This document shows positions 1 to 64,000 of a DNA stretch of 64,000 nt, piece by piece. Location: the NCBI GenBank assembly GCA_017627955.1, contig JAGAFU010000028.1:13808-77807 (forward strand), in the 5' to 3' direction. The notes beneath the pieces were generated by a model. The model had not been told where the DNA came from, did no database searches, and worked only from the letters and a program-made list of their open reading frames with translations. How positions within the stretch are numbered: position 1 is the stretch's first letter; every line of letters starts with the position of its first letter. The translations under genes and the position numbers were made by a program. This DNA is from Bacteroidales bacterium (GTDB taxonomy: Bacteria > Bacteroidota > Bacteroidia > Bacteroidales > UBA932).

Positions 1-7696: not shown

Positions 7697-9940
7697 ATGG
7701 TAGAACTGATTCCACACGGAGTATATCTCCTTGACGGACAAAAGATTGTTGAGAATCCCGAAGGGCTTCCTTCCAAAGACGAGGCCCGCGAGAACACAAT
7801 CGCCTACAGCATCCTTCGCTCTCATGATGTTGAAGGAGGTAAAGGATCCAAGCTTAAGGTTCGTTTCGACGCCATGGCTTCCCATGACATCACTTATGTC
7901 GGCATCATCCAGACCGCCCGCGCCAGCGGACTCGAGAAGTTCCCGATCCCTTACGCCATGACCAACTGCCACAACTCACTGTGCGCCGTTGGTGGCACCA
8001 TCAATGAGGACGACCATGTCTTCGGACTTTCAGCAGCCAAGAAGTACGGCGGAATCTATGTTCCTGCCAACCAGGCCGTTATTCACCAATATGTCCGTGA
8101 AGCCCTCGCGACTTGCGGCGGCATGGTGCTCGGATCTGATTCCCACACCCGTTACGGCTCACTGGGCTGCATGGGTGTCGGCGAGGGCGGCGGAGAGCTT
8201 GTCAAGCAGCTCCTCCACAACACTTGGGACATCAATGCCCCCGAGGTTGTCCTCGTCTGGCTTGAGGGCAAGCCCAAGCATGGCGTAGGCCCTCACGACG
8301 TGGCGATATCCCTTGTCAAGGCCACTTTCGAGAGCGGTTTTGTCAAGAATAAGGTCCTCGAGTTCGCCGGACCTGGTGTCAAGGAACTCCCGATTGACTT
8401 CCGTAACGGAATTGATGTTATGACCACTGAGACAACCTGTCTCAGCTCTATCTGGATCACTGACGAGACGGTTAAGGCCCATTATGAGACCCATCGCCGT
8501 CCCGAAGCCTATAAGGAGCTCAAGCCCGGCAAGGTCGCCTGGTACGACAGCATGATCCGCATTGACCTTTCCAGCCAGGAGAGCATGATCGCCCTGCCGT
8601 TCCATCCTTCCAACGCTTTCACTATCCATGAGTTGCAGGCAGATCCTGAGGGCATCCTTAAGGCTGTCGAGGAAGATGCCAAGAAGCGTTTTGGAGACAA
8701 GGTACAAATCGATCTCCTGTCCAAGATCAAAGACGGGAAGGTCTGCGCCGATCAGGCTCTTATAGCGGGTTGCTCCGGAGGTACTTATGACAACCTTTCC
8801 GAGGCAGCTTCCATCATGAAGGGCAAGTCCATCGGCAATGACTATTTCACCATGAGCGCTTACCCTCAGTCAACTCCTGTGTATTTGGCCACAACTCGCG
8901 AGCATATCGCTGAAGAGCTTCTTGAGGCTGGTGTCGTGATCAAGCCCGCTTTCTGCGGACCTTGCTTCGGCGCCGGGGATGTCCCCGCCAACAACGGCTT
9001 CTCCATCCGCCACACCACCCGCAACTTCCCCAACAGGGAAGGCTCCAAACCCGGACAGGGCCAGCTCTCCCTGGTGTCCCTGATGGATGCCCGCTCGATC
9101 GCCGCCACGGCCGCCAACGGTGGAGTCATCACCGCCGCCACGGACATCGAGTATGAGGACACCCACAAGCCTTACGAGTTTGACGACAGGATCTACAAGA
9201 GCCGTGTTTACAATGGCTTCGGCAAGGAAGATCTCAGTGTCGAGCTGCGTTACGGACCCAACATCAAGGACTGGCCGAAGATGTACCCGATGGAGGACAA
9301 CATGCTCCTCGAACTGGCCGCTGTCATCCATGACCCTGTGACCACGACTGACGAGTTGATCCCTTCGGGAGAGACTTCCAGCTACCGTTCGAACCCGCTT
9401 AAGCTCAGCGAGTTCGCCCTTTCAAGAAGGGTTCCTGAATATGTCGGGATCTCCAAGAGGATCCAGGCCCAGGATCTTGAGCGTCGTCAGGGTGAAGCCC
9501 CTTCACACATCGCAATGGCTCTCGCCAAGGTCGGTGTCTCGTCAGTGAACACCTCGTTCGGTTCCTGCGTGTTCGCCAACAAGCCCGGCGACGGCTCCGC
9601 CCGTGAGCAGGCCGCCTCTTGCCAGAAGGTTCTCGGCGGTGACGCCAACATCTGCTACGAGTACGCCACCAAGCGCTACCGTTCCAACTGCATCAACTGG
9701 GGTATCCTTCCGTTCACCATCGCTCCTGAGACTCCGTTCGACTACGAGCCCGGTGATATGGTATTCGTTCCTGGAATCCGTGAGGCCATTCTTAACGGTT
9801 CCGAGGAGATCGACGCCAAAGTGATCACAAAGGCTGGCGAGATCAAGCCTATCCACCTCTATTTCAAGAACCTCACCGCTGACGAGCGCCAGATCCTCGC
9901 TGACGGCTGCCTGATGAATTATTACAAAAACCGCAAATAA
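7697..9940 (+). CDS. Aconitase-family hydratase of the YbhJ type, probable aconitate hydratase
   Basis: [52 protein letters not shown] (Fe-S Cys) and [10 protein letters not shown] motifs; closely resembles E. coli YbhJ as recalled; ends 1 nt before icd. Confidence 0.85.
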
Positions 9941-9941
9941 A

Positions 9942-11153
9942 ATGGAAAAAATCAAAATGACCACGCCGCTTGTCGAGATGGACGGCGACGAGATGACCAG
10001 GATCCTCTGGAAGATGATCAAGGATGAGCTCATCCTTCCCTTCGTGGACCTGAAGACCGAATACTATGACCTCGGCCTCCCCAACAGGGACAAGACCTCC
10101 GACCAGGTGACCGTGGACGCAGCCAACGCCACCAAGAAATATGGCGTGGCCGTCAAGTGCGCGACCATCACCCCCAATGCGCAGAGGATGACCGAGTACA
10201 ACCTCAAGGAGATGTACAAGAGCCCGAACGGAACCATCCGCTCGATGCTCGACGGAACCGTGTTCCGTACCCCGATCACCATCCCTTCGATCCATCCGGC
10301 CGTTAAGTTCTGGAAGAAGCCTATCACCATCGCCCGTCACGCTTACGGTGATGTCTACAAGAGCGTGGATATCGTTGTGGATGAGCCTGGTACCGCCAAG
10401 CTCGTGTTCGAGGGAGAGTCCGGAAAGACCCAGGAGGCCATTATTCACAACTTCAAGGGAGCCGGTGTCCTCCAGGGCATGCACAACACGGACAAATCTA
10501 TCCGCAGCTTCGCCCACTCCTGCTTCCAGTACGCCCTGGCCCTCAAGCAGAGCATCTGGTTCGCCACCAAGGACACCATCGCCAAGAAGTACGACGGCCG
10601 CTTCAGGGCCATCTTCGACGAGGTGTTCCAGGAATATAAGGACCGTTTCGCTGAGGCTGGTATTGAATATTTCTACACCCTTATCGACGACGCCGTGGCC
10701 CGTGTCATGCGTTCCGAGGGTGGTTTCATCTGGGCTTGCAAGAACTACGATGGCGACGTGATGTCCGACATGGTCTCCACCGCTTTCGGTTCCCTGGCCA
10801 TGATGACCTCCGTGCTTGTCAGCCCTGACGGGAATTATGAATATGAGGCCGCCCACGGCACTGTGACCCGCCACTACTACAAGTACCTGAAGGGAGAGGA
10901 GACCTCGACCAACCCGATCGCGACGATCTTCGCCTGGAGCGGGGCTTTCCGCAAGAGAGGAGAGAAGGACAACCTTCCTGAGCTCGTGGCTTATGCCGAC
11001 AAGCTCGAGGCCGCTTGCCTTGACACCCTCAACGAGGGCTATGCCACCAAGGACCTTGTGAACCTGATGGAAGGCATCACTCCTAAGATGCTCACTTCTG
11101 CCCAGTTCCTCGCCGAAATCCGCAAGCATCTCGAGAAGGCTCTTGAGGATTAA
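9942..11153 (+). CDS. icd: NADP-dependent isocitrate dehydrogenase (homodimeric, type II)
   Basis: [35 protein letters not shown] and [11 protein letters not shown] motifs. Confidence 0.97.
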
Positions 11154-11176
11154 GTCTCAGGATGTCGATAAAGAAT

Positions 11177-11206
11177 AAGTCCCGGGCCAATTGGTCCGGG
11201 ACTTTT
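11177..11206 (+). terminator. Intrinsic terminator after icd, between convergent genes
   Basis: AAGTCCCGG-GCCAATTGGT-CCGGGACTT followed by TT. Confidence 0.8.
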
Positions 11207-11207
11207 G

Positions 11208-11253
11208 TGTCATCCTGAGCGCCCAATGTCATCCTGAGCGCAGCGAAGGATCT
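11208..11253 (+). repeat. Family A repeat: a partial copy (11208-11221) in tandem with a full copy (11227-11253)
   Basis: TGTCATCCTGAGCG-CCCAA-TGTCATCCTGAGCGCAGCGAAGGATCT; the last two bases overlap the TAG stop of the minus-strand gene. Confidence 0.9.
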
Positions 11254-14200
11254 ACCGTCCTTCAGTAACCTCCTTCCAGGTCTTCCTGATGACGACCGGA
11301 GGCAAATGAACCTCCTTGAAATCAGGTCTTTCCACCGAACTTCTGGTCGTCACCCTTGTCTGGACCGGGTGAGCCTTGTCCCAGGTCTTGAAGGCATTGT
11401 AGTCGTAGTTCCAGCTCTCGCCCTCGGAAAGCTTCATGATCCTTTTCCAGATCAATGCCCTTGAAGGAGCGTTGAAGTTAGGGTTATGATAGCCGTCGTT
11501 CATGACGCTTTGCTCCGTGGGCCTCCAAACCCCTGACCAGAAGGTGAATCCACCCTCGTACACTCCGATTTTCTCTGAAGAGAAGGCACTGTCTCCGATG
11601 AACTCTTTCCAGAGAACCTGTGAAGGGTTAGAGGTGAAATCCACGTTGAGGTACCAATTCCTTTGGGTCTGATCCTTCCTGGCATAGGAGACATCTTCCG
11701 CACTGATCATACCCTGGTCGCGGTAGGCATATTCATCACCAAGTTTGCCGATTCCATGCCCACCTACCTCATGGACAATCGTTTCCGCAAGACTGGAGAT
11801 GCCTCCGGACACATTGACATCCTTGTATGGAATCCAACTGACGGAGGGACCACCGGCATAGACCGATTGGTCTTCCGGGTAAATCATTGAGCACATTCCT
11901 CCGCTCCGGACAGTGTTCAACAGCACCAGAACAGCCACATTGTCCATTCTCGCGTTATCCTTGACGGCCTTTTTGGCGTACTCGAGCGCTTTCTCTATGT
12001 CTCCTCCTACGGCGGAGCCTTTGCCGAATACGCATTCGAATACTGTCGAATTACCGTTAAAGAATTCCTCGTGCTTGGAAACAGCGTTGACAAGATAGAT
12101 GTTGAACCTGTCCTTCATGGATTTGAGCGGTTCGGCAGAGAACAAGTCCTCGACAGCCTGCTCAGCGGTCTTCTTGAACGTCCCGTTGGAGATGAGCCTG
12201 TCGGAGAAACCATCCCCGGTGATGACTAAGTCAACTCCTTTGCCCTTGGTCGCTTTCTGCAGTTGGGTGTATTTCCCGTCTTGAGTGTAACTTGTCGACT
12301 CATAGTGGGTGACAGTTGTCTTGAGCTCCTTTTGGAGGAAGGCCACGGCATTGTTCAGATAGTCTCTGGATTTGTCAAAGAGAGTAGTGTAAACCACAGT
12401 TTGATCTGGTCCTATGATAACGATGCAGTTCTCAATGGGGTGAGGATACATAGCAGACCCCTTTTCCGCATAAAACGGGGCTCCAGCAGGATACTCATCG
12501 TACAGGTGTCTGATGAATGAGTCCCAGGTCGCACCTGTTTTATTAAGGACACTCTTGAATAACTCGTCCCGTTCATCCCTACTGGAGATCTCGGTGCTGT
12601 TATTATCGAAATATGAGATGATTCCCAAACCTTTACTCTTGCCTGTCTTATACAGTGTGGCCAGTTGTGCAAGGCAATCAACGGCATCACCAGACTTTGG
12701 ATTCATGTTGAACAGCACCGTGTACTGGTTCTTACTGAATTCTGTCTCGATGTCAAGCTCTTTGCCAGAGAGCGTGGTGATCTTGGGACTCCTGGGAATA
12801 GGAATCTTTGACTCGCGGAGATTGTCCATTGTGAAATTGTTGCCCCAGAATATGTTAGGCCATAATCTCCAATAATTGTCCATATTTGCCACAGTTGTGG
12901 GAATGGAGCCGGAGAGGTTGTTTATGGAAAGGTCAAGTTCCTTCAAGTTGATGAGGCTACCAAGCGATGCCGGTATCGACCCGGATAGTTTATTGCTCTG
13001 TAGATTCAACTCTTCCAATCCTGTGATCTGACCGATCCCGTCAGGAATTTTTCCAGTCAGATTGCAACCGCGGAGGGACAGTTGCTTCAAGTTTTTGAGA
13101 TTAAATATGTCAGAAGGAATCGTCCAGGAACTAAGAGGAATGTGAACCAAGACTAATGCTTCCAGGCTTTGGATCTTGTAGATGGATTTTGGCACGGTCC
13201 CGGAAACGGTATAAGTCCAGAGAGTCAAATTCTTGAGTTTCTTTAGGTTTCCTATTTCTGAAGGGAGTGGATATCCCTCATTGGGGATACCGCTAGGATT
13301 GATCATCTTGAATACTTCCAATTCAGTGAGATCCGCTATCTCTTTGGGAATCTGACCTTTGAGATTATCGTCATATATCCACACGCTTCGCACGTGTTTG
13401 CCATCAGGAGTCATTTCGATGCCCCTCCACAACTCCAAGGGTTGGTCCGAGCACCAATTCTGCTTAGTGAAGTCATCCCAGTTGTTTCCGTTGTTCGCAT
13501 TGAACAACTTTATCAAAGCGGCCTTTTCCTTAGCCTTGTAAGCCGCTTCCGTGACGGTGACCTTGCATGTGGCGGTCTTGTCTCCGGCTGTCGCGGTTAT
13601 CGTGGTCTCCCCGATAGCGATTCCGTTGATAACTCCGTTTTCATCGACGGTGGCGATATCCGTGTCGGAGGAGGTCCACTCAACTTTGACATCGGGGTCA
13701 TCGGTGTCAACTTTGGCGGTAAGGGTGGTCTCGCCTTCTTCCTCGATTTTCACGGAGCTCTTGTTCAAGCTGATGGACTTGATTGGAAAAGATACAGTTA
13801 TCAAGCAAGTGGCTTTAATCGAGCCGGCAGTGGCGGTGATGATCGCTTTCCCCTTGCCGACAGCTGTGACCTTGCCGTTTTCCACCGTGGCGACACTCTC
13901 ATCGCTGGATGTCCAGGTAATGGTCTTGTCATCAGCATCGTCAGGTGCGATTGTGGCTGTTAGCGTCAGGACATCCTTGGCGTCCAATGAGGCCGTGGTC
14001 TTGTCAAGTGTGATGGATGACACTCCCTTGGGGGTCACGGTGACTTCACATGTGGCAGTCCTGCCGCTCGCCGTTGCGGTGATGGTGGCGGTTCCGACCG
14101 CGACCGCATTCACGGTCCCCCTGTTCACAGTCGCGACGGAAGAGTTGGAACTGGACCAGGTCACAGTCTTGTCAGTGGCATTCGATGGGCTGACCGTCGC

Positions 14201-14350
14201 CGTAAGGTCGGCAGTCCCACCTTTCCTTATCGAGAGTGTGGACTGGCTCAAAGACACCCCGGAGACTTCAACAACAGGATCCTCCTTCGGGCCGCATGCG
14301 GCGAGAAGAAGTGTCAAGGTGGTTAGAATAAGCAGATAAGCTTTTTTCAT
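11252..14350 (-). CDS. Surface lipoprotein: 3 Ig-like (Big_2) domains, LRR region, thioredoxin-like region and M64-like metallopeptidase
   Basis: Lipobox LLAAC; repeated TWSSS..VATV..G.V.AV..G.ATITATA; LRR repeats L..L.L..N.LSGSIP; C-terminal VHEVGGHGIGKLGDEY and YEGG...GVWRP...SVM. Confidence 0.8.
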   Translation of the reverse strand: MKKAYLLILTTLTLLLAACGPKEDPVVEVSGVSLSQSTLSIRKGGTADLTATVSPSNATDKTVTWSSSNSSVATVNRGTVNAVAVGTATITATASGRTATCEVTVTPKGVSSITLDKTTASLDAKDVLTLTATIAPDDADDKTITWTSSDESVATVENGKVTAVGKGKAIITATAGSIKATCLITVSFPIKSISLNKSSVKIEEEGETTLTAKVDTDDPDVKVEWTSSDTDIATVDENGVINGIAIGETTITATAGDKTATCKVTVTEAAYKAKEKAALIKLFNANNGNNWDDFTKQNWCSDQPLELWRGIEMTPDGKHVRSVWIYDDNLKGQIPKEIADLTELEVFKMINPSGIPNEGYPLPSEIGNLKKLKNLTLWTYTVSGTVPKSIYKIQSLEALVLVHIPLSSWTIPSDIFNLKNLKQLSLRGCNLTGKIPDGIGQITGLEELNLQSNKLSGSIPASLGSLINLKELDLSINNLSGSIPTTVANMDNYWRLWPNIFWGNNFTMDNLRESKIPIPRSPKITTLSGKELDIETEFSKNQYTVLFNMNPKSGDAVDCLAQLATLYKTGKSKGLGIISYFDNNSTEISSRDERDELFKSVLNKTGATWDSFIRHLYDEYPAGAPFYAEKGSAMYPHPIENCIVIIGPDQTVVYTTLFDKSRDYLNNAVAFLQKELKTTVTHYESTSYTQDGKYTQLQKATKGKGVDLVITGDGFSDRLISNGTFKKTAEQAVEDLFSAEPLKSMKDRFNIYLVNAVSKHEEFFNGNSTVFECVFGKGSAVGGDIEKALEYAKKAVKDNARMDNVAVLVLLNTVRSGGMCSMIYPEDQSVYAGGPSVSWIPYKDVNVSGGISSLAETIVHEVGGHGIGKLGDEYAYRDQGMISAEDVSYARKDQTQRNWYLNVDFTSNPSQVLWKEFIGDSAFSSEKIGVYEGGFTFWSGVWRPTEQSVMNDGYHNPNFNAPSRALIWKRIMKLSEGESWNYDYNAFKTWDKAHPVQTRVTTRSSVERPDFKEVHLPPVVIRKTWKEVTEGR

Positions 14351-14385
14351 TGCTATAATACTTTTTGGTTTTTCTCCAATTTAAA

Positions 14386-14412
14386 AGATTCTTCGCTTCG
14401 CTCAGAATGACA
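14386..14412 (-). repeat. Family A repeat in the gap between the two lipoprotein paralogs
   Basis: Minus strand reads TGTCATTCTGAGCGAAGCGAAGAATCT, starting 2 nt after the TAA of the 14415-18035 gene. Confidence 0.9.
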
Positions 14413-14414
14413 TT

Positions 14415-17400
14415 TTATCGTCCTTCCAGGACCTCCTTCCAGGTCTTTCCGACACGGACAGGAGGAACATGAACATGCTCATCATCATCTACTTCCACGA
14501 TGCTTCTGGTAGCTCTTGTGGTCGGATGGGCCTTGTCCCATGTCTTGAAGGCGTTGTAGTCGTATTTCCAACTCTCGCCCTCGGAAAGCTTCATGATCCT
14601 GGTGTAAACCTGGGAGCGGCAAGGAGCATTGAAGGTCGAGTGGTTGAAGTTGTCATTCATCACGCTTTGCTCCGTGGGTCTCCAAACTCCTGACCAGAAG
14701 GTGTCTCCTCCCTCATACACCGAGATATTCTCGGAAGCGAAGGCGCTGTCATCGATAAACTGGCTCCAAGGGACCTGGGACTTGGTGGGTGTCACGGAAA
14801 TATTCTGGTACCAGTTCCACTTTTGGACCTTGTTGATGTAAGCTATCTCACCGGAGGTGACTTCTCCTTGGTAGATGTATCCGTACTCATCCGCCAGTTT
14901 GCCGAGTCCGTGGCCGGCCACCTCGTGAACCACCGTATTAGCGAGGTTGGACAATCCGCCTGACACTTTGAAGTCTTTGTAAGTTACCCAGGCGATGGAT
15001 GCGCCACCGGCATAGGTGCTCGTGCTGGCGGGATCGAGCATGTAACATGTGCCGCCGTCCCGGTAGCTGTTCATCAGGACAAGCACTATGACATTGTCCA
15101 TCTTGGACTCACCGACAGCAATCTTCGCATATTCCAGGACTTTGCTGTTGTTTCCTCCGACAGCCGACCCTCCACCGAAGGCGCCGCTGAACGCTGTTGA
15201 GCAGCCGTTGAAATATTCGTCATTCTTTGAGACCGCCTCGACCATGTGGACGTTGAAGCGGTTCTTCATGGATTTCATCGGCTCGACACTGAAGAAGTCG
15301 TTCATCGCCTGCTTGGCGGCCTTCTCGAAGGTACCGCTTGTCAAATCCTTGTCGGAGAAAGCGTCGCCGGTGATGACCAGGTCGATTCCCTTGCCGGAGG
15401 AAGCCTTATGCAACTGGGTGTGCTTTTTGTCTCTTGAGTAACTCGTTGACTCATAATGTGTCATCGAGACATTCAAGACTTTCTCAAGGTACTTTAAAGC
15501 GTTTTCAACATTCTTTTTCTGGTCGGAGTCAACCAGTGTGGTGTAGTCGACGGTGCCGTCAGGTCCGATGATAACTATCTGGTTGATACTGCCGTAAGGG
15601 AATATACCCTCACCGTTTTTCGCATAGAACGGAGCTTCTTCTGTGGGGGTGCCGTCATTCATGTGCCGGATGAAGGATTCCCATTCCGCTCCAGATTTTT
15701 TCAGCTCATCTTTGAACAGCTGGTCCCTCTTGGAAAGATCTGGCTCTTCGTGAGAGTTGTTGTCGAAATATGTCAAGACTCCAAGTCCCTTGCTCTTCCC
15801 CTTTTTGTAAAGGTTCTCGAGGGAAGTGAGGTATTCGGTCACCTCAGTATAGTCGGCTGCCACTTCGAACAGGACTGTGTATTTGTTGCCTTTGATAAAG
15901 GCCTCAATGTCAAGTTCCTTGCCGGAAAGTGTCTTGACAGTTGGAGATGTGGGGGCTGGAATCTTTGATTTGCGGATATCCTCCTGAGTAAAGCTGTTGA
16001 ATTGGACGGCCCTGCCCCAAATCAAAGGGAACCTATTGATATTGGCCAGGGAAGAGGGTAGTGTTCCGGACAGTTTGTTACCCATGAGGTCGAAATTCTC
16101 CAGATTTCTCATGCCGGAATAAGAAGCGGGGATTGTCCCTGTGAAACTATTGTAGGATAGATTGAGCCATGTCAGTTTAGTCAGGTTCCCGATCTGATCA
16201 GGAAGTGGACCAGTGATATTGTTCGTGTTAAGATCAAGCGCACTCAAATTGGTGAGCTTCCCGATCGATGAGGATAACGGCGCGCTATCCATATATATGC
16301 TTCTGACAATGTACAGGGTCTCGAGATTTGTAAGATTGAAAAGCTCTTCAGGGAATTTTCCTGTCAAAGGATAGTCGTAAAAGACTATCCTATTGAGTTT
16401 CTTAAGGTTGCCGATTTCTTTAGGCAGCGGTCCGAAAGCGCTCTTCGGCAGACCATAAGACTGCGTCTGGTCGCCATAGATGTCGAAACCCTCAAGCTCC
16501 GTCAGGTCTCCGATTTCCTTGGGGATCTTCCCACAAGCTCCCCTGATATTCAACGCTGTCACATGAGTATTTGTAGCGTCCATTTCCACACCTTCCCAGG
16601 CACTAGTGACAGGGCCGTCCGACCCCCAGTTCTCGTGATATTGCCAGTGATCCTTGTTGGCATTGTAGAAAGCCATGAGAGCGGCTTTTTCCTTGGCCAT
16701 GAAATCTGGCTCAATGACGGTCACCTCTGCTGTGCCTCTGGCGTAGGCGTTTATAGTCACGCTTACTGTCGCGGTTCCTTGGCCGATAGCAACGAAAGAA
16801 CCATCGTTTATGACATTAAAGTTTTCGTCAAAAGTGACCCTCAACACGCTGCTGTTATTATGATTCCAGTTAATGTCTTTGAGAACCGTTTCTTCCGGCT
16901 CCACCTTGACGGTGAAACGCACGGTGTCTCCCTGGTTAACCGTGATCTGGGCAGGCTCGACTGTCACGGACTCGATGATGGGGTTAAGCACTTCAATGTC
17001 GTAAGTAGCCTTTATTTCCCCGACTGTCGCGGTGATGGTGACGGGGCCCAGACCGACCGCGGTGACCTTTCCATCCTGATCAACAGTCGCGATGGACTCG
17101 TCGCTGGATGTCAGGGTCGGAGTTTCTATGGCGTCAGAAGGGGTTTTCTTGATGCTCAATTGGACCGTTTTGCCGATGTACACATTGCGATCCGTCTCAA
17201 TGAATTCGATTGAAGTGACATGGGTCGGCTTTTTGGTGACAGTTACCTTGCAAGTTGCGGACTTGTCTCCGACCTTGGCGGTTATCGTGGTCTCTCCGGC
17301 CGAAATGCCTTTGACGACGCCGTTTTCATCGACAGTGGCGACATCTGGGGATTCTGACGACCATCCCACAATCACGTCAGGATCTTCGGACTCAACCTTG

Positions 17401-18035
17401 GCGATAAGGGTCTCCTCGCTTTCTTCTTCAAGCTCTATGGTGCTATTATTCAGGGAGATGGACTTTATGGGGTAGGACACGGCCACTTCGCAATTTACCT
17501 TGATGGAACCCGCGGCAGCGGTGATTGTGGCCTTTCCCTTGCCGACAGCGGTGACTTTCCCATTGTCCACCGTCGCGACACGCTCATCGCTGGATGACCA
17601 TGTGATGGTCTTGTCGTCAGCGTCATTAGGTGATATCGTCGCGACAATGTTCAGCACATCCTTGACGTTCAATGAGGCCGATTCTGGATCAAGCTTGATG
17701 GAGGTGACTCCCTTGGGTGTCACCGTCACCTGGCAGCTGGCGGTCTTGCCACCAGCCGTGGCGGTGATATTGGCTGTTCCAACGGCGATCGCGTTCACAT
17801 TACCGTTATTCACGGTGGCGACAGAAGAGTTTGAGGTGGCCCAGGTCACAGCCTTGTTTGTGGCATTTGAAGGAGTGACAGTGGCTGTCAAGCTCGTCGA
17901 TCCACCTCTGACGATGGAGAGTGTGGACTGGCTTAAAGAGACGCTTGAAACCTCAATTATCGGATCTTCCTTCGGGCCGCAGGCGGCGAGAAGAAGTGTT
18001 AAGGTGGTTAGAATAAGTGGTAATAATTTTTTCAT
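14415..18035 (-). CDS. Paralogous surface lipoprotein: 5 Ig-like (Big_2) domains, LRR region, thioredoxin-like region and M64-like metallopeptidase
   Basis: Same architecture as 11252-14350 with two extra Ig repeats; VHEVAGHGLGKLADEY; near-identical signal peptide and C-terminus. Confidence 0.8.
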   Translation of the reverse strand: MKKLLPLILTTLTLLLAACGPKEDPIIEVSSVSLSQSTLSIVRGGSTSLTATVTPSNATNKAVTWATSNSSVATVNNGNVNAIAVGTANITATAGGKTASCQVTVTPKGVTSIKLDPESASLNVKDVLNIVATISPNDADDKTITWSSSDERVATVDNGKVTAVGKGKATITAAAGSIKVNCEVAVSYPIKSISLNNSTIELEEESEETLIAKVESEDPDVIVGWSSESPDVATVDENGVVKGISAGETTITAKVGDKSATCKVTVTKKPTHVTSIEFIETDRNVYIGKTVQLSIKKTPSDAIETPTLTSSDESIATVDQDGKVTAVGLGPVTITATVGEIKATYDIEVLNPIIESVTVEPAQITVNQGDTVRFTVKVEPEETVLKDINWNHNNSSVLRVTFDENFNVINDGSFVAIGQGTATVSVTINAYARGTAEVTVIEPDFMAKEKAALMAFYNANKDHWQYHENWGSDGPVTSAWEGVEMDATNTHVTALNIRGACGKIPKEIGDLTELEGFDIYGDQTQSYGLPKSAFGPLPKEIGNLKKLNRIVFYDYPLTGKFPEELFNLTNLETLYIVRSIYMDSAPLSSSIGKLTNLSALDLNTNNITGPLPDQIGNLTKLTWLNLSYNSFTGTIPASYSGMRNLENFDLMGNKLSGTLPSSLANINRFPLIWGRAVQFNSFTQEDIRKSKIPAPTSPTVKTLSGKELDIEAFIKGNKYTVLFEVAADYTEVTEYLTSLENLYKKGKSKGLGVLTYFDNNSHEEPDLSKRDQLFKDELKKSGAEWESFIRHMNDGTPTEEAPFYAKNGEGIFPYGSINQIVIIGPDGTVDYTTLVDSDQKKNVENALKYLEKVLNVSMTHYESTSYSRDKKHTQLHKASSGKGIDLVITGDAFSDKDLTSGTFEKAAKQAMNDFFSVEPMKSMKNRFNVHMVEAVSKNDEYFNGCSTAFSGAFGGGSAVGGNNSKVLEYAKIAVGESKMDNVIVLVLMNSYRDGGTCYMLDPASTSTYAGGASIAWVTYKDFKVSGGLSNLANTVVHEVAGHGLGKLADEYGYIYQGEVTSGEIAYINKVQKWNWYQNISVTPTKSQVPWSQFIDDSAFASENISVYEGGDTFWSGVWRPTEQSVMNDNFNHSTFNAPCRSQVYTRIMKLSEGESWKYDYNAFKTWDKAHPTTRATRSIVEVDDDEHVHVPPVRVGKTWKEVLEGR

Positions 18036-18037
18036 GA

Positions 18038-18973
18038 TTATATGATATTAAAAAACTCTCTTATGTTGCGGGCCATCTCGTCGGCGAGGCGCTGGCGGGA
18101 CTCCACGCTGGACCAGGCGATGTGGGGAGTGAGGATAATCTTTTCGGGGTGTGCGGTGTGGAGCAGGGGACTGTCAAGCGGAAGCGGCTCTTTCTCATAC
18201 ACATCCAAGCCTATTCCGGCGATCCTGTCCTCGTTGATTATCCTGGCGAGGTCTTTCTCGATGGCTATTCCGCCGCGGCCGGTGTTGACCAGCCAGGCGG
18301 TGGGCTTCATCAGGAGCATCTTGTCGTAGTCGATGAGTCCTGCGGTGCGCTCATTGTACGGAGCGTGTATGCTGACAACATCCGCCTCCTTCAGGAGGGC
18401 CTCAATTGAGACGGAAGGATATTCCTTGCAATGGGAAGTTCCTGAAGTTGAGTAATATATCACTTTCATCCCGAACATTTCCGCGATCTTGGCGACCTTG
18501 GTCCCGATCGCTCCCATCCCGACGATGCCGATGGTCTTTCCGGCCAGCTCGGTGTAGGGATGGGCCGAGTCCGTGTGGATCTTTCCGGAGGCGTAGCGTC
18601 CGTCCCTGGCATATTCGTTATAATGTAGCAGCCTGCCGGAGAGGGCCAGGATGAGGGTCCAGGTGATCTGGGCTACGGAGTCCGTAGAGTAGCCGGCCAC
18701 GTTGCGGGCGGCCACGCCTCTTTGCTCGCAGAGTTTCAGGTCGATGTTGTTCATTCCGGTCCCGGCCTCGCAGATTAGCTTCAGCTTCGGGGCCGCGTCC
18801 AGGAAGGCCTGGTCCACGATGATCTTATTGAGGATCGCCACATCAGCGTCTTTTACCCTCTCCCTTGCCTCTTCGGCGGTTGAGGAATCATAGGTCGTGA
18901 GTTCTCCGAGCTTCTCGATCTCTGTAAGCGGCGTGTTTCCCATCGTCGCCGCGTCAAGGAATACTATTTTCAT
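18038..18973 (-). CDS. D-isomer-specific 2-hydroxyacid dehydrogenase (glycerate dehydrogenase-like)
   Basis: Rossmann GIVGMGAIG; NTGRGG; GLDVYEKEP; TPHIAW. Confidence 0.9.
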   Translation of the reverse strand: MKIVFLDAATMGNTPLTEIEKLGELTTYDSSTAEEARERVKDADVAILNKIIVDQAFLDAAPKLKLICEAGTGMNNIDLKLCEQRGVAARNVAGYSTDSVAQITWTLILALSGRLLHYNEYARDGRYASGKIHTDSAHPYTELAGKTIGIVGMGAIGTKVAKIAEMFGMKVIYYSTSGTSHCKEYPSVSIEALLKEADVVSIHAPYNERTAGLIDYDKMLLMKPTAWLVNTGRGGIAIEKDLARIINEDRIAGIGLDVYEKEPLPLDSPLLHTAHPEKIILTPHIAWSSVESRQRLADEMARNIREFFNII

Positions 18974-20139
18974 TATTCTTGAATATTGCTATCTTCGCTG
19001 GTGGCTTCCATGAGCCTGCGTATTGGTTTGAATCCTGTGAAGAAGCGGGCTGCGATTACCCTGATCACCGTGTAGGCGGGAATCGCGACCAGCATCCCGA
19101 GTATGCCTCCCACATGGCCTGCCATGAGGAGCACTATGAATATCTCCAGAGGGCTGGATTTGATGCTTTTCGAGTAGATGAAGGGCTGGAAGAAGAAGTT
19201 GTCCACCATCTGGGTGACGAGAAACACAGCGAGGAGCGTTACCAGCGCGATCCAGAAATTGGGGTATACTCCGAGAGCCGCGGCGCTGCTGTATTTCAAG
19301 ACAAGCCCCAGGATGGTTCCTATCGCTGTACCGATCCAGGGACCGACGTAAGGGATGATGTTCAGCAGTCCGGCCATGAAGGCGATTCCGATGGAGGGGT
19401 AGAAACCGATTCTAGCGACCAGCCACAGGCCAAGGAAGTCCAGGGTGGCTACTCCGAGTACTTCAAGGAGGAGACCTCCGAAATATCTTGTCAGCAGGCG
19501 CTCTATGTCGCCGACAGCGCTGATCGCCTCACCTTCAAGCCGGTCGGGAACCAGCGAGCCGATGATTCCGCGGAACAGCTTGTCGTCTTTTATGAAGAAG
19601 AAACCGATGAACACGACCGAGAACAGGCCTATGGCCAGGGAGCCGAGCGTAGAGGCTACCGAGCCTACCACGGAGGTTATCGAGGACACATCGAAAGCGT
19701 TTCCGATCCATGACATGATCGCCTCCTGTATCTTGAAGTCACGGCCGAGTTTCGGGAACCGGTCGATGAGCCAGACATTGAGTTTGTCGGCCCAGCGGGC
19801 GATCTCGGAGGTGTTGAAAGAAGCGGTCTGGAGGTTTGAGGACACGCTTTGGATGATGCCGGAGACGACCGGAATCACCTGAGTGATGATCCCGAGCAGG
19901 ATTACGAGAATAAGGACCAGCGTGATAATGGCCAGGAGCCAGTCAGGCGCGCTTCTGCCCTTTATCTTGATCTTCCTGAACAGCTTCATTATCGGCCTTC
20001 CAAGCAGGGACACGACCGCTGCCAGGATTATGTAGATGATGACATTCCTGAAATACCAGCAAAGCGCCACGATTACCGCCGACACTGCCAGCCACATGGT
20101 GTACCTGGCGAGTTTGTCTGAACTTCTTTCTTCGCTCAT
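18973..20139 (-). CDS. AI-2E (UPF0118/PerM) family transporter
   Basis: Multi-pass hydrophobic profile; IIPYVGPWIG, DNFFFQPFIY and GMLVAIP motifs. Confidence 0.85.
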   Translation of the reverse strand: MSEERSSDKLARYTMWLAVSAVIVALCWYFRNVIIYIILAAVVSLLGRPIMKLFRKIKIKGRSAPDWLLAIITLVLILVILLGIITQVIPVVSGIIQSVSSNLQTASFNTSEIARWADKLNVWLIDRFPKLGRDFKIQEAIMSWIGNAFDVSSITSVVGSVASTLGSLAIGLFSVVFIGFFFIKDDKLFRGIIGSLVPDRLEGEAISAVGDIERLLTRYFGGLLLEVLGVATLDFLGLWLVARIGFYPSIGIAFMAGLLNIIPYVGPWIGTAIGTILGLVLKYSSAAALGVYPNFWIALVTLLAVFLVTQMVDNFFFQPFIYSKSIKSSPLEIFIVLLMAGHVGGILGMLVAIPAYTVIRVIAARFFTGFKPIRRLMEATSEDSNIQE

Positions 20140-20204
20140 ATCAAGTCATTTCCCTAAACTTACGAAATAGTTTCGAGAAAATGTGATGTTTATCGAAAAT
20201 ATTT

Positions 20205-20246
20205 TTTGCTTGTGCCTTAAATCGGCACAAGTGCGCCGTATCTTCG
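20205..20246 (+). promoter_or_regulatory. Promoter with an internal palindromic operator candidate, upstream of a small ORF
   Basis: TTTG (20205-20208), perfect inverted repeat CTTGTGCC-N7-GGCACAAG (20209-20231), then -7-like TATCTTCG (20239-20246). Confidence 0.5.
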
Positions 20247-20295
20247 CGTTAGAAACAAAGAACAAGAAACAGTTAAACTAATAGGAGATACAGCC

Positions 20296-20424
20296 ATGAA
20301 GAACACTGAGTACAATCTTGATAACCTTGCCTCGATGATTTCATCTGAATCCTCTCTCGTCGCCCTCCTCGAGATGATGGGCGACATGGGCCTCGAACTC
20401 GACTCCGCTTCCCTCCAGGCCTAA
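20296..20424 (+). CDS. Small acidic 42-aa protein of unknown function (below the ORF-track cutoff)
   Basis: MKNTEYNLDNLASMISSESSLVALLEMMGDMGLELDSASLQA. AGGAG lies 8 nt upstream of ATG, with an A-rich leader and host-like codons (CTC, TCC, GAC, GCC). Confidence 0.6.
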   Translation: MKNTEYNLDNLASMISSESSLVALLEMMGDMGLELDSASLQA

Positions 20425-20446
20425 TTCCACCTGTCATTTAGGCGGA

Positions 20447-22801
20447 TTAGTCTTCTTTCAGCGAGACTAGGGTGTTGTCCTTCTCGGGAGTAAGTCCGAC
20501 TTTGAGGGTGCGGAGCTCGGTTGAGCCTTTCTTGCGCTTGCCCTGAAGGATGCGGTCGGAGATAATGAACTCGGACACAGGATCTTCCACATAACGCATA
20601 ACGGCCCTCTTCAGCGGTCTCGCACCGAATGCCGGATCGTAGCCGGCCTCGGCGATGAACTTCTTGGCGGAAGGGGTGATGGTCAGCTTGTAGCCGGACT
20701 CCTCGGCCCTCTCCCGAAGCTCACGGAGCTCAATATCTATGATCTTCTCTATATCCTCCTTGGTCAGGGAGTTGAAGAATATCTGCTCGTCCACCCTGTT
20801 GATGAACTCGGGCGGGAAGTTCTTCTTGATCGCTTTCTCCAGGACGCTCTGGCGGTTCTGGGCGACATTCTTCCCGGCGGTCGCGAAACCGACACCGGAG
20901 CCATATTCATCGAGCTCCCGGCTTCCGACGTTGGAAGTCATGATCACGATCGTATTCTTGAAATTGACAACCCTGCCATTGCTGTCGGTAAGGTGCCCGT
21001 CATCAAGAACCTGCAGGAGAATGTTGAATATGTCCGGATGAGCCTTCTCGATCTCGTCCAGGAGCACGACGCAATAGGGCTTGCGGCGCACCCTCTCGCT
21101 GAGCTGTCCGCCCTCCTCGTAGCCCACGTATCCGGGAGGCGCTCCGATGAGGCGTGAGACCGTGAATTTCTCCATGTATTCACTCATGTCGATCCTGACC
21201 ATATTCTCTTCTGAATCAAAGAGATATTCAGCCAGACACTTGGCCAGCTGAGTCTTTCCGACACCAGTCGGGCCGAAGAAGAGGAAGGTGCCGATCGGGC
21301 GGTCCGGATCCTTGAGGCCGGCCCGGTTACGCCTAATGGCCCTGACAACCTTGTCGATAGCCTCGTCCTGGCCGATGATCCTGCCCTGAAGCCGCTCTTT
21401 CATCTTCATGATCCTGTTGCCCTCACTCTCGGCCACCTTGTTGACCGGGATTCCGGTCATCTTGGACACCACGGTCGCTATGTCCTCGGCATCCACGACA
21501 TTGCCCGTCTTCTTGTCCTTGGTGAGGCTGAGGCGGACCATCGATCCAGCCTCGTCCATGGCGTCTATCGCCTTGTCCGGAAGGAACTTGTCTGTCACGT
21601 AGCGGTCGGTCAGGCGGGCGCAGGCCTCAAGGGCCTCGTCGCTGTAGGTGACACTGTGGAACTCCTCGTAGTTAGCCTTTATGTTATTTAGGATGGAGAT
21701 ACTTTGCTTAATATCAGTTGGTTCCACGACGATCTTCTGGAACCTGCGGTCCAGCGCTCCGTCTTTTTCCACGATCTTGGCGAACTCGTCCATGGTGGTC
21801 GCTCCGATGCACTGCAGCTCGCCTCGGGCCAGCGCGGGTTTAAGCATATTCGCCGCGTCCAGGCTGCCCTGGGCCCCACCGGCGCCCACGATAGTGTGGA
21901 ACTCGTCGATGAACAGGATTATATCCGGATTGGTGCTGGCCTCCTTGATGATCGCTTTCAGCCTCTTCTCGAAGTCGCCACGGTATTTCGTGCCGGCGAC
22001 GACGGAGGCTATATCCAAGGAAATCAAACGTTTCTTGGCCAGGACAGGTGAGATGCTGCCGCCGGCTATCCTCTGGGCGATGCCCTCGACGATGGCGGAT
22101 TTGCCCACGCCCGGCTCTCCGATCAGCATCGGGTTGTTTTTCTTGCGCCGTCCGAGAATCTCGATGACTCTCGCTATCTCCACATCCCTTCCCACGACCG
22201 GGTCGAGTTTTCCTTCGGCAGCCGCCTTTGTGAGGTCGAAGCCGAAGTCCTCTAGATTGACCTTGCCGGAAGGGTTATTGCCTTGGGCGCCCTCTTCTCC
22301 GTCGGCATCCTCATCGCCGCCGGGTGCCTCACCCTGCTGGGGTTTGCTTCCGGCATGCCCGAGGAGTCCCTCGTCTCTCATGTGCGCGAGGAGCCTCCCG
22401 TAGTCCACCCCATGCTGGCGGAGATAAGCCTGGCCGTAGTTCTCTGTAGTGCGGCAGAGAGCCAGCAACAAATGGAGCGAGGAAGCCTCCTGCGAGTTCA
22501 TCTTGGATGCCTCCATCACTGTGATACTCAGGACATTCTGCGCATAGCGCGAGAATGAGATCTTGTCCGCTTCTGAATATGGGATCGACTCGTTGGTGAA
22601 TATGTGGCTGTCGATGAAACGCTTGAAAGCGTCTGTGTCGACCCCGAGGGCCATGAGTACCTTGCAAGCGTCATTGTCTCCCTGCCTCATCATTCCGAGG
22701 AAGAGATGGTCCGGCCCTATTCCGTAACTGCCGGTGCGCATCGCCTCCTCCCGGGCGTAGCGGATAATGTTGTTGAGTTCGTCTGATATCTTGATTTCCA
22801 T
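20447..22801 (-). CDS. clpC: ATP-dependent Clp protease ATP-binding subunit; ClpC position but no middle coiled-coil domain
   Basis: Clp N-domain; Walker A motifs GEPGVGKS and GPTGVGKT; VGF ClpP-binding loop; divergent from gyrA. ATG at 22801 preferred. Confidence 0.85.
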   Translation of the reverse strand: MEIKISDELNNIIRYAREEAMRTGSYGIGPDHLFLGMMRQGDNDACKVLMALGVDTDAFKRFIDSHIFTNESIPYSEADKISFSRYAQNVLSITVMEASKMNSQEASSLHLLLALCRTTENYGQAYLRQHGVDYGRLLAHMRDEGLLGHAGSKPQQGEAPGGDEDADGEEGAQGNNPSGKVNLEDFGFDLTKAAAEGKLDPVVGRDVEIARVIEILGRRKKNNPMLIGEPGVGKSAIVEGIAQRIAGGSISPVLAKKRLISLDIASVVAGTKYRGDFEKRLKAIIKEASTNPDIILFIDEFHTIVGAGGAQGSLDAANMLKPALARGELQCIGATTMDEFAKIVEKDGALDRRFQKIVVEPTDIKQSISILNNIKANYEEFHSVTYSDEALEACARLTDRYVTDKFLPDKAIDAMDEAGSMVRLSLTKDKKTGNVVDAEDIATVVSKMTGIPVNKVAESEGNRIMKMKERLQGRIIGQDEAIDKVVRAIRRNRAGLKDPDRPIGTFLFFGPTGVGKTQLAKCLAEYLFDSEENMVRIDMSEYMEKFTVSRLIGAPPGYVGYEEGGQLSERVRRKPYCVVLLDEIEKAHPDIFNILLQVLDDGHLTDSNGRVVNFKNTIVIMTSNVGSRELDEYGSGVGFATAGKNVAQNRQSVLEKAIKKNFPPEFINRVDEQIFFNSLTKEDIEKIIDIELRELRERAEESGYKLTITPSAKKFIAEAGYDPAFGARPLKRAVMRYVEDPVSEFIISDRILQGKRKKGSTELRTLKVGLTPEKDNTLVSLKED

Positions 22802-22960
22802 GTCTCGTGTTGTTGGGTTGAAATACAATTATAGCAAATAACGGCCGTTTTTGCAACATCCATGCAAGAGATATGGTCCTGCCACTTTGTCACTATTGCC
22901 GATATCGTAATTTTTGATTATATTTGCATGTTTAAGTAAAAGGTAATCACAAAGAGTTTT

Positions 22961-25501
22961 ATGGATAGTGAGGAAAAGATAGTAGAAGGACAGACAGGCG
23001 TTATCGAACCGGTTGAGATTGACCAGGAAATGCGCTCCGCGTACATCGACTATTCGATGTCCGTGATCGTTTCCAGGGCCCTTCCTGATGTGAGGGATGG
23101 TCTCAAGCCGGTTCAGAGAAGAGTTCTTTATGGAATGGACGGTCTTGGACTGCCATTCTCGGGACCGACCCGCAAATGCGCGAAGATTGTTGGTGAGGTA
23201 CTGGGAAAGTATCACCCGCATGGAGACTTTAGCGTCTATGATGCCCTCGCGCGTCTTGCGCAGCCTTGGAATCAGAGGTATCCCACCGTATTCGGCCAGG
23301 GTAACTTCGGCTCCATGGACGGCGACCCTGTCGCGGCCATGAGGTACACCGAGGCCAAATTGCAGAAGATCACAGAGGAGATTCTCGGCGATATAGAGAA
23401 AGACACAGTCGACATGGTGAACAACTTTGACGACACTGAGAAGGAGCCCACCGTGCTCCCGACCCGTCTGCCTCTTCTTCTGCTGAATGGCTCTGCCGGT
23501 ATCGCCGTCGGTATGGCGACTAACATGGCGCCCCATAATCTTGGGGAGTGCTGTGACGCCATCTGCGCGTATATTGACAACCCTGACATCGACACCGAAG
23601 GCTTGATGCGGTACATCAAGGGCCCTGACTTCCCGACGGGAGGTATAATCATGGGTATGAGCGGCATCAAGGAGGCCTATCAGACTGGCCGCGGAAGGGT
23701 TGTGGTCAGGTCGAAGACTGAGATCGAGGTGGCCGACAACGGCCGCGAGACCATCGTAGTGACAGAAATCCCCTACATGGTCAACAAGAAGGAGATGATT
23801 GAGAAGATCGGCCAGATGGTCGAGGACAAGAAGATCGAAGGCATCACCTACATCAACGACGAGACTTCCAGGGAGGGTGTCCGAGTGATCCTGAGGGTCA
23901 AGCAAGGGTACAACTCCAACGTTGTCCTGAACACCCTGTTCAAGTACACGCAGCTCCAGTCCAGCTTCGCTTTCAATAATGTCGCTCTTGTTAATGGACG
24001 TCCCAAGACGTTGTCACTCAAGGAATTGATTTCCAACTTCGTGGATTTCCGCCATGAGGTTATCGTCCGCAGGACCAAGTTCGAGCTCGACAAGGCCCAG
24101 AAGAGGGCTCATATCCTCGAGGGACTCCTTAAAGCTATTGATGTCATCGATGAGATCATCCACATCATCAGGCATTCCAACAGTGTTGATGACGCCAAGG
24201 CCGAGCTTATCAGCCGTTTCGATTTCACTGAGATCCAAGCGACCGCGATTGTCGAGATGAGGCTTCGCCAGCTGACCGGACTCGAGCGTGAGAAGCTTCA
24301 GGCCGAGTACGATGAGCTGGAGAAATTCATCGCCCGTTGCAATGAGATCCTTGGCAGCGTGGAGGAACAGCTGAAGATTGTCAAGGCCGAGACCCTTGAG
24401 ATCAAGAACAAGTATGCCGATCCCAGACGTACTGAGATCCGTCCTTCCGAGGAGGAGTTCAATCCCGAGGATTTCTATGCCGATGAGGATGTAGTCATCA
24501 CGATCTCCCATCTGGGCTACATCAAGCGCACTCCTTTGACCGAGTACCGGACCCAGGCCAGGGGCGGAGTCGGCATGAAGGGCAGCTCCACTCGTGACGA
24601 GGACTTCATCGAGCACATTTATATCGCCAATATGCACTCGACTATGCTGCTCTTTACCCAGAGCGGAAGGTGCTATTGGTTAAAGGTTTACGAGATTCCT
24701 GAAGGCTCCAGGGCCTCAAAGGGCCGCGCCATCCAGAATGTGCTCAGCATTCCGGATGACAAGATAAAGGCCTATATCAACGTCAAGACTCTCAAGGACG
24801 CTGATTACGTCAACTCCCACTCCATCGCTCTCGTGACGAAGAGGGGTATCATAAAGAAGACGGCGTTGTCCGCATATTCCCATCCCAGGACCGCTGGAGT
24901 CAATGCTGTGAATCTCCGTGAGGGGGATGTCCTTGTCGAGGCTCTGTTGACCGGTGGTGAGGACGAGATCCTGATTGCCGCCCGTGAAGGCCGTTGCTGC
25001 CGTTTCAACGAGAAGGATGCCCGCGAGATGGGCAGGACCTCTACCGGAGTACGTGGCATCAATATTGAAGAGTCTGATGAAGTGATAGGCGCCATCAACT
25101 ACGATCCTGCCTCTGAGGATGCTTCTGACCACACTGTTTTGGTCGTGAGTGAGAACGGATTCGGAAAGAGGACAGACTTCGAGGAGTACAGGATCACCAA
25201 GAGGGGAGGCAAGGGTGTTAAGACCATTAACATCACTGAGAAGACCGGAAAGTTGATCGCCATCAAGAATGTGACCGAGAACGATGACCTTATGATCATT
25301 GAGAAGTCCGGTCTGACGATCAGGATGGCAGTTTCTGACATCCGTGTTGCCGGAAGGGCAACCCAGGGAGTGAAACTCATCAACATCAAGGATGGTGATT
25401 CGATCGCGTCTCTCTCCACAGTTGCCAAGAACGAGGATGAAACTGCTCCTGAGAATGAGGAGAGCACGGATACTATAGAGAAAGAAGATATCAACAACTA
25501 A
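22961..25501 (+). CDS. gyrA: DNA gyrase subunit A
   Basis: DGLKPVQRR, KYHPHGD, AAMRYTE (catalytic Tyr) and GyrA-box QARGGVG. Confidence 0.97.
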   Translation: MDSEEKIVEGQTGVIEPVEIDQEMRSAYIDYSMSVIVSRALPDVRDGLKPVQRRVLYGMDGLGLPFSGPTRKCAKIVGEVLGKYHPHGDFSVYDALARLAQPWNQRYPTVFGQGNFGSMDGDPVAAMRYTEAKLQKITEEILGDIEKDTVDMVNNFDDTEKEPTVLPTRLPLLLLNGSAGIAVGMATNMAPHNLGECCDAICAYIDNPDIDTEGLMRYIKGPDFPTGGIIMGMSGIKEAYQTGRGRVVVRSKTEIEVADNGRETIVVTEIPYMVNKKEMIEKIGQMVEDKKIEGITYINDETSREGVRVILRVKQGYNSNVVLNTLFKYTQLQSSFAFNNVALVNGRPKTLSLKELISNFVDFRHEVIVRRTKFELDKAQKRAHILEGLLKAIDVIDEIIHIIRHSNSVDDAKAELISRFDFTEIQATAIVEMRLRQLTGLEREKLQAEYDELEKFIARCNEILGSVEEQLKIVKAETLEIKNKYADPRRTEIRPSEEEFNPEDFYADEDVVITISHLGYIKRTPLTEYRTQARGGVGMKGSSTRDEDFIEHIYIANMHSTMLLFTQSGRCYWLKVYEIPEGSRASKGRAIQNVLSIPDDKIKAYINVKTLKDADYVNSHSIALVTKRGIIKKTALSAYSHPRTAGVNAVNLREGDVLVEALLTGGEDEILIAAREGRCCRFNEKDAREMGRTSTGVRGINIEESDEVIGAINYDPASEDASDHTVLVVSENGFGKRTDFEEYRITKRGGKGVKTINITEKTGKLIAIKNVTENDDLMIIEKSGLTIRMAVSDIRVAGRATQGVKLINIKDGDSIASLSTVAKNEDETAPENEESTDTIEKEDINN

Positions 25502-25512
25502 ATTCGATAATC

Positions 25513-26832
25513 ATGAAAAAGTTAATGATTGTTTTGGCATTGCTCGCTTCCGTCCAGGTCGCGAATGCCCAGGGAGGAGCCGCCGCGGCCAAGAAAGCCG
25601 TCGAGTCCGCGCTTGCCGCTTCCCAGAACGCCAAGAAAGCGACCAAGGTCGCCACTTGGATGAAACTTGGTGAGTCTTATCTTGCCGCTTACAATGCTCC
25701 CGCCGGAAACGTTTGGGTCGGTGCCAATGAGACTGAGTTGAAGCTCGCCATGGGTAACGAGAAGCCCAGCGCTGTCGAGAATGTCGTTCTTGGTGGAGCC
25801 CAGTATGTCAAGCAGGTCTTCGACAACAAGAACCTTTATTTCAACGGCAATGGCCAGCTCGAGATCGTCGAGGTGACCAAGCCCGTTGTCGAGAACGCTC
25901 TTGAGAAGGCCCTCGAGGCTTATCAGAAAGCTGCCGAGGTTGACACCAAGGGTACAAAGACCAAGGAGATAGCCGCTGCCGTTAAGGGACTTGTCGACAA
26001 GTTCAACACGGAGGCTTATAACAACTACACCCTGGGTGACAACAGCAAGGCTGTCGCTTTCTTCGAGAAGGCTTTCAACGCTTCATCCCAGAAACCCAGC
26101 GACGCTATCGACACCAGCGCTCTTTACAATGCCGGTTTCGTGACTTATGGCGCCGGCCAGTTCGCCCAAGCCAGGAAGTATTTCGAGAAGTGCCTCGGCC
26201 TCGGTTACTACGCGAAGGACGGCGAGGTCTACTCCAAGCTCGCTGATTGCGTCTCTAAACTCGACACCACCGCCACCGGCAAGGCCCTCCAGAAAGATTA
26301 TCTTGAGAAGGGATTCGCCAAGTTCCCCCAGAGCCAGAGCGTGATGATCGGCTTGATCAACTACTACATCTCCAGTGGTGAGGACACTGATAAGCTCTTT
26401 ACCCTGATTGATGCCGCCAAGGTCAATGAGCCCGATAACGCTTCTCTCTTCTATGTCGAGGGTAACGCCCGCGCCCAGCTCGGCCAGATTGACGAGGCTG
26501 TCAAGGCTTATGAGAAGTGCGTTGAGGTCAACCCTAACTATGAGTTCGGTTTCATCGGAGAGGGTATCATGTTCTACAATGAGGCCGTAAAGATCCAGGA
26601 AGAGGCTCAGAATGAGCTCGATGACAACAAGTACATGGCCCTTGTCCAGAAGTTTGAGACCTACCTTAAGAGCTGCATCGATCCTTTCGAGAAGGCTTTC
26701 AATATGACCAAGGATGAGAGCATCAAGGCTAGCCTTGCCGAGTATCTGAAGAACTCCTTCTATCGTTTCCGTGAAGAGGATCCCAAGTACCAGGCTGGCT
26801 ACGAGAAGTACGACAAGTATCTCAACCAGTAA
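25513..26832 (+). CDS. Secreted tetratricopeptide-repeat protein
   Basis: Signal peptide ending ANA-Q; repeated helical TPR-like segments (A..Y.KA.E.D/NP). Confidence 0.7.
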   Translation: MKKLMIVLALLASVQVANAQGGAAAAKKAVESALAASQNAKKATKVATWMKLGESYLAAYNAPAGNVWVGANETELKLAMGNEKPSAVENVVLGGAQYVKQVFDNKNLYFNGNGQLEIVEVTKPVVENALEKALEAYQKAAEVDTKGTKTKEIAAAVKGLVDKFNTEAYNNYTLGDNSKAVAFFEKAFNASSQKPSDAIDTSALYNAGFVTYGAGQFAQARKYFEKCLGLGYYAKDGEVYSKLADCVSKLDTTATGKALQKDYLEKGFAKFPQSQSVMIGLINYYISSGEDTDKLFTLIDAAKVNEPDNASLFYVEGNARAQLGQIDEAVKAYEKCVEVNPNYEFGFIGEGIMFYNEAVKIQEEAQNELDDNKYMALVQKFETYLKSCIDPFEKAFNMTKDESIKASLAEYLKNSFYRFREEDPKYQAGYEKYDKYLNQ

Positions 26833-26852
26833 TACTTCATTCTATAACATAT

Positions 26853-26887
26853 AAAGAGCCGGCAGATGGCCGGCTCTTTTGTTTTTT
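26853..26887. terminator. Bidirectional intrinsic terminator
   Basis: AAAGAGCCGGC-AGATG-GCCGGCTCTTT followed by a T-rich run, between convergent genes. Confidence 0.85.
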
Positions 26888-26902
26888 TGGGAGGGCTTGG
26901 TG

Positions 26903-27565
26903 TCAATTATCCGGCCGCAAATAGCCGTGGCGTGTCAAGTCATCTCTATTCGTGACAGGGAAAGTGTAACCGTCAGCAATCACAAAGAGGTCATCAGTGA
27001 CAGTGGAAATCGCGTCATAGTTGTGGTCGGTAACGATGATTCCGTGATCCTCACTTCTGTCACGGATGATCTGTTTTACCGCTTCGACATGCAGTGGGTC
27101 TATTTGTGAGAAAGGTTCATCCAAGATATAGAACGGAGCTTCACTCATCAGGATCAGGAACAATTCCGCCAATCGTGCTTCTCCGCCGGAAAGCTCCCAT
27201 ATCGCTGAATCATATAATCTCGAATACTTGGGGAACATATTGACGAATTTCCAATAATTGACGCCATAGAGCTCAAATGCGCGGTGAAGCTTGACGCTTT
27301 CTGGAAGTAGTTGTCCCTGAGGAAGATATTTAATTAATCTGCCGATGGTTCGTCTATCCACGGGTTTTTCATCGATGGAAACCATCACATTCTCAACTCG
27401 TAATCCGCCCATCAAAGCGCGGAACATGCAAGATTTTCCCGCCCCATTTCTGCCCAGCAGTCCTGTGACCCTCCCAGTTGTGGAAGTGATGTATCCTCCT
27501 GAGAGGACTGTCTTCTGTCCGAAACGGACTACGACACTATCAACTATCAATTTATGCCTATCCAT
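26903..27565 (-). CDS. ABC ATP-binding protein (LptB-like)
   Basis: Walker A GRNGAGKS, signature LSGGE, Walker B ILDEPF and H-loop VTDHN. Confidence 0.85.
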   Translation of the reverse strand: MDRHKLIVDSVVVRFGQKTVLSGGYITSTTGRVTGLLGRNGAGKSCMFRALMGGLRVENVMVSIDEKPVDRRTIGRLIKYLPQGQLLPESVKLHRAFELYGVNYWKFVNMFPKYSRLYDSAIWELSGGEARLAELFLILMSEAPFYILDEPFSQIDPLHVEAVKQIIRDRSEDHGIIVTDHNYDAISTVTDDLFVIADGYTFPVTNRDDLTRHGYLRPDN

Positions 27566-27875
27566 TGAACATTAGGGCAATGGCCATCAAAATGAAAAAC
27601 AGAATGAAATCCGTGATCAGCACAACTATCTGGAAATGCCAACGAGAGAATCCCAGATTAATATAAAAAAAGCATGTGTCCCGTGACCTGAGTTTGTGGG
27701 ATAAGTACAACACAATGGCCGTAAAGGGTATTTTCAATATAAAAACATCTACCGCAAGGGCATAGGCCTGGGTAAAAGCTATCAGCAGAGCCGCGGAAAC
27801 ATTATAGACACCGCCGATAATGGCTTGCCATCCGCCATTCAGCCACGTTAGATATATACGGTCACGAAGGTTCAT
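27558..27875 (-). CDS. Small hydrophobic membrane protein (about 3 TM), coupled to the ABC ATPase
   Basis: 105 aa, strongly hydrophobic; 8-bp overlap with the ATPase start. Confidence 0.6.
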   Translation of the reverse strand: MNLRDRIYLTWLNGGWQAIIGGVYNVSAALLIAFTQAYALAVDVFILKIPFTAIVLYLSHKLRSRDTCFFYINLGFSRWHFQIVVLITDFILFFILMAIALMFNG

Positions 27876-27951
27876 ACGTCGGAAGAGCTACGCTGTCCCA
27901 ATGAAAGGATTTCTCCTGCTTGTGCTCGTACAATAATTGCACCATGCCTAC

Positions 27952-27982
27952 AAAGAAAACGCCCTCGGAAAAATCCGAGAGC
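27952..27982 (-). terminator. Intrinsic terminator after tRNA-His
   Basis: CTCGGA-AAAA-TCCGAG stem (27964-27979) followed on the minus strand by GTTTTCTTT. Confidence 0.65.
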
Positions 27983-27988
27983 GTCACT

Positions 27989-28065
27989 TGGGGTGCGATG
28001 TGGGGCTCGAACCCACGACACCCAGAACCACAATCTGGTGCTCTACCAACTGAACTAATCGCACC
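27989..28065 (-). tRNA. tRNA-His (GTG)
   Basis: Minus strand reads GGTGCGATTAGTTCAGTTGGTAGAGCACCAGATTGTGGTTCTGGGTGTCGTGGGTTCGAGCCCCACATCGCACCCCA: G-1:C73 pair, GTG anticodon, TTCGA T-loop, encoded CCA. TATCTTTG promoter element at 28079-28086. Confidence 0.97.
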
Positions 28066-28136
28066 GTGTTAGAGATTGCAAAGATACAAAAAAATCTTTC
28101 TTTACAAGAATTTCTGAATAATAATTATCTTTGTGC

Positions 28137-29267
28137 ATGCGGAGATTGTTGACTTTCGCCATTATTTTACTTGTTTCGGCTTCTTGTTGGGCCCAATTTA
28201 ACGTGTCTATTCCTCCGGCCAGACCTTTGCGCCAGTTGCCAGACACGGCGACTGTTCTTGTCATGGGCGATGTGATGATGCACAGGGACCAGATTTCGAA
28301 TTCTTCCAGGGCCGACGGCAGTTATGATTTCTCGACTTATCTTGAGCACATAAAAGACCAGGTGATGGCTTCAGATCTCGCGGTAGCCAATATGGAGTTC
28401 ACCCTTGCCGGCCAGCCCTACTCGGGTTATCCTTGCTTTTCGGCGCCGGATGGCTATGAGGATTATGTCGCTTCGTGCGGAGTTGACCTTTTTCTCACGG
28501 CGAACAATCATATTCTCGATAAAGGAAAGTTGGGAATAGAAAGGACGCTGGGAAGATATTCCCAGATGGAAGAGGAAGGCCTGGTGAAGCACACCGGTTG
28601 CTCGGAATCCGCCGAAGATGATTTGAGGCGCTTTCCTTTGATTATGGCGGTGAAAGGGATAAGAATTGCCTTCATCAATTTCACTTACGGCACTAACCTG
28701 AAGATTGACAGCGAGTTCCCGAAGGTCCACAGGACTGACAAAACCGAGATCGGTGAGGCCATTGACAGGGCCAAGGCTATGGGAGCGGATTTCATCATCG
28801 CCTTGCCGCATTGGGGTACTGAATATATGTTGAGCCATTCAGCCTCTCAGGAGAAGCTTGCCGACTGGCTCGTGGAGCAAGGATGCGACGCTGTGATAGG
28901 AGCCCATCCCCATGTGGTTCAGGACACTGAGCGGGTGGCTGCCCTTGTTGACGGACGTCTCAAATCAGTTCCGGTGGTTTATTCCTTGGGTAATATTGTC
29001 TCGAACATGAGCGCTCCCAACACTCAGGTGGGGATGATAGCGAAGTTAAGGATTGTGACTGGCGAGGATGGCGCGAGGAGGCTTCTGCGTCCGGAACTTG
29101 TCATGACTTGGTGCACTCGTCCCGGCACTTTGACCGATAGTTACGCGACAATCCCTGTCAAGGAATTCTTGGGAAAGCGCGATCTTTGGAAGGACAAATC
29201 GGACTACGACAATATGGTTCGCTCTTATGAGCGGGTCAAAGCCGCGACTCGTATTGAAGATAATTAA
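28137..29267 (+). CDS. CapA family (poly-gamma-glutamate synthesis-like) metallophosphoesterase
   Basis: MGDVMMH, ANMEF, TANNHILD, HWGTEY, GAHPHVVQ and YSLGN motifs; ATG at 28137. Confidence 0.85.
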   Translation: MRRLLTFAIILLVSASCWAQFNVSIPPARPLRQLPDTATVLVMGDVMMHRDQISNSSRADGSYDFSTYLEHIKDQVMASDLAVANMEFTLAGQPYSGYPCFSAPDGYEDYVASCGVDLFLTANNHILDKGKLGIERTLGRYSQMEEEGLVKHTGCSESAEDDLRRFPLIMAVKGIRIAFINFTYGTNLKIDSEFPKVHRTDKTEIGEAIDRAKAMGADFIIALPHWGTEYMLSHSASQEKLADWLVEQGCDAVIGAHPHVVQDTERVAALVDGRLKSVPVVYSLGNIVSNMSAPNTQVGMIAKLRIVTGEDGARRLLRPELVMTWCTRPGTLTDSYATIPVKEFLGKRDLWKDKSDYDNMVRSYERVKAATRIEDN

Positions 29268-29272
29268 CTTGC

Positions 29273-30220
29273 ATGAAGAAGACTATAACATTGGAAGCAG
29301 TTGATCCTGTGGAGATTTTTGGGGTCGGAAACAGGATTCTGGAAGAGTTTGTGACATATTTCCCCGGCCTTAAAGTGGTCGCGAGGGGCAATGAGATCAT
29401 TCTTGACGGGAAGCAGGAGGACATCAAGGAATTCGACTTGAAGTTCGCCGAGCTCGTCAGAAGGAGGCACCATAAACTGAATCTCACCGTTTTTGACGTG
29501 GAGGATATTTTCGACGGGGAGAAGAGTTCCCCGGAGGCTTTCAAGTCCTCCGGCGACGCGATAATTGTCCATACTACAGACGGGAAACCGGTCAAAGCCC
29601 GTAACGAGAGCCAGAAAAAGATGGTCAAGGCCTATTTCGAGAACGATCTTGTCTTTGCCGTGGGACCGGCCGGAACAGGAAAGACCTATGTCGCTATTGC
29701 CTTGGCTGTCAGAGCCTTGAAGAACCGGGAGATCAAACGCATCATCCTGACTCGTCCGGCTGTCGAGGCGGGCGAGAGACTGGGTTTCCTGCCAGGAGAC
29801 CTGAAGGACAAACTGGATCCGTACCTCCAGCCTCTTTATGACGCTCTTGGCGATATGATTCCCCCCAAGCGGCTTCAGGATTTCATGGCGGAAGGAACTA
29901 TCCAGATAGCCCCCTTGGCTTACATGCGAGGCCGTACTCTTGACCGGGCATGCGTCATTCTCGACGAGGCGCAGAACACCAATCTCTCCCAGCTTAAGAT
30001 GTTTCTTACGAGGATGGGAGTCAACGCCAAGTTTATAGTGACAGGTGATGCCACGCAAGTGGATCTTCCGAGGAAAGAGGATTCCGGTCTTCTGAAGGGG
30101 ATCTCTTTGCTTAAAGACATCAAAGGGATCAGCACTGTCTTTTTCAGTAATGAGGACATTGTCCGTCATCCGCTGGTCACAAAGATTGTCAAGGCCTTTG
30201 ACCACCATGAGTCAGAGTAA
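29273..30220 (+). CDS. phoH: PhoH family ATPase
   Basis: GPAGTGKT, LTRPAVEAGERLGFLPG, YMRGRTL, LDEAQN and DIVRH motifs. Confidence 0.9.
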   Translation: MKKTITLEAVDPVEIFGVGNRILEEFVTYFPGLKVVARGNEIILDGKQEDIKEFDLKFAELVRRRHHKLNLTVFDVEDIFDGEKSSPEAFKSSGDAIIVHTTDGKPVKARNESQKKMVKAYFENDLVFAVGPAGTGKTYVAIALAVRALKNREIKRIILTRPAVEAGERLGFLPGDLKDKLDPYLQPLYDALGDMIPPKRLQDFMAEGTIQIAPLAYMRGRTLDRACVILDEAQNTNLSQLKMFLTRMGVNAKFIVTGDATQVDLPRKEDSGLLKGISLLKDIKGISTVFFSNEDIVRHPLVTKIVKAFDHHESE

Positions 30221-30264
30221 GAAAAAATATGCGTATCTTTGTAGGTTAACTTATCGCTATAATA

Positions 30265-31188
30265 ATGGAGAGTATCAGATGTCTTATCATAGGAGGAGGG
30301 CCCGCCGGTTATACCGCGGCCATTTATGCCTCCAGAGCTGGCCTTAATCCCGTACTTTATGAGGGTATGGAGCCTGGTGGCCAGTTGACGACAACCACTG
30401 TCGTGGAGAATTTCCCCGGTTTCCCTCAGGGTGTGGACGCCAACCAGCTGATGGCGGACATGAGGGCGCAAGCTGTTCGCTTCGGAGCCGATATTCGTAG
30501 AGGGACAATTACTTCCGTCGATTTCTCCGAAAGACCTTTCCGTTTGACAGTTGACGGGGAGACCGTTATTGAGGCAATGACCGTCATCATCGCCACAGGC
30601 GCTGCGGCCAAGTACCTTGGCCTTCCGTCCGAACGTCAATTCAGGGGCCAAGGTGTCAGCGCGTGCGCCACATGTGACGGTTTCTTCTACAGGAAGAAGG
30701 ATGTGGCGGTGGTCGGTGGCGGTGATACCGCTTGCGAGGAGGCCACCTATCTCGCCAATATCTGTAACAAGGTCTACATGATTGTTCGCAGGGATGTCTT
30801 CAGGGCCTCCCAGGCCATGCGTGACAGGGTGATGAACACACCTAACATCGAGATCCTCTGGAACTGCAACACCCGTGAGGTCCTCGGGGATGATTCCGGG
30901 GTGACGGGAGTCCGCATAGAGAGAAAAGATGGTAAGGTTTTTGATATCAAGGTCGACGGGTTTTTCCTTGCCATCGGGCATCATCCCAACTCAGATGTAT
31001 TCAAGGAGTTCATCAAGACGGATGAGAACGGCTACATCCTTACAGACGGGAAGTCCTGCAGGACCAATGTCGATGGAGTGTTCGCGGCTGGCGATGTCCA
31101 GGATCCGAGTTTCAGGCAGGCGATAACGGCTGCCGCTTCCGGATGCAAGGCCGCGCTCGAGGTGGAGAAGTTCCTTTTGTCGGAATAG
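30265..31188 (+). CDS. trxB: Thioredoxin reductase
   Basis: IGGGPAG, redox CATCDG, VVGGGDTA and FAAGDV motifs. Confidence 0.95.
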   Translation: MESIRCLIIGGGPAGYTAAIYASRAGLNPVLYEGMEPGGQLTTTTVVENFPGFPQGVDANQLMADMRAQAVRFGADIRRGTITSVDFSERPFRLTVDGETVIEAMTVIIATGAAAKYLGLPSERQFRGQGVSACATCDGFFYRKKDVAVVGGGDTACEEATYLANICNKVYMIVRRDVFRASQAMRDRVMNTPNIEILWNCNTREVLGDDSGVTGVRIERKDGKVFDIKVDGFFLAIGHHPNSDVFKEFIKTDENGYILTDGKSCRTNVDGVFAAGDVQDPSFRQAITAAASGCKAALEVEKFLLSE

Positions 31189-31190
31189 TT

Positions 31191-32090
31191 ATGGACAAGT
31201 TAAAGGTTTTTTCAAATTTCACGGTTATACTCGTGGTCATGGCGGCCGCGATCGTGTCCTGTAAGTCGGAATATGACGCGTTGCTCAACAGCAGCGACGT
31301 GGATAGCAAATACGCCGCCGCTTTCGATTACTTCAATCACGGCAAATTCAACAAAGCGGCCCGCCTCTTCGAGAGCCTGTCGGTTCAAACCAACGGCATG
31401 CCCAAGGATGACACCGTTCAGTTCTATTGGGGGATGAGCAATTACCGTTATAAGGACTATTACACGGCGGAGACAAACTTTTCCAAGTTCCTGACCAATT
31501 TTCCCCGGAGTCCTTTCGCGGATGAGGCCGCATTCCTCCGCATAGATTGCCTTTACAGGTCCACGATGAGGTCCGAGCTGGATCAGAAACCGACTTACAC
31601 GGCTCTGGCCATCCTGTCTCAATACATCATCGAGAACCCCAACAGCACCCACATGTCGACTTGCCGACGGATGGTGAAGGAGCTGAATGACAGGCTTGAC
31701 AAGAAGTCATACGATAATGCCAAGCTTTATTACAAGCAGGAGGATTACCGGGCGTCCAGGGTGGCGTTCAGGAATATTCTAAAGGAGGATTCCGACAACA
31801 TCTACCGTGAGGACATCCTGTACTATATCGCCATGTCGTCCTACAAGTTCGCCCATCTTAGCGTTGAGTCGAAGCAGAAAGAACGCTATCTGACTTTTGT
31901 GGACGATTACTACAACTTCATCGGCGAGCTCCCCGAGTCTCCATACAGGAAGGAGCTGGATGTCTTGTACAAGCGTACGCTCAAGGCTCTTGGCCGGTAC
32001 ACGGGCTCTGAGGAGGAACTTGAGGCCAAGGAGAAAGATTTCGAGCGGGAGAGAAAAAAATTATTGAAACAATCCGAAGACGCCGAGTAG
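31191..32090 (+). CDS. bamD: Outer membrane protein assembly factor BamD (lipoprotein)
   Basis: Lipobox IVSC; TPR helices with F..F...FPRSPFADEA and ELDQKPT; ATG at 31191. Confidence 0.85.
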   Translation: MDKLKVFSNFTVILVVMAAAIVSCKSEYDALLNSSDVDSKYAAAFDYFNHGKFNKAARLFESLSVQTNGMPKDDTVQFYWGMSNYRYKDYYTAETNFSKFLTNFPRSPFADEAAFLRIDCLYRSTMRSELDQKPTYTALAILSQYIIENPNSTHMSTCRRMVKELNDRLDKKSYDNAKLYYKQEDYRASRVAFRNILKEDSDNIYREDILYYIAMSSYKFAHLSVESKQKERYLTFVDDYYNFIGELPESPYRKELDVLYKRTLKALGRYTGSEEELEAKEKDFERERKKLLKQSEDAE

Positions 32091-32116
32091 TACATTAATT
32101 AGAAGATTATTTGAAA

Positions 32117-32446
32117 ATGGATATTAACAAGAAGACACCCAACAACACTATCACACGAGATGTGAAGTATCTTGCCGAGCCTACCGGCAATATTTATGAG
32201 ACCGTTGTGATCCTCTCCAAGAGGGCCAACCAGATTTCGCTCGCTGAGAAGAAAGAGCTTGCGAAGAAGCTTGAGGATTTCCGTACGGATCGTGACACCA
32301 TGGAAGAGGTGTTCGAGAACAGGGAGCAGATTGAGATCTCCAAATATTACGAGAAGCTTCCCAAGCCGGATCTTATCGCCATCACCGAGTTTGAGGATGG
32401 TGAGCTTTATTACAGGATGGCCGGCAAGGAGGAGGGCGAGAGGTAG
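32117..32446 (+). CDS. rpoZ: RNA polymerase omega subunit (Bacteroidetes type)
   Basis: TGNIYETVVILSKRANQI and REQIEISKYYEKLPKP; follows bamD as in Bacteroidales. Confidence 0.85.
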   Translation: MDINKKTPNNTITRDVKYLAEPTGNIYETVVILSKRANQISLAEKKELAKKLEDFRTDRDTMEEVFENREQIEISKYYEKLPKPDLIAITEFEDGELYYRMAGKEEGER

Positions 32447-32461
32447 TGGCTTTCCCTGCCC

Positions 32462-34111
32462 ATGCTCAAGTCCCTTCAAATAAAGAATTACGTTCTGATA
32501 GACTCTCTGGATGTTGAATTTCCGGAGGGTCTAGTTATTATTACGGGACAGACTGGCGCCGGAAAGTCCATTCTCCTGGGAGCATTGTCTTTGCTTCTCG
32601 GGTCAAAGGCGGACTCGTCCGTGATAGGTACCAAGGCCGATAGTTGTGTCGTGGAGGCCGTATTCGGGATTCCGGAGAGCGACCTTATTACCAGGAAATT
32701 ATTGGAGGATAATGACTTGGATGACGGTTCCGGAGAGATTGTCGTCAGGCGTGTCGTCTGGGCTTCAGGCCGGTCGCGTTCATTTGTGAATGATTCTCCC
32801 GTGAGTGTCCAGATCCTCCAGGAGATATCCTCCCGACTGGTGGACATACATTCGCAGCATCAGACTTTGATGCTTTCCGACAAGTCGTTCCAATTGTCAA
32901 TGCTGGACCATTTCGCCGGCAATGACGCCTTGCTCTCGAAGTGTGATTCCAGTTTCAAGCTTTTGCGGACTCTTGAAAAGGAACTGTCTGACGCTGAGGC
33001 TTCTCTCTTGAGAAAAAGCGAGGAGAGGGAATATGTTATGTCGAGGTGGAAACGCTTGGACGAGGCCGGGTTGAAAGAAGGGGAACTGGAAGATCTGGAA
33101 GAGGAGCAGCGCCTCCTCGCGAACGCCGAGGCCATAAAGGAATCTCTCACTGGAGTCGAGAACCTGATAGACACCTCCTCTCTTAAAGAGGCCCGCAAGC
33201 AGCTTGAGAAGGCCGGGAAATATGTTCCGGATCTCATCCCGTTGGAACAACGGCTTGAGTCTGCCCGCCTGGAGCTGAACGATATCCTCGAGGAAGTCTC
33301 AATTGTCAATTCGAGGACTGAACTGCCCGGTTCACGTCTGGAAGAAGTTGAGGCCCGGATGTCGCAGTTGTATGATTTGATGGGGAGATATTCAGTGTCC
33401 TCCATCGGGGACCTTATCGCTTTGAGGGATGGTTTATCAGTCTCGCTGGCGGACACGGATGAGCTGAAGGAGAAGATTGGCTTGTTGAAGCGTCAGGTCA
33501 AGGAGGCAGGAGATGAATATGACGCACTCGCCGCCAGTCTTCACAAGTCCAGGCTTTCCGCGAAAGACGCGTTTGCCGGTTCGATCCTTTCGTCGCTAAG
33601 GTCTCTCGAGTTGGAGAGGGCTGTTTTCGATGTTGATATTTCCGAATCTCAACCAGGGCCGGCCGGGACCGACCGTGTCCGTTTCCTCTTCTCGGCATCC
33701 GGAACTTCACCCGTGGAGGTCGCCAAATGCGCTTCCGGAGGTGAGCTTTCAAGGCTGATGCTGTCGCTCAAGGCTATGATGGCCAGGTTTGAGAGCATGC
33801 CCACCTTGATCTTTGATGAGATTGATTCCGGAGTCTCGGGAAGTGTCGCGGACAAGATGGGACAGATGATTTGTTCCATGGGAAGGGATATGCAGGTCTT
33901 TGCCATAACCCATCTCCCTCAGGTGGCGGCCAAAGGCAATGCCCACTATCTTGTCGAGAAATCCTTTGAAGGGACGGAAGCGGTTTCCACAATCCGTCCT
34001 CTGCAAGGGGATGACAGAGTTATGGAGATTGCCAGGATGCTGTCCGGAAGCCACGTGTCAGCCGCGGCTGTTGAGAACGCCAAGGCCCTTTTATCTGACC
34101 AGGGTGATTGA
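32462..34111 (+). CDS. recN: DNA repair protein RecN
   Basis: Walker A TGQTGAGKS, DIHSQH, ASGGELSR, IFDEIDSGVSG and ITHLPQVAA motifs. Confidence 0.95.
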   Translation: MLKSLQIKNYVLIDSLDVEFPEGLVIITGQTGAGKSILLGALSLLLGSKADSSVIGTKADSCVVEAVFGIPESDLITRKLLEDNDLDDGSGEIVVRRVVWASGRSRSFVNDSPVSVQILQEISSRLVDIHSQHQTLMLSDKSFQLSMLDHFAGNDALLSKCDSSFKLLRTLEKELSDAEASLLRKSEEREYVMSRWKRLDEAGLKEGELEDLEEEQRLLANAEAIKESLTGVENLIDTSSLKEARKQLEKAGKYVPDLIPLEQRLESARLELNDILEEVSIVNSRTELPGSRLEEVEARMSQLYDLMGRYSVSSIGDLIALRDGLSVSLADTDELKEKIGLLKRQVKEAGDEYDALAASLHKSRLSAKDAFAGSILSSLRSLELERAVFDVDISESQPGPAGTDRVRFLFSASGTSPVEVAKCASGGELSRLMLSLKAMMARFESMPTLIFDEIDSGVSGSVADKMGQMICSMGRDMQVFAITHLPQVAAKGNAHYLVEKSFEGTEAVSTIRPLQGDDRVMEIARMLSGSHVSAAAVENAKALLSDQGD

Positions 34112-35851
34112 GTAATCCGGATTGTAGACAACCCTTCTGACGGCGTTGTTGATGTAGCTCCCCGAAGGAGTCCTCTCAAGTTTGAAATCGGATTGAAGAC
34201 CGTCGAAGTCCACTTTATGTAGGGCTTTGGGCCATTTCTTTCCATATTTGTTGGCGAGGTTGCCGAAGAACATCATCAGGTCGTAGCCGGAATATGCCGA
34301 ACGGCTGGGCTCGGTGTTGTAGAGGGCCCTGTACTGGAGCAGGAAATCCTTGGTTTTCTTGGAGTTGTAGTCCACGAAGTACGTGACGCTCGCATGCAGG
34401 TTGAGTTTGTGCAGTTGCTCGACATCTATCTGGTCGTATGTCCTGATCCTTGAAGTGCTGTAGAGGACGATGCTGCCGCTTCTGCCCGCTGACATGAATA
34501 GATTCCTGACCGCCTCGATAAGGAATACCGTGCTCCTCTCCGTATAATCACACGAGAGAACTATCCTGTTCGTGCCCTGGGAAGTCATCAATGCTTTCAT
34601 TGACCCCAAGGTTGTGGTTGAATGGGCCAATCCGGCATTCTCCATTTCACTCTCGACCATGTCGTGATAGGCTGAGTGCTGGGAGGCCGGGGTCACCACG
34701 ATCACCTTGTCGCCACGGCCAAGGTCCGACTTGATCCACTGGACCATGTCCCGTATCTGGACTGAGGTCGGGGTCGGAGCCTGGATTATCTTGGACAACG
34801 TGTCGGCCAGAGGCTCCACTTGCATGTCGAGAGGGGAGACTATCCATGAGTCTCCTTCGCTTATCCGTGAAGCTTTGGCGACATCAGTCTTTGAGACCGG
34901 TCCAATCGTGAAATCGCTCTCAGAGAGTCTCTCACGGGTGACAGGCATGTTGCCTCCCGCTATGTCATAACTATGAATATCCAGGTTTACTCCTTCCGCT
35001 CCGAGCTCCCTTGCGGCGAGAAGCGAGCCGCAATAAAGGTCCATGAATGAGGTCCTGTCCCCTGACTTGGGAGCTGAGAAGGGGAGAAGCATGGATATGT
35101 TGACCTTGTGGTTCCCTTCCCTGACGAACAAGTCGTCGAGGATCCCGTCTTCTTGACCACCCTCCGATGGATTCTCTTCTTCTCCGGTTGTGGCCGGGAA
35201 TCCGATTGCGGTGGCCTCAGTGGAAGGCGTGGTCTGGGTATCTCCCTCTTTTACCGAACTACCTTCCCAGGCCGCCGGATCTGTGGGGATCTTGAGTTCC
35301 TGCTTGCGGTAGATCTTGTCGGAGGTCATCTTGTTGATGTTCTTTATCGACTCCTTGGACACGCCGTATTTCTTCGCGATCGCATCAAGGTCGTCATACC
35401 ATCTCACCTTGTGGATGAAGTACTCTCCGTCAGCGCTGTCCCTGTTCCTGGAAGCTTTTTTGCTTACTTTTTCCTTCTCGACATTTTCCCTCGGGGCCGG
35501 AGTCTCAACGGTGATCTCCTCTTGAACATCTTGTGGCTGAGCGCTTTGGGTAGTTTCCTCCTTGAAGGGGATCAGGAGGACCTGGCCTTTCTTGAGTCCT
35601 TCTTTCTCCAAGTTGAGCAGAGGGTTGGCTTCAATGATCTCTTCCTGGGTCACACCGTAGGCCTTGCTGATTGAGTATAAGGTCTGGCGCTCAAGGACCG
35701 GGTGCGCGTAATATATCTTGCCTCCCGTGCGGACCTTGTCCTTGGAAATCACTACTTGCGGAGCGATGTATTCCTGTGCGGTAAGAACGGTGGGGAACAA
35801 TACTGACAAGATCAAAGTCGCTGCCAGCGCGTATCTCAACATTGTTTTCAT
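34091..35851 (-). CDS. Secreted protein with two LysM domains and a periplasmic-binding-protein-like C-terminal domain
   Basis: Signal peptide; TLYSISKAYGV and DLDAIAKKYGV LysM motifs; ISMLLPF...FTIGPV PBP1-like region. Confidence 0.75.
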   Translation of the reverse strand: MKTMLRYALAATLILSVLFPTVLTAQEYIAPQVVISKDKVRTGGKIYYAHPVLERQTLYSISKAYGVTQEEIIEANPLLNLEKEGLKKGQVLLIPFKEETTQSAQPQDVQEEITVETPAPRENVEKEKVSKKASRNRDSADGEYFIHKVRWYDDLDAIAKKYGVSKESIKNINKMTSDKIYRKQELKIPTDPAAWEGSSVKEGDTQTTPSTEATAIGFPATTGEEENPSEGGQEDGILDDLFVREGNHKVNISMLLPFSAPKSGDRTSFMDLYCGSLLAARELGAEGVNLDIHSYDIAGGNMPVTRERLSESDFTIGPVSKTDVAKASRISEGDSWIVSPLDMQVEPLADTLSKIIQAPTPTSVQIRDMVQWIKSDLGRGDKVIVVTPASQHSAYHDMVESEMENAGLAHSTTTLGSMKALMTSQGTNRIVLSCDYTERSTVFLIEAVRNLFMSAGRSGSIVLYSTSRIRTYDQIDVEQLHKLNLHASVTYFVDYNSKKTKDFLLQYRALYNTEPSRSAYSGYDLMMFFGNLANKYGKKWPKALHKVDFDGLQSDFKLERTPSGSYINNAVRRVVYNPDYSITLVR

Positions 35852-36981
35852 TGGAGCTTGTATAAATTATCGGAGAAGTCCAGGAGTCTCTTGACGAATG
35901 TCTTCCATGAGAGTCTTTCTTTCTCTGCTTTAATCGAATTTACGCAAAGGGTACGGAGGTTCTCATCGGAGAAGTAACGGTTGATTTCCTCCACGACACA
36001 TCCCGGTTCCGGCTTTTCCGCGACGAGTCCGGTACCGCTGTCTCCCACTGATTGCTTGAGTCCTCCGACGTCTGTGACAACCATTGGAAGCTCAAAGTGC
36101 CAGCAGATCGCGCTGATCCCGCTTTGGGTAGCGGACCTGTAGGGGAGGACGACCAGGTCGGCGGCGGAGAAGAAGTACTTCACTTCAGAGTCTTTTATGT
36201 ATCGGGTGAAGAGCTTGATCCTGTCTTTCGCTGGAGATGCGTTGATGATCGCCTCATATTTTGAGAAGGAACCGTAGGGCTCTCCGGCCACGATCAGGGA
36301 ATAACTGTCGTCCAGTTTTCCGAATGCCTCAAGGAGGATGTCCAATCCTTTATATTCTCGTATGAGTCCGAAGAACAGAAGGTTTTTCTTGCCGGGTTCC
36401 AGTCCGAGTTCCGAAAGCGCTTCTTCTTTCGGGATCCTTTCGCCGAAATGGGCATAAACGGGATGGAACAAAGTGGCTTTCAGGGCTTTAGGGGATAAGG
36501 CCGTCAAGTCGTCCGAGACCTCTTGGCAGAGTGTCACATTCCCCGAGCAGCCGGACAGGAAATATTTTGTCAGAGGCGCGTCGAAGAATCGCGGTTCGTG
36601 GGGAATCACGTTGTGGAGGATCGAGATCACCTTGCATCTGGACTTGAGTCTCCGGGCTATCCATCCCAGGGATGGGGCGAACCAGGACATCCAGTAGCTT
36701 ATTATTAGCAGATCCGGTTTCCAGTCCCTGATGGCTTTGTATGTCTTGATGTAAGTGAAAGGATTCGCCGTATCCAGGAGAGCGTCGCTCTCGATGGGTA
36801 CGGCGTCGTCATCCTTTGTGACGTATTGGGTCTTTCCAGGGAAGAGAAAATCAGGGTATTGTCTCTTGAAATTGAACGCTTTGACCGTGTGTTCTTTTCC
36901 CAGTTCCAAGTAAAGACTCGCGTTGAACTGGGATATCCCTCCCCTGAAAGGGTAGAAACACGATAGTAGCGCGATCCTCAA
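35848..36981 (-). CDS. Glycosyltransferase family 4 (GT-B)
   Basis: FFGLIREYKGLDIL, ADLVVLPYRSATQSG and VTDVGGL motifs. Confidence 0.9.
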   Translation of the reverse strand: MRIALLSCFYPFRGGISQFNASLYLELGKEHTVKAFNFKRQYPDFLFPGKTQYVTKDDDAVPIESDALLDTANPFTYIKTYKAIRDWKPDLLIISYWMSWFAPSLGWIARRLKSRCKVISILHNVIPHEPRFFDAPLTKYFLSGCSGNVTLCQEVSDDLTALSPKALKATLFHPVYAHFGERIPKEEALSELGLEPGKKNLLFFGLIREYKGLDILLEAFGKLDDSYSLIVAGEPYGSFSKYEAIINASPAKDRIKLFTRYIKDSEVKYFFSAADLVVLPYRSATQSGISAICWHFELPMVVTDVGGLKQSVGDSGTGLVAEKPEPGCVVEEINRYFSDENLRTLCVNSIKAEKERLSWKTFVKRLLDFSDNLYKLQ

Positions 36982-36982
36982 A

Positions 36983-37624
36983 TTACTCGGTCTTTGTCGC
37001 TTCTTCTCCCTTGCCCTTGTTCTTGACGTACTCGCTGTTCAAGCCTTCGAGGAGGGCGTCGGTGATGTCGAGGTCAGGATCTCCGCAGGCCACGGGGGAG
37101 GGAAGGATGCTTCCCTGGGTGGCGATGATCATGGCGAACTTGTGCTCCTCGTTGTACTTGTCGATGAAGGTCTTTATGGCGTTGGCGATCTGGTTCATCA
37201 TGACCTGCTGCTCCTCGGCCATCTCCTGCTCCTTCTGGGCGGCATAAGTGTTGAAATTGTTCTGCTGCTGAATAAGTTTCTGGTTCCTCTGCTCGGCGAC
37301 TGAACGGACAAGGAGGCCCTTGTTCAGGTCGGACTGGAACTTGTTGGCGTCGTTCTGGAGCTTGTTGCCACGACGGTTGATCTCCTCCTGGATGCTCTGC
37401 ATCTTGGTCTCGACGACGGAACGGAGGTCATTTGCCATGTCATACTCGTTGAGTACCCTGTCGAGGTCGTACCATACGATCGCGCCTGGCTTGGCTGTCT
37501 GTTCAACGGTCTCTCCGGTTGAGGCTTTCTTCTTGGCGCTGCCGTCCGAGGTCAGCTGGATAATACCTAACGCAGCCACAGCCGCGAGGGCTATGATGCT
37601 GAGAATCAGTGGTGTTTGTTTCAT
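36983..37624 (-). CDS. OmpH/Skp-family chaperone
   Basis: N-terminal hydrophobic segment; IVWYDLDRVL, Gln-rich coiled coil and LDITDALLEGLN. Confidence 0.8.
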   Translation of the reverse strand: MKQTPLILSIIALAAVAALGIIQLTSDGSAKKKASTGETVEQTAKPGAIVWYDLDRVLNEYDMANDLRSVVETKMQSIQEEINRRGNKLQNDANKFQSDLNKGLLVRSVAEQRNQKLIQQQNNFNTYAAQKEQEMAEEQQVMMNQIANAIKTFIDKYNEEHKFAMIIATQGSILPSPVACGDPDLDITDALLEGLNSEYVKNKGKGEEATKTE

Positions 37625-37652
37625 TTTATTGATACTTTAATAATTTTCCAGT

Positions 37653-38384
37653 CTACAAATGTAATGAATTTTTCTTAATCTGAGAAAGATAGGCCTTGAT
37701 TGTCGCTTCAAGCCCCATGTAGAGGGCGTCGCAGATGATCGCGTGGCCGATCGAGACCTCGTCCGTCCAGGGAATGTTCTTGATGAAATACCCGAGATTA
37801 AGGAGACTCAGATCGTGCCCGGCATTCAAACCGAGCCCGAGCTCACGGACCTTGATCGCTGTCTCAAGGTAGGGGGCGATAGCTTTCTCCGGGTCCTCCG
37901 GATAGATCTCGGCGTAGGCGGCCGTGTAAAGCTCGACACGGTCGCATCCGCACGCCGCGGCACCTTCCGCCATGGCCGGATCCGGATCTATAAATATAGA
38001 GGTGCGGATCCCTTTCTCCTTGAATATGGCGCAGGTCTCCTTGAGAAAATCCATGTTGGCTATCGTGTCCCATCCCTGGTTCGAGGTTATGGCGTCGTGG
38101 GCGTCCGGGACCAGCGTGACCTGATCGGGGACAACCTCGAGAACCAGGTCCACGAAGCTTGGGATAGGGTTACCCTCTATGTTGAACTCTGTCTTGACGC
38201 CCGGCCTGATGGCCCTGACATCTGAATACCTGATATGCCTTTCGTCCGGTCTTGGATGAACCGTTATGCCCTCGGCACCAAAGACTTCGCAGTCCCTGGC
38301 AGCCTTCTCGACATCGGGCATGTTTCCGCCACGGGCGTTGCGTATCGTGGCGATCTTGTTAATATTGACGCTTAATCTGGTCAT
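37653..38384 (-). CDS. pdxJ: Pyridoxine 5'-phosphate synthase
   Basis: LSVNINKIATIRNAR, ITVHPRPDERHIR, FNIEGNP, NAGHDL and EVSIGHA motifs. Confidence 0.95.
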   Translation of the reverse strand: MTRLSVNINKIATIRNARGGNMPDVEKAARDCEVFGAEGITVHPRPDERHIRYSDVRAIRPGVKTEFNIEGNPIPSFVDLVLEVVPDQVTLVPDAHDAITSNQGWDTIANMDFLKETCAIFKEKGIRTSIFIDPDPAMAEGAAACGCDRVELYTAAYAEIYPEDPEKAIAPYLETAIKVRELGLGLNAGHDLSLLNLGYFIKNIPWTDEVSIGHAIICDALYMGLEATIKAYLSQIKKNSLHL

Positions 38385-38441
38385 GGTGCAAAAGTAGTGA
38401 TTTATGTTCAGAATTTATCAGAAATATGTTATTTTTGGAGA
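38385..38441. promoter_or_regulatory. Back-to-back divergent promoters for pdxJ and nadK
   Basis: TACTTTTG on the minus strand (38389-38396) and TATTTTTG on the plus strand (38430-38437), each ending 4 nt before the ATG. Confidence 0.6.
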
Positions 38442-39269
38442 ATGAAGATCGCTATTTACACCAGGGATGAATCGGCTCTGTCCGAGCCGAGATTCCGGTC
38501 CATGTCGGACAGACTGGCCTCGGAGGGCTTCTCTTTGTACAATATAAAGGCAGCGTCAGATATCCTGGAAGGGACCGGAATGGTCCTGAGCGCCGGGGGA
38601 GACGGCACATTCCTGTCCGCCTCGAAGCGTGTCGGAGATTCGGGTATCCCTGTGCTGGGGGTTAATATGGGCCGGGTAGGTTTTCTTTCCGAGTATAGTC
38701 CTGAAGAGGCGTGCGAGGCCTTGATCAAAGGGACTTATAGCCTTGAGGACAGGGCCCTTCTTGAGACACGTGTGGATGGTGAGATGATCGGTACCGACTC
38801 GTCTTTCTGGCCATATACCCTGAACGAGATCTCAGTTTTGAGAGGAGGAGCCTCGATCCTTGGGGTGGATGTCTCTCTCGACGGGAATCCTCTTCCCACA
38901 TACTGGGCTGATGGCCTGCTGGTCTCCACAAGCTCCGGCTCCACCGCATATTCCCTGAGCGTCGGCGGCCCGATCTGTGTCCCGGACGCCAAGGTGATCA
39001 TCATAGCTCCAATAGCCCCGCATAACTTGAATGTCCGTCCGCTGGTCGTTCCCGACACGACTGTCGTCTCCATTTCGATGAGGTCCAGGGACAAGGTCGT
39101 GGCGATGTCCATGGACAACCGCAACGTCAGGCTGTCCTCGGACGCTTCCCTTGAAGTCAAGGTGGCACAATTTTCGCTGAAACGAGTGAGGCTTGAAAAG
39201 TCGAGTTTCATCAAGGCCCTGACGACCAAGTTGTTTTGGGGCGAAGACATCAGGAATGGAGGCATTTGA
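38442..39269 (+). CDS. nadK: NAD kinase
   Basis: GGDGTFL, NMGRVGFL, TLNE, DGLLVSTSSGSTAYSLSVGGP and PIAPH motifs; ATG at 38442. Confidence 0.92.
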   Translation: MKIAIYTRDESALSEPRFRSMSDRLASEGFSLYNIKAASDILEGTGMVLSAGGDGTFLSASKRVGDSGIPVLGVNMGRVGFLSEYSPEEACEALIKGTYSLEDRALLETRVDGEMIGTDSSFWPYTLNEISVLRGGASILGVDVSLDGNPLPTYWADGLLVSTSSGSTAYSLSVGGPICVPDAKVIIIAPIAPHNLNVRPLVVPDTTVVSISMRSRDKVVAMSMDNRNVRLSSDASLEVKVAQFSLKRVRLEKSSFIKALTTKLFWGEDIRNGGI

Positions 39270-39999
39270 CAGTAATATCAGTAAAGACAGGGTCCCGACC
39301 CATGTTTCCATCATCATGGATGGAAACGGCCGATGGGCTGAGCAAAGAGGCCATGAGAGGGTTTATGGCCATAAACATGGTGTAGAGAGTGTCCGGGCCT
39401 GCGTCGAGGCATCCGTTGAGGCGGGGGTCAGGTATCTTTCCTTGTTCGCGTTCTCGTCGGAGAACTGGGGACGTCCCGAAGCGGAGGTCAGCACTTTGAT
39501 GCGGCTGATGTTCAAGGCGATCGCGGATGAGATCGAGTCCCTCAAAAAGAACAGGGTCCGCTTCAGGGTTCTGGGAGATTTCAGCCGGCTGGATCCGGCT
39601 TTGGTTGAGGCCATCCGCTCGGCGGAGGAGTTCACCGATCCGGGACCTGGCGAGGAGCCCGCTCTGGATCTCATAGTTTTCCTCAGCTATAGCGGCAAAT
39701 GGGACATTCTCCAGGCCGCGAGGAGGATCGTTCGTGAATATTCCGCTTCTCCAGAAGCCATTGACAGTCTTGATGACGCGGCTTTTTCTTCACGGCTGGT
39801 CACTGCCGGGATTCCGGATCCGGACCTCATTATCCGCACCTCCGGGGAGAGCCGCCTGAGCAACTATCTCCTATGGCAGGCCGCCTATTCCGAATTCCTT
39901 TTCGTGGACACCTTGTGGCCTGATTTCGGAAAGAAGGAATTCTTCTCCGCCCTTGAAGAATTCTCAAAGAGGGATCGCAGGTATGGAAAAGTCAAATAA
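39256..39999 (+). CDS. uppS: Undecaprenyl diphosphate synthase (cis-prenyltransferase)
   Basis: IIMDGNGRWA, FSSENWGRP and DLIIRTSGESRLSNYLLWQ motifs. Confidence 0.95.
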   Translation: MEAFDSNISKDRVPTHVSIIMDGNGRWAEQRGHERVYGHKHGVESVRACVEASVEAGVRYLSLFAFSSENWGRPEAEVSTLMRLMFKAIADEIESLKKNRVRFRVLGDFSRLDPALVEAIRSAEEFTDPGPGEEPALDLIVFLSYSGKWDILQAARRIVREYSASPEAIDSLDDAAFSSRLVTAGIPDPDLIIRTSGESRLSNYLLWQAAYSEFLFVDTLWPDFGKKEFFSALEEFSKRDRRYGKVK

Positions 40000-40026
40000 A
40001 CGCCGTATATTTGCAAACTTGTTTCA

Positions 40027-42639
40027 ATGAATTCTGTTTCGATGAGAATATATCGTCTCTTGTGTGTCATGCTACTGTCGATGGCCGCCACTGTGGCCCT
40101 CGCCCAGGAGCCGGTCACTTCTTCTGACCCTGTGGAAGTCGATTACGAACAGCCAAGGACCTACATTATCGGTGGTATTGCCGTCGATGGCAACACCCAT
40201 TTCGGTGAGCAGCAGATCATTTCCCTGACTGGTCTGCAGAAGGGAATGAGCGTCACGGTGCCGAGTGACGAGATGTCTTCGGTCGTGACAAGGCTCTGGG
40301 CCCAGAGGTATTTCGAGGATGTGTCCCTGGTGATCGATCATCTGAATGCCGCAGGGGACTCCGCATGGTTCAAAATCGTCATCAAGGAAAGGCCGAGGGT
40401 CTCTCGCTGGCTTTACACCGGGGTCAAGAAGAATGAGCAGAAAGACCTTGAGGAGCGTTTGCACCTGCGCAGGGGCGGTGAGTTTTCCGATTATGTGGCT
40501 TCCACATCCGTCGGAATCATCAAGAGATACTATGCGGAAAAGGGATTCCTGAATTGCGACGTTGATGTCCAGACTCAGAAGGATTCTATCATCAAGAATG
40601 CGATCAGGGTCAATTTCGCCGTTGACAAAGGTGAGAAGATAAGGATCCGCGACATCAATTTCGAGGGTAACGAAGGAGTCTCTGATTTCAAACTCGCCAG
40701 GTCGATGAAGAAGACCAAGGCGAAAAAGATCTACAACTTCTTCAACAGCAAGAAATTCAACGAGAAAGAATATCCGACCGACAAGAGGAACTTGATCAGC
40801 AAGTTCAATGAGGCCGGTTACCGTGACGCCCGTATCCTCAAGGATTCCATTTATTATGTGGAGCCGGATCGTCTCGGGATAGACTTCAAGTTTGACCAAG
40901 GCAAGAAGTACTATTTCCGTAATGTCACTTGGACCGGTAATTCTGTCTATTCCTCAGACCAGCTCAACCAGATCCTGCAGATCAAGAAAGGAGATCCCTA
41001 TGATGTCGTGACCATGCAGAAAAGGTTGGTCGGCGGAGGCAAGCAGACTGATTACGACGTGTCGAAACTGTACCGTGACAACGGCTATCTCTTTTTCCAG
41101 GTGACTCCTGTCGAGCTGAACATCGCCGGTGACTCGGTTGATGTCGAGATGAGAATCTCCGAGGGCAGGCAGGCGACATTGAACAATATCATCATCAATG
41201 GCAATGATCTGACAAGTGAGAAGGTCGTCCGCAGGCAGATTTACACGAAGCCTGGCTACCTCTTCAGCCAGACCAATTTCGAGAGGTCCATCAGGGAGAT
41301 CGCTTCTTTGGGACAGTTCGATCCTGAGGCCATTTCAGGCGAGGGCGGATATTCGATCCTTCCCAACCAGCTCAATAACACGGTCGACATTGTCTATAAC
41401 GTGACCGAGAAGCCTTCCAGCCAGCTGGAGCTGTCCGGAGGTTGGGGTATGAATACCTTTGTCGCCACTGTCGGTGTCAGTTTCAACAACTTCTCCACCC
41501 GCAGGATGTTTGACAAGAACGCGTGGCGTCCAGTACCGCTGGGAGACGCGCAGAACCTTTCTCTCCGCTTCCAGACCAACGGAACTTATTACACGTCACT
41601 TATTTTCAGCTTCACTGAGCCTTGGTTGACCCAGAAGAAGCCCACATCCCTGAATCTTCAAGCCTACTATACCCGCCAGACCGACTCGTATCTTGCCATC
41701 GGCCTCCTGAGCAATGACAAGGTCATGCAGATTTACGGTTTCGCCGGCGGAATCGGTACCCGCCTCAAGTGGCCGGATGACTATTTCGTCCTTTACAATG
41801 GCTTGAGCTGGCAGGTTTATGACCTCAAGAACTGGATCAACGGCTACTTCATGTTCAACGACGGAACTTCCCACAACTTGAGCTATACCGCTAGCCTGAC
41901 CAGAACCTCCACGGACCAGCAGATCTATCCCAGAAGGGGTTCCTCATTCTCGGCCAGCCTCCAGCTTACTCCTCCGTACTCGTTGTTCAGAAAGAAGGAC
42001 TTCGGCAATCTTGACGACGCCGGGAATCCCAAGAAGGTGGCCAGTTACAAGGACCTCAACTACGACACATGGTCTTCCGCTGACAGATACAAGTGGATCG
42101 AGTACCACAAGTGGAAATTCAATGCGGAGACTTACACCAAGGTCTGGAAGGACTTGGTAATCATGGGACGCGCCCAGTTCGGCTATCTCGGCTACTACAA
42201 CCGCAAGTGGGGATACTCTCCGTTCGAAGGCTTCAGGGTCGGTGGAGACGGAATGTCGGGATATGACTCTTATGGCTCTGACATCATTCCTTTAAGGGGA
42301 TATGAGAACTATTCCCTGACGCCATGGGAAGCGACACCGTACAACACTAATGGCTATTACGCTGGTAATGTCTACGACAAGTTCACTATCGAGGCCCGTT
42401 ATCCGGTGATTCTCCAACCTCAATCAACGATCTTCGTGCTCGCCTTCCTGGAAGGAGGAAACTGCTGGTCGGACATCAAGAGTTTCAACCCTCTCCAGAT
42501 CAAGCGTTCCGCTGGTGTGGGTGTCCGTGTGTTCCTCCCGATGATCGGTCTGCTCGGTGTTGACTGGGGGTATGGCTTCGACAATCCGGAGAAGAACAAC
42601 AGGAGCCAGTTCCACTTCATGATAGGACAGCAGTTCTGA
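40027..42639 (+). CDS. bamA: Outer membrane protein assembly factor BamA
   Basis: Signal peptide, POTRA repeats, lid-loop LRGYE, C-terminal beta-signal FHFMIGQQF; follows uppS. Confidence 0.92.
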   Translation: MNSVSMRIYRLLCVMLLSMAATVALAQEPVTSSDPVEVDYEQPRTYIIGGIAVDGNTHFGEQQIISLTGLQKGMSVTVPSDEMSSVVTRLWAQRYFEDVSLVIDHLNAAGDSAWFKIVIKERPRVSRWLYTGVKKNEQKDLEERLHLRRGGEFSDYVASTSVGIIKRYYAEKGFLNCDVDVQTQKDSIIKNAIRVNFAVDKGEKIRIRDINFEGNEGVSDFKLARSMKKTKAKKIYNFFNSKKFNEKEYPTDKRNLISKFNEAGYRDARILKDSIYYVEPDRLGIDFKFDQGKKYYFRNVTWTGNSVYSSDQLNQILQIKKGDPYDVVTMQKRLVGGGKQTDYDVSKLYRDNGYLFFQVTPVELNIAGDSVDVEMRISEGRQATLNNIIINGNDLTSEKVVRRQIYTKPGYLFSQTNFERSIREIASLGQFDPEAISGEGGYSILPNQLNNTVDIVYNVTEKPSSQLELSGGWGMNTFVATVGVSFNNFSTRRMFDKNAWRPVPLGDAQNLSLRFQTNGTYYTSLIFSFTEPWLTQKKPTSLNLQAYYTRQTDSYLAIGLLSNDKVMQIYGFAGGIGTRLKWPDDYFVLYNGLSWQVYDLKNWINGYFMFNDGTSHNLSYTASLTRTSTDQQIYPRRGSSFSASLQLTPPYSLFRKKDFGNLDDAGNPKKVASYKDLNYDTWSSADRYKWIEYHKWKFNAETYTKVWKDLVIMGRAQFGYLGYYNRKWGYSPFEGFRVGGDGMSGYDSYGSDIIPLRGYENYSLTPWEATPYNTNGYYAGNVYDKFTIEARYPVILQPQSTIFVLAFLEGGNCWSDIKSFNPLQIKRSAGVGVRVFLPMIGLLGVDWGYGFDNPEKNNRSQFHFMIGQQF

Positions 42640-42714
42640 TATTCATTTTTATTTTTAAATTTGCACAATCTTTGTAAAACCCTTATTCGGAAAACTGATA
42701 AAATTGAATTTGAT

Positions 42715-43269
42715 ATGAAAAAGATCTTTTTGTTTGCCGCTATGGCATTGTTCACCCTTACGGCTTCCGCCCAGGTGAAATTCGCCTACGTCAATTTCAA
42801 TGAGCTTGTCATGCTTGCTCCCGAGGCTGATGCCGCCAGGGCTCAGATGCAGGCCGCTCAGAAAGAGGCTGGGGACACCTACCAGAGCATGGTGGACGAG
42901 GCTAACGCCAAGTTCAACGAGTACCAGCAGAAGCAGGCCACGTGGACTCCTGCCATCAAGGAGAGCAAGGAGAAGGAGCTTACTGAGATCCAGAACAGGA
43001 TCCAGGAGTTCCAGCAGTCTATCAGCGTCGAGCTTCAGCAGCAGCAGGCCCAGCTGATGGAACCTATCCAGAAGAAGGCCCAGGAGGTCGTCGAGAAACT
43101 TGCCAAGGCAGGCGGTTATCTCCTTGTTTTCGACACGAACCAGTTCTACTATGTGGACAAGTCGCAGTGCAAGGATCTTACCGCTGATGCCAGGAAAGAA
43201 CTCAACATCCCTGCCGGAAAGACTCTTGAGTCCCTGCAGGCGGAACTTCAGGCACAACAGCAGCAGTAA
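42715..43269 (+). CDS. skp: OmpH/Skp periplasmic chaperone
   Basis: Signal peptide ASA-Q, KFAYVN, Gln-rich coiled coil; after bamA. ATG at 42715 preferred because TTG at 42661 overlaps a TAAATTTG promoter element. Confidence 0.88.
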   Translation: MKKIFLFAAMALFTLTASAQVKFAYVNFNELVMLAPEADAARAQMQAAQKEAGDTYQSMVDEANAKFNEYQQKQATWTPAIKESKEKELTEIQNRIQEFQQSISVELQQQQAQLMEPIQKKAQEVVEKLAKAGGYLLVFDTNQFYYVDKSQCKDLTADARKELNIPAGKTLESLQAELQAQQQQ

Positions 43270-43292
43270 ACACGTGGTACATACCAATATTG

Positions 43293-43323
43293 AAAGACAG
43301 GACAAAAATCCTGTCTTTTTCTT
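43293..43323 (+). terminator. Intrinsic terminator after skp
   Basis: AAAGACAGGA-CAAAAA-TCCTGTCTTT followed by a T run. Confidence 0.85.
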
Positions 43324-43406
43324 TTAATTTGTTGCGTTTTCCCTATTTAATCTTTACATTTGCGACACATATAGCTAGAATTTTTTATTATTTGAAATAA
43401 CCGATC

Positions 43407-44750
43407 ATGAAAACCACAGAGATCATGGCCCGTCTCCAGGCCAAGTACCCTACAGAGAAAGAATATCTCCAGGCGGTACAGGAGGTTCTTGAGTCCATCG
43501 AGGAGGTCTACAACCAGCATCCCGAGTTCGAGAAAGCCAAGATAGTCGAGAGGCTTGTCGAGCCCGACAGGATTTTCACTTTCCGTGTCACATGGATTGA
43601 TGACAATGGCGAGGTCCAGACTAACCTGGGATACCGCGTCCAGTTCAACAGCGCCATCGGACCGTACAAGGGAGGTCTCCGTTTCCACAAGGCTGTTACT
43701 CCTTCCATGCTTAAGTTCCTTGGATTCGAGCAGACATTCAAGAACGCCCTTACCACCCTTCCTATGGGTGGAGCGAAAGGTGGCTCGGACTTCGATCCCG
43801 TGGGCAAGTCCAACGCTGAGATCATGCGTTTCTGCCAGGCTTTCATGCTTGAGCTCTGGCGCTGCATAGGTCCTGACCAGGACATCCCCGCCGGAGATGT
43901 GGGTGTCGGTGGCCGTGAGATCGGATTCCTGAACGGAATGTACCAGAAGCTTGCCCGTCAGTATCATACCGGTGTTCTTACTGGTAAGGGTGCCACTTGG
44001 GGAGGCTCTATCCTTCGTCCCGAGGCTACCGGTTTCGGTGCCCTTTATTTCACCCAGCATCTTCTCGAGAAGGCTGGCAAGGACATCGTCGGCAAGAAGG
44101 TCGCCCTCTCCGGTTTCGGTAATGTCGCATGGGGCGCCGCCACCAAGGCTCGTGAGCTCGGCGCGAAGGTCGTCGCGATCTCCGGACCTGACGGCGTCTG
44201 CCATATTCCTGAGGGCATAACTCCGGAAATGATTGATTATATGCTTGATATGCGCGCTTCCAACCGTAACAAGGTTGAGGATATGGCTGTCAAGTTCCCG
44301 GACAAGGCTGTCTTTACCCCTGGCAAGAAGGCTTGGAGCATCCCTGTCGACATCGCGCTCCCTTGCGCGTTCCAGAATGAGCTCAGTGAGGATGACGCCA
44401 AAGAGCTCGTGGCTAATGGTTGCTGGTGCTGCTGCGAGGTTTCCAACATGGGTTGCCAGCCTGGCGCTATCCACTATTTCCAGAACAACGGGATTCTTTT
44501 CGCTCCCGGAAAGGCTGTCAATGCCGGTGGCGTCGCCACTTCCGGCCTTGAGATGACCCAGAACGCCGCCCACATCAGCTGGTCGGCCCAGGAGGTTGAT
44601 GACAAGCTCCACTGGATCATGCAGAGCATCCACGAGCAGTGTGTCAAGTACGGGACTCGTCCTGACGGCACTGTGGACTATGTCAAGGGTGCCAATATCG
44701 CCGGCTTCATGAAGGTCGCCCAGGCCATGCTTGAGCAGGGCGTGATCTAG
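43407..44750 (+). CDS. gdhA: NADP-specific glutamate dehydrogenase
   Basis: GPYKGGLRFH, GGAKGGSDFDP, DIPAGDVGVG, RPEATG, SGFGNV and KAVNAGGV motifs. Confidence 0.95.
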   Translation: MKTTEIMARLQAKYPTEKEYLQAVQEVLESIEEVYNQHPEFEKAKIVERLVEPDRIFTFRVTWIDDNGEVQTNLGYRVQFNSAIGPYKGGLRFHKAVTPSMLKFLGFEQTFKNALTTLPMGGAKGGSDFDPVGKSNAEIMRFCQAFMLELWRCIGPDQDIPAGDVGVGGREIGFLNGMYQKLARQYHTGVLTGKGATWGGSILRPEATGFGALYFTQHLLEKAGKDIVGKKVALSGFGNVAWGAATKARELGAKVVAISGPDGVCHIPEGITPEMIDYMLDMRASNRNKVEDMAVKFPDKAVFTPGKKAWSIPVDIALPCAFQNELSEDDAKELVANGCWCCCEVSNMGCQPGAIHYFQNNGILFAPGKAVNAGGVATSGLEMTQNAAHISWSAQEVDDKLHWIMQSIHEQCVKYGTRPDGTVDYVKGANIAGFMKVAQAMLEQGVI

Positions 44751-44768
44751 GTCGTCTTTTATTGCTGC

Positions 44769-44806
44769 AAACAGGCGGATCGGGAAACCGATTTGCCTGT
44801 TTTTTA
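44769..44806 (+). terminator. Intrinsic terminator after gdhA
   Basis: AAACAGGCGGATCGG-GAAA-CCGATTTGCCTGTTT followed by a T run. Confidence 0.88.
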
Positions 44807-44871
44807 TTTAATAATGATTATCTTTGCAAGTTATAAGAAAGATTATTAGTAAATAAACAATATTATTTGAG

Positions 44872-46344
44872 ATGGCTGAAACGACAATTGAAACAGCTGG
44901 GAAGAAGAAGCTCAATGTGAAATATTGCGTTCTTCTTCCGATCGTCCTCATCGTCACGCTCTTTCTCTGGTGCGTGCCGGTCTCTTTCTATGGCATAGAT
45001 GCTCTCACGGTGACCCAGCAGCGAGTCATCGCGCTGTTCGCATTTGCCGCTCTCATGTGGATTTTCGAGATCATTCCAAACTGGACGACGTCACTTCTTG
45101 TGATAGTCATAGCCCTTTTGACAGTCTCGGATAAAGGTCTGGGATTCTTGTGTGACCAGAAGTTCGGGCAGCTCGTCAACTTCAAGACGATCATGGCCTC
45201 GTTCGCCGATCCGGTTGTCATGCTTTTCATGGGCGGCTTCGTGCTCGCTATCATGGCCGAGAAATATGGCCTCGATGTCACCATGGGAAGGGCGCTGCTC
45301 GGAATATTCGGGACAAAGCCGAAGACCGTCCTTCTGGGCTTTCTCATCGTTATTTCCGTCTTCTCGATGTTCATGAGCAACACCGCCACGGCGGCCATGA
45401 TGCTCGCGTTCCTGGCTCCGGTCCTTTCGACCCTCCCCTCGGACGATAGAGGAAAGGTGGGACTGGCGTTGTCTATCCCGATCGCGGCCAATCTTGGAGG
45501 AATCGGTACTCCTATCGGAACCCCTCCCAACGCGACTGCCGTGCGTTTTCTTGCCGAGGCCAACGCCGAGATCTCTTTCATGGACTGGATGGTCCACATG
45601 ATCCCTTATGTGATCATCATGATCCTGGTCGCATGGTTCCTCCTCCAGTGGTTCTTTCCGTTCAAGACCCAAAAGCTTGTGCTTGAGATCCCTGCCAGCA
45701 AGAAAGAAAAGAACTGGAAGTCGACTGTCGTGTGGGTCACGTTCATAGGCACCATCCTTCTTTGGATGACCGAGAGCATCACCAAGATCAATTCCAATAT
45801 CGTGGCTTTGATCCCTCTGGGTGTCCTCACCGCTTGCGGAATATTCACGAAAGAAGACATCAAGGAGATCAACTGGAGCGTGCTCTGGCTTGTCGCCGGT
45901 GGCTTTGCCCTTGGTACCTGTCTCCAGGGTACCGGCCTCGCCAAGGTTTTGATCACCTCGATTCCTTTCGGATCGATGTCGGTCGTGCTGGTTCTCATAG
46001 TCGCTGGACTTGTCTGCTACTTCCTCTCAAACTTCATTAGCAATTCCGCCACCGCGGCATTGTTGATCCCTATCCTGATCGTCGTGGCTGAAGGCATGGC
46101 TGACCCTGCCGCTGCCAATAACGCCGAGTTCCTGGCTTTGGGCGGATCAAGGGCAATGATCGTGTTCATCGCATGCTGCGCGTCCATCGCCATGCTCTTC
46201 CCGATCTCAACTCCTCCGAATGCTATCGCCGCGTCAACAGGTCTTGTCGAGACCAAGGATATGGCTAAAGTAGGTATCATAGTCGGAGTCGTCGGCTTCG
46301 TGTTCGGCTTCCTCTGGCTCACAAAAATTTTCCCCTTCGCATAA
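44872..46344 (+). CDS. DASS/SLC13 family di-/tricarboxylate:cation symporter
   Basis: MSNTATAAM, GIGTPIGTPPN, FISNSATA and PISTPPNAI motifs; multi-pass hydrophobic. Confidence 0.9.
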   Translation: MAETTIETAGKKKLNVKYCVLLPIVLIVTLFLWCVPVSFYGIDALTVTQQRVIALFAFAALMWIFEIIPNWTTSLLVIVIALLTVSDKGLGFLCDQKFGQLVNFKTIMASFADPVVMLFMGGFVLAIMAEKYGLDVTMGRALLGIFGTKPKTVLLGFLIVISVFSMFMSNTATAAMMLAFLAPVLSTLPSDDRGKVGLALSIPIAANLGGIGTPIGTPPNATAVRFLAEANAEISFMDWMVHMIPYVIIMILVAWFLLQWFFPFKTQKLVLEIPASKKEKNWKSTVVWVTFIGTILLWMTESITKINSNIVALIPLGVLTACGIFTKEDIKEINWSVLWLVAGGFALGTCLQGTGLAKVLITSIPFGSMSVVLVLIVAGLVCYFLSNFISNSATAALLIPILIVVAEGMADPAAANNAEFLALGGSRAMIVFIACCASIAMLFPISTPPNAIAASTGLVETKDMAKVGIIVGVVGFVFGFLWLTKIFPFA

Positions 46345-46352
46345 ATCAAGTT

Positions 46353-47624
46353 ATGAAAAAATCTTTTTTAGCAGCGGTCGCTCTCATTATTTGCGCCTCT
46401 TTGGCCGCCCAGGAGAAACCCGCCACAATCAAATTATACGGATTCATCCGTAATTATTTCGCTTTCGACACCCGTGAGAGTGTGTCCGGGACAGAGGATT
46501 TCTTTTATTATGTCCCTAAGGACCAGAACGTGGTTGATGGGGTGGACCTGAATGCCCAGCCGTCCTTCCGTTTCGCCGCCCTCACAACAAGGCTTGGTGT
46601 TGATGTCAAGGATTATGAGTTCGACGGCTTCAAGATCGGAGCAAAGATCGAAACTGATTTCTACAGTGGAGTTTCCGGAGTGACCGGTACGGCGCAGCTG
46701 CGTCTCCGCCAGGCCTACGCCACGATCGGCAAGGGCGACTGGCAGGTGACAGCCGGTCAGGCATGGCATCCGATGGCCGCGGACATGCCCGATGTGTTTT
46801 CCCTCAATACGGGTGCTCCTTTCGGACCGTTCTCCCGTACTCCCCAGGTCAAATTTGACTTGAGCTTTAGCAAATCACTGTCGCTGACCGCCGCCGCTCT
46901 TTGGCAGATGCAATACACATCGGCAGGCCCCGGTGGAGCTTCGGCCAACTATATCAAGTATGGAATGACTCCCGAGGCGTATTTGGGCTTCAACCTGACC
47001 ACAGGCGGATTCACCGCCCGTCTTGGTGGCGATCTCCTTTCGATCAAGCCTCGTTGGAACGATGGGACTAAGAAAGTCAGTGACCGCATCACGACCATCT
47101 CTCCTTTCCTTTTCCTCCAGTACAAGAGCGGATTGTTCTCTGCCAAGCTCAAGACCATCATGGCACAGGCTGGTGAGCACATGAACCTCAATGGCGGTTA
47201 TGGAATATCCGCGAAGAATGAAGACGGCAGCTACAAGTACACTCCTTCGCAGAACTCATCGACATGGGTGAGCCTCATGTACGGCAAGAAGACCCAGTGG
47301 ATCCTCTTCGGTGGCTTCGTGAAGAACTTCGGAACCATCGAGCAGCTCTACGGTTTCAAGAATGGCTATGCTCCCGCCGAGTATCTTTATTTCAGCAAGA
47401 ACAGCTTCTCGAACATGAACATGATGTGGAGAGTCACTCCTACCATCATTCACAACATCGGGAAGTTCTCACTCGGACTCGAGTATGAGCTCACGAGCGT
47501 CCAGTATGGAGATTACAAGACAGTTGGAGGTGTAAAGTGCCTGGGCAATTACGGTATCGCCGAGGATAACCTTCACTGGATTACGAACCACAGGGTCCAG
47601 GCCCTTGTCAAATTCTCATTCTGA
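46353..47624 (+). CDS. Outer-membrane porin, DcaP-like
   Basis: Signal peptide; TTRLG, KIETDF, LRLRQAY, GQAWHP and RTPQV motifs; alternating beta-strands; terminal Phe. Confidence 0.7.
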   Translation: MKKSFLAAVALIICASLAAQEKPATIKLYGFIRNYFAFDTRESVSGTEDFFYYVPKDQNVVDGVDLNAQPSFRFAALTTRLGVDVKDYEFDGFKIGAKIETDFYSGVSGVTGTAQLRLRQAYATIGKGDWQVTAGQAWHPMAADMPDVFSLNTGAPFGPFSRTPQVKFDLSFSKSLSLTAAALWQMQYTSAGPGGASANYIKYGMTPEAYLGFNLTTGGFTARLGGDLLSIKPRWNDGTKKVSDRITTISPFLFLQYKSGLFSAKLKTIMAQAGEHMNLNGGYGISAKNEDGSYKYTPSQNSSTWVSLMYGKKTQWILFGGFVKNFGTIEQLYGFKNGYAPAEYLYFSKNSFSNMNMMWRVTPTIIHNIGKFSLGLEYELTSVQYGDYKTVGGVKCLGNYGIAEDNLHWITNHRVQALVKFSF

Positions 47625-47647
47625 CAATCAATTAATCTTAGACCGCT

Positions 47648-48973
47648 ATGAAAAGGATTTTGTTCTTCATTTTGACTCTTACTTGCATGCTTCAGGCGGG
47701 GGATGTCCTTGCCCAGAAGCGTCAGCATGGTGGCAAGAACAAGCTGGAGCCTTACGGCTTCTTCAGAACAGCCGCGATCTTCGACACGAGGGATTCGAAG
47801 GCAGGTTCTGAGGACATGTTTTACTTCATGCCTATCGACAGGTTTTATAATTACGAGGGACAGGATATTTATAAGAGCATGTCCCTGAAATCATACGCCA
47901 TCACCACCAGACTCGGAGTCAATGTTTCCGGTTATCAATATGGCTCCATGAAAGTAGCCGGCAAGTTGGAAGGGGACTTCTACCTGATGAACGGGACCAC
48001 GGCCTCTCTCCGCCTTCGCCATGCTTATGTGGACATATTCTGGGACAAGCTTGGACGCAAGAAGAACAGTTTCTCTTTCAGGGTCGGGCAGAGTTGGCAT
48101 CCTATGGCCGCCGACCAGCCTTATTGCGTCAATGTCGAGACAGGGGCTCCATTCACCCCGTTCAACTGGAGCCCTCAATTGACATTGGAATATTCCCTGG
48201 CAAGTCGTTTGCGGTTCACTGCCAGCGCCCTTTATCCCGTCCAGTTCCTTCCTACCGGGCCATTTGGTGAGAACGAGAACTACGTCCGGTACGGCCTTAT
48301 ACCGGAGCTTTACGGAGGAATATCTTATACCGGCAAGCATTTCACGGCCAGGGCCGGAACGGATTTCCTCAGTGTCAAGCCCAGGTGGCGCACTGTCACT
48401 CGTGATTTCGTGGCCGTGGATTGGTATGACATAGGCACTAAAGTCAAGGATCGCCTTTCCATGTTGAGCCCTTATGTCTACTTCCAGTTTGAGAAGGGCA
48501 TGTTCAAGGTCAATGCGAAATCCGTTTTTGCCCAAGGCGGGGATCATCTGCGTCTTATGGGCGGATATGCCATGTACGACTGGAGGGACATCTATGAGTA
48601 CAAGTACACTCCTTTGCGCTCCACCGTATCCTTCCTTTCATTCTCTGTCGGAAGGGAACTCCAATTCATGTGCATGGGTGGCTACATGAGGGCTCTCGGC
48701 ACGGCGCATAACCTTTCTATCGACAGTAATGGATATTGCCGCGCGTCAGACGTCTACTATTCATCTTTCGGGGACAAGGGTATCGCCCAGATGATACGCG
48801 CGACGCCTACGTTGGCTTACAATGCTGGGAAATTGACGGTCGCGCTCGAGTATAATTATTCCGCTGTCCAGTTTGGCACGAATAACATGCTTGACAACTA
48901 CGCCATTCCGAGGGAGAATCTCCATTGGATCGCCAACCACAGGGTGATGGGCGTGGTGCGATTCTCTCTGTAG
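47648..48973 (+). CDS. Second, paralogous DcaP-like porin
   Basis: Shares TTRLG, KLEGDF, LRLRHAY, GQSWHPMAAD, EHL/DHL and NLHWI.NHRV with the upstream gene. Confidence 0.7.
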   Translation: MKRILFFILTLTCMLQAGDVLAQKRQHGGKNKLEPYGFFRTAAIFDTRDSKAGSEDMFYFMPIDRFYNYEGQDIYKSMSLKSYAITTRLGVNVSGYQYGSMKVAGKLEGDFYLMNGTTASLRLRHAYVDIFWDKLGRKKNSFSFRVGQSWHPMAADQPYCVNVETGAPFTPFNWSPQLTLEYSLASRLRFTASALYPVQFLPTGPFGENENYVRYGLIPELYGGISYTGKHFTARAGTDFLSVKPRWRTVTRDFVAVDWYDIGTKVKDRLSMLSPYVYFQFEKGMFKVNAKSVFAQGGDHLRLMGGYAMYDWRDIYEYKYTPLRSTVSFLSFSVGRELQFMCMGGYMRALGTAHNLSIDSNGYCRASDVYYSSFGDKGIAQMIRATPTLAYNAGKLTVALEYNYSAVQFGTNNMLDNYAIPRENLHWIANHRVMGVVRFSL

Positions 48974-48995
48974 CGATATTTTATGACATATAACC

Positions 48996-51544
48996 ATGAG
49001 ACTGACACTGAAACTGATGGCAGCCGTCGCGGCTGTTATTTCCCTGTGTTTATCCGGAGGGTGCTCTTCGGACAGAATTGATGAGCTGTCTTTTGAGCAG
49101 TTTAATCTTGTGCGCCAGAAGAACGGACCGGATCTCGGGTATAGCCCGGAGTCCGGTGTCACTATCCTCAAGATCAGGGGAAAGGCATTCAAAGACCTTG
49201 ACCGGGACGGGACTTTGAGTCCTTATGAAGACTGGCGTATTTTTCCTGAAGAAAGGGCACGGGATCTGGCTGATCGCCTTTCTCTTGAAGAACTTGCCGG
49301 ATTGCTGCTGGTCAGCAACCATCAGTCTATACCCTCGCAAGGCCGTGGAGTGATGGCTCCTGAGATAGAGCTCACCGACGCCCAGAAGGATCTCATGCGC
49401 AAGCCCTCGTTCGTCCGTGCGCTCAGGAATTATTTCCAAGCGGCATGGGACGACGTGCCATATCCTGATCCCAAGAGTATCGACATGTCCGAACTGACTC
49501 CGGAAGAGAAGGTCTATCTTTCTGATTATAAGACAATAGTCGCTTTTGTGGCCTATATGATGGAGAGAACGAATTCTGTCCAGAGTTACAACGGGACCAC
49601 TTTCGCGGAAAGCGGAGCGAGATCCTGGGATCTTACCGATCAGCAGAAGAAGTTCCTAGGAGAAGATAAGTTGAGGGGAATCCTGATAACCTCTGTCGAA
49701 AGTCCTGAGGTGGCGGCCAAGTGGAACAACACCGTCCAGGCGTTTGTCGAAGGTTCCGGTCATGGGATTCCTGTCGGTATCCATTCCGATCCCCGCCATC
49801 AGGCACCCTCAGATGTGGAGTTCTACGCGGGCAGTGGAGGAACAATCTCCCGCTGGCCCTCATCTCTCGGGTTGGCGGCTTCTTTCGATCCGGATCTGAT
49901 GGAGCGTCATGGTCAGGTGGCTTCGATTGAATACAGGGCCCTGGGAATAACTACCGCCTTGAGCCCGCAGGTGGACATCGCGACAGAGCCGAGGTGGTGG
50001 AGATTTGACGGGACTTACGGCGAGGACCCCGACTTGTCAGCCGACATGGCGAGGGCTTATTGCGATGGATTCCAGACAAGTCCTGAGGATAAGAGAATCA
50101 GCGAGGCCTGGGGTACGAGAGCGTCAATGCCATGCTCAAGCACTGGTACGGATATGGAGCCCAGGAGGGCGGCCGCGACAGTCATTTCGCCAACGGGAAA
50201 TACGCTGTCTACCCGGGGAATAACCTTGAAGAGCATCTCAAGTCCTTCGTGGAAGGCGGTATGCGCCTGAAGAAGGGGACGGGCAGCGCCTCTGCAGTCA
50301 TGCCCACATATTCAATCCTTTGGAACCAGGATCCCAGCGGGGAGAATGTCGGCGGCGCTTTTTCCGAGTGGTGCATAAAGAAGAAATTGAGGGAAGACTC
50401 CAATTTCGACGGAGTGGTTTGTACGGATTGGGGCATTACTCTTGACAATACAGCGGTGGATTACACCGGCGGCGGGGAGCCTTGGGGAGTAGAGACCCTG
50501 AGTGTCCCGGAGCGCCACTACAAGATCTTCCGCGCCGACGTGGACCAGATCGGCGGATCCAATATCGCAGCCCCGGTCCTTGAGGCTTACAACATGTGGG
50601 TCAAGGACTTCGGGGAGGAAAGCGCCAGTGAGCGTTTCCGGATGAGCGCCTACAGGATCCTGCTGAACATGTTCCGGATCGGGTTATTCGAGAATCCTTA
50701 TCTTGATCCGGCCAAGACGAAAGAGATCGTCGGCAATCCGGATTTCATGAAGGAGGGATATGAGGCCCAGCTCCGTTCCTTGGTCCTGGTCAAGAATGAA
50801 GGTAACAAGGTCCTTCCTCAGTCCGGACGCAAGAAAGTCTACTTCCCCAAGAGGCATTTCCCGGCCATTCCGGGGCTCTGGGGAGGAATGTCCGAGGACC
50901 ATTACGACTATCCTTTCAGTCTGGATCTGGTGAGCAAATATTACGATGTCGTCCAGACGCCTGCCGAGGCTGATTTCGCCCTGGTGGGAATATTCAATCC
51001 CGCTATAAGCGTGGGTTGGGACATAAATGATATCAAGAAAGGAGGTAACGGATATATTCCGATAAGCCTTCAGTATGAGCCTTACACCGCCACTCTGGCG
51101 AGGGAGGTGAGTATCGCGGGCGGCCATCATACGGAATCATTCACCAACCGTTCCTACAAAGGCAAGACAGTGCGGACCAGGAACTATGACGATCTGCTTC
51201 TTGTCAAGGAGACCAAGCGTGCTATGGGTGACAAACCTGTGGTTGTGGTAATATGTGTGGACAAGCCGTTCGTGCCGCAGTTTGAGCCTTATGCCGACGC
51301 GGTCCTTATCTCATTCAATGTCCAGCATCAGGCGGCGCTTGACCTCATCAGCGGCAATGCCGAACCCTCAGGCCTTCTTCCCATGCAGCTTCCTGCCAAT
51401 ATGGAAACCGTTGAAACCCAGAAGGAAGACGTTCCCCGTGACATGGAATGCTACAAAGATTCCGAAGGCAACGTGTATGACTTCGCCTTCGGAATGAACT
51501 GGAACGGGGTCATCAATGATGACCGGGTCAAAAAGTACAAGTAG
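48996..51544 (+). pseudogene. GH3 beta-glucosidase-like lipoprotein split by a single-base frameshift near 50110-50113 (pseudogene, slippage variant or assembly error)
   Basis: The first part (48996 frame) has FKDLDRDGTLSPYEDWR, SDPRH and ALSPQVDIATEPRW. One extra base in GGGG restores WG-YESVNAMLKHW, which continues into VCTDWG (nucleophile) and EPSGLLPMQLP. Confidence 0.85.
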
Positions 51545-51556
51545 TCAACCCGCCCG

Positions 51557-52789
51557 CTATTTAAGGAAGCGGTCCGCGAAACTGACGAACTGTTGCCAAT
51601 CGTAGAGACGTACGTTATGCTCTCCGCGGCGGATGTGATGTCCCATCCTGCCGACTACGATGGGCTGCTCGATCCCGGGAACTTTCCTGTCAGTTATCCC
51701 TTCGAATCCGAACAGGTTGTAGACTGAAGTCGCTCCGACCAGGCTGAAATATTCCCCGACAGGGTCCGCCCAATCGTCCTCGCTGGCGCTTGCCACGTAG
51801 ACCGGACGGGGAGCTATCATCGCGATGAGCTCGTGCTGGTCCCAAGGCATCTTCTCCTCACGGCCATTGTAGGCTTTGTAATTTTCGCAGAACCAGTGGG
51901 GGAAGTTCCGGTTGATCAATTCCAGTGTCTCTCCGTGTTTTCTTCGAGCGATAGCCGCTCCGGAACATCCTGAATCATTGGATATTACCAAGGCGAATCT
52001 TTGGTCGGTGGCCCCTGCCCAGAGGGCTGTCTTTCCTAGCCTCGAGTGGCCCAGGAGCGCAACCCTCTTCGCGTCGATCTCCTTGACGGTCTCAAGATAG
52101 TCCATGCATCTTGAAAGCCCCCATGCCCATGCGGAAATAGTTCCCCAGGACTCTCCATTACGGGGTTTGTCTCCGTCCATCAATTGATGGACTCCGTTGT
52201 GGAAACCGTCATGGAAGTCCGGATCGACATCGTTATAGCAGAAAGTGGCGACCGCGTAGCCGTGGCTCAGGATGTATTCATACTCCCAGCGGTGTCCGTT
52301 GGCGTTCCTTGGTTCTACCGCATATCCCGGGGCGAATGTGGCGATCTTGTCCTCCGTGGGCATGAGGACAGCGGGATCCGTAGTTGTGGCATGGTTGCCT
52401 TTGAAATTCGCGCCGAGGAATGTCGGGACGGGCCCTTTCCGATCGTTGGGAATATACATAAGGAGGGTGAGGTAGTACTTTTCCTCTTTGTCGAAACAGA
52501 GCTTGACCTGCTTCCTTGTCGCGAGACCTCCGAAAGCGTCCGGGCTCTCCTCCAGAACCTTGGCATGGAGATCAGGAGCCTTCCCGGGTTCCCTGCCGAA
52601 CATCTGAGAGCGCAGCATTTCCATGAGCTCTGGCCTGCGCTCCTTTATCCATTGGCGCTTTGTTCGGACGGTCCTGCCATCTTCCATCTTAAGCGGATCC
52701 GGAAGTTCGTAAGGATTATCCTGGGCATTAGCTGAATATGATAAGACCATCATGATAAGGGTTACGGTTGTAATAGTTAAATGTCCCAT
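51557..52789 (-). CDS. Carbohydrate esterase family 15 (glucuronoyl esterase-like), secreted
   Basis: Catalytic GHSRLGKTA; AWAWGLSR; DSGCSGAA; DQHELIAMIAPRP; EDDWADP; GEHNV. Confidence 0.85.
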   Translation of the reverse strand: MGHLTITTVTLIMMVLSYSANAQDNPYELPDPLKMEDGRTVRTKRQWIKERRPELMEMLRSQMFGREPGKAPDLHAKVLEESPDAFGGLATRKQVKLCFDKEEKYYLTLLMYIPNDRKGPVPTFLGANFKGNHATTTDPAVLMPTEDKIATFAPGYAVEPRNANGHRWEYEYILSHGYAVATFCYNDVDPDFHDGFHNGVHQLMDGDKPRNGESWGTISAWAWGLSRCMDYLETVKEIDAKRVALLGHSRLGKTALWAGATDQRFALVISNDSGCSGAAIARRKHGETLELINRNFPHWFCENYKAYNGREEKMPWDQHELIAMIAPRPVYVASASEDDWADPVGEYFSLVGATSVYNLFGFEGITDRKVPGIEQPIVVGRMGHHIRRGEHNVRLYDWQQFVSFADRFLK

Positions 52790-52806
52790 ATGATTAGGAA
52801 TAATGA

Positions 52807-54123
52807 TTATTTGTATAGAATGGAAACCCCATCTGGAATGTCAGTCTTCGCCCTTGAAGCTATGCTCTTTGGGACCAATACGAACTTGAACATTCCGGAA
52901 CCGTATCTATCAGGATAGACCGTGACACTCTCGAGCTGGGGGCTTTGGCTGAAATCCAGGCCTCGTATCCCGTCTATGAACTGGAAATCGACACTCCTCA
53001 GATTAGGAAGCGGCTCCAATGACATGCCTTCCTCAAAAGTCGCGAGTTGGACTTTCAGGTTTTTAATATTGTCGCAACCTTCAACGACCAGATGCTTAAG
53101 TGTGGAACAATTCGCTCCGAAATAACCGTTCACAAGGATAAGATCCTCAAGGCTGGGATTGTCGCGGATAATGGCCCGTTCCAATTTCTCCCCATCGTTG
53201 AAATCAACTGATCGCAACGATGGGCAGCCTGTCACTTCTATCGAAGTGATGCTGGAAGGAAGCCATGGCCCCAATTCGATCCTTTCGATAGAAGGATGGT
53301 CAGTCAGTTTCAAATCCAAGTTTGAATAATGGACATACTCCTGAAGGATCCTCAGTACTTCCATGTTTGGGATACACCCGAATCCATCCAAAATGGTTAT
53401 GGGCCTCTCATAATACTCCAATTCAATCGTGACTGTCCTGACGGATTCGAGATCCTGCTTGGAAAGGTTCCCGTCCATATTCCGGTCATAATGCTCCAGC
53501 ATGTATCTATAAAAGGATGGATCGCTGAAACCGTCACCTTGGATGATCTGTATGTTTACCGGATTACCGTCAGGAGCCGAGAGGCGCAAATTGCCTGTTC
53601 TGTTGAGAAGAGAGTCATACCTTTCTATTGACAGTTCGATCTTGTCAGAGCCGATCCTTTCCAAGGATATCCAATTATCATCGATATTGACAACTGGAGG
53701 CCCGCATCTGAAAGGGATCTCAAGATGTGTGGTCTCTCCGCTTATCCTGTAGGTGTCTTTATCTAGTACGACTCCATCCCCACTGTGATTTTGGAAGACT
53801 TGGATAGAGGCTCTTTCGCCAACGTCCGATACAAACTCTACCAAACAACCGCGCTCGAGACCGTTGTTCTCATCAAGTGTCAAAGTGAGATCTGTGCCGA
53901 TGGAAGACGTGGCACTTCCGGAGGAAGGGACTATCCTGCACCAGGATTCCGAACTTGTCGCTCTCCAGGATACGGGAGAGGAGATAGTAACAATGACATT
54001 ATTCCCGGAGGAAACAGTCTCAACCGCTACGGGATCCACGGTAAACGGTATCGTGGGATCTTTCTCCGAGCAGGAGATCAGGACGGATATCAAAACCGCC
54101 AGGATAACGCTTCTCTTAGTCAT
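52807..54123 (-). CDS. Lipoprotein with BACON-like domain(s) and a divergent LRR region
   Basis: Lipobox LISC; WRATSSESWC...ENNGLERG and DDNWISL...NRTG BACON-like motifs; D.N.DG.LS motif followed by LRR-like L..L....CPSL repeats. ATG at 54123. Confidence 0.65.
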   Translation of the reverse strand: MTKRSVILAVLISVLISCSEKDPTIPFTVDPVAVETVSSGNNVIVTISSPVSWRATSSESWCRIVPSSGSATSSIGTDLTLTLDENNGLERGCLVEFVSDVGERASIQVFQNHSGDGVVLDKDTYRISGETTHLEIPFRCGPPVVNIDDNWISLERIGSDKIELSIERYDSLLNRTGNLRLSAPDGNPVNIQIIQGDGFSDPSFYRYMLEHYDRNMDGNLSKQDLESVRTVTIELEYYERPITILDGFGCIPNMEVLRILQEYVHYSNLDLKLTDHPSIERIELGPWLPSSITSIEVTGCPSLRSVDFNDGEKLERAIIRDNPSLEDLILVNGYFGANCSTLKHLVVEGCDNIKNLKVQLATFEEGMSLEPLPNLRSVDFQFIDGIRGLDFSQSPQLESVTVYPDRYGSGMFKFVLVPKSIASRAKTDIPDGVSILYK

Positions 54124-55147
54124 TCTTGATTCCATGCCATGAAAAAGCCAAACCGATCGATGCATTCAGAGAGGGAATCAGGATACCTTTGGAAGGACTG
54201 TATACCTGGTCGGCATATATTCTTGCTTGAAGGACAGTCCGGGTGTATAATCCACTCAGAGCGAATGAATACCTGTCCCTTAGTGTATAATCAAGCCGTA
54301 CTCCCTCTATGACCGACATTCCTTGTACCGGGTCAGGCTTGAAGAAGATGCTTTTGCTGCCAAGGCGTCCGAACACGGACAGGCGGGTGTCATCCTGTTT
54401 GAGGAAGATATATCCAGGGCCGATACTCCAGCCGAAGCTGTCCAAGAACTGTCCTTTGCTTCCGGAACCGCTTATGCCCGGAATGTCTCCTTTATATGTT
54501 CCACGTCCGAAAACGACTCCGGCGTCAAAATAAAACCTGTCGTAGATTATCTCCAGATCCGTCCCTGCTGAAATGAAAAGGGATCCAAGGCGCGCCATGT
54601 CTCCGGTAGGTACCGATCCGCCAAGATTCAACGAGACGCCAACACCAAATTTTGAGGGTGAACATGGAAAAGCTGTTATGTCAAAAGAATCCTTCCCGGG
54701 GGGGATGACCGTAAAGCCTTCATCGCCGGACAGCCGTTCCCCGTCTTCACGGATTCTCTGGGCAGCCCACTTGGTCAGTTCCTTCGGTGATAACCGAGAA
54801 GTCAGAAGGCTGTCACGCAAAGCCCTTCCGATCCATTCTGCCTGGTTGAAAAAGTCTTGTTGCTTTCGGAGATTCTCGTCCGTGATGCGGGACTTCCCGA
54901 CAAAGGAGTTAGCGGGAACTGCAATAGTCCTTATTTCAAGGTATTTATAGGTGGTTTTCCCTGACTTTACAACAGAATAATCCCTGACCCATGATACCGA
55001 AAGATTCGGTTTGGCGTCCAAGGAGTCCGACAAGGTAAAATCCTTCCATGTCAGCGGGCCATCCGACCAGTATCTATAGTGGTCCTGCCCAAAACAAGGA
55101 ATACAAGCCAAGAGGCCTGTCAATATGAGTAATAACGCGTTTCTCAT
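54116..55147 (-). CDS. Hypothetical exported protein: DUF922-like N-terminal region and a probable outer-membrane beta-barrel C-terminus
   Basis: YWSDGPLTWKDF motif; C-terminal alternating strands ending NASIGLAFSW; coupled to both neighbours. Confidence 0.5.
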   Translation of the reverse strand: MRNALLLILTGLLACIPCFGQDHYRYWSDGPLTWKDFTLSDSLDAKPNLSVSWVRDYSVVKSGKTTYKYLEIRTIAVPANSFVGKSRITDENLRKQQDFFNQAEWIGRALRDSLLTSRLSPKELTKWAAQRIREDGERLSGDEGFTVIPPGKDSFDITAFPCSPSKFGVGVSLNLGGSVPTGDMARLGSLFISAGTDLEIIYDRFYFDAGVVFGRGTYKGDIPGISGSGSKGQFLDSFGWSIGPGYIFLKQDDTRLSVFGRLGSKSIFFKPDPVQGMSVIEGVRLDYTLRDRYSFALSGLYTRTVLQARIYADQVYSPSKGILIPSLNASIGLAFSWHGIKND

Positions 55148-55623
55148 CTTGCCTCCTTTTCCCAGACATATTTGAAGTGAATATTCCTTTCCATGAATCG
55201 CCCATGTTCGAACATTTCGACCGCATCGCAGGCTGAAATCGTGACTGTGCCACCCTTGAGGGATGCTTCAGTGATCCTCTTAGGGACTGCTCCGCTGCTG
55301 AAATCAAACTCATAGATTCCCAGCGCGGTATTCCAGTTCAGCGGGATGATGCAGCGGCGGTAGTCGATATTACCTTCAAAATCCATTTCTGGAAAAGTGG
55401 AATCGAAGAACCATCGGCCGTCTGATTGGTAGATCTCGGCGGACAGGATTTCAGAAGGTGACAAGCTGGAGGTGGGAATATCCTCATTCTCCCACACGAA
55501 AGATGACAGCGAGTAATTCCCCTTGATAAGCTCCATGTGATCTTCTCTCATGCGTTCAGCCACGCACCCATTGACGAGTACATGAAAGGCAAGAGCCACG
55601 AAGAGATATGCTATTTCCCTCAT
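55144..55623 (-). CDS. Hypothetical lipoprotein, possibly lipocalin-like
   Basis: Hydrophobic leader with VNGC lipobox; LIKGNYSLSS resembles a lipocalin first strand; 4-bp overlap with the next gene. Confidence 0.45.
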   Translation of the reverse strand: MREIAYLFVALAFHVLVNGCVAERMREDHMELIKGNYSLSSFVWENEDIPTSSLSPSEILSAEIYQSDGRWFFDSTFPEMDFEGNIDYRRCIIPLNWNTALGIYEFDFSSGAVPKRITEASLKGGTVTISACDAVEMFEHGRFMERNIHFKYVWEKEAR

Positions 55624-55636
55624 TTCTGTTTAGTCG

Positions 55637-57220
55637 TTACTCCCATTCTATCGTTGCCGGTGGTTTGGAGGAAATGTCATAGACTACGCGGTTGACCCCC
55701 TTGACCTTGTTGATGATCTCGTTGGAGATGTCGGCAAGGAAATCGTACGGGAAGTGGAACCAGTCCGCTGTCATGGCGTCGGTGGACACCACGGCTCGCA
55801 GGGCCACCGGATTCTCGTAAGTCCTCTCGTCACCCATCACGCCTACGCTCTTGATGGGCAGGAGGATCACCCCAGCCTGCCAGATGGCATCATAAAGATT
55901 ATGCGCCTCGGCCCTTGGATCGGAGGCGGAAGGCAGGTGAAGGGAGGAGCAGTCGTAATTTCTGAGTCCTTTTATGAATATGTCGTCGGCCTCCCTGAGA
56001 ACGTCCAGTTTCTCTTTCGTGATGTCTCCGACAATCCTTACCGCAAGTGACGGCCCTGGGAAAGGATGCCTTCCGACAAGCTCCTCTTTTATGCCGAGAG
56101 CCCTTCCGACACGCCTGACCTCATCCTTGAAGAGCATCTTGAGCGGCTCGACTATCTTCAGATTCATTTTCTCCGGAAGTCCTCCGACATTGTGGTGGGA
56201 TTTGATCTTCGAGGCGATGCCCTCGATCCCGGCGGATTCGATCACATCAGGGTAGATGGTGCCTTGCGCGAGATAGCTGGCACCTTCAATCCGGCTGGCG
56301 TATTTGCCGAAGGTCTCCACGAAGAGTCTTCCGATTATCTTCCTCTTGGCCTCAGGCTCGCTGACACCAGCGAGTTCCCGAAGAAAATCATCCGAGGCGT
56401 CGGCCCCGATGACGTTCAGATTCATGTCCCGATATGAAGCCAGCACGTCCTCATATTCATTTTTCCTCAAAAGCCCGTTGTTGACGAATATGCAAGTGAG
56501 GTTGTGGCCGATCGCCTTGTTGAGGAGCACTCCGGCCACTGTCGAATCCACCCCGCCGCTCAGGCCAAGGATCACCTTGCTGTCTCCGATCTGTTCCTTA
56601 AGGGCAGCCACGGTGGTCTCGATGAAGGAGGCCGGAGTCCAATCGCCCTTGCAGCCGCAGATCCCGAACGCGAAATTGGCGAGAATCGTCGAGCCTTCTG
56701 TTGTGTGGAATACCTCCGGATGGAACTGCACCGCGTAAGTCTTCTCGCCTTCGATCGAGTAGGCCGCGTTGGTGACGTTTTCTGTCGACGCGATGACCCT
56801 TCCGCCAACTGGAAGGGCGGAAATAGTGTCCCCATGCGACATCCAGACCTGCGAGCGGGAGGGAAGGCCTTTGAGCAGAAGCGATTCAGAATCAACCACA
56901 TCAAGCATAGCCCTTCCATATTCCCTCGCTAGCGATCCCTCCACCTTGCCGCCGAACTTATGGGCGAGATACTGGGCTCCGTAGCATATTCCGAGCAGTG
57001 GGAATTTCCCCTTGATGCCGCTCAGATCAATCTGTGGCGCGTTCACGTCCCTGACCGAGCAAGGACTGCCGGAGAGGATCACGCCTTTGACGGAGTCATC
57101 CAGAGCCGGAACTTTATTGAAAGGGAATATCTCGCAGTATACGTTCAGCTCCCGCAGGCGGCGGCCTATGAGTTGGGTGACTTGAGAGCCGAAATCGAGG
57201 ATGATGATCTTTTCTGTCAT
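55637..57220 (-). CDS. guaA: GMP synthase (glutamine-hydrolysing)
   Basis: [43 protein letters not shown] and KPPATIEWE motifs. Confidence 0.97.
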
Positions 57221-57283
57221 GTTGATAGTTCGTTTCCTTCACAAATTTAGCATAAAAACACGATACAGAAAATATATATCCAA

Positions 57284-57343
57284 AATGAATAATAATTGAA
57301 AAAATATACATATATTTGCATACGTTTTGAATAAAAATTAAAA
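57284..57343 (+). promoter_or_regulatory. Three tandem ARG boxes overlapping the arg operon promoter
   Basis: AATGAATAATAATTGAAA (57284-57301), TATACATATATTTGCATA (57305-57322) and TTTGAATAAAAATTAAAA (57326-57343), each separated by 3 bp. The -7 element TATATTTG (57311-57318) lies inside box 2. Confidence 0.7.
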
Positions 57344-57820
57344 GTGAAAGGTAAGCTGGAAAGACATCGGATCATCAAGGAAGTGGTTGGCAACGGAAAG
57401 GTCGCTAGCCAGGAGGAACTTGCGGAAATACTTGAAAATAAGGGAATAGTGGTCGCGCAGGCTACTCTTTCAAGGGACATCCGTGACCTTGGGATCACAA
57501 AGCTCCACGATGGGGAAGGGTACTATTATAGCCTGCCGGGAGGGTATTCTCCTCGCCTGGTCTCGATCGAGACCGTCAGCTCGTCATCAAGTATAAAAAG
57601 TGTCGAGTTCACCGGGCATCTCGCGGTCTTGAAGACCATGCCTGGGCATGCCAACATGGTTGCCTCAATCATAGATGCCGCATCTCTGAGCGAGGTCGCG
57701 GGCACTATAGCCGGTGATGACACTATCTTCCTCGCGATCAGGGAAGACGCCAGCCGCGATTCTCTCGCCGGAGCCCTTGGCGCCCTTTTCCGCGGTCTTG
57801 AGCACAAAAGAGTGAACTAA
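57344..57820 (+). CDS. argR: Arginine repressor
   Basis: SQEEL, QATLSRDI, KTMPGHA and GTIAGDDTI motifs. Confidence 0.95.
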   Translation: MKGKLERHRIIKEVVGNGKVASQEELAEILENKGIVVAQATLSRDIRDLGITKLHDGEGYYYSLPGGYSPRLVSIETVSSSSSIKSVEFTGHLAVLKTMPGHANMVASIIDAASLSEVAGTIAGDDTIFLAIREDASRDSLAGALGALFRGLEHKRVN

Positions 57821-57838
57821 TATTAAAAGACTATACAG

Positions 57839-58450
57839 ATGAAATTGGAGGACATAACGATAGAGGTGGCTTCGGAGAAACACCTTATCTATGTTGACAA
57901 GATTTTGACATCAATAGAGGAGGCCGCTCAGGTCAGAGGGACCGGAATAGCCCGTAGAAAGCCGGAGTATATCGCCCGGAAGATGCTGGAGGCTAAAGCG
58001 GTCATCGCCCTTCATGGCGAGGATTTCGCCGGATTCAGCTACATTGAGACGTGGGAGCATAAAAGCTACGTGACCACTTCCGGACTTATCGTGAGGCCCG
58101 AGTTCAGAGGGCTTGGGATAGCCAAGAAAATCAAGGACATGACCTTCTCTCTCGCCAGGACCCGTTGGCCGAAAGCCAAGATTTTCAGTCTCACGAGCGG
58201 TGCGGCTGTCATGGCTATGAACACTCGCCTGGGATACAAACCGGTCACTTTCGCGGAGCTCACTTCAGACGAGGCGTTCTGGAAGGGATGCGAGGGATGC
58301 GTCAATGTGGACGTGCTCAAGAGGACGGGCCGCAAATACTGCATCTGTACCGGTATGCTTTTCGATCCGGAGGAGCACCTTCCGGCCAAGATCCCGCAGG
58401 AAGTCCTGGACAGGATCGCCGAGCTTGACAAAGAAGAAACAAACGATTAA
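57839..58450 (+). CDS. GNAT N-acyltransferase, probable N-acyl-glutamate synthase of the Bacteroidales arg operon
   Basis: SGLIVRPEFRGLGIA acyl-CoA-binding motif; FWKGCEGC; located between argR and argG. Confidence 0.7.
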   Translation: MKLEDITIEVASEKHLIYVDKILTSIEEAAQVRGTGIARRKPEYIARKMLEAKAVIALHGEDFAGFSYIETWEHKSYVTTSGLIVRPEFRGLGIAKKIKDMTFSLARTRWPKAKIFSLTSGAAVMAMNTRLGYKPVTFAELTSDEAFWKGCEGCVNVDVLKRTGRKYCICTGMLFDPEEHLPAKIPQEVLDRIAELDKEETND

Positions 58451-58455
58451 CAAAT

Positions 58456-59676
58456 ATGGCAAAGAAAAAAGTGGTGGTCGCCTACAGTGGCGGTCTTGAT
58501 ACCTCCTTTACGGTCATGTACCTTACGAAGGAGAAAGGTTATGAGGTTTACGCTGCCTGCGCTGACACGGGTGGCTTCAGCCCCGAGCAGCTCGCGGACA
58601 ATGAGAAGCGCGCTTACGAACTTGGCGCCAAGGAATATGTCACCTTGGACGTGACTCGTGAATATTACGACAAGAGCTTGAAATACATGATCTTCGGTAA
58701 TGTTCTGAGGAATGGTACCTATCCCGTCTCCGTCTCTTCCGAGAGGATATTCCAGGCCATGGCTATTGCCCGTTACGCCAAGGAGATAGGCGCGGATGCC
58801 ATCGCCCACGGGTCTACCGGAGCAGGCAACGACCAGGTCCGTTTCGACATGACCTTCCTTGTGATGGCTCCTGGAATCGAGATCATCACCCTGACCAGGG
58901 ACATGGCCCTGACCCGCCAGTTCGAGGTCGATTACCTCAATGAGCATGGTTTCAAAGCTGATTTCAAGAAGCTGAAATATTCCTATAATGTAGGCCTCTG
59001 GGGAACTTCCATCTGTGGCGGCGAGATTCTGGACTCGAAGCAGGGACTTCCGGAAAGCGCTTATCTCAAGCAGATTACAAAGGAAGGCTCCGAAATCATC
59101 GAGATCGGTTTCGAGAAAGGCGAGATTGTCTCCGTCAACGGAGAGGAGTTCACCGACAAAGTGGCCGCGATCCAGAAGGTAGAGTCGATAGCGGCTCCCT
59201 ACGGGATTGGCAGGGATATGCACGTGGGGGACACCATCATCGGAATCAAAGGGCGCGTGGGCTTCGAGGCGGCCGCTCCGATGCTGATCATGGCGGCTCA
59301 CAAGTTCCTCGAGAAGTTCACCCTGAGCAAGTGGCAGCAGTACTGGAAAGACCAGGTGGCCAACTGGTACGGGATGTTCCTTCATGAGAGCCAGTACCTT
59401 GAGCCTGTGATGAGGGACATTGAGGCCATGTTGACCGAAAGCCAGAGGAATGTGACCGGCAAAGTCACCATGGAGCTGCGGCCGTGGTCATTCTCGACAG
59501 TTGGCGTGGACTCTCCTTGCGACCTGGTGAAGACCAAGTTCGGGGAATATGGCGAGATGCAGAAAGGCTGGACCAGTGAGGATGCCAAGGGCTTCATCAA
59601 GGTCAGCTCGACGCCTTTGAGAGTCTATTACACGGCTCATAAGGATGAGGGTGATAAACTTGAAAAGGAATTGTAG
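58456..59676 (+). CDS. argG: Argininosuccinate synthase
   Basis: AYSGGLDTS, HGSTGAGNDQVRF and KGRVGFEA motifs. Confidence 0.95.
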   Translation: MAKKKVVVAYSGGLDTSFTVMYLTKEKGYEVYAACADTGGFSPEQLADNEKRAYELGAKEYVTLDVTREYYDKSLKYMIFGNVLRNGTYPVSVSSERIFQAMAIARYAKEIGADAIAHGSTGAGNDQVRFDMTFLVMAPGIEIITLTRDMALTRQFEVDYLNEHGFKADFKKLKYSYNVGLWGTSICGGEILDSKQGLPESAYLKQITKEGSEIIEIGFEKGEIVSVNGEEFTDKVAAIQKVESIAAPYGIGRDMHVGDTIIGIKGRVGFEAAAPMLIMAAHKFLEKFTLSKWQQYWKDQVANWYGMFLHESQYLEPVMRDIEAMLTESQRNVTGKVTMELRPWSFSTVGVDSPCDLVKTKFGEYGEMQKGWTSEDAKGFIKVSSTPLRVYYTAHKDEGDKLEKEL

Positions 59677-60669
59677 ATGACTTTCGACGGAAAAATAAAA
59701 GTAGGGATCATCGGGGCCGCCGGCTACACTGCCGGTGAGCTTCTGAGGATCCTCGTGAACCATCCTTTCGCGGAGGTTGTCTTCGCTCAGAGCGGAAGCC
59801 ATGCGGGTGAGCCTGTCTGGGCCGCGCATGCGGACCTGCTCGGTGAGACGAAGTTGCGGTTTTCTCCGGTCCCTGAGCTTGTCGAAGGGCCGGCACATCC
59901 CGACGTGCTGTTCCTATGCTCCGGACACGGGAAGGCGAAGCCTTTTGTGGCGTCGTTGCCGGAGAGTTACAAGGGAGCTATCATAGATCTGGGCAATGAC
60001 TATCGCCTCGCAGCTGACGCTGAGGACTTCGTCTATGGCCTCCCCGAGGCTTTCAAGGCTAAGATCAAGAATGCCAAGCATATAGCTAATCCGGGATGCT
60101 TCGCCACCTCAATCCAGCTGGCACTGCTTCCGATGGCCTCGTTGGACAGGCTCCCCGAGATCCATGTCACTGGCATCACCGGGTCTACAGGAGCCGGGCA
60201 GGCTCCTTCGGAGACAACCCATTTCAGCTGGCGTACGGATAACCTTTCAATCTACAAGGCATTTACCCACCAGCATCTGGGAGAAGTGAACGAGACCTTG
60301 AAGACTCTCGCTCCGTCATATTCAGGTGAGATGAATTTCGTTCCGGTGCGGGGAGACTTCGCGAGGGGAATCCTTTCCTCGGTCTATTTCGACTGCGACC
60401 TTCCCGAAGAGGCCGCCGTCCAGATCTACAAAGACTATTACAAGGATGAGCCCTTTGTCCATGTGATAGACACCAATCCGGATCTGAAGATGGTCGTGAA
60501 CACCAACAAATGCGTCCTGAATGTCCGGAAACATGGGCGGAAACTGCACGTTATCAGCGTGATAGATAATTTGATCAAGGGTGCTTCCGGCCAGGCCGTA
60601 CAGAATATGAACCTGATTTTCGGTCTTCCGGAAGACACCGGACTCCACCTTAAAGCCACAAGATTCTGA
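59677..60669 (+). CDS. argC: N-acyl-gamma-glutamyl-phosphate reductase
   Basis: IIGAAGYTAGE, IANPGCFAT, GSTGAG, HQHLGE and DNLIKGASGQAVQNMN motifs. Confidence 0.95.
   Translation: MTFDGKIKVGIIGAAGYTAGELLRILVNHPFAEVVFAQSGSHAGEPVWAAHADLLGETKLRFSPVPELVEGPAHPDVLFLCSGHGKAKPFVASLPESYKGAIIDLGNDYRLAADAEDFVYGLPEAFKAKIKNAKHIANPGCFATSIQLALLPMASLDRLPEIHVTGITGSTGAGQAPSETTHFSWRTDNLSIYKAFTHQHLGEVNETLKTLAPSYSGEMNFVPVRGDFARGILSSVYFDCDLPEEAAVQIYKDYYKDEPFVHVIDTNPDLKMVVNTNKCVLNVRKHGRKLHVISVIDNLIKGASGQAVQNMNLIFGLPEDTGLHLKATRF
59866..59893 (+). repeat. Family B palindromic repeat in frame inside argC (encodes PVPELVEGP)
   Basis: CCGG-T-CCCT-GAGCTTGTCGA-AGGG-CCGG; related to the reverse complement of 7402-7426. 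Confidence 0.75.
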
Positions 60670-60671
60670 TT

Positions 60672-61907
60672 ATGGAACTTTTTGATGTATATAGTTTTTT
60701 CGATGTGACGCCGGTAAAGGCGAAAGGCACGAGGATTTGGGACGATAAGGGAACAGAGTATCTGGACCTTTATGGCGGTCACGCTGTCATTTCAGTCGGG
60801 CATTGCCATCCGAGATATGTGACCGCCGTGACTGACCAGCTCGGCAAGATCGGCTTTTATTCGAACAGTGTCCGCAATCCTCTCCAGGAGGAGCTGGCGG
60901 AAAAGCTGGGAGAGCTTTCCGGTTATCCCGATTATTCTTTGTTCCTCTGCAATTCCGGCGCTGAGGCCAACGAGAATGCCCTGAAGCTTGCCTCTTTCCA
61001 CACAGGCGAGCGCCGTGTCATCGCCTTCAAGGGCGCCTTCCACGGTCGTACCTCCGGAGCGGTCGCTGTGACAGACAACCCCAAGATAAGGGCTCCGTTC
61101 AACAGCTGGCATGAGGTCACCTTTGTCCCGATGAATGATATCGCGGCTGTCCGTGAGGAACTGTCCAAGGGGGACATCGCCGGAGTGATCATAGAAGGTA
61201 TCCAAGGAGTCGGCGGAATCATTATTCCCGATGACAATTTCATGCGGGAGCTTCGTCAGGCGACTCTGGAAGCGGGAGTACCGCTGATCCTGGACGAGGT
61301 CCAGAGCGGTTGTGGCCGTTCCGGCAAGTTTTTCGCCCACCAGTGGGCCGGGATACGTCCTGATCTCATCACGATGGCTAAAGGCATGGCCGGAGGTTTC
61401 CCGATCGGAGCCGTGCTGATCTCACCGGATTTCGAGCCTGTCAAAGGGATGCTCGGAACCACTTTCGGCGGCAATCATCTCGCCATGGCCGCGGCGATCG
61501 CGGTGGCGGACATCATCAAGGACGAGAATCTTGTCCAGAACGCCTACGAAGTCGGTGAATACCTCAAATCACGCCTGCTATCGTTGGCATCCGAAGCGCC
61601 ATCGACTCCCGGCGGCGGCAATGCGCCTGGGCGGACATTTACCCGGATAGGGCGCGAAGCGCAGGGAGCCCAGGCGCCCTTTGCCGACGACGGGAAAACG
61701 ATAGAGATAAAAGAGGTCCGGGGGCGGGGCCTGATGATCGGAGTGGAGTTTAGCGGACCGATCGCGGAGCTGAGACGGAAGCTGCTGTTTGACAAGCATA
61801 TATTCACAGGCGTGTCGGGCAAGAACATGATCCGTCTCCTCGCGCCCCTCACACTCACCAAAGACGACGTGGACATATTCATAAAAGCATTGGAGGAAGT
61901 CTTATGA
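60672..61907 (+). CDS. argD: N-acylornithine aminotransferase (class III PLP enzyme) with an in-frame insertion of about 35 aa
   Basis: NSGAEANE, FHGRT, ILDEVQSG, TMAKG and GTTFGGN motifs; extra segment before IKEVRGRGLMIG. Confidence 0.93.
   Translation: MELFDVYSFFDVTPVKAKGTRIWDDKGTEYLDLYGGHAVISVGHCHPRYVTAVTDQLGKIGFYSNSVRNPLQEELAEKLGELSGYPDYSLFLCNSGAEANENALKLASFHTGERRVIAFKGAFHGRTSGAVAVTDNPKIRAPFNSWHEVTFVPMNDIAAVREELSKGDIAGVIIEGIQGVGGIIIPDDNFMRELRQATLEAGVPLILDEVQSGCGRSGKFFAHQWAGIRPDLITMAKGMAGGFPIGAVLISPDFEPVKGMLGTTFGGNHLAMAAAIAVADIIKDENLVQNAYEVGEYLKSRLLSLASEAPSTPGGGNAPGRTFTRIGREAQGAQAPFADDGKTIEIKEVRGRGLMIGVEFSGPIAELRRKLLFDKHIFTGVSGKNMIRLLAPLTLTKDDVDIFIKALEEVL
61601..61702 (-). repeat. Family D long hairpin element inside argD (opposite orientation to the citX copy)
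   Basis: Core 61636-61668. Perfect 10-bp stem GCGCCTGGGC (61623-61632) / GCCCAGGCGC (61668-61677). Outer stem CCCGGCGGCGGCAA / TTGCCGACGACGGG. Confidence 0.9.
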
Positions 61908-62869
61908 AATCATTCTTTCATGTGAGCGACATCGGTGACCTGGCAGCTGCTCTTCAGGAAGCCAAGCAGGTCAAAGCCAATCCCTTCGCGTGGAAGGAGC
62001 TTGGCCAGGACAAGACAATCATTCTGATATTTTTCAACAGCAGCTTGAGGACCCGTCTTTCAAGCCAGAAAGCGGCCCTGAATCTTGGCATGAACCCCAT
62101 TGTGTTGAACGTCGGGGCGGACAGCTGGAAGCTTGAGACCCAGCTCGGAGTCGTGATGGACGGGGACAAGAGCGAGCATCTGCGGGAAGCGATCCCCGTG
62201 ATAGGCAGCTATTGCGACATCATCGGAGTCCGTTCGTTCGCGGGACTCTCCGATAGGGAGTTTGATTATGCGGAAACTATTTTGAGTCAGTTTATTGAAT
62301 ATTCAGGGAAACCTGTGATCTCCCTCGAATCGGCGACCGTGCATCCCTGCCAGGCATTCGCCGACCTTATCACGATCGAGGAATACAAGACGAAAGCTCG
62401 GCCTAAGGTTGTCATGACATGGGCCCCGCATCCCAGGGCTCTTCCCCAGGCCGTTCCAAACTCGTTCGCCGAGTGGATGAACGCCGCTGATGTTGACTTC
62501 GTTATCACCCATCCGGAAGGTTATGAGCTTGATCCCCGTTTCGTCGGAAACGCCAAGGTCGAGTACGACCAGATGAAAGCCCTTGAGGGAGCCGACTTTG
62601 TCTATGCGAAAAACTGGAGCTGCCCGGGCGTGACGAATCCCGCCGATTACGGGAAGATTCTCAGCAAGGACATGGGCTGGGTCGTGGATGAGCGGCACAT
62701 GGCTGTCACCAATAACGCTTATTTCATGCACTGCCTGCCCGTACGGAGGAATATGATCGTATCTGACGGAGTTATCGACTCGCCGAGGAGCATAGTTATC
62801 CCTGAGGCCGCCAACCGCGTGGTTTCGGCCCAAGTGGTCATGAAAAGGATGCTGGAGGATTTGAAATGA
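61904..62869 (+). CDS. argF: N-acylornithine carbamoyltransferase (ArgF'), probably N-succinylornithine-specific
   Basis: FNSSLRTR carbamoyl-phosphate motif, HPCQAFAD, TWAPHPRALPQAV and HCLPVRRN; Ser90 in DGDKSEH. Confidence 0.9.
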   Translation: MKSFFHVSDIGDLAAALQEAKQVKANPFAWKELGQDKTIILIFFNSSLRTRLSSQKAALNLGMNPIVLNVGADSWKLETQLGVVMDGDKSEHLREAIPVIGSYCDIIGVRSFAGLSDREFDYAETILSQFIEYSGKPVISLESATVHPCQAFADLITIEEYKTKARPKVVMTWAPHPRALPQAVPNSFAEWMNAADVDFVITHPEGYELDPRFVGNAKVEYDQMKALEGADFVYAKNWSCPGVTNPADYGKILSKDMGWVVDERHMAVTNNAYFMHCLPVRRNMIVSDGVIDSPRSIVIPEAANRVVSAQVVMKRMLEDLK

Positions 62870-63654
62870 TCAAGGAAAGTCTGAATATAATCAAAGTCGG
62901 TGGAGCGGTTGTTGAGGACGAGCTGTCTCTCTCGGGGCTCCTAATGTCTTTCTCAAGCCTCTCCGGGAAGAAGATTCTCGTCCATGGAGGCGGCAAAATC
63001 GCCACTGAAATGGCCGATAAGCTCGGTGTGGAGACCCAGATGATAGACGGAAGGAGGATCACGAGCGCTGAGATGCTCAAAGTCGTCACCATGGTTTATG
63101 GCGGGCTTGTCAACAAGAACCTGGTCGCCAGGCTCCAGGCTCTCGGGGTTAACGCCCTTGGTCTCACCGGAGCGGACATGAACGTCATCATGAGCGTCAA
63201 ACGTCCGGTCGAGCTGGTGAATTTTGGCTTTGTCGGTGATGTGAAGTATGTGAATACCAGGGCTTTGGTTTCTCTCCTTGAGGCCGGTGCCGTGCCGGTT
63301 CTGGCTCCTCTGACCCACGACAAAGAGGGTTCCATGCTGAACACCAATGCCGACACGATAGCCTCGTCTGTGGCCCGTGCCTTGGCTGAAAAATATTCAG
63401 TCACCCTGACATTCTGCTCTTCCATACCAGGAGTGCTGAGGGACCTTTCGGATCCGTCCTCTTTGATTAAGACTATCGCCAAGAAGGACTTTGAGCCCAT
63501 GGTGGCTGACGGGACCATCTCTGAGGGAATGATCCCCAAACTCCAGAACGCTTTCGACGCGATCAATGACGGAGTCTCCAAGGTGGTCATAACCTCTCCC
63601 ACAAATCTTTCAGGCGGGACGACGATCCTCGCCGACCCGGAGACCGACGACTAA
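62866..63654 (+). CDS. argB: N-acylglutamate kinase
   Basis: IKVGGA, VHGGG, DGRRIT, NTNADT and GMIPKL motifs. Confidence 0.93.
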   Translation: MIKESLNIIKVGGAVVEDELSLSGLLMSFSSLSGKKILVHGGGKIATEMADKLGVETQMIDGRRITSAEMLKVVTMVYGGLVNKNLVARLQALGVNALGLTGADMNVIMSVKRPVELVNFGFVGDVKYVNTRALVSLLEAGAVPVLAPLTHDKEGSMLNTNADTIASSVARALAEKYSVTLTFCSSIPGVLRDLSDPSSLIKTIAKKDFEPMVADGTISEGMIPKLQNAFDAINDGVSKVVITSPTNLSGGTTILADPETDD

Positions 63655-63655
63655 A

Positions 63656-63682
63656 TGTCATTCTGAACGAAGTGAAGAATCT
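63656..63682 (+). repeat. Family A repeat filling the argB-argE spacer
   Basis: TGTCATTCTGAACGAAGTGAAGAATCT, between the argB TAA (ends 63654) and the ATG at 63683. Confidence 0.9.
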
Positions 63683-64000
63683 ATGGACACCGTTGACCTC
63701 CTTCAAAACCTGATCCACATCCCTTCTTTCAGCAGGGAAGAGGGTTCCTCATGTGACTATCTTGAGAAGTGGCTCGCTGACAATGGCTTCCGGGATATTC
63801 ACAGGATCGGGAACAACCTTTGGATGGAATCCGAGGCTCCTTCCTGGAAGCCGACCATACTCCTTAACGCCCACATAGACACGGTTAAGCCAAACCATGG
63901 CTACACCCGGGACCCGTTTTCCCCGCAGATCGAAGACGGGAAACTCTATGGTCTCGGCAGCAATGATGACGGGGGATCCCTTGTCGCCTTGCTTGAGGCA
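63683..64000 (+). CDS. argE: M20 family N-acylornithine/acylcitrulline deacylase, 3' truncated by the window edge (not in the ORF track)
   Basis: My translation: MDTVDLLQNLIHIPSFSREE...LLNAHIDTVKP...EDGKLYGLGSNDDGGSLVALLEA, with M20 zinc motifs HIDTV and GSND; position in the arg operon. Confidence 0.85.
   Translation, partial: MDTVDLLQNLIHIPSFSREEGSSCDYLEKWLADNGFRDIHRIGNNLWMESEAPSWKPTILLNAHIDTVKPNHGYTRDPFSPQIEDGKLYGLGSNDDGGSLVALLEA

Follow-up and report, generated by a model that had tools for sequence, protein, structure and literature searches.

A palindromic repeat with a near-constant tip and covarying arms in argD, citX and other genes of Bacteroidales

The 64,000-nucleotide stretch analysed here (the window; positions 13,808 to 77,807, forward strand, of contig JAGAFU010000028.1 in GenBank assembly GCA_017627955.1) contains two genes of a Bacteroidales bacterium, argD and a putative citX, which carry nearly the same short sequence in opposite orientations, enclosed in each case by a stem of different sequence. 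What kind of element is this, and what keeps its arms paired when their sequence differs from copy to copy? A preliminary description had proposed that selection or the copying mechanism preserves the fold rather than the peptide, and that the element is recognised as a structure.

The hairpins in argD and citX

The two elements (Table 1) belong to a family, designated D, in a source genome of 2.58 Mb. Their cores, at 5151-5183 on the plus strand (CTCGCTGCGCTTCGCGCCCTATCCGGGTAAATG) and, read as the reverse complement, at 61636-61668 (CTCCCTGCGCTTCGCGCCCTATCCGGGTAAATG), lie 56.5 kb apart and agree at 32 of 33 positions, as first reported and as verified on the window sequence. Equally accurate were the perfect 10 bp inner stems (GCCACCCCTG / CAGGGGTGGC in citX, GCGCCTGGGC / GCCCAGGCGC in argD) and the CGGCAA...TTG(A)CCG outer stem common to both copies. 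The stems had been called unrelated; they do differ in sequence, but since both run on into this outer stem they are not wholly unrelated. The peptides are indeed in frame, SLRFAPYPGKC within a citX frame of 214 amino acids and RTFTRIGREAQ within an argD frame of 411. Comparison with shuffled controls also bears out the pairing: none of 200 dinucleotide-preserving shuffles equals the native fold of either copy, whichever strand is taken, and the fold energies lie between -50 and -54 kcal/mol, with z from -3.8 to -6.0 against such shuffles. The fold of the argD palindrome reaches its outermost ATCG/CGAT pairs, and the element scores 77.1 bits with covariance model R1. The citX element (-50.3 kcal/mol, z = -5.8) is the top R1 match of the genome at 93.3 bits, and its site is also filled in two other metagenome-assembled genomes (MAGs; L022 and L065).

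Table 1. Features of the two family D hairpins and their host genes (positions in the window)
Feature	Position	Strand	Remarks
Putative citX open frame (name from the preliminary description), host of the plus-orientation copy	4774..5418	+	
Family D element in citX, whole hairpin	about 5128..5210	+	translated ...AASATPVSLRFAPYPGKCSPGVALTA...
Constant core of the citX copy	5155..5183	+	29 nt
Short family A REP, 50 nt 3' of the citX core	5233..5259	+	TGTCATCCTGAACGAAGTGAAGGATCT; GTAG on the other strand
argD (acetylornithine aminotransferase, PF00202), host of the minus-orientation copy	60672..61907	+	
Family D element in argD, whole palindrome	61601..61702	-	102 nt, 34 codons; translated within ArgD as STPGGGNAPGRTFTRIGREAQGAQAPFADDGKTI
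3' arm of the argD copy (core orientation)	61601..61635	-	TCCGCCCAGGCGCATTGCCGCCGCCGGGAGTCGAT
Constant core of the argD copy	61636..61664	-	29 nt; minus-strand sequence CTGCGCTTCGCGCCCTATCCGGGTAAATG
5' arm of the argD copy (core orientation), with the CTCC junction next to the core	61665..61702	-	...CCCGTCGTCGGCAAAGGGCGCCTGGGCTCC

The source genome has 24 core matches, 22 of them full hairpins and the rest partial, and more than 115 further copies were collected from MAGs of other, uncultured Bacteroidales of the rumen and gut. A near-constant core of 29 nt (CTGCGCTTCGCGCCCTATCCGGGWAAATG) is common to all copies and is enclosed by arms of 20-30 bp, which vary in sequence between copies, yet pair. 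The unit of family D is taken to be the hairpin as a whole, about 90-105 bp long with an asymmetric 29-nt tip, and two mini-hairpins of the core (GCGC-TTC-GCGC and CCC-TATCC-GGG in argD) give it a T-shaped apex; one copy has the compensated change GTGC...GCAC in the first of these. At gathering score the sole Rfam match within the window was a tRNA, with none over the element. Nothing relevant appeared at E values up to 10, the best match over the element being CRISPR-DR28 (20.3 bits, the cut-off being 35), and the comparison with Rfam that the preliminary description had advised therefore places family D in no known RNA family.

Arm pairing, inversion and change in place

Stem covariation, on which the idea of a preserved fold depends, is strong in the larger copy set. 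In the structure-aware alignment A2 of 114 distinct copies the core is near-invariant, 90.2% of arm cells pair (59.9% in shuffles), all 23 of 23 arm pairs have changes on both sides, and covariation scores 0.632 where shuffles give 0.151 and slid partners no more than 0.103; the ungapped alignment A1 agrees. It is the fold that is preserved and not the peptide, as had been suggested, for the arms covary and the host genes read the element in five of its six frames and in both orientations.

Copies occupying the same site in related genomes differ by compensated double substitutions, by A:T to T:A swaps and even by a base pair added on both arms. Among 40 such pairs of copies (901 stem positions; phylogenetically non-independent pairs) there were 68 single and 23 double changes, and 19 of the latter kept a Watson-Crick pair where about 1 would be expected under independent change. 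The palindrome also reaches 7-9 of 10 positions into the copy-specific flanks, as compared with 5.3 for mismatched flanks of different copies. In the same 40 pairs the core was substituted at 17 of 1160 sites (1.5%) and the arms at 6.3% per site, which argues that recognition is at least partly by sequence. Of the claim that the element is recognised as a structure, the preservation of the fold has stood; the core is conserved as sequence, and recognition as a structure stays conjectural. At shared sites the cores are 93-100% identical even with flank identity down to 75-85%, and such near-identity in diverged surroundings calls for ongoing homogenisation or a host function; a repeat that was purely selfish and decaying would not account for it.

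Besides inverting in place, the family D hairpin undergoes deletion of its centre and tandem duplication. Same-site pairs had the same orientation in 85 cases and were flipped in 67 (44% opposite). At L139 the element is inverted relative to the source genome although the flanks are 97.6% identical, and of the roughly 14 copies that G015 has within a larger conserved repeat unit, 2 have the core flipped. The core and inner arms are absent from L140, where 51 nt lying between GGCGC direct repeats are missing, and tandem arrays of core plus arm exist. G:T wobbles are equally common on the two strands (141 sense, 154 antisense). Taken with in-place flipping, this symmetry indicates a DNA structure, double-stranded or hairpin, and copying from arm to arm rather than an RNA fold.

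Distribution, host genes and candidate enzymes

The argD insert is missing from the argD genes of 20 relatives, and the argD-type hairpin, arms and core together, recurs at no fewer than eight unrelated loci; on these comparisons of sequence, family D is mobile DNA. The source genome is empty or differently filled at sites where other MAGs carry a copy, and what clean empty sites lack is the complete hairpin, not the core alone. The preliminary description had looked to related genomes for empty-site alleles and target-site duplications. When the filled sites of other MAGs were aligned to the source genome no exact empty-site allele was found, and empty and filled sites are only 75-92% identical, so that the insertion junctions and ends, any target duplication and the exact transposing unit were not definable. 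Contigs from DNA runs, when placed across the sites, break at the core and yielded no clean empty allele. Short-read assembly is interrupted at the core of family D elements, where chimeric joins are possible.

Carriers of the core number 15 of the 201 species sampled from the genus, some having lineage-specific core variants, with from 1 to about 22 copies per carrier. In G015 the repeated unit that holds a D-like core is intergenic and at least 250 bp long, with a short ORF of about 15 codons after it; a search for a parent element found no transposase beside this unit.

Most copies lie within long open frames (21 of 24 in the source genome, 85 of 132 overall, in the two orientations relative to the host gene 52 and 33 times), and about a third lie outside them. 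The element is stop-free in four or five of its six frames. The host frame is thereby kept open, so that copies survive inside genes and would be carried as an extra peptide segment, putatively at the protein surface. In ArgD, residues 307-344 (38 amino acids, including the element) replace 2 residues which lie between conserved blocks of the solved homologue 1vef, and ArgD length in the clade ranges from 371 to 458 residues. Close strains read the argD insert in opposite orientations, as STPGGGNAPGRTFTRIGREAQ... and PSSAKGAWAPCASRPIRVNV..., respectively. The inserts lengthen and diversify the predicted housekeeping proteins. The core is present in metatranscriptome contigs, within longer records, and the RNA runs, with very thin coverage of the element, contained no joint that skips it.

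Seven open frames of the source genome match Y1_Tnp and are RAYT-like; two of the frames scanned matched most of the REP_Tyr_transpos profile, at E values of about 1e-8 to 1e-9 that fall short of the family cut-off. None of the seven has a family D copy within 500 nt, other palindromes lie beside at least three of them, and no specific link was found between family D and any one of these genes. Short GTAG-tagged REPs, such as that near the citX copy, lie 3' of the core on the core-sense strand in 15 cases in the whole copy set and on the opposite side in 0. Such one-sided placement is a polarity typical of single-strand chemistry, but its strictness fits uneasily with frequent flipping of the core. 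Core orientation showed no replication-strand bias when compared with local GC skew (71 of 144 positive, t = -0.3). Insertion of the IS200/IS605 type would presumably leave a strand bias, and its absence counts against that mode unless flipping has erased it.

Models for the element and its relatives

We consider that family D is probably a non-autonomous mobile palindromic repeat with mutually templated arms and a sequence-recognised core, for which RAYT-like Y1 enzymes are the best candidates. The complementarity of the arms would be upheld mainly because one arm is the template for the other, either through template switches on the quasi-palindrome as it is replicated or through recombination between the inverted arms, and the flipping of the core would be an outcome of the same process. 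The core would be conserved as the part whose sequence is recognised by the copying machinery, for which the seven RAYT-like Y1 (HUH) single-strand DNA transposases of the source genome are candidates. If arm-to-arm copying is correct, covariation alone is no proof of a functional RNA, and caution is called for in structure-based RNA discovery in metagenomes. The family offers a natural data set of more than 130 copies, many of them at the same site across species, in which the pairing, flipping, deletion and duplication of a palindrome are visible.

Only tentatively, since we think it rather unlikely, can the element be viewed as a minimal palindromic replicator, in which the 29-nt T-shaped tip is a "cap" without fixed arms. 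In each round of copying or repair, fold-back or template-switch synthesis would rebuild one arm on the other and carry the palindrome a few bases further into the local flank. The stems would be continually renewed and hence always paired, the tip would alternate between its two orientations, and selection for recognition would act on the tip only. Were this so, the mode of propagation and maintenance would be new relative to REPs, RPEs and MITEs.

Two other explanations also take the element to be DNA. According to one, which we regard as quite unlikely, it is a host-domesticated site: the core would bind a putative host protein (one concerned with the nucleoid, replication, recombination or defence, for example) and would be displayed at the apex of a cruciform able to extrude, rather as the IHF-binding motif of Escherichia coli BIME/RIP elements lies between its inverted units; selection in place would keep the core, and the arms would need only to pair. 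The near-identity of cores at shared sites with diverged flanks is as this predicts, as is a rate of core change about 4 times slower than that of the arms, and some intergenic copies do occupy terminator-like positions directly after stop codons. Against it stand the restriction to a minority of the sampled species, the wide range of copy number, the arbitrary positions inside unrelated genes and the lineage-specific core variants, these last being more in keeping with amplification from master copies than with a host site that is fixed; no partner protein came to light. It is very unlikely, in our estimate, that the mobile part is a core unit of roughly 29-50 nt which enters the apex of pre-existing hairpins, such as terminators or older palindromic repeats, so that the stems belong to the target. 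Clean empty sites lack the entire hairpin and identical arms and core occur together at unrelated loci, both contrary to this explanation. A search of the source genome for D arms without the D core, or with another core, gave one weak match, and core-less GGCAAG...CTTGCC hairpins are not in excess over controls. What speaks for entry of the core alone is that the arms at L040 and L072 resemble a native bidirectional terminator (A-tract, GC stem, T-tract) directly after a stop codon, with a plain terminator in the source genome at the L040 site; that one site may have the same core with different arms in different genomes; and that L140 retains outer arms without the core, the 5-nt repeat GGCGC of its 51-nt gap being readable as a target duplication.

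Selection on transcripts or on peptides accounts for less of the evidence. Strong covariation is what a structured RNA (a small RNA, mRNA stabiliser or terminator) would display, and T-runs after some intergenic copies and the occurrence of the core in metatranscriptome records also count in its favour. Selection on RNA is, however, not likely to be the cause of arm pairing: the strands have no G:U asymmetry, the element stands in both orientations to its host genes and flips between close strains, the majority of copies lie inside coding sequence, and the sub-threshold Rfam matches are weak and to unrelated families. The RNA reading was rejected on wobble symmetry, both orientations and flipping, and we regard it as highly improbable. 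It is scarcely credible that family D is a useful protein segment, selected as such and spread by recombination. Copies are in frame and LRFAPYPGKC recurs as the commonest translated reading, but five frames give unrelated peptides, close strains read the argD insert in opposite directions, and there are the many copies outside long open frames.

Among known repeats, family D is a further relative of the REP/REPIN, RPE and MITE kinds, with features that are new among these. Rickettsia palindromic elements (RPE), which Ogata et al. are said to have described in 2000, are also palindromes of about 100 bp found in frame in unrelated housekeeping genes; they are carried as extra peptide segments, as the family D inserts would be, and neither they nor family D have coding capacity of their own or a known transposase. 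Family D fits the RPE kind, a palindrome of about 100-150 bp in frame within protein-coding genes, and extends this "selfish DNA inside genes", classic in Rickettsia, to abundant free-living Bacteroidales of rumen and gut. The likeness is one of kind only: the hosts of family D are free-living gut and rumen Bacteroidota, and its sequence is presumably unrelated to the RPE-1 to RPE-10 families, which come from a different phylum. In family D, moreover, the apical 29 nt are the conserved part and the arms the variable one. We know of no report of RPE with the in-place flipping and systematic arm covariation of family D. RPE and MITEs are reviewed in PMC10969869. Family D resembles MITEs in being short, non-coding and multi-copy, with inverted terminal sequence and presence/absence polymorphism; each copy has inverted arms, yet these, unlike those of MITEs, differ from copy to copy, and no IS with matching ends turned up as a parent. 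The replication-tied strand specificity of IS200/IS605-type (PATE-like) elements was not seen, although flipping may have erased it. A full-text literature search, of incomplete coverage and hence no proof of novelty, found no description of such elements in Bacteroidetes.

REPs and REPINs, with their RAYT (TnpA-REP) Y1 transposases (PMC3116915, PMC3733652, PMC6006769), are likewise short hairpin-forming repeats, and their genomes too carry genes for Y1 HUH proteins. The source genome has GTAG-tagged family A REPs and seven RAYT-like genes with flanking palindromes, and family D shares with REPINs a long hairpin of two inverted arms around a spacer. In REPINs, however, the arms (REPs) are conserved and the loop is variable, the reverse of family D. 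The GTAG/CGTC foot tag of REPs is absent as a conserved feature, the core/arm junctions being CTCS...STCG with a CTAC(GC) variant in a minority of copies; the repeat flanks none of the Y1 genes as it would a cognate RAYT, and its location is predominantly genic rather than extragenic. In the BIME/RIP elements of E. coli, palindromic units in inverted orientation enclose a conserved central motif to which IHF binds. A conserved central motif between inverted arms is common to these elements (for context see PMC3333891) and to family D. The arms of BIMEs, on the other hand, are conserved REPs, their location is extragenic and their partner protein is known, which is not so for family D. Parvovirus ITRs, the T-shaped ends of linear viral genomes, occur in flip and flop forms and are processed by the Rep HUH nuclease. 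They are similar to family D in form, without homology being implied, as a long stem closing two small hairpins with an asymmetric tip in two orientations, and differ from it in that family D is a chromosomal interspersed repeat.

Structure and distribution of family D

The core identity of 32/33 claimed for the argD and citX copies of family D, a mobile hairpin repeat, was borne out between positions 5151-5183 (+) of the window and the reverse complement of 61636-61668. Each core lies within a perfect 10-bp stem of its own, GCCACCCCTG/CAGGGGTGGC in the citX frame and GCGCCTGGGC/GCCCAGGCGC in argD, and the two copies have a CGGCAA...TTG(A)CCG outer stem in common. The peptides quoted in the preliminary description are likewise in frame, long open frames of 214 (citX) and 411 amino acids (argD) being translated to them. 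The argD and citX folds gave z values of -3.8 to -6.0 against dinucleotide-preserving shuffles on either strand, with 0/200 shuffles as good. By comparison with the solved T. thermophilus enzyme 1vef, residues 307-344 of ArgD replace two residues.

Nearly all copies form a long hairpin in which two arms, paired at 23 positions on average, close a near-constant 29-nt core, CTGCGCTTCGCGCCCTATCCGGGWAAATG. The arms range from GC-rich to AT-rich, with perfect 27-30 bp stems at three loci in other metagenome-assembled genomes (MAGs; L016, L072 and L075); a GGCAAG...CTTGCC foot is present in about half of the copies, and the mid-stem is the most variable region. Two mini-hairpins, GCGC-TTC-GCGC and CCC-TATCC-GGG, can be recognized in the core. 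The opposite strand of the first is GCGCGAAGCGC, which contains GCGAAGC, a very stable mini-hairpin (PMC13037366). Since the mini-hairpin pairs hardly vary they lie outside the reach of covariation testing; one copy carries a compensated change (GTGC...GCAC) in the first. In several MAGs and in the own genome, i.e. the assembly containing the window, the core together with one arm is repeated two or three times in tandem, the period being 54-73 bp. At first sight such repeats resemble CRISPR arrays, the "spacers" being copies of the same arm. Copies of family C (core GGGCTTAGGCCG...GCGGCCGGGC) in the citC-citG frame are each closed by different complementary arms, and the design of constant core and variable paired arms is thus not peculiar to D.

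The own assembly (2.58 Mb in 60 contigs; 52.6% G+C) contains 24 occurrences of the core at ≤6 mismatches. In a search of the own genome a covariance model, R1, built from 22 of these recovered those 22 as full copies, one further partial copy and nothing more. A search for the exact pattern in one genome per prokaryotic species revealed at least 109 loci with the core; the matches listed come almost entirely from uncultured Bacteroidales MAGs of rumen or gut origin (RUG645, RUG790, RUI220, RUG13086 and others), and "Alistipes sp. CAG:435" is also included. Within the genus the core is present in 15 of 201 sampled species, approximately seven of which carry 9-22 copies, and some lineages have core variants of their own (GGGTAAAGG in genome G015; GGGTGAATG in G017 and G185). 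As a mobile palindromic repeat, family D is both real and widespread.

Insertion sites and reading frames

The insert is absent from the argD of 20 relatives with 63-82% amino-acid identity, and at the D sites of other MAGs the own genome is empty or filled by another repeat family. The argD-type hairpin, arms included, was found at no fewer than eight unrelated loci. No D arms occur in the own genome without a D core; the copied unit is therefore probably the whole hairpin.

Insertion hot spots are real. The ArgD loop is one (window ~61575-61720; proteins P0006-P0120), and the length of ArgD in the protein database varies from 371 to 458 residues across the clade. Among relatives the loop is empty or is occupied by a family A REP of 9 aa (EILRSAQND), by members of other repeat families (GAERSEASGGAERSEAS...), by two tandem elements, or by a D element in either orientation. 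A further site is occupied by a family C element in the own genome and, in two MAGs, by D elements whose arm sets are unrelated. Following the icd stop codon (window 11166-11206) the own genome has a plain terminator hairpin, GTCCCGGGCC-AATT-GGTCCGGGAC followed by TTTT; at this site L040 has an A-tract/GC-stem/T-tract hairpin whose loop is the D core, and L031 a further, different arm pair around the core. L026 (RGIG5088 contig) is probably a chimera of assembly with its junction at the repeated core: to the left its arm and flank correspond to own C44:21146, to the right to own C15:1356. Contigs from DNA runs also terminate at the core.

Open frames of >200 codons contain 21 of the 24 own copies, and of 132 copies with sufficient flanking sequence 85 are in frames that remain open through nearly all of the 729-nt piece examined. 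These 85 use five of the six frames, 52 in the sense and 33 in the antisense direction. Stop codons in the core are confined to one or two frames and, as read directly from the sequence, the stop-removing core variants GGGAAAATG and CCCTGTCC are those present in the affected frames.

Covariation and DNA-level behaviour

The finding would have been refuted by a lack of stem covariation in a larger copy set or by flanking complementarity no better than that of shuffled sequences, and it withstood this test. When the 22 own copies were aligned without gaps, changes on both sides were seen at all 23 arm pairs, with a covariation score of 0.543 versus 0.222 for shuffles and ≤0.286 for slid partners. 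A model-based alignment covering 114 distinct copies of other genomes, which was fitted to the structure and is hence biased in its favour, has 90.2% of cells pairing (shuffles, 59.9%; slid partners, 39-47%), all four Watson-Crick types at 23/23 arm pairs, and a score of 0.632 versus 0.151; the ungapped alignment and single-sequence folds agree with it. The view that the fold is kept rather than the peptide, possibly via the copying mechanism, stands, with the additions that the structure is that of the DNA and that the tip is conserved as sequence.

A reading of D as an RNA element was rejected. Metatranscriptome contigs do contain the core embedded in longer records, at thin coverage and with DNA carry-over possible, and at that coverage no contig skips it. 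The G:T wobble pairs are equally common on either folded strand (141 vs 154 of approximately 3,290 pairs), a search of Rfam gave no fitting family, and when copies occupying one gene site in different genomes were compared in pairs, 85 pairs agreed in orientation and 67 were inverted relative to their flanks. The clearest example of inversion is argD in contig L139, where the flanks on both sides are 97.6% identical to the own genome and the same hairpin is reversed, the insert peptide being PSSAKGAWAPCASRPIRVNV... rather than STPGGGNAPGRTFTRIGREAQ... as in the own genome. From a reading of the two sequences we infer that one argD form may derive from the other through inversion between CCGTCGTCGG and an imperfect inverted copy of it and then a short deletion. 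From L140 the core and inner arms are missing, a stretch of exactly 51 nt bounded by two GGCGC repeats. In L139 and L140 the argD element has immediately on its 5' side a perfect 14-nt palindrome, GGCAAGTACTTGCC, a typical D arm foot with an empty centre, which may be the remnant of an older element after loss of its centre. In G015 the arms are conserved across about 14 copies within a longer repeated unit, and the core is reversed in two. This unit (L142-L159, L160) is intergenic, at least 250 bp long, and has a D-like core, CTACGCGCTTCGCGCGCCCTATCCGGGTAAAGG, with conserved 30-bp arms; the short ORF after it starts MSKRN(M/T)FS and in one copy reads 15 codons to a stop.

How the pairing is maintained was examined in 40 chosen same-site pairs with arms ≥80% identical. 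Over 901 stem positions there were 68 one-sided and 23 two-sided changes, 19 of the latter keeping a Watson-Crick pair, while independent mutation at 6.3% per site predicts about 3.6 double changes, of which about one would still pair; although the pairs are not phylogenetically independent, the excess of compensated double changes is large. Examples are A:T to T:A swaps (L087/L099) and, in L062/L082, the gain of a base pair through an addition to each arm. The palindrome of the argD-type subfamily continues for 7-9 of 10 positions into locus-specific sequence, compared with 5.3 when flanks of different copies are paired. Were each arm liable to be copied from its partner, the double changes, the extended palindrome, the flipping and the wobble symmetry would follow. 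Known routes for arm copying are template switching on quasi-palindromes and recombination between inverted repeats. The cores of the 40 pairs changed at only 17/1160 sites (1.5%), and same-site copies with flanks only 70-85% identical have cores 93-100% identical. Possible reasons for this conservation are recognition by the copying machinery together with hot-spot turnover, homogenisation between copies, or a host function.

Related systems and candidate enzymes

In behaviour the closest systems are the Rickettsia palindromic elements, which are in-frame inserts, and REPINs, which are long hairpins in genomes with RAYT-like genes. The defining features of REPs and REPINs are missing from D, which carries no tag, is intragenic, flanks no RAYT gene and reverses their pattern of conservation.

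Seven open frames of 160-410 aa in the 2.6-Mb own genome possess the HUH and Y motifs of Y1 transposases, e.g. SNHVH...AYxxMNCV and YNHYH...AYLYNNPVE. Their matches to Pfam Y1_Tnp are weak; the two frames that were both scanned with NCBIfam REP_Tyr_transpos and matched by it cover most of the profile, scoring below the cut-off. Class 2 Y1 groups, some with a DnaA-like C-terminal domain, have been described for Bacteroidetes (PMC6006769), and proteins of this kind fall in these groups. Three of the genes are flanked by palindromes of their own, GTAG-tagged ones included, and three have short family A or B REPs at ≤500 nt. In the 500-nt surroundings D flanks 0/7.

Coordinates of repeats and candidate enzyme genes (C, own-genome contigs; L, loci of other MAGs)
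Feature	Location	Remarks
D palindrome in argD	window 61601-61702 (-)	exact limits; 102 nt, 34 codons
Short REP beside citX D copy	window 5233-5259	
Family C copy	window 5954-6045	citC-citG frame
Family C copy	window 6515-6600	citC-citG frame
Family C copy	window 7312-7405	citC-citG frame
Tandem core + arm array	C40:6567-6650	cores at 6567/6622
Tandem core + arm arrays	L009, L084, L059, L007, L093, L035	
RAYT-like Y1 (HUH) open frame	C14:82694-83656	~5 kb past window end
RAYT-like Y1 (HUH) open frame	C49:6531-7442	own palindromes CCGGTAGAGGTCC...GGCACCTCTAC
RAYT-like Y1 (HUH) open frame	C12:21099-22328	own palindromes GCCATGTGTGCCA...TGGCACACATGGC
RAYT-like Y1 (HUH) open frame	C45:156-1112	
RAYT-like Y1 (HUH) open frame	C8:46105-46788	
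RAYT-like Y1 (HUH) open frame	C29:128-613	
RAYT-like Y1 (HUH) open frame	C55:88113-89078	

Within 90 nt of a D core, 15 short REPs of families A, B and B2 were found on the 3' side of the core-sense strand and none on the other side, 13 of the 15 in one relative orientation. This one-sided placement suggests single-strand, strand-specific chemistry somewhere in the system. The orientation of D cores, however, shows no GC-skew bias. The copy at C38:78442 has a short REP beside it, and L025, the flipped copy at the same site, is without one.
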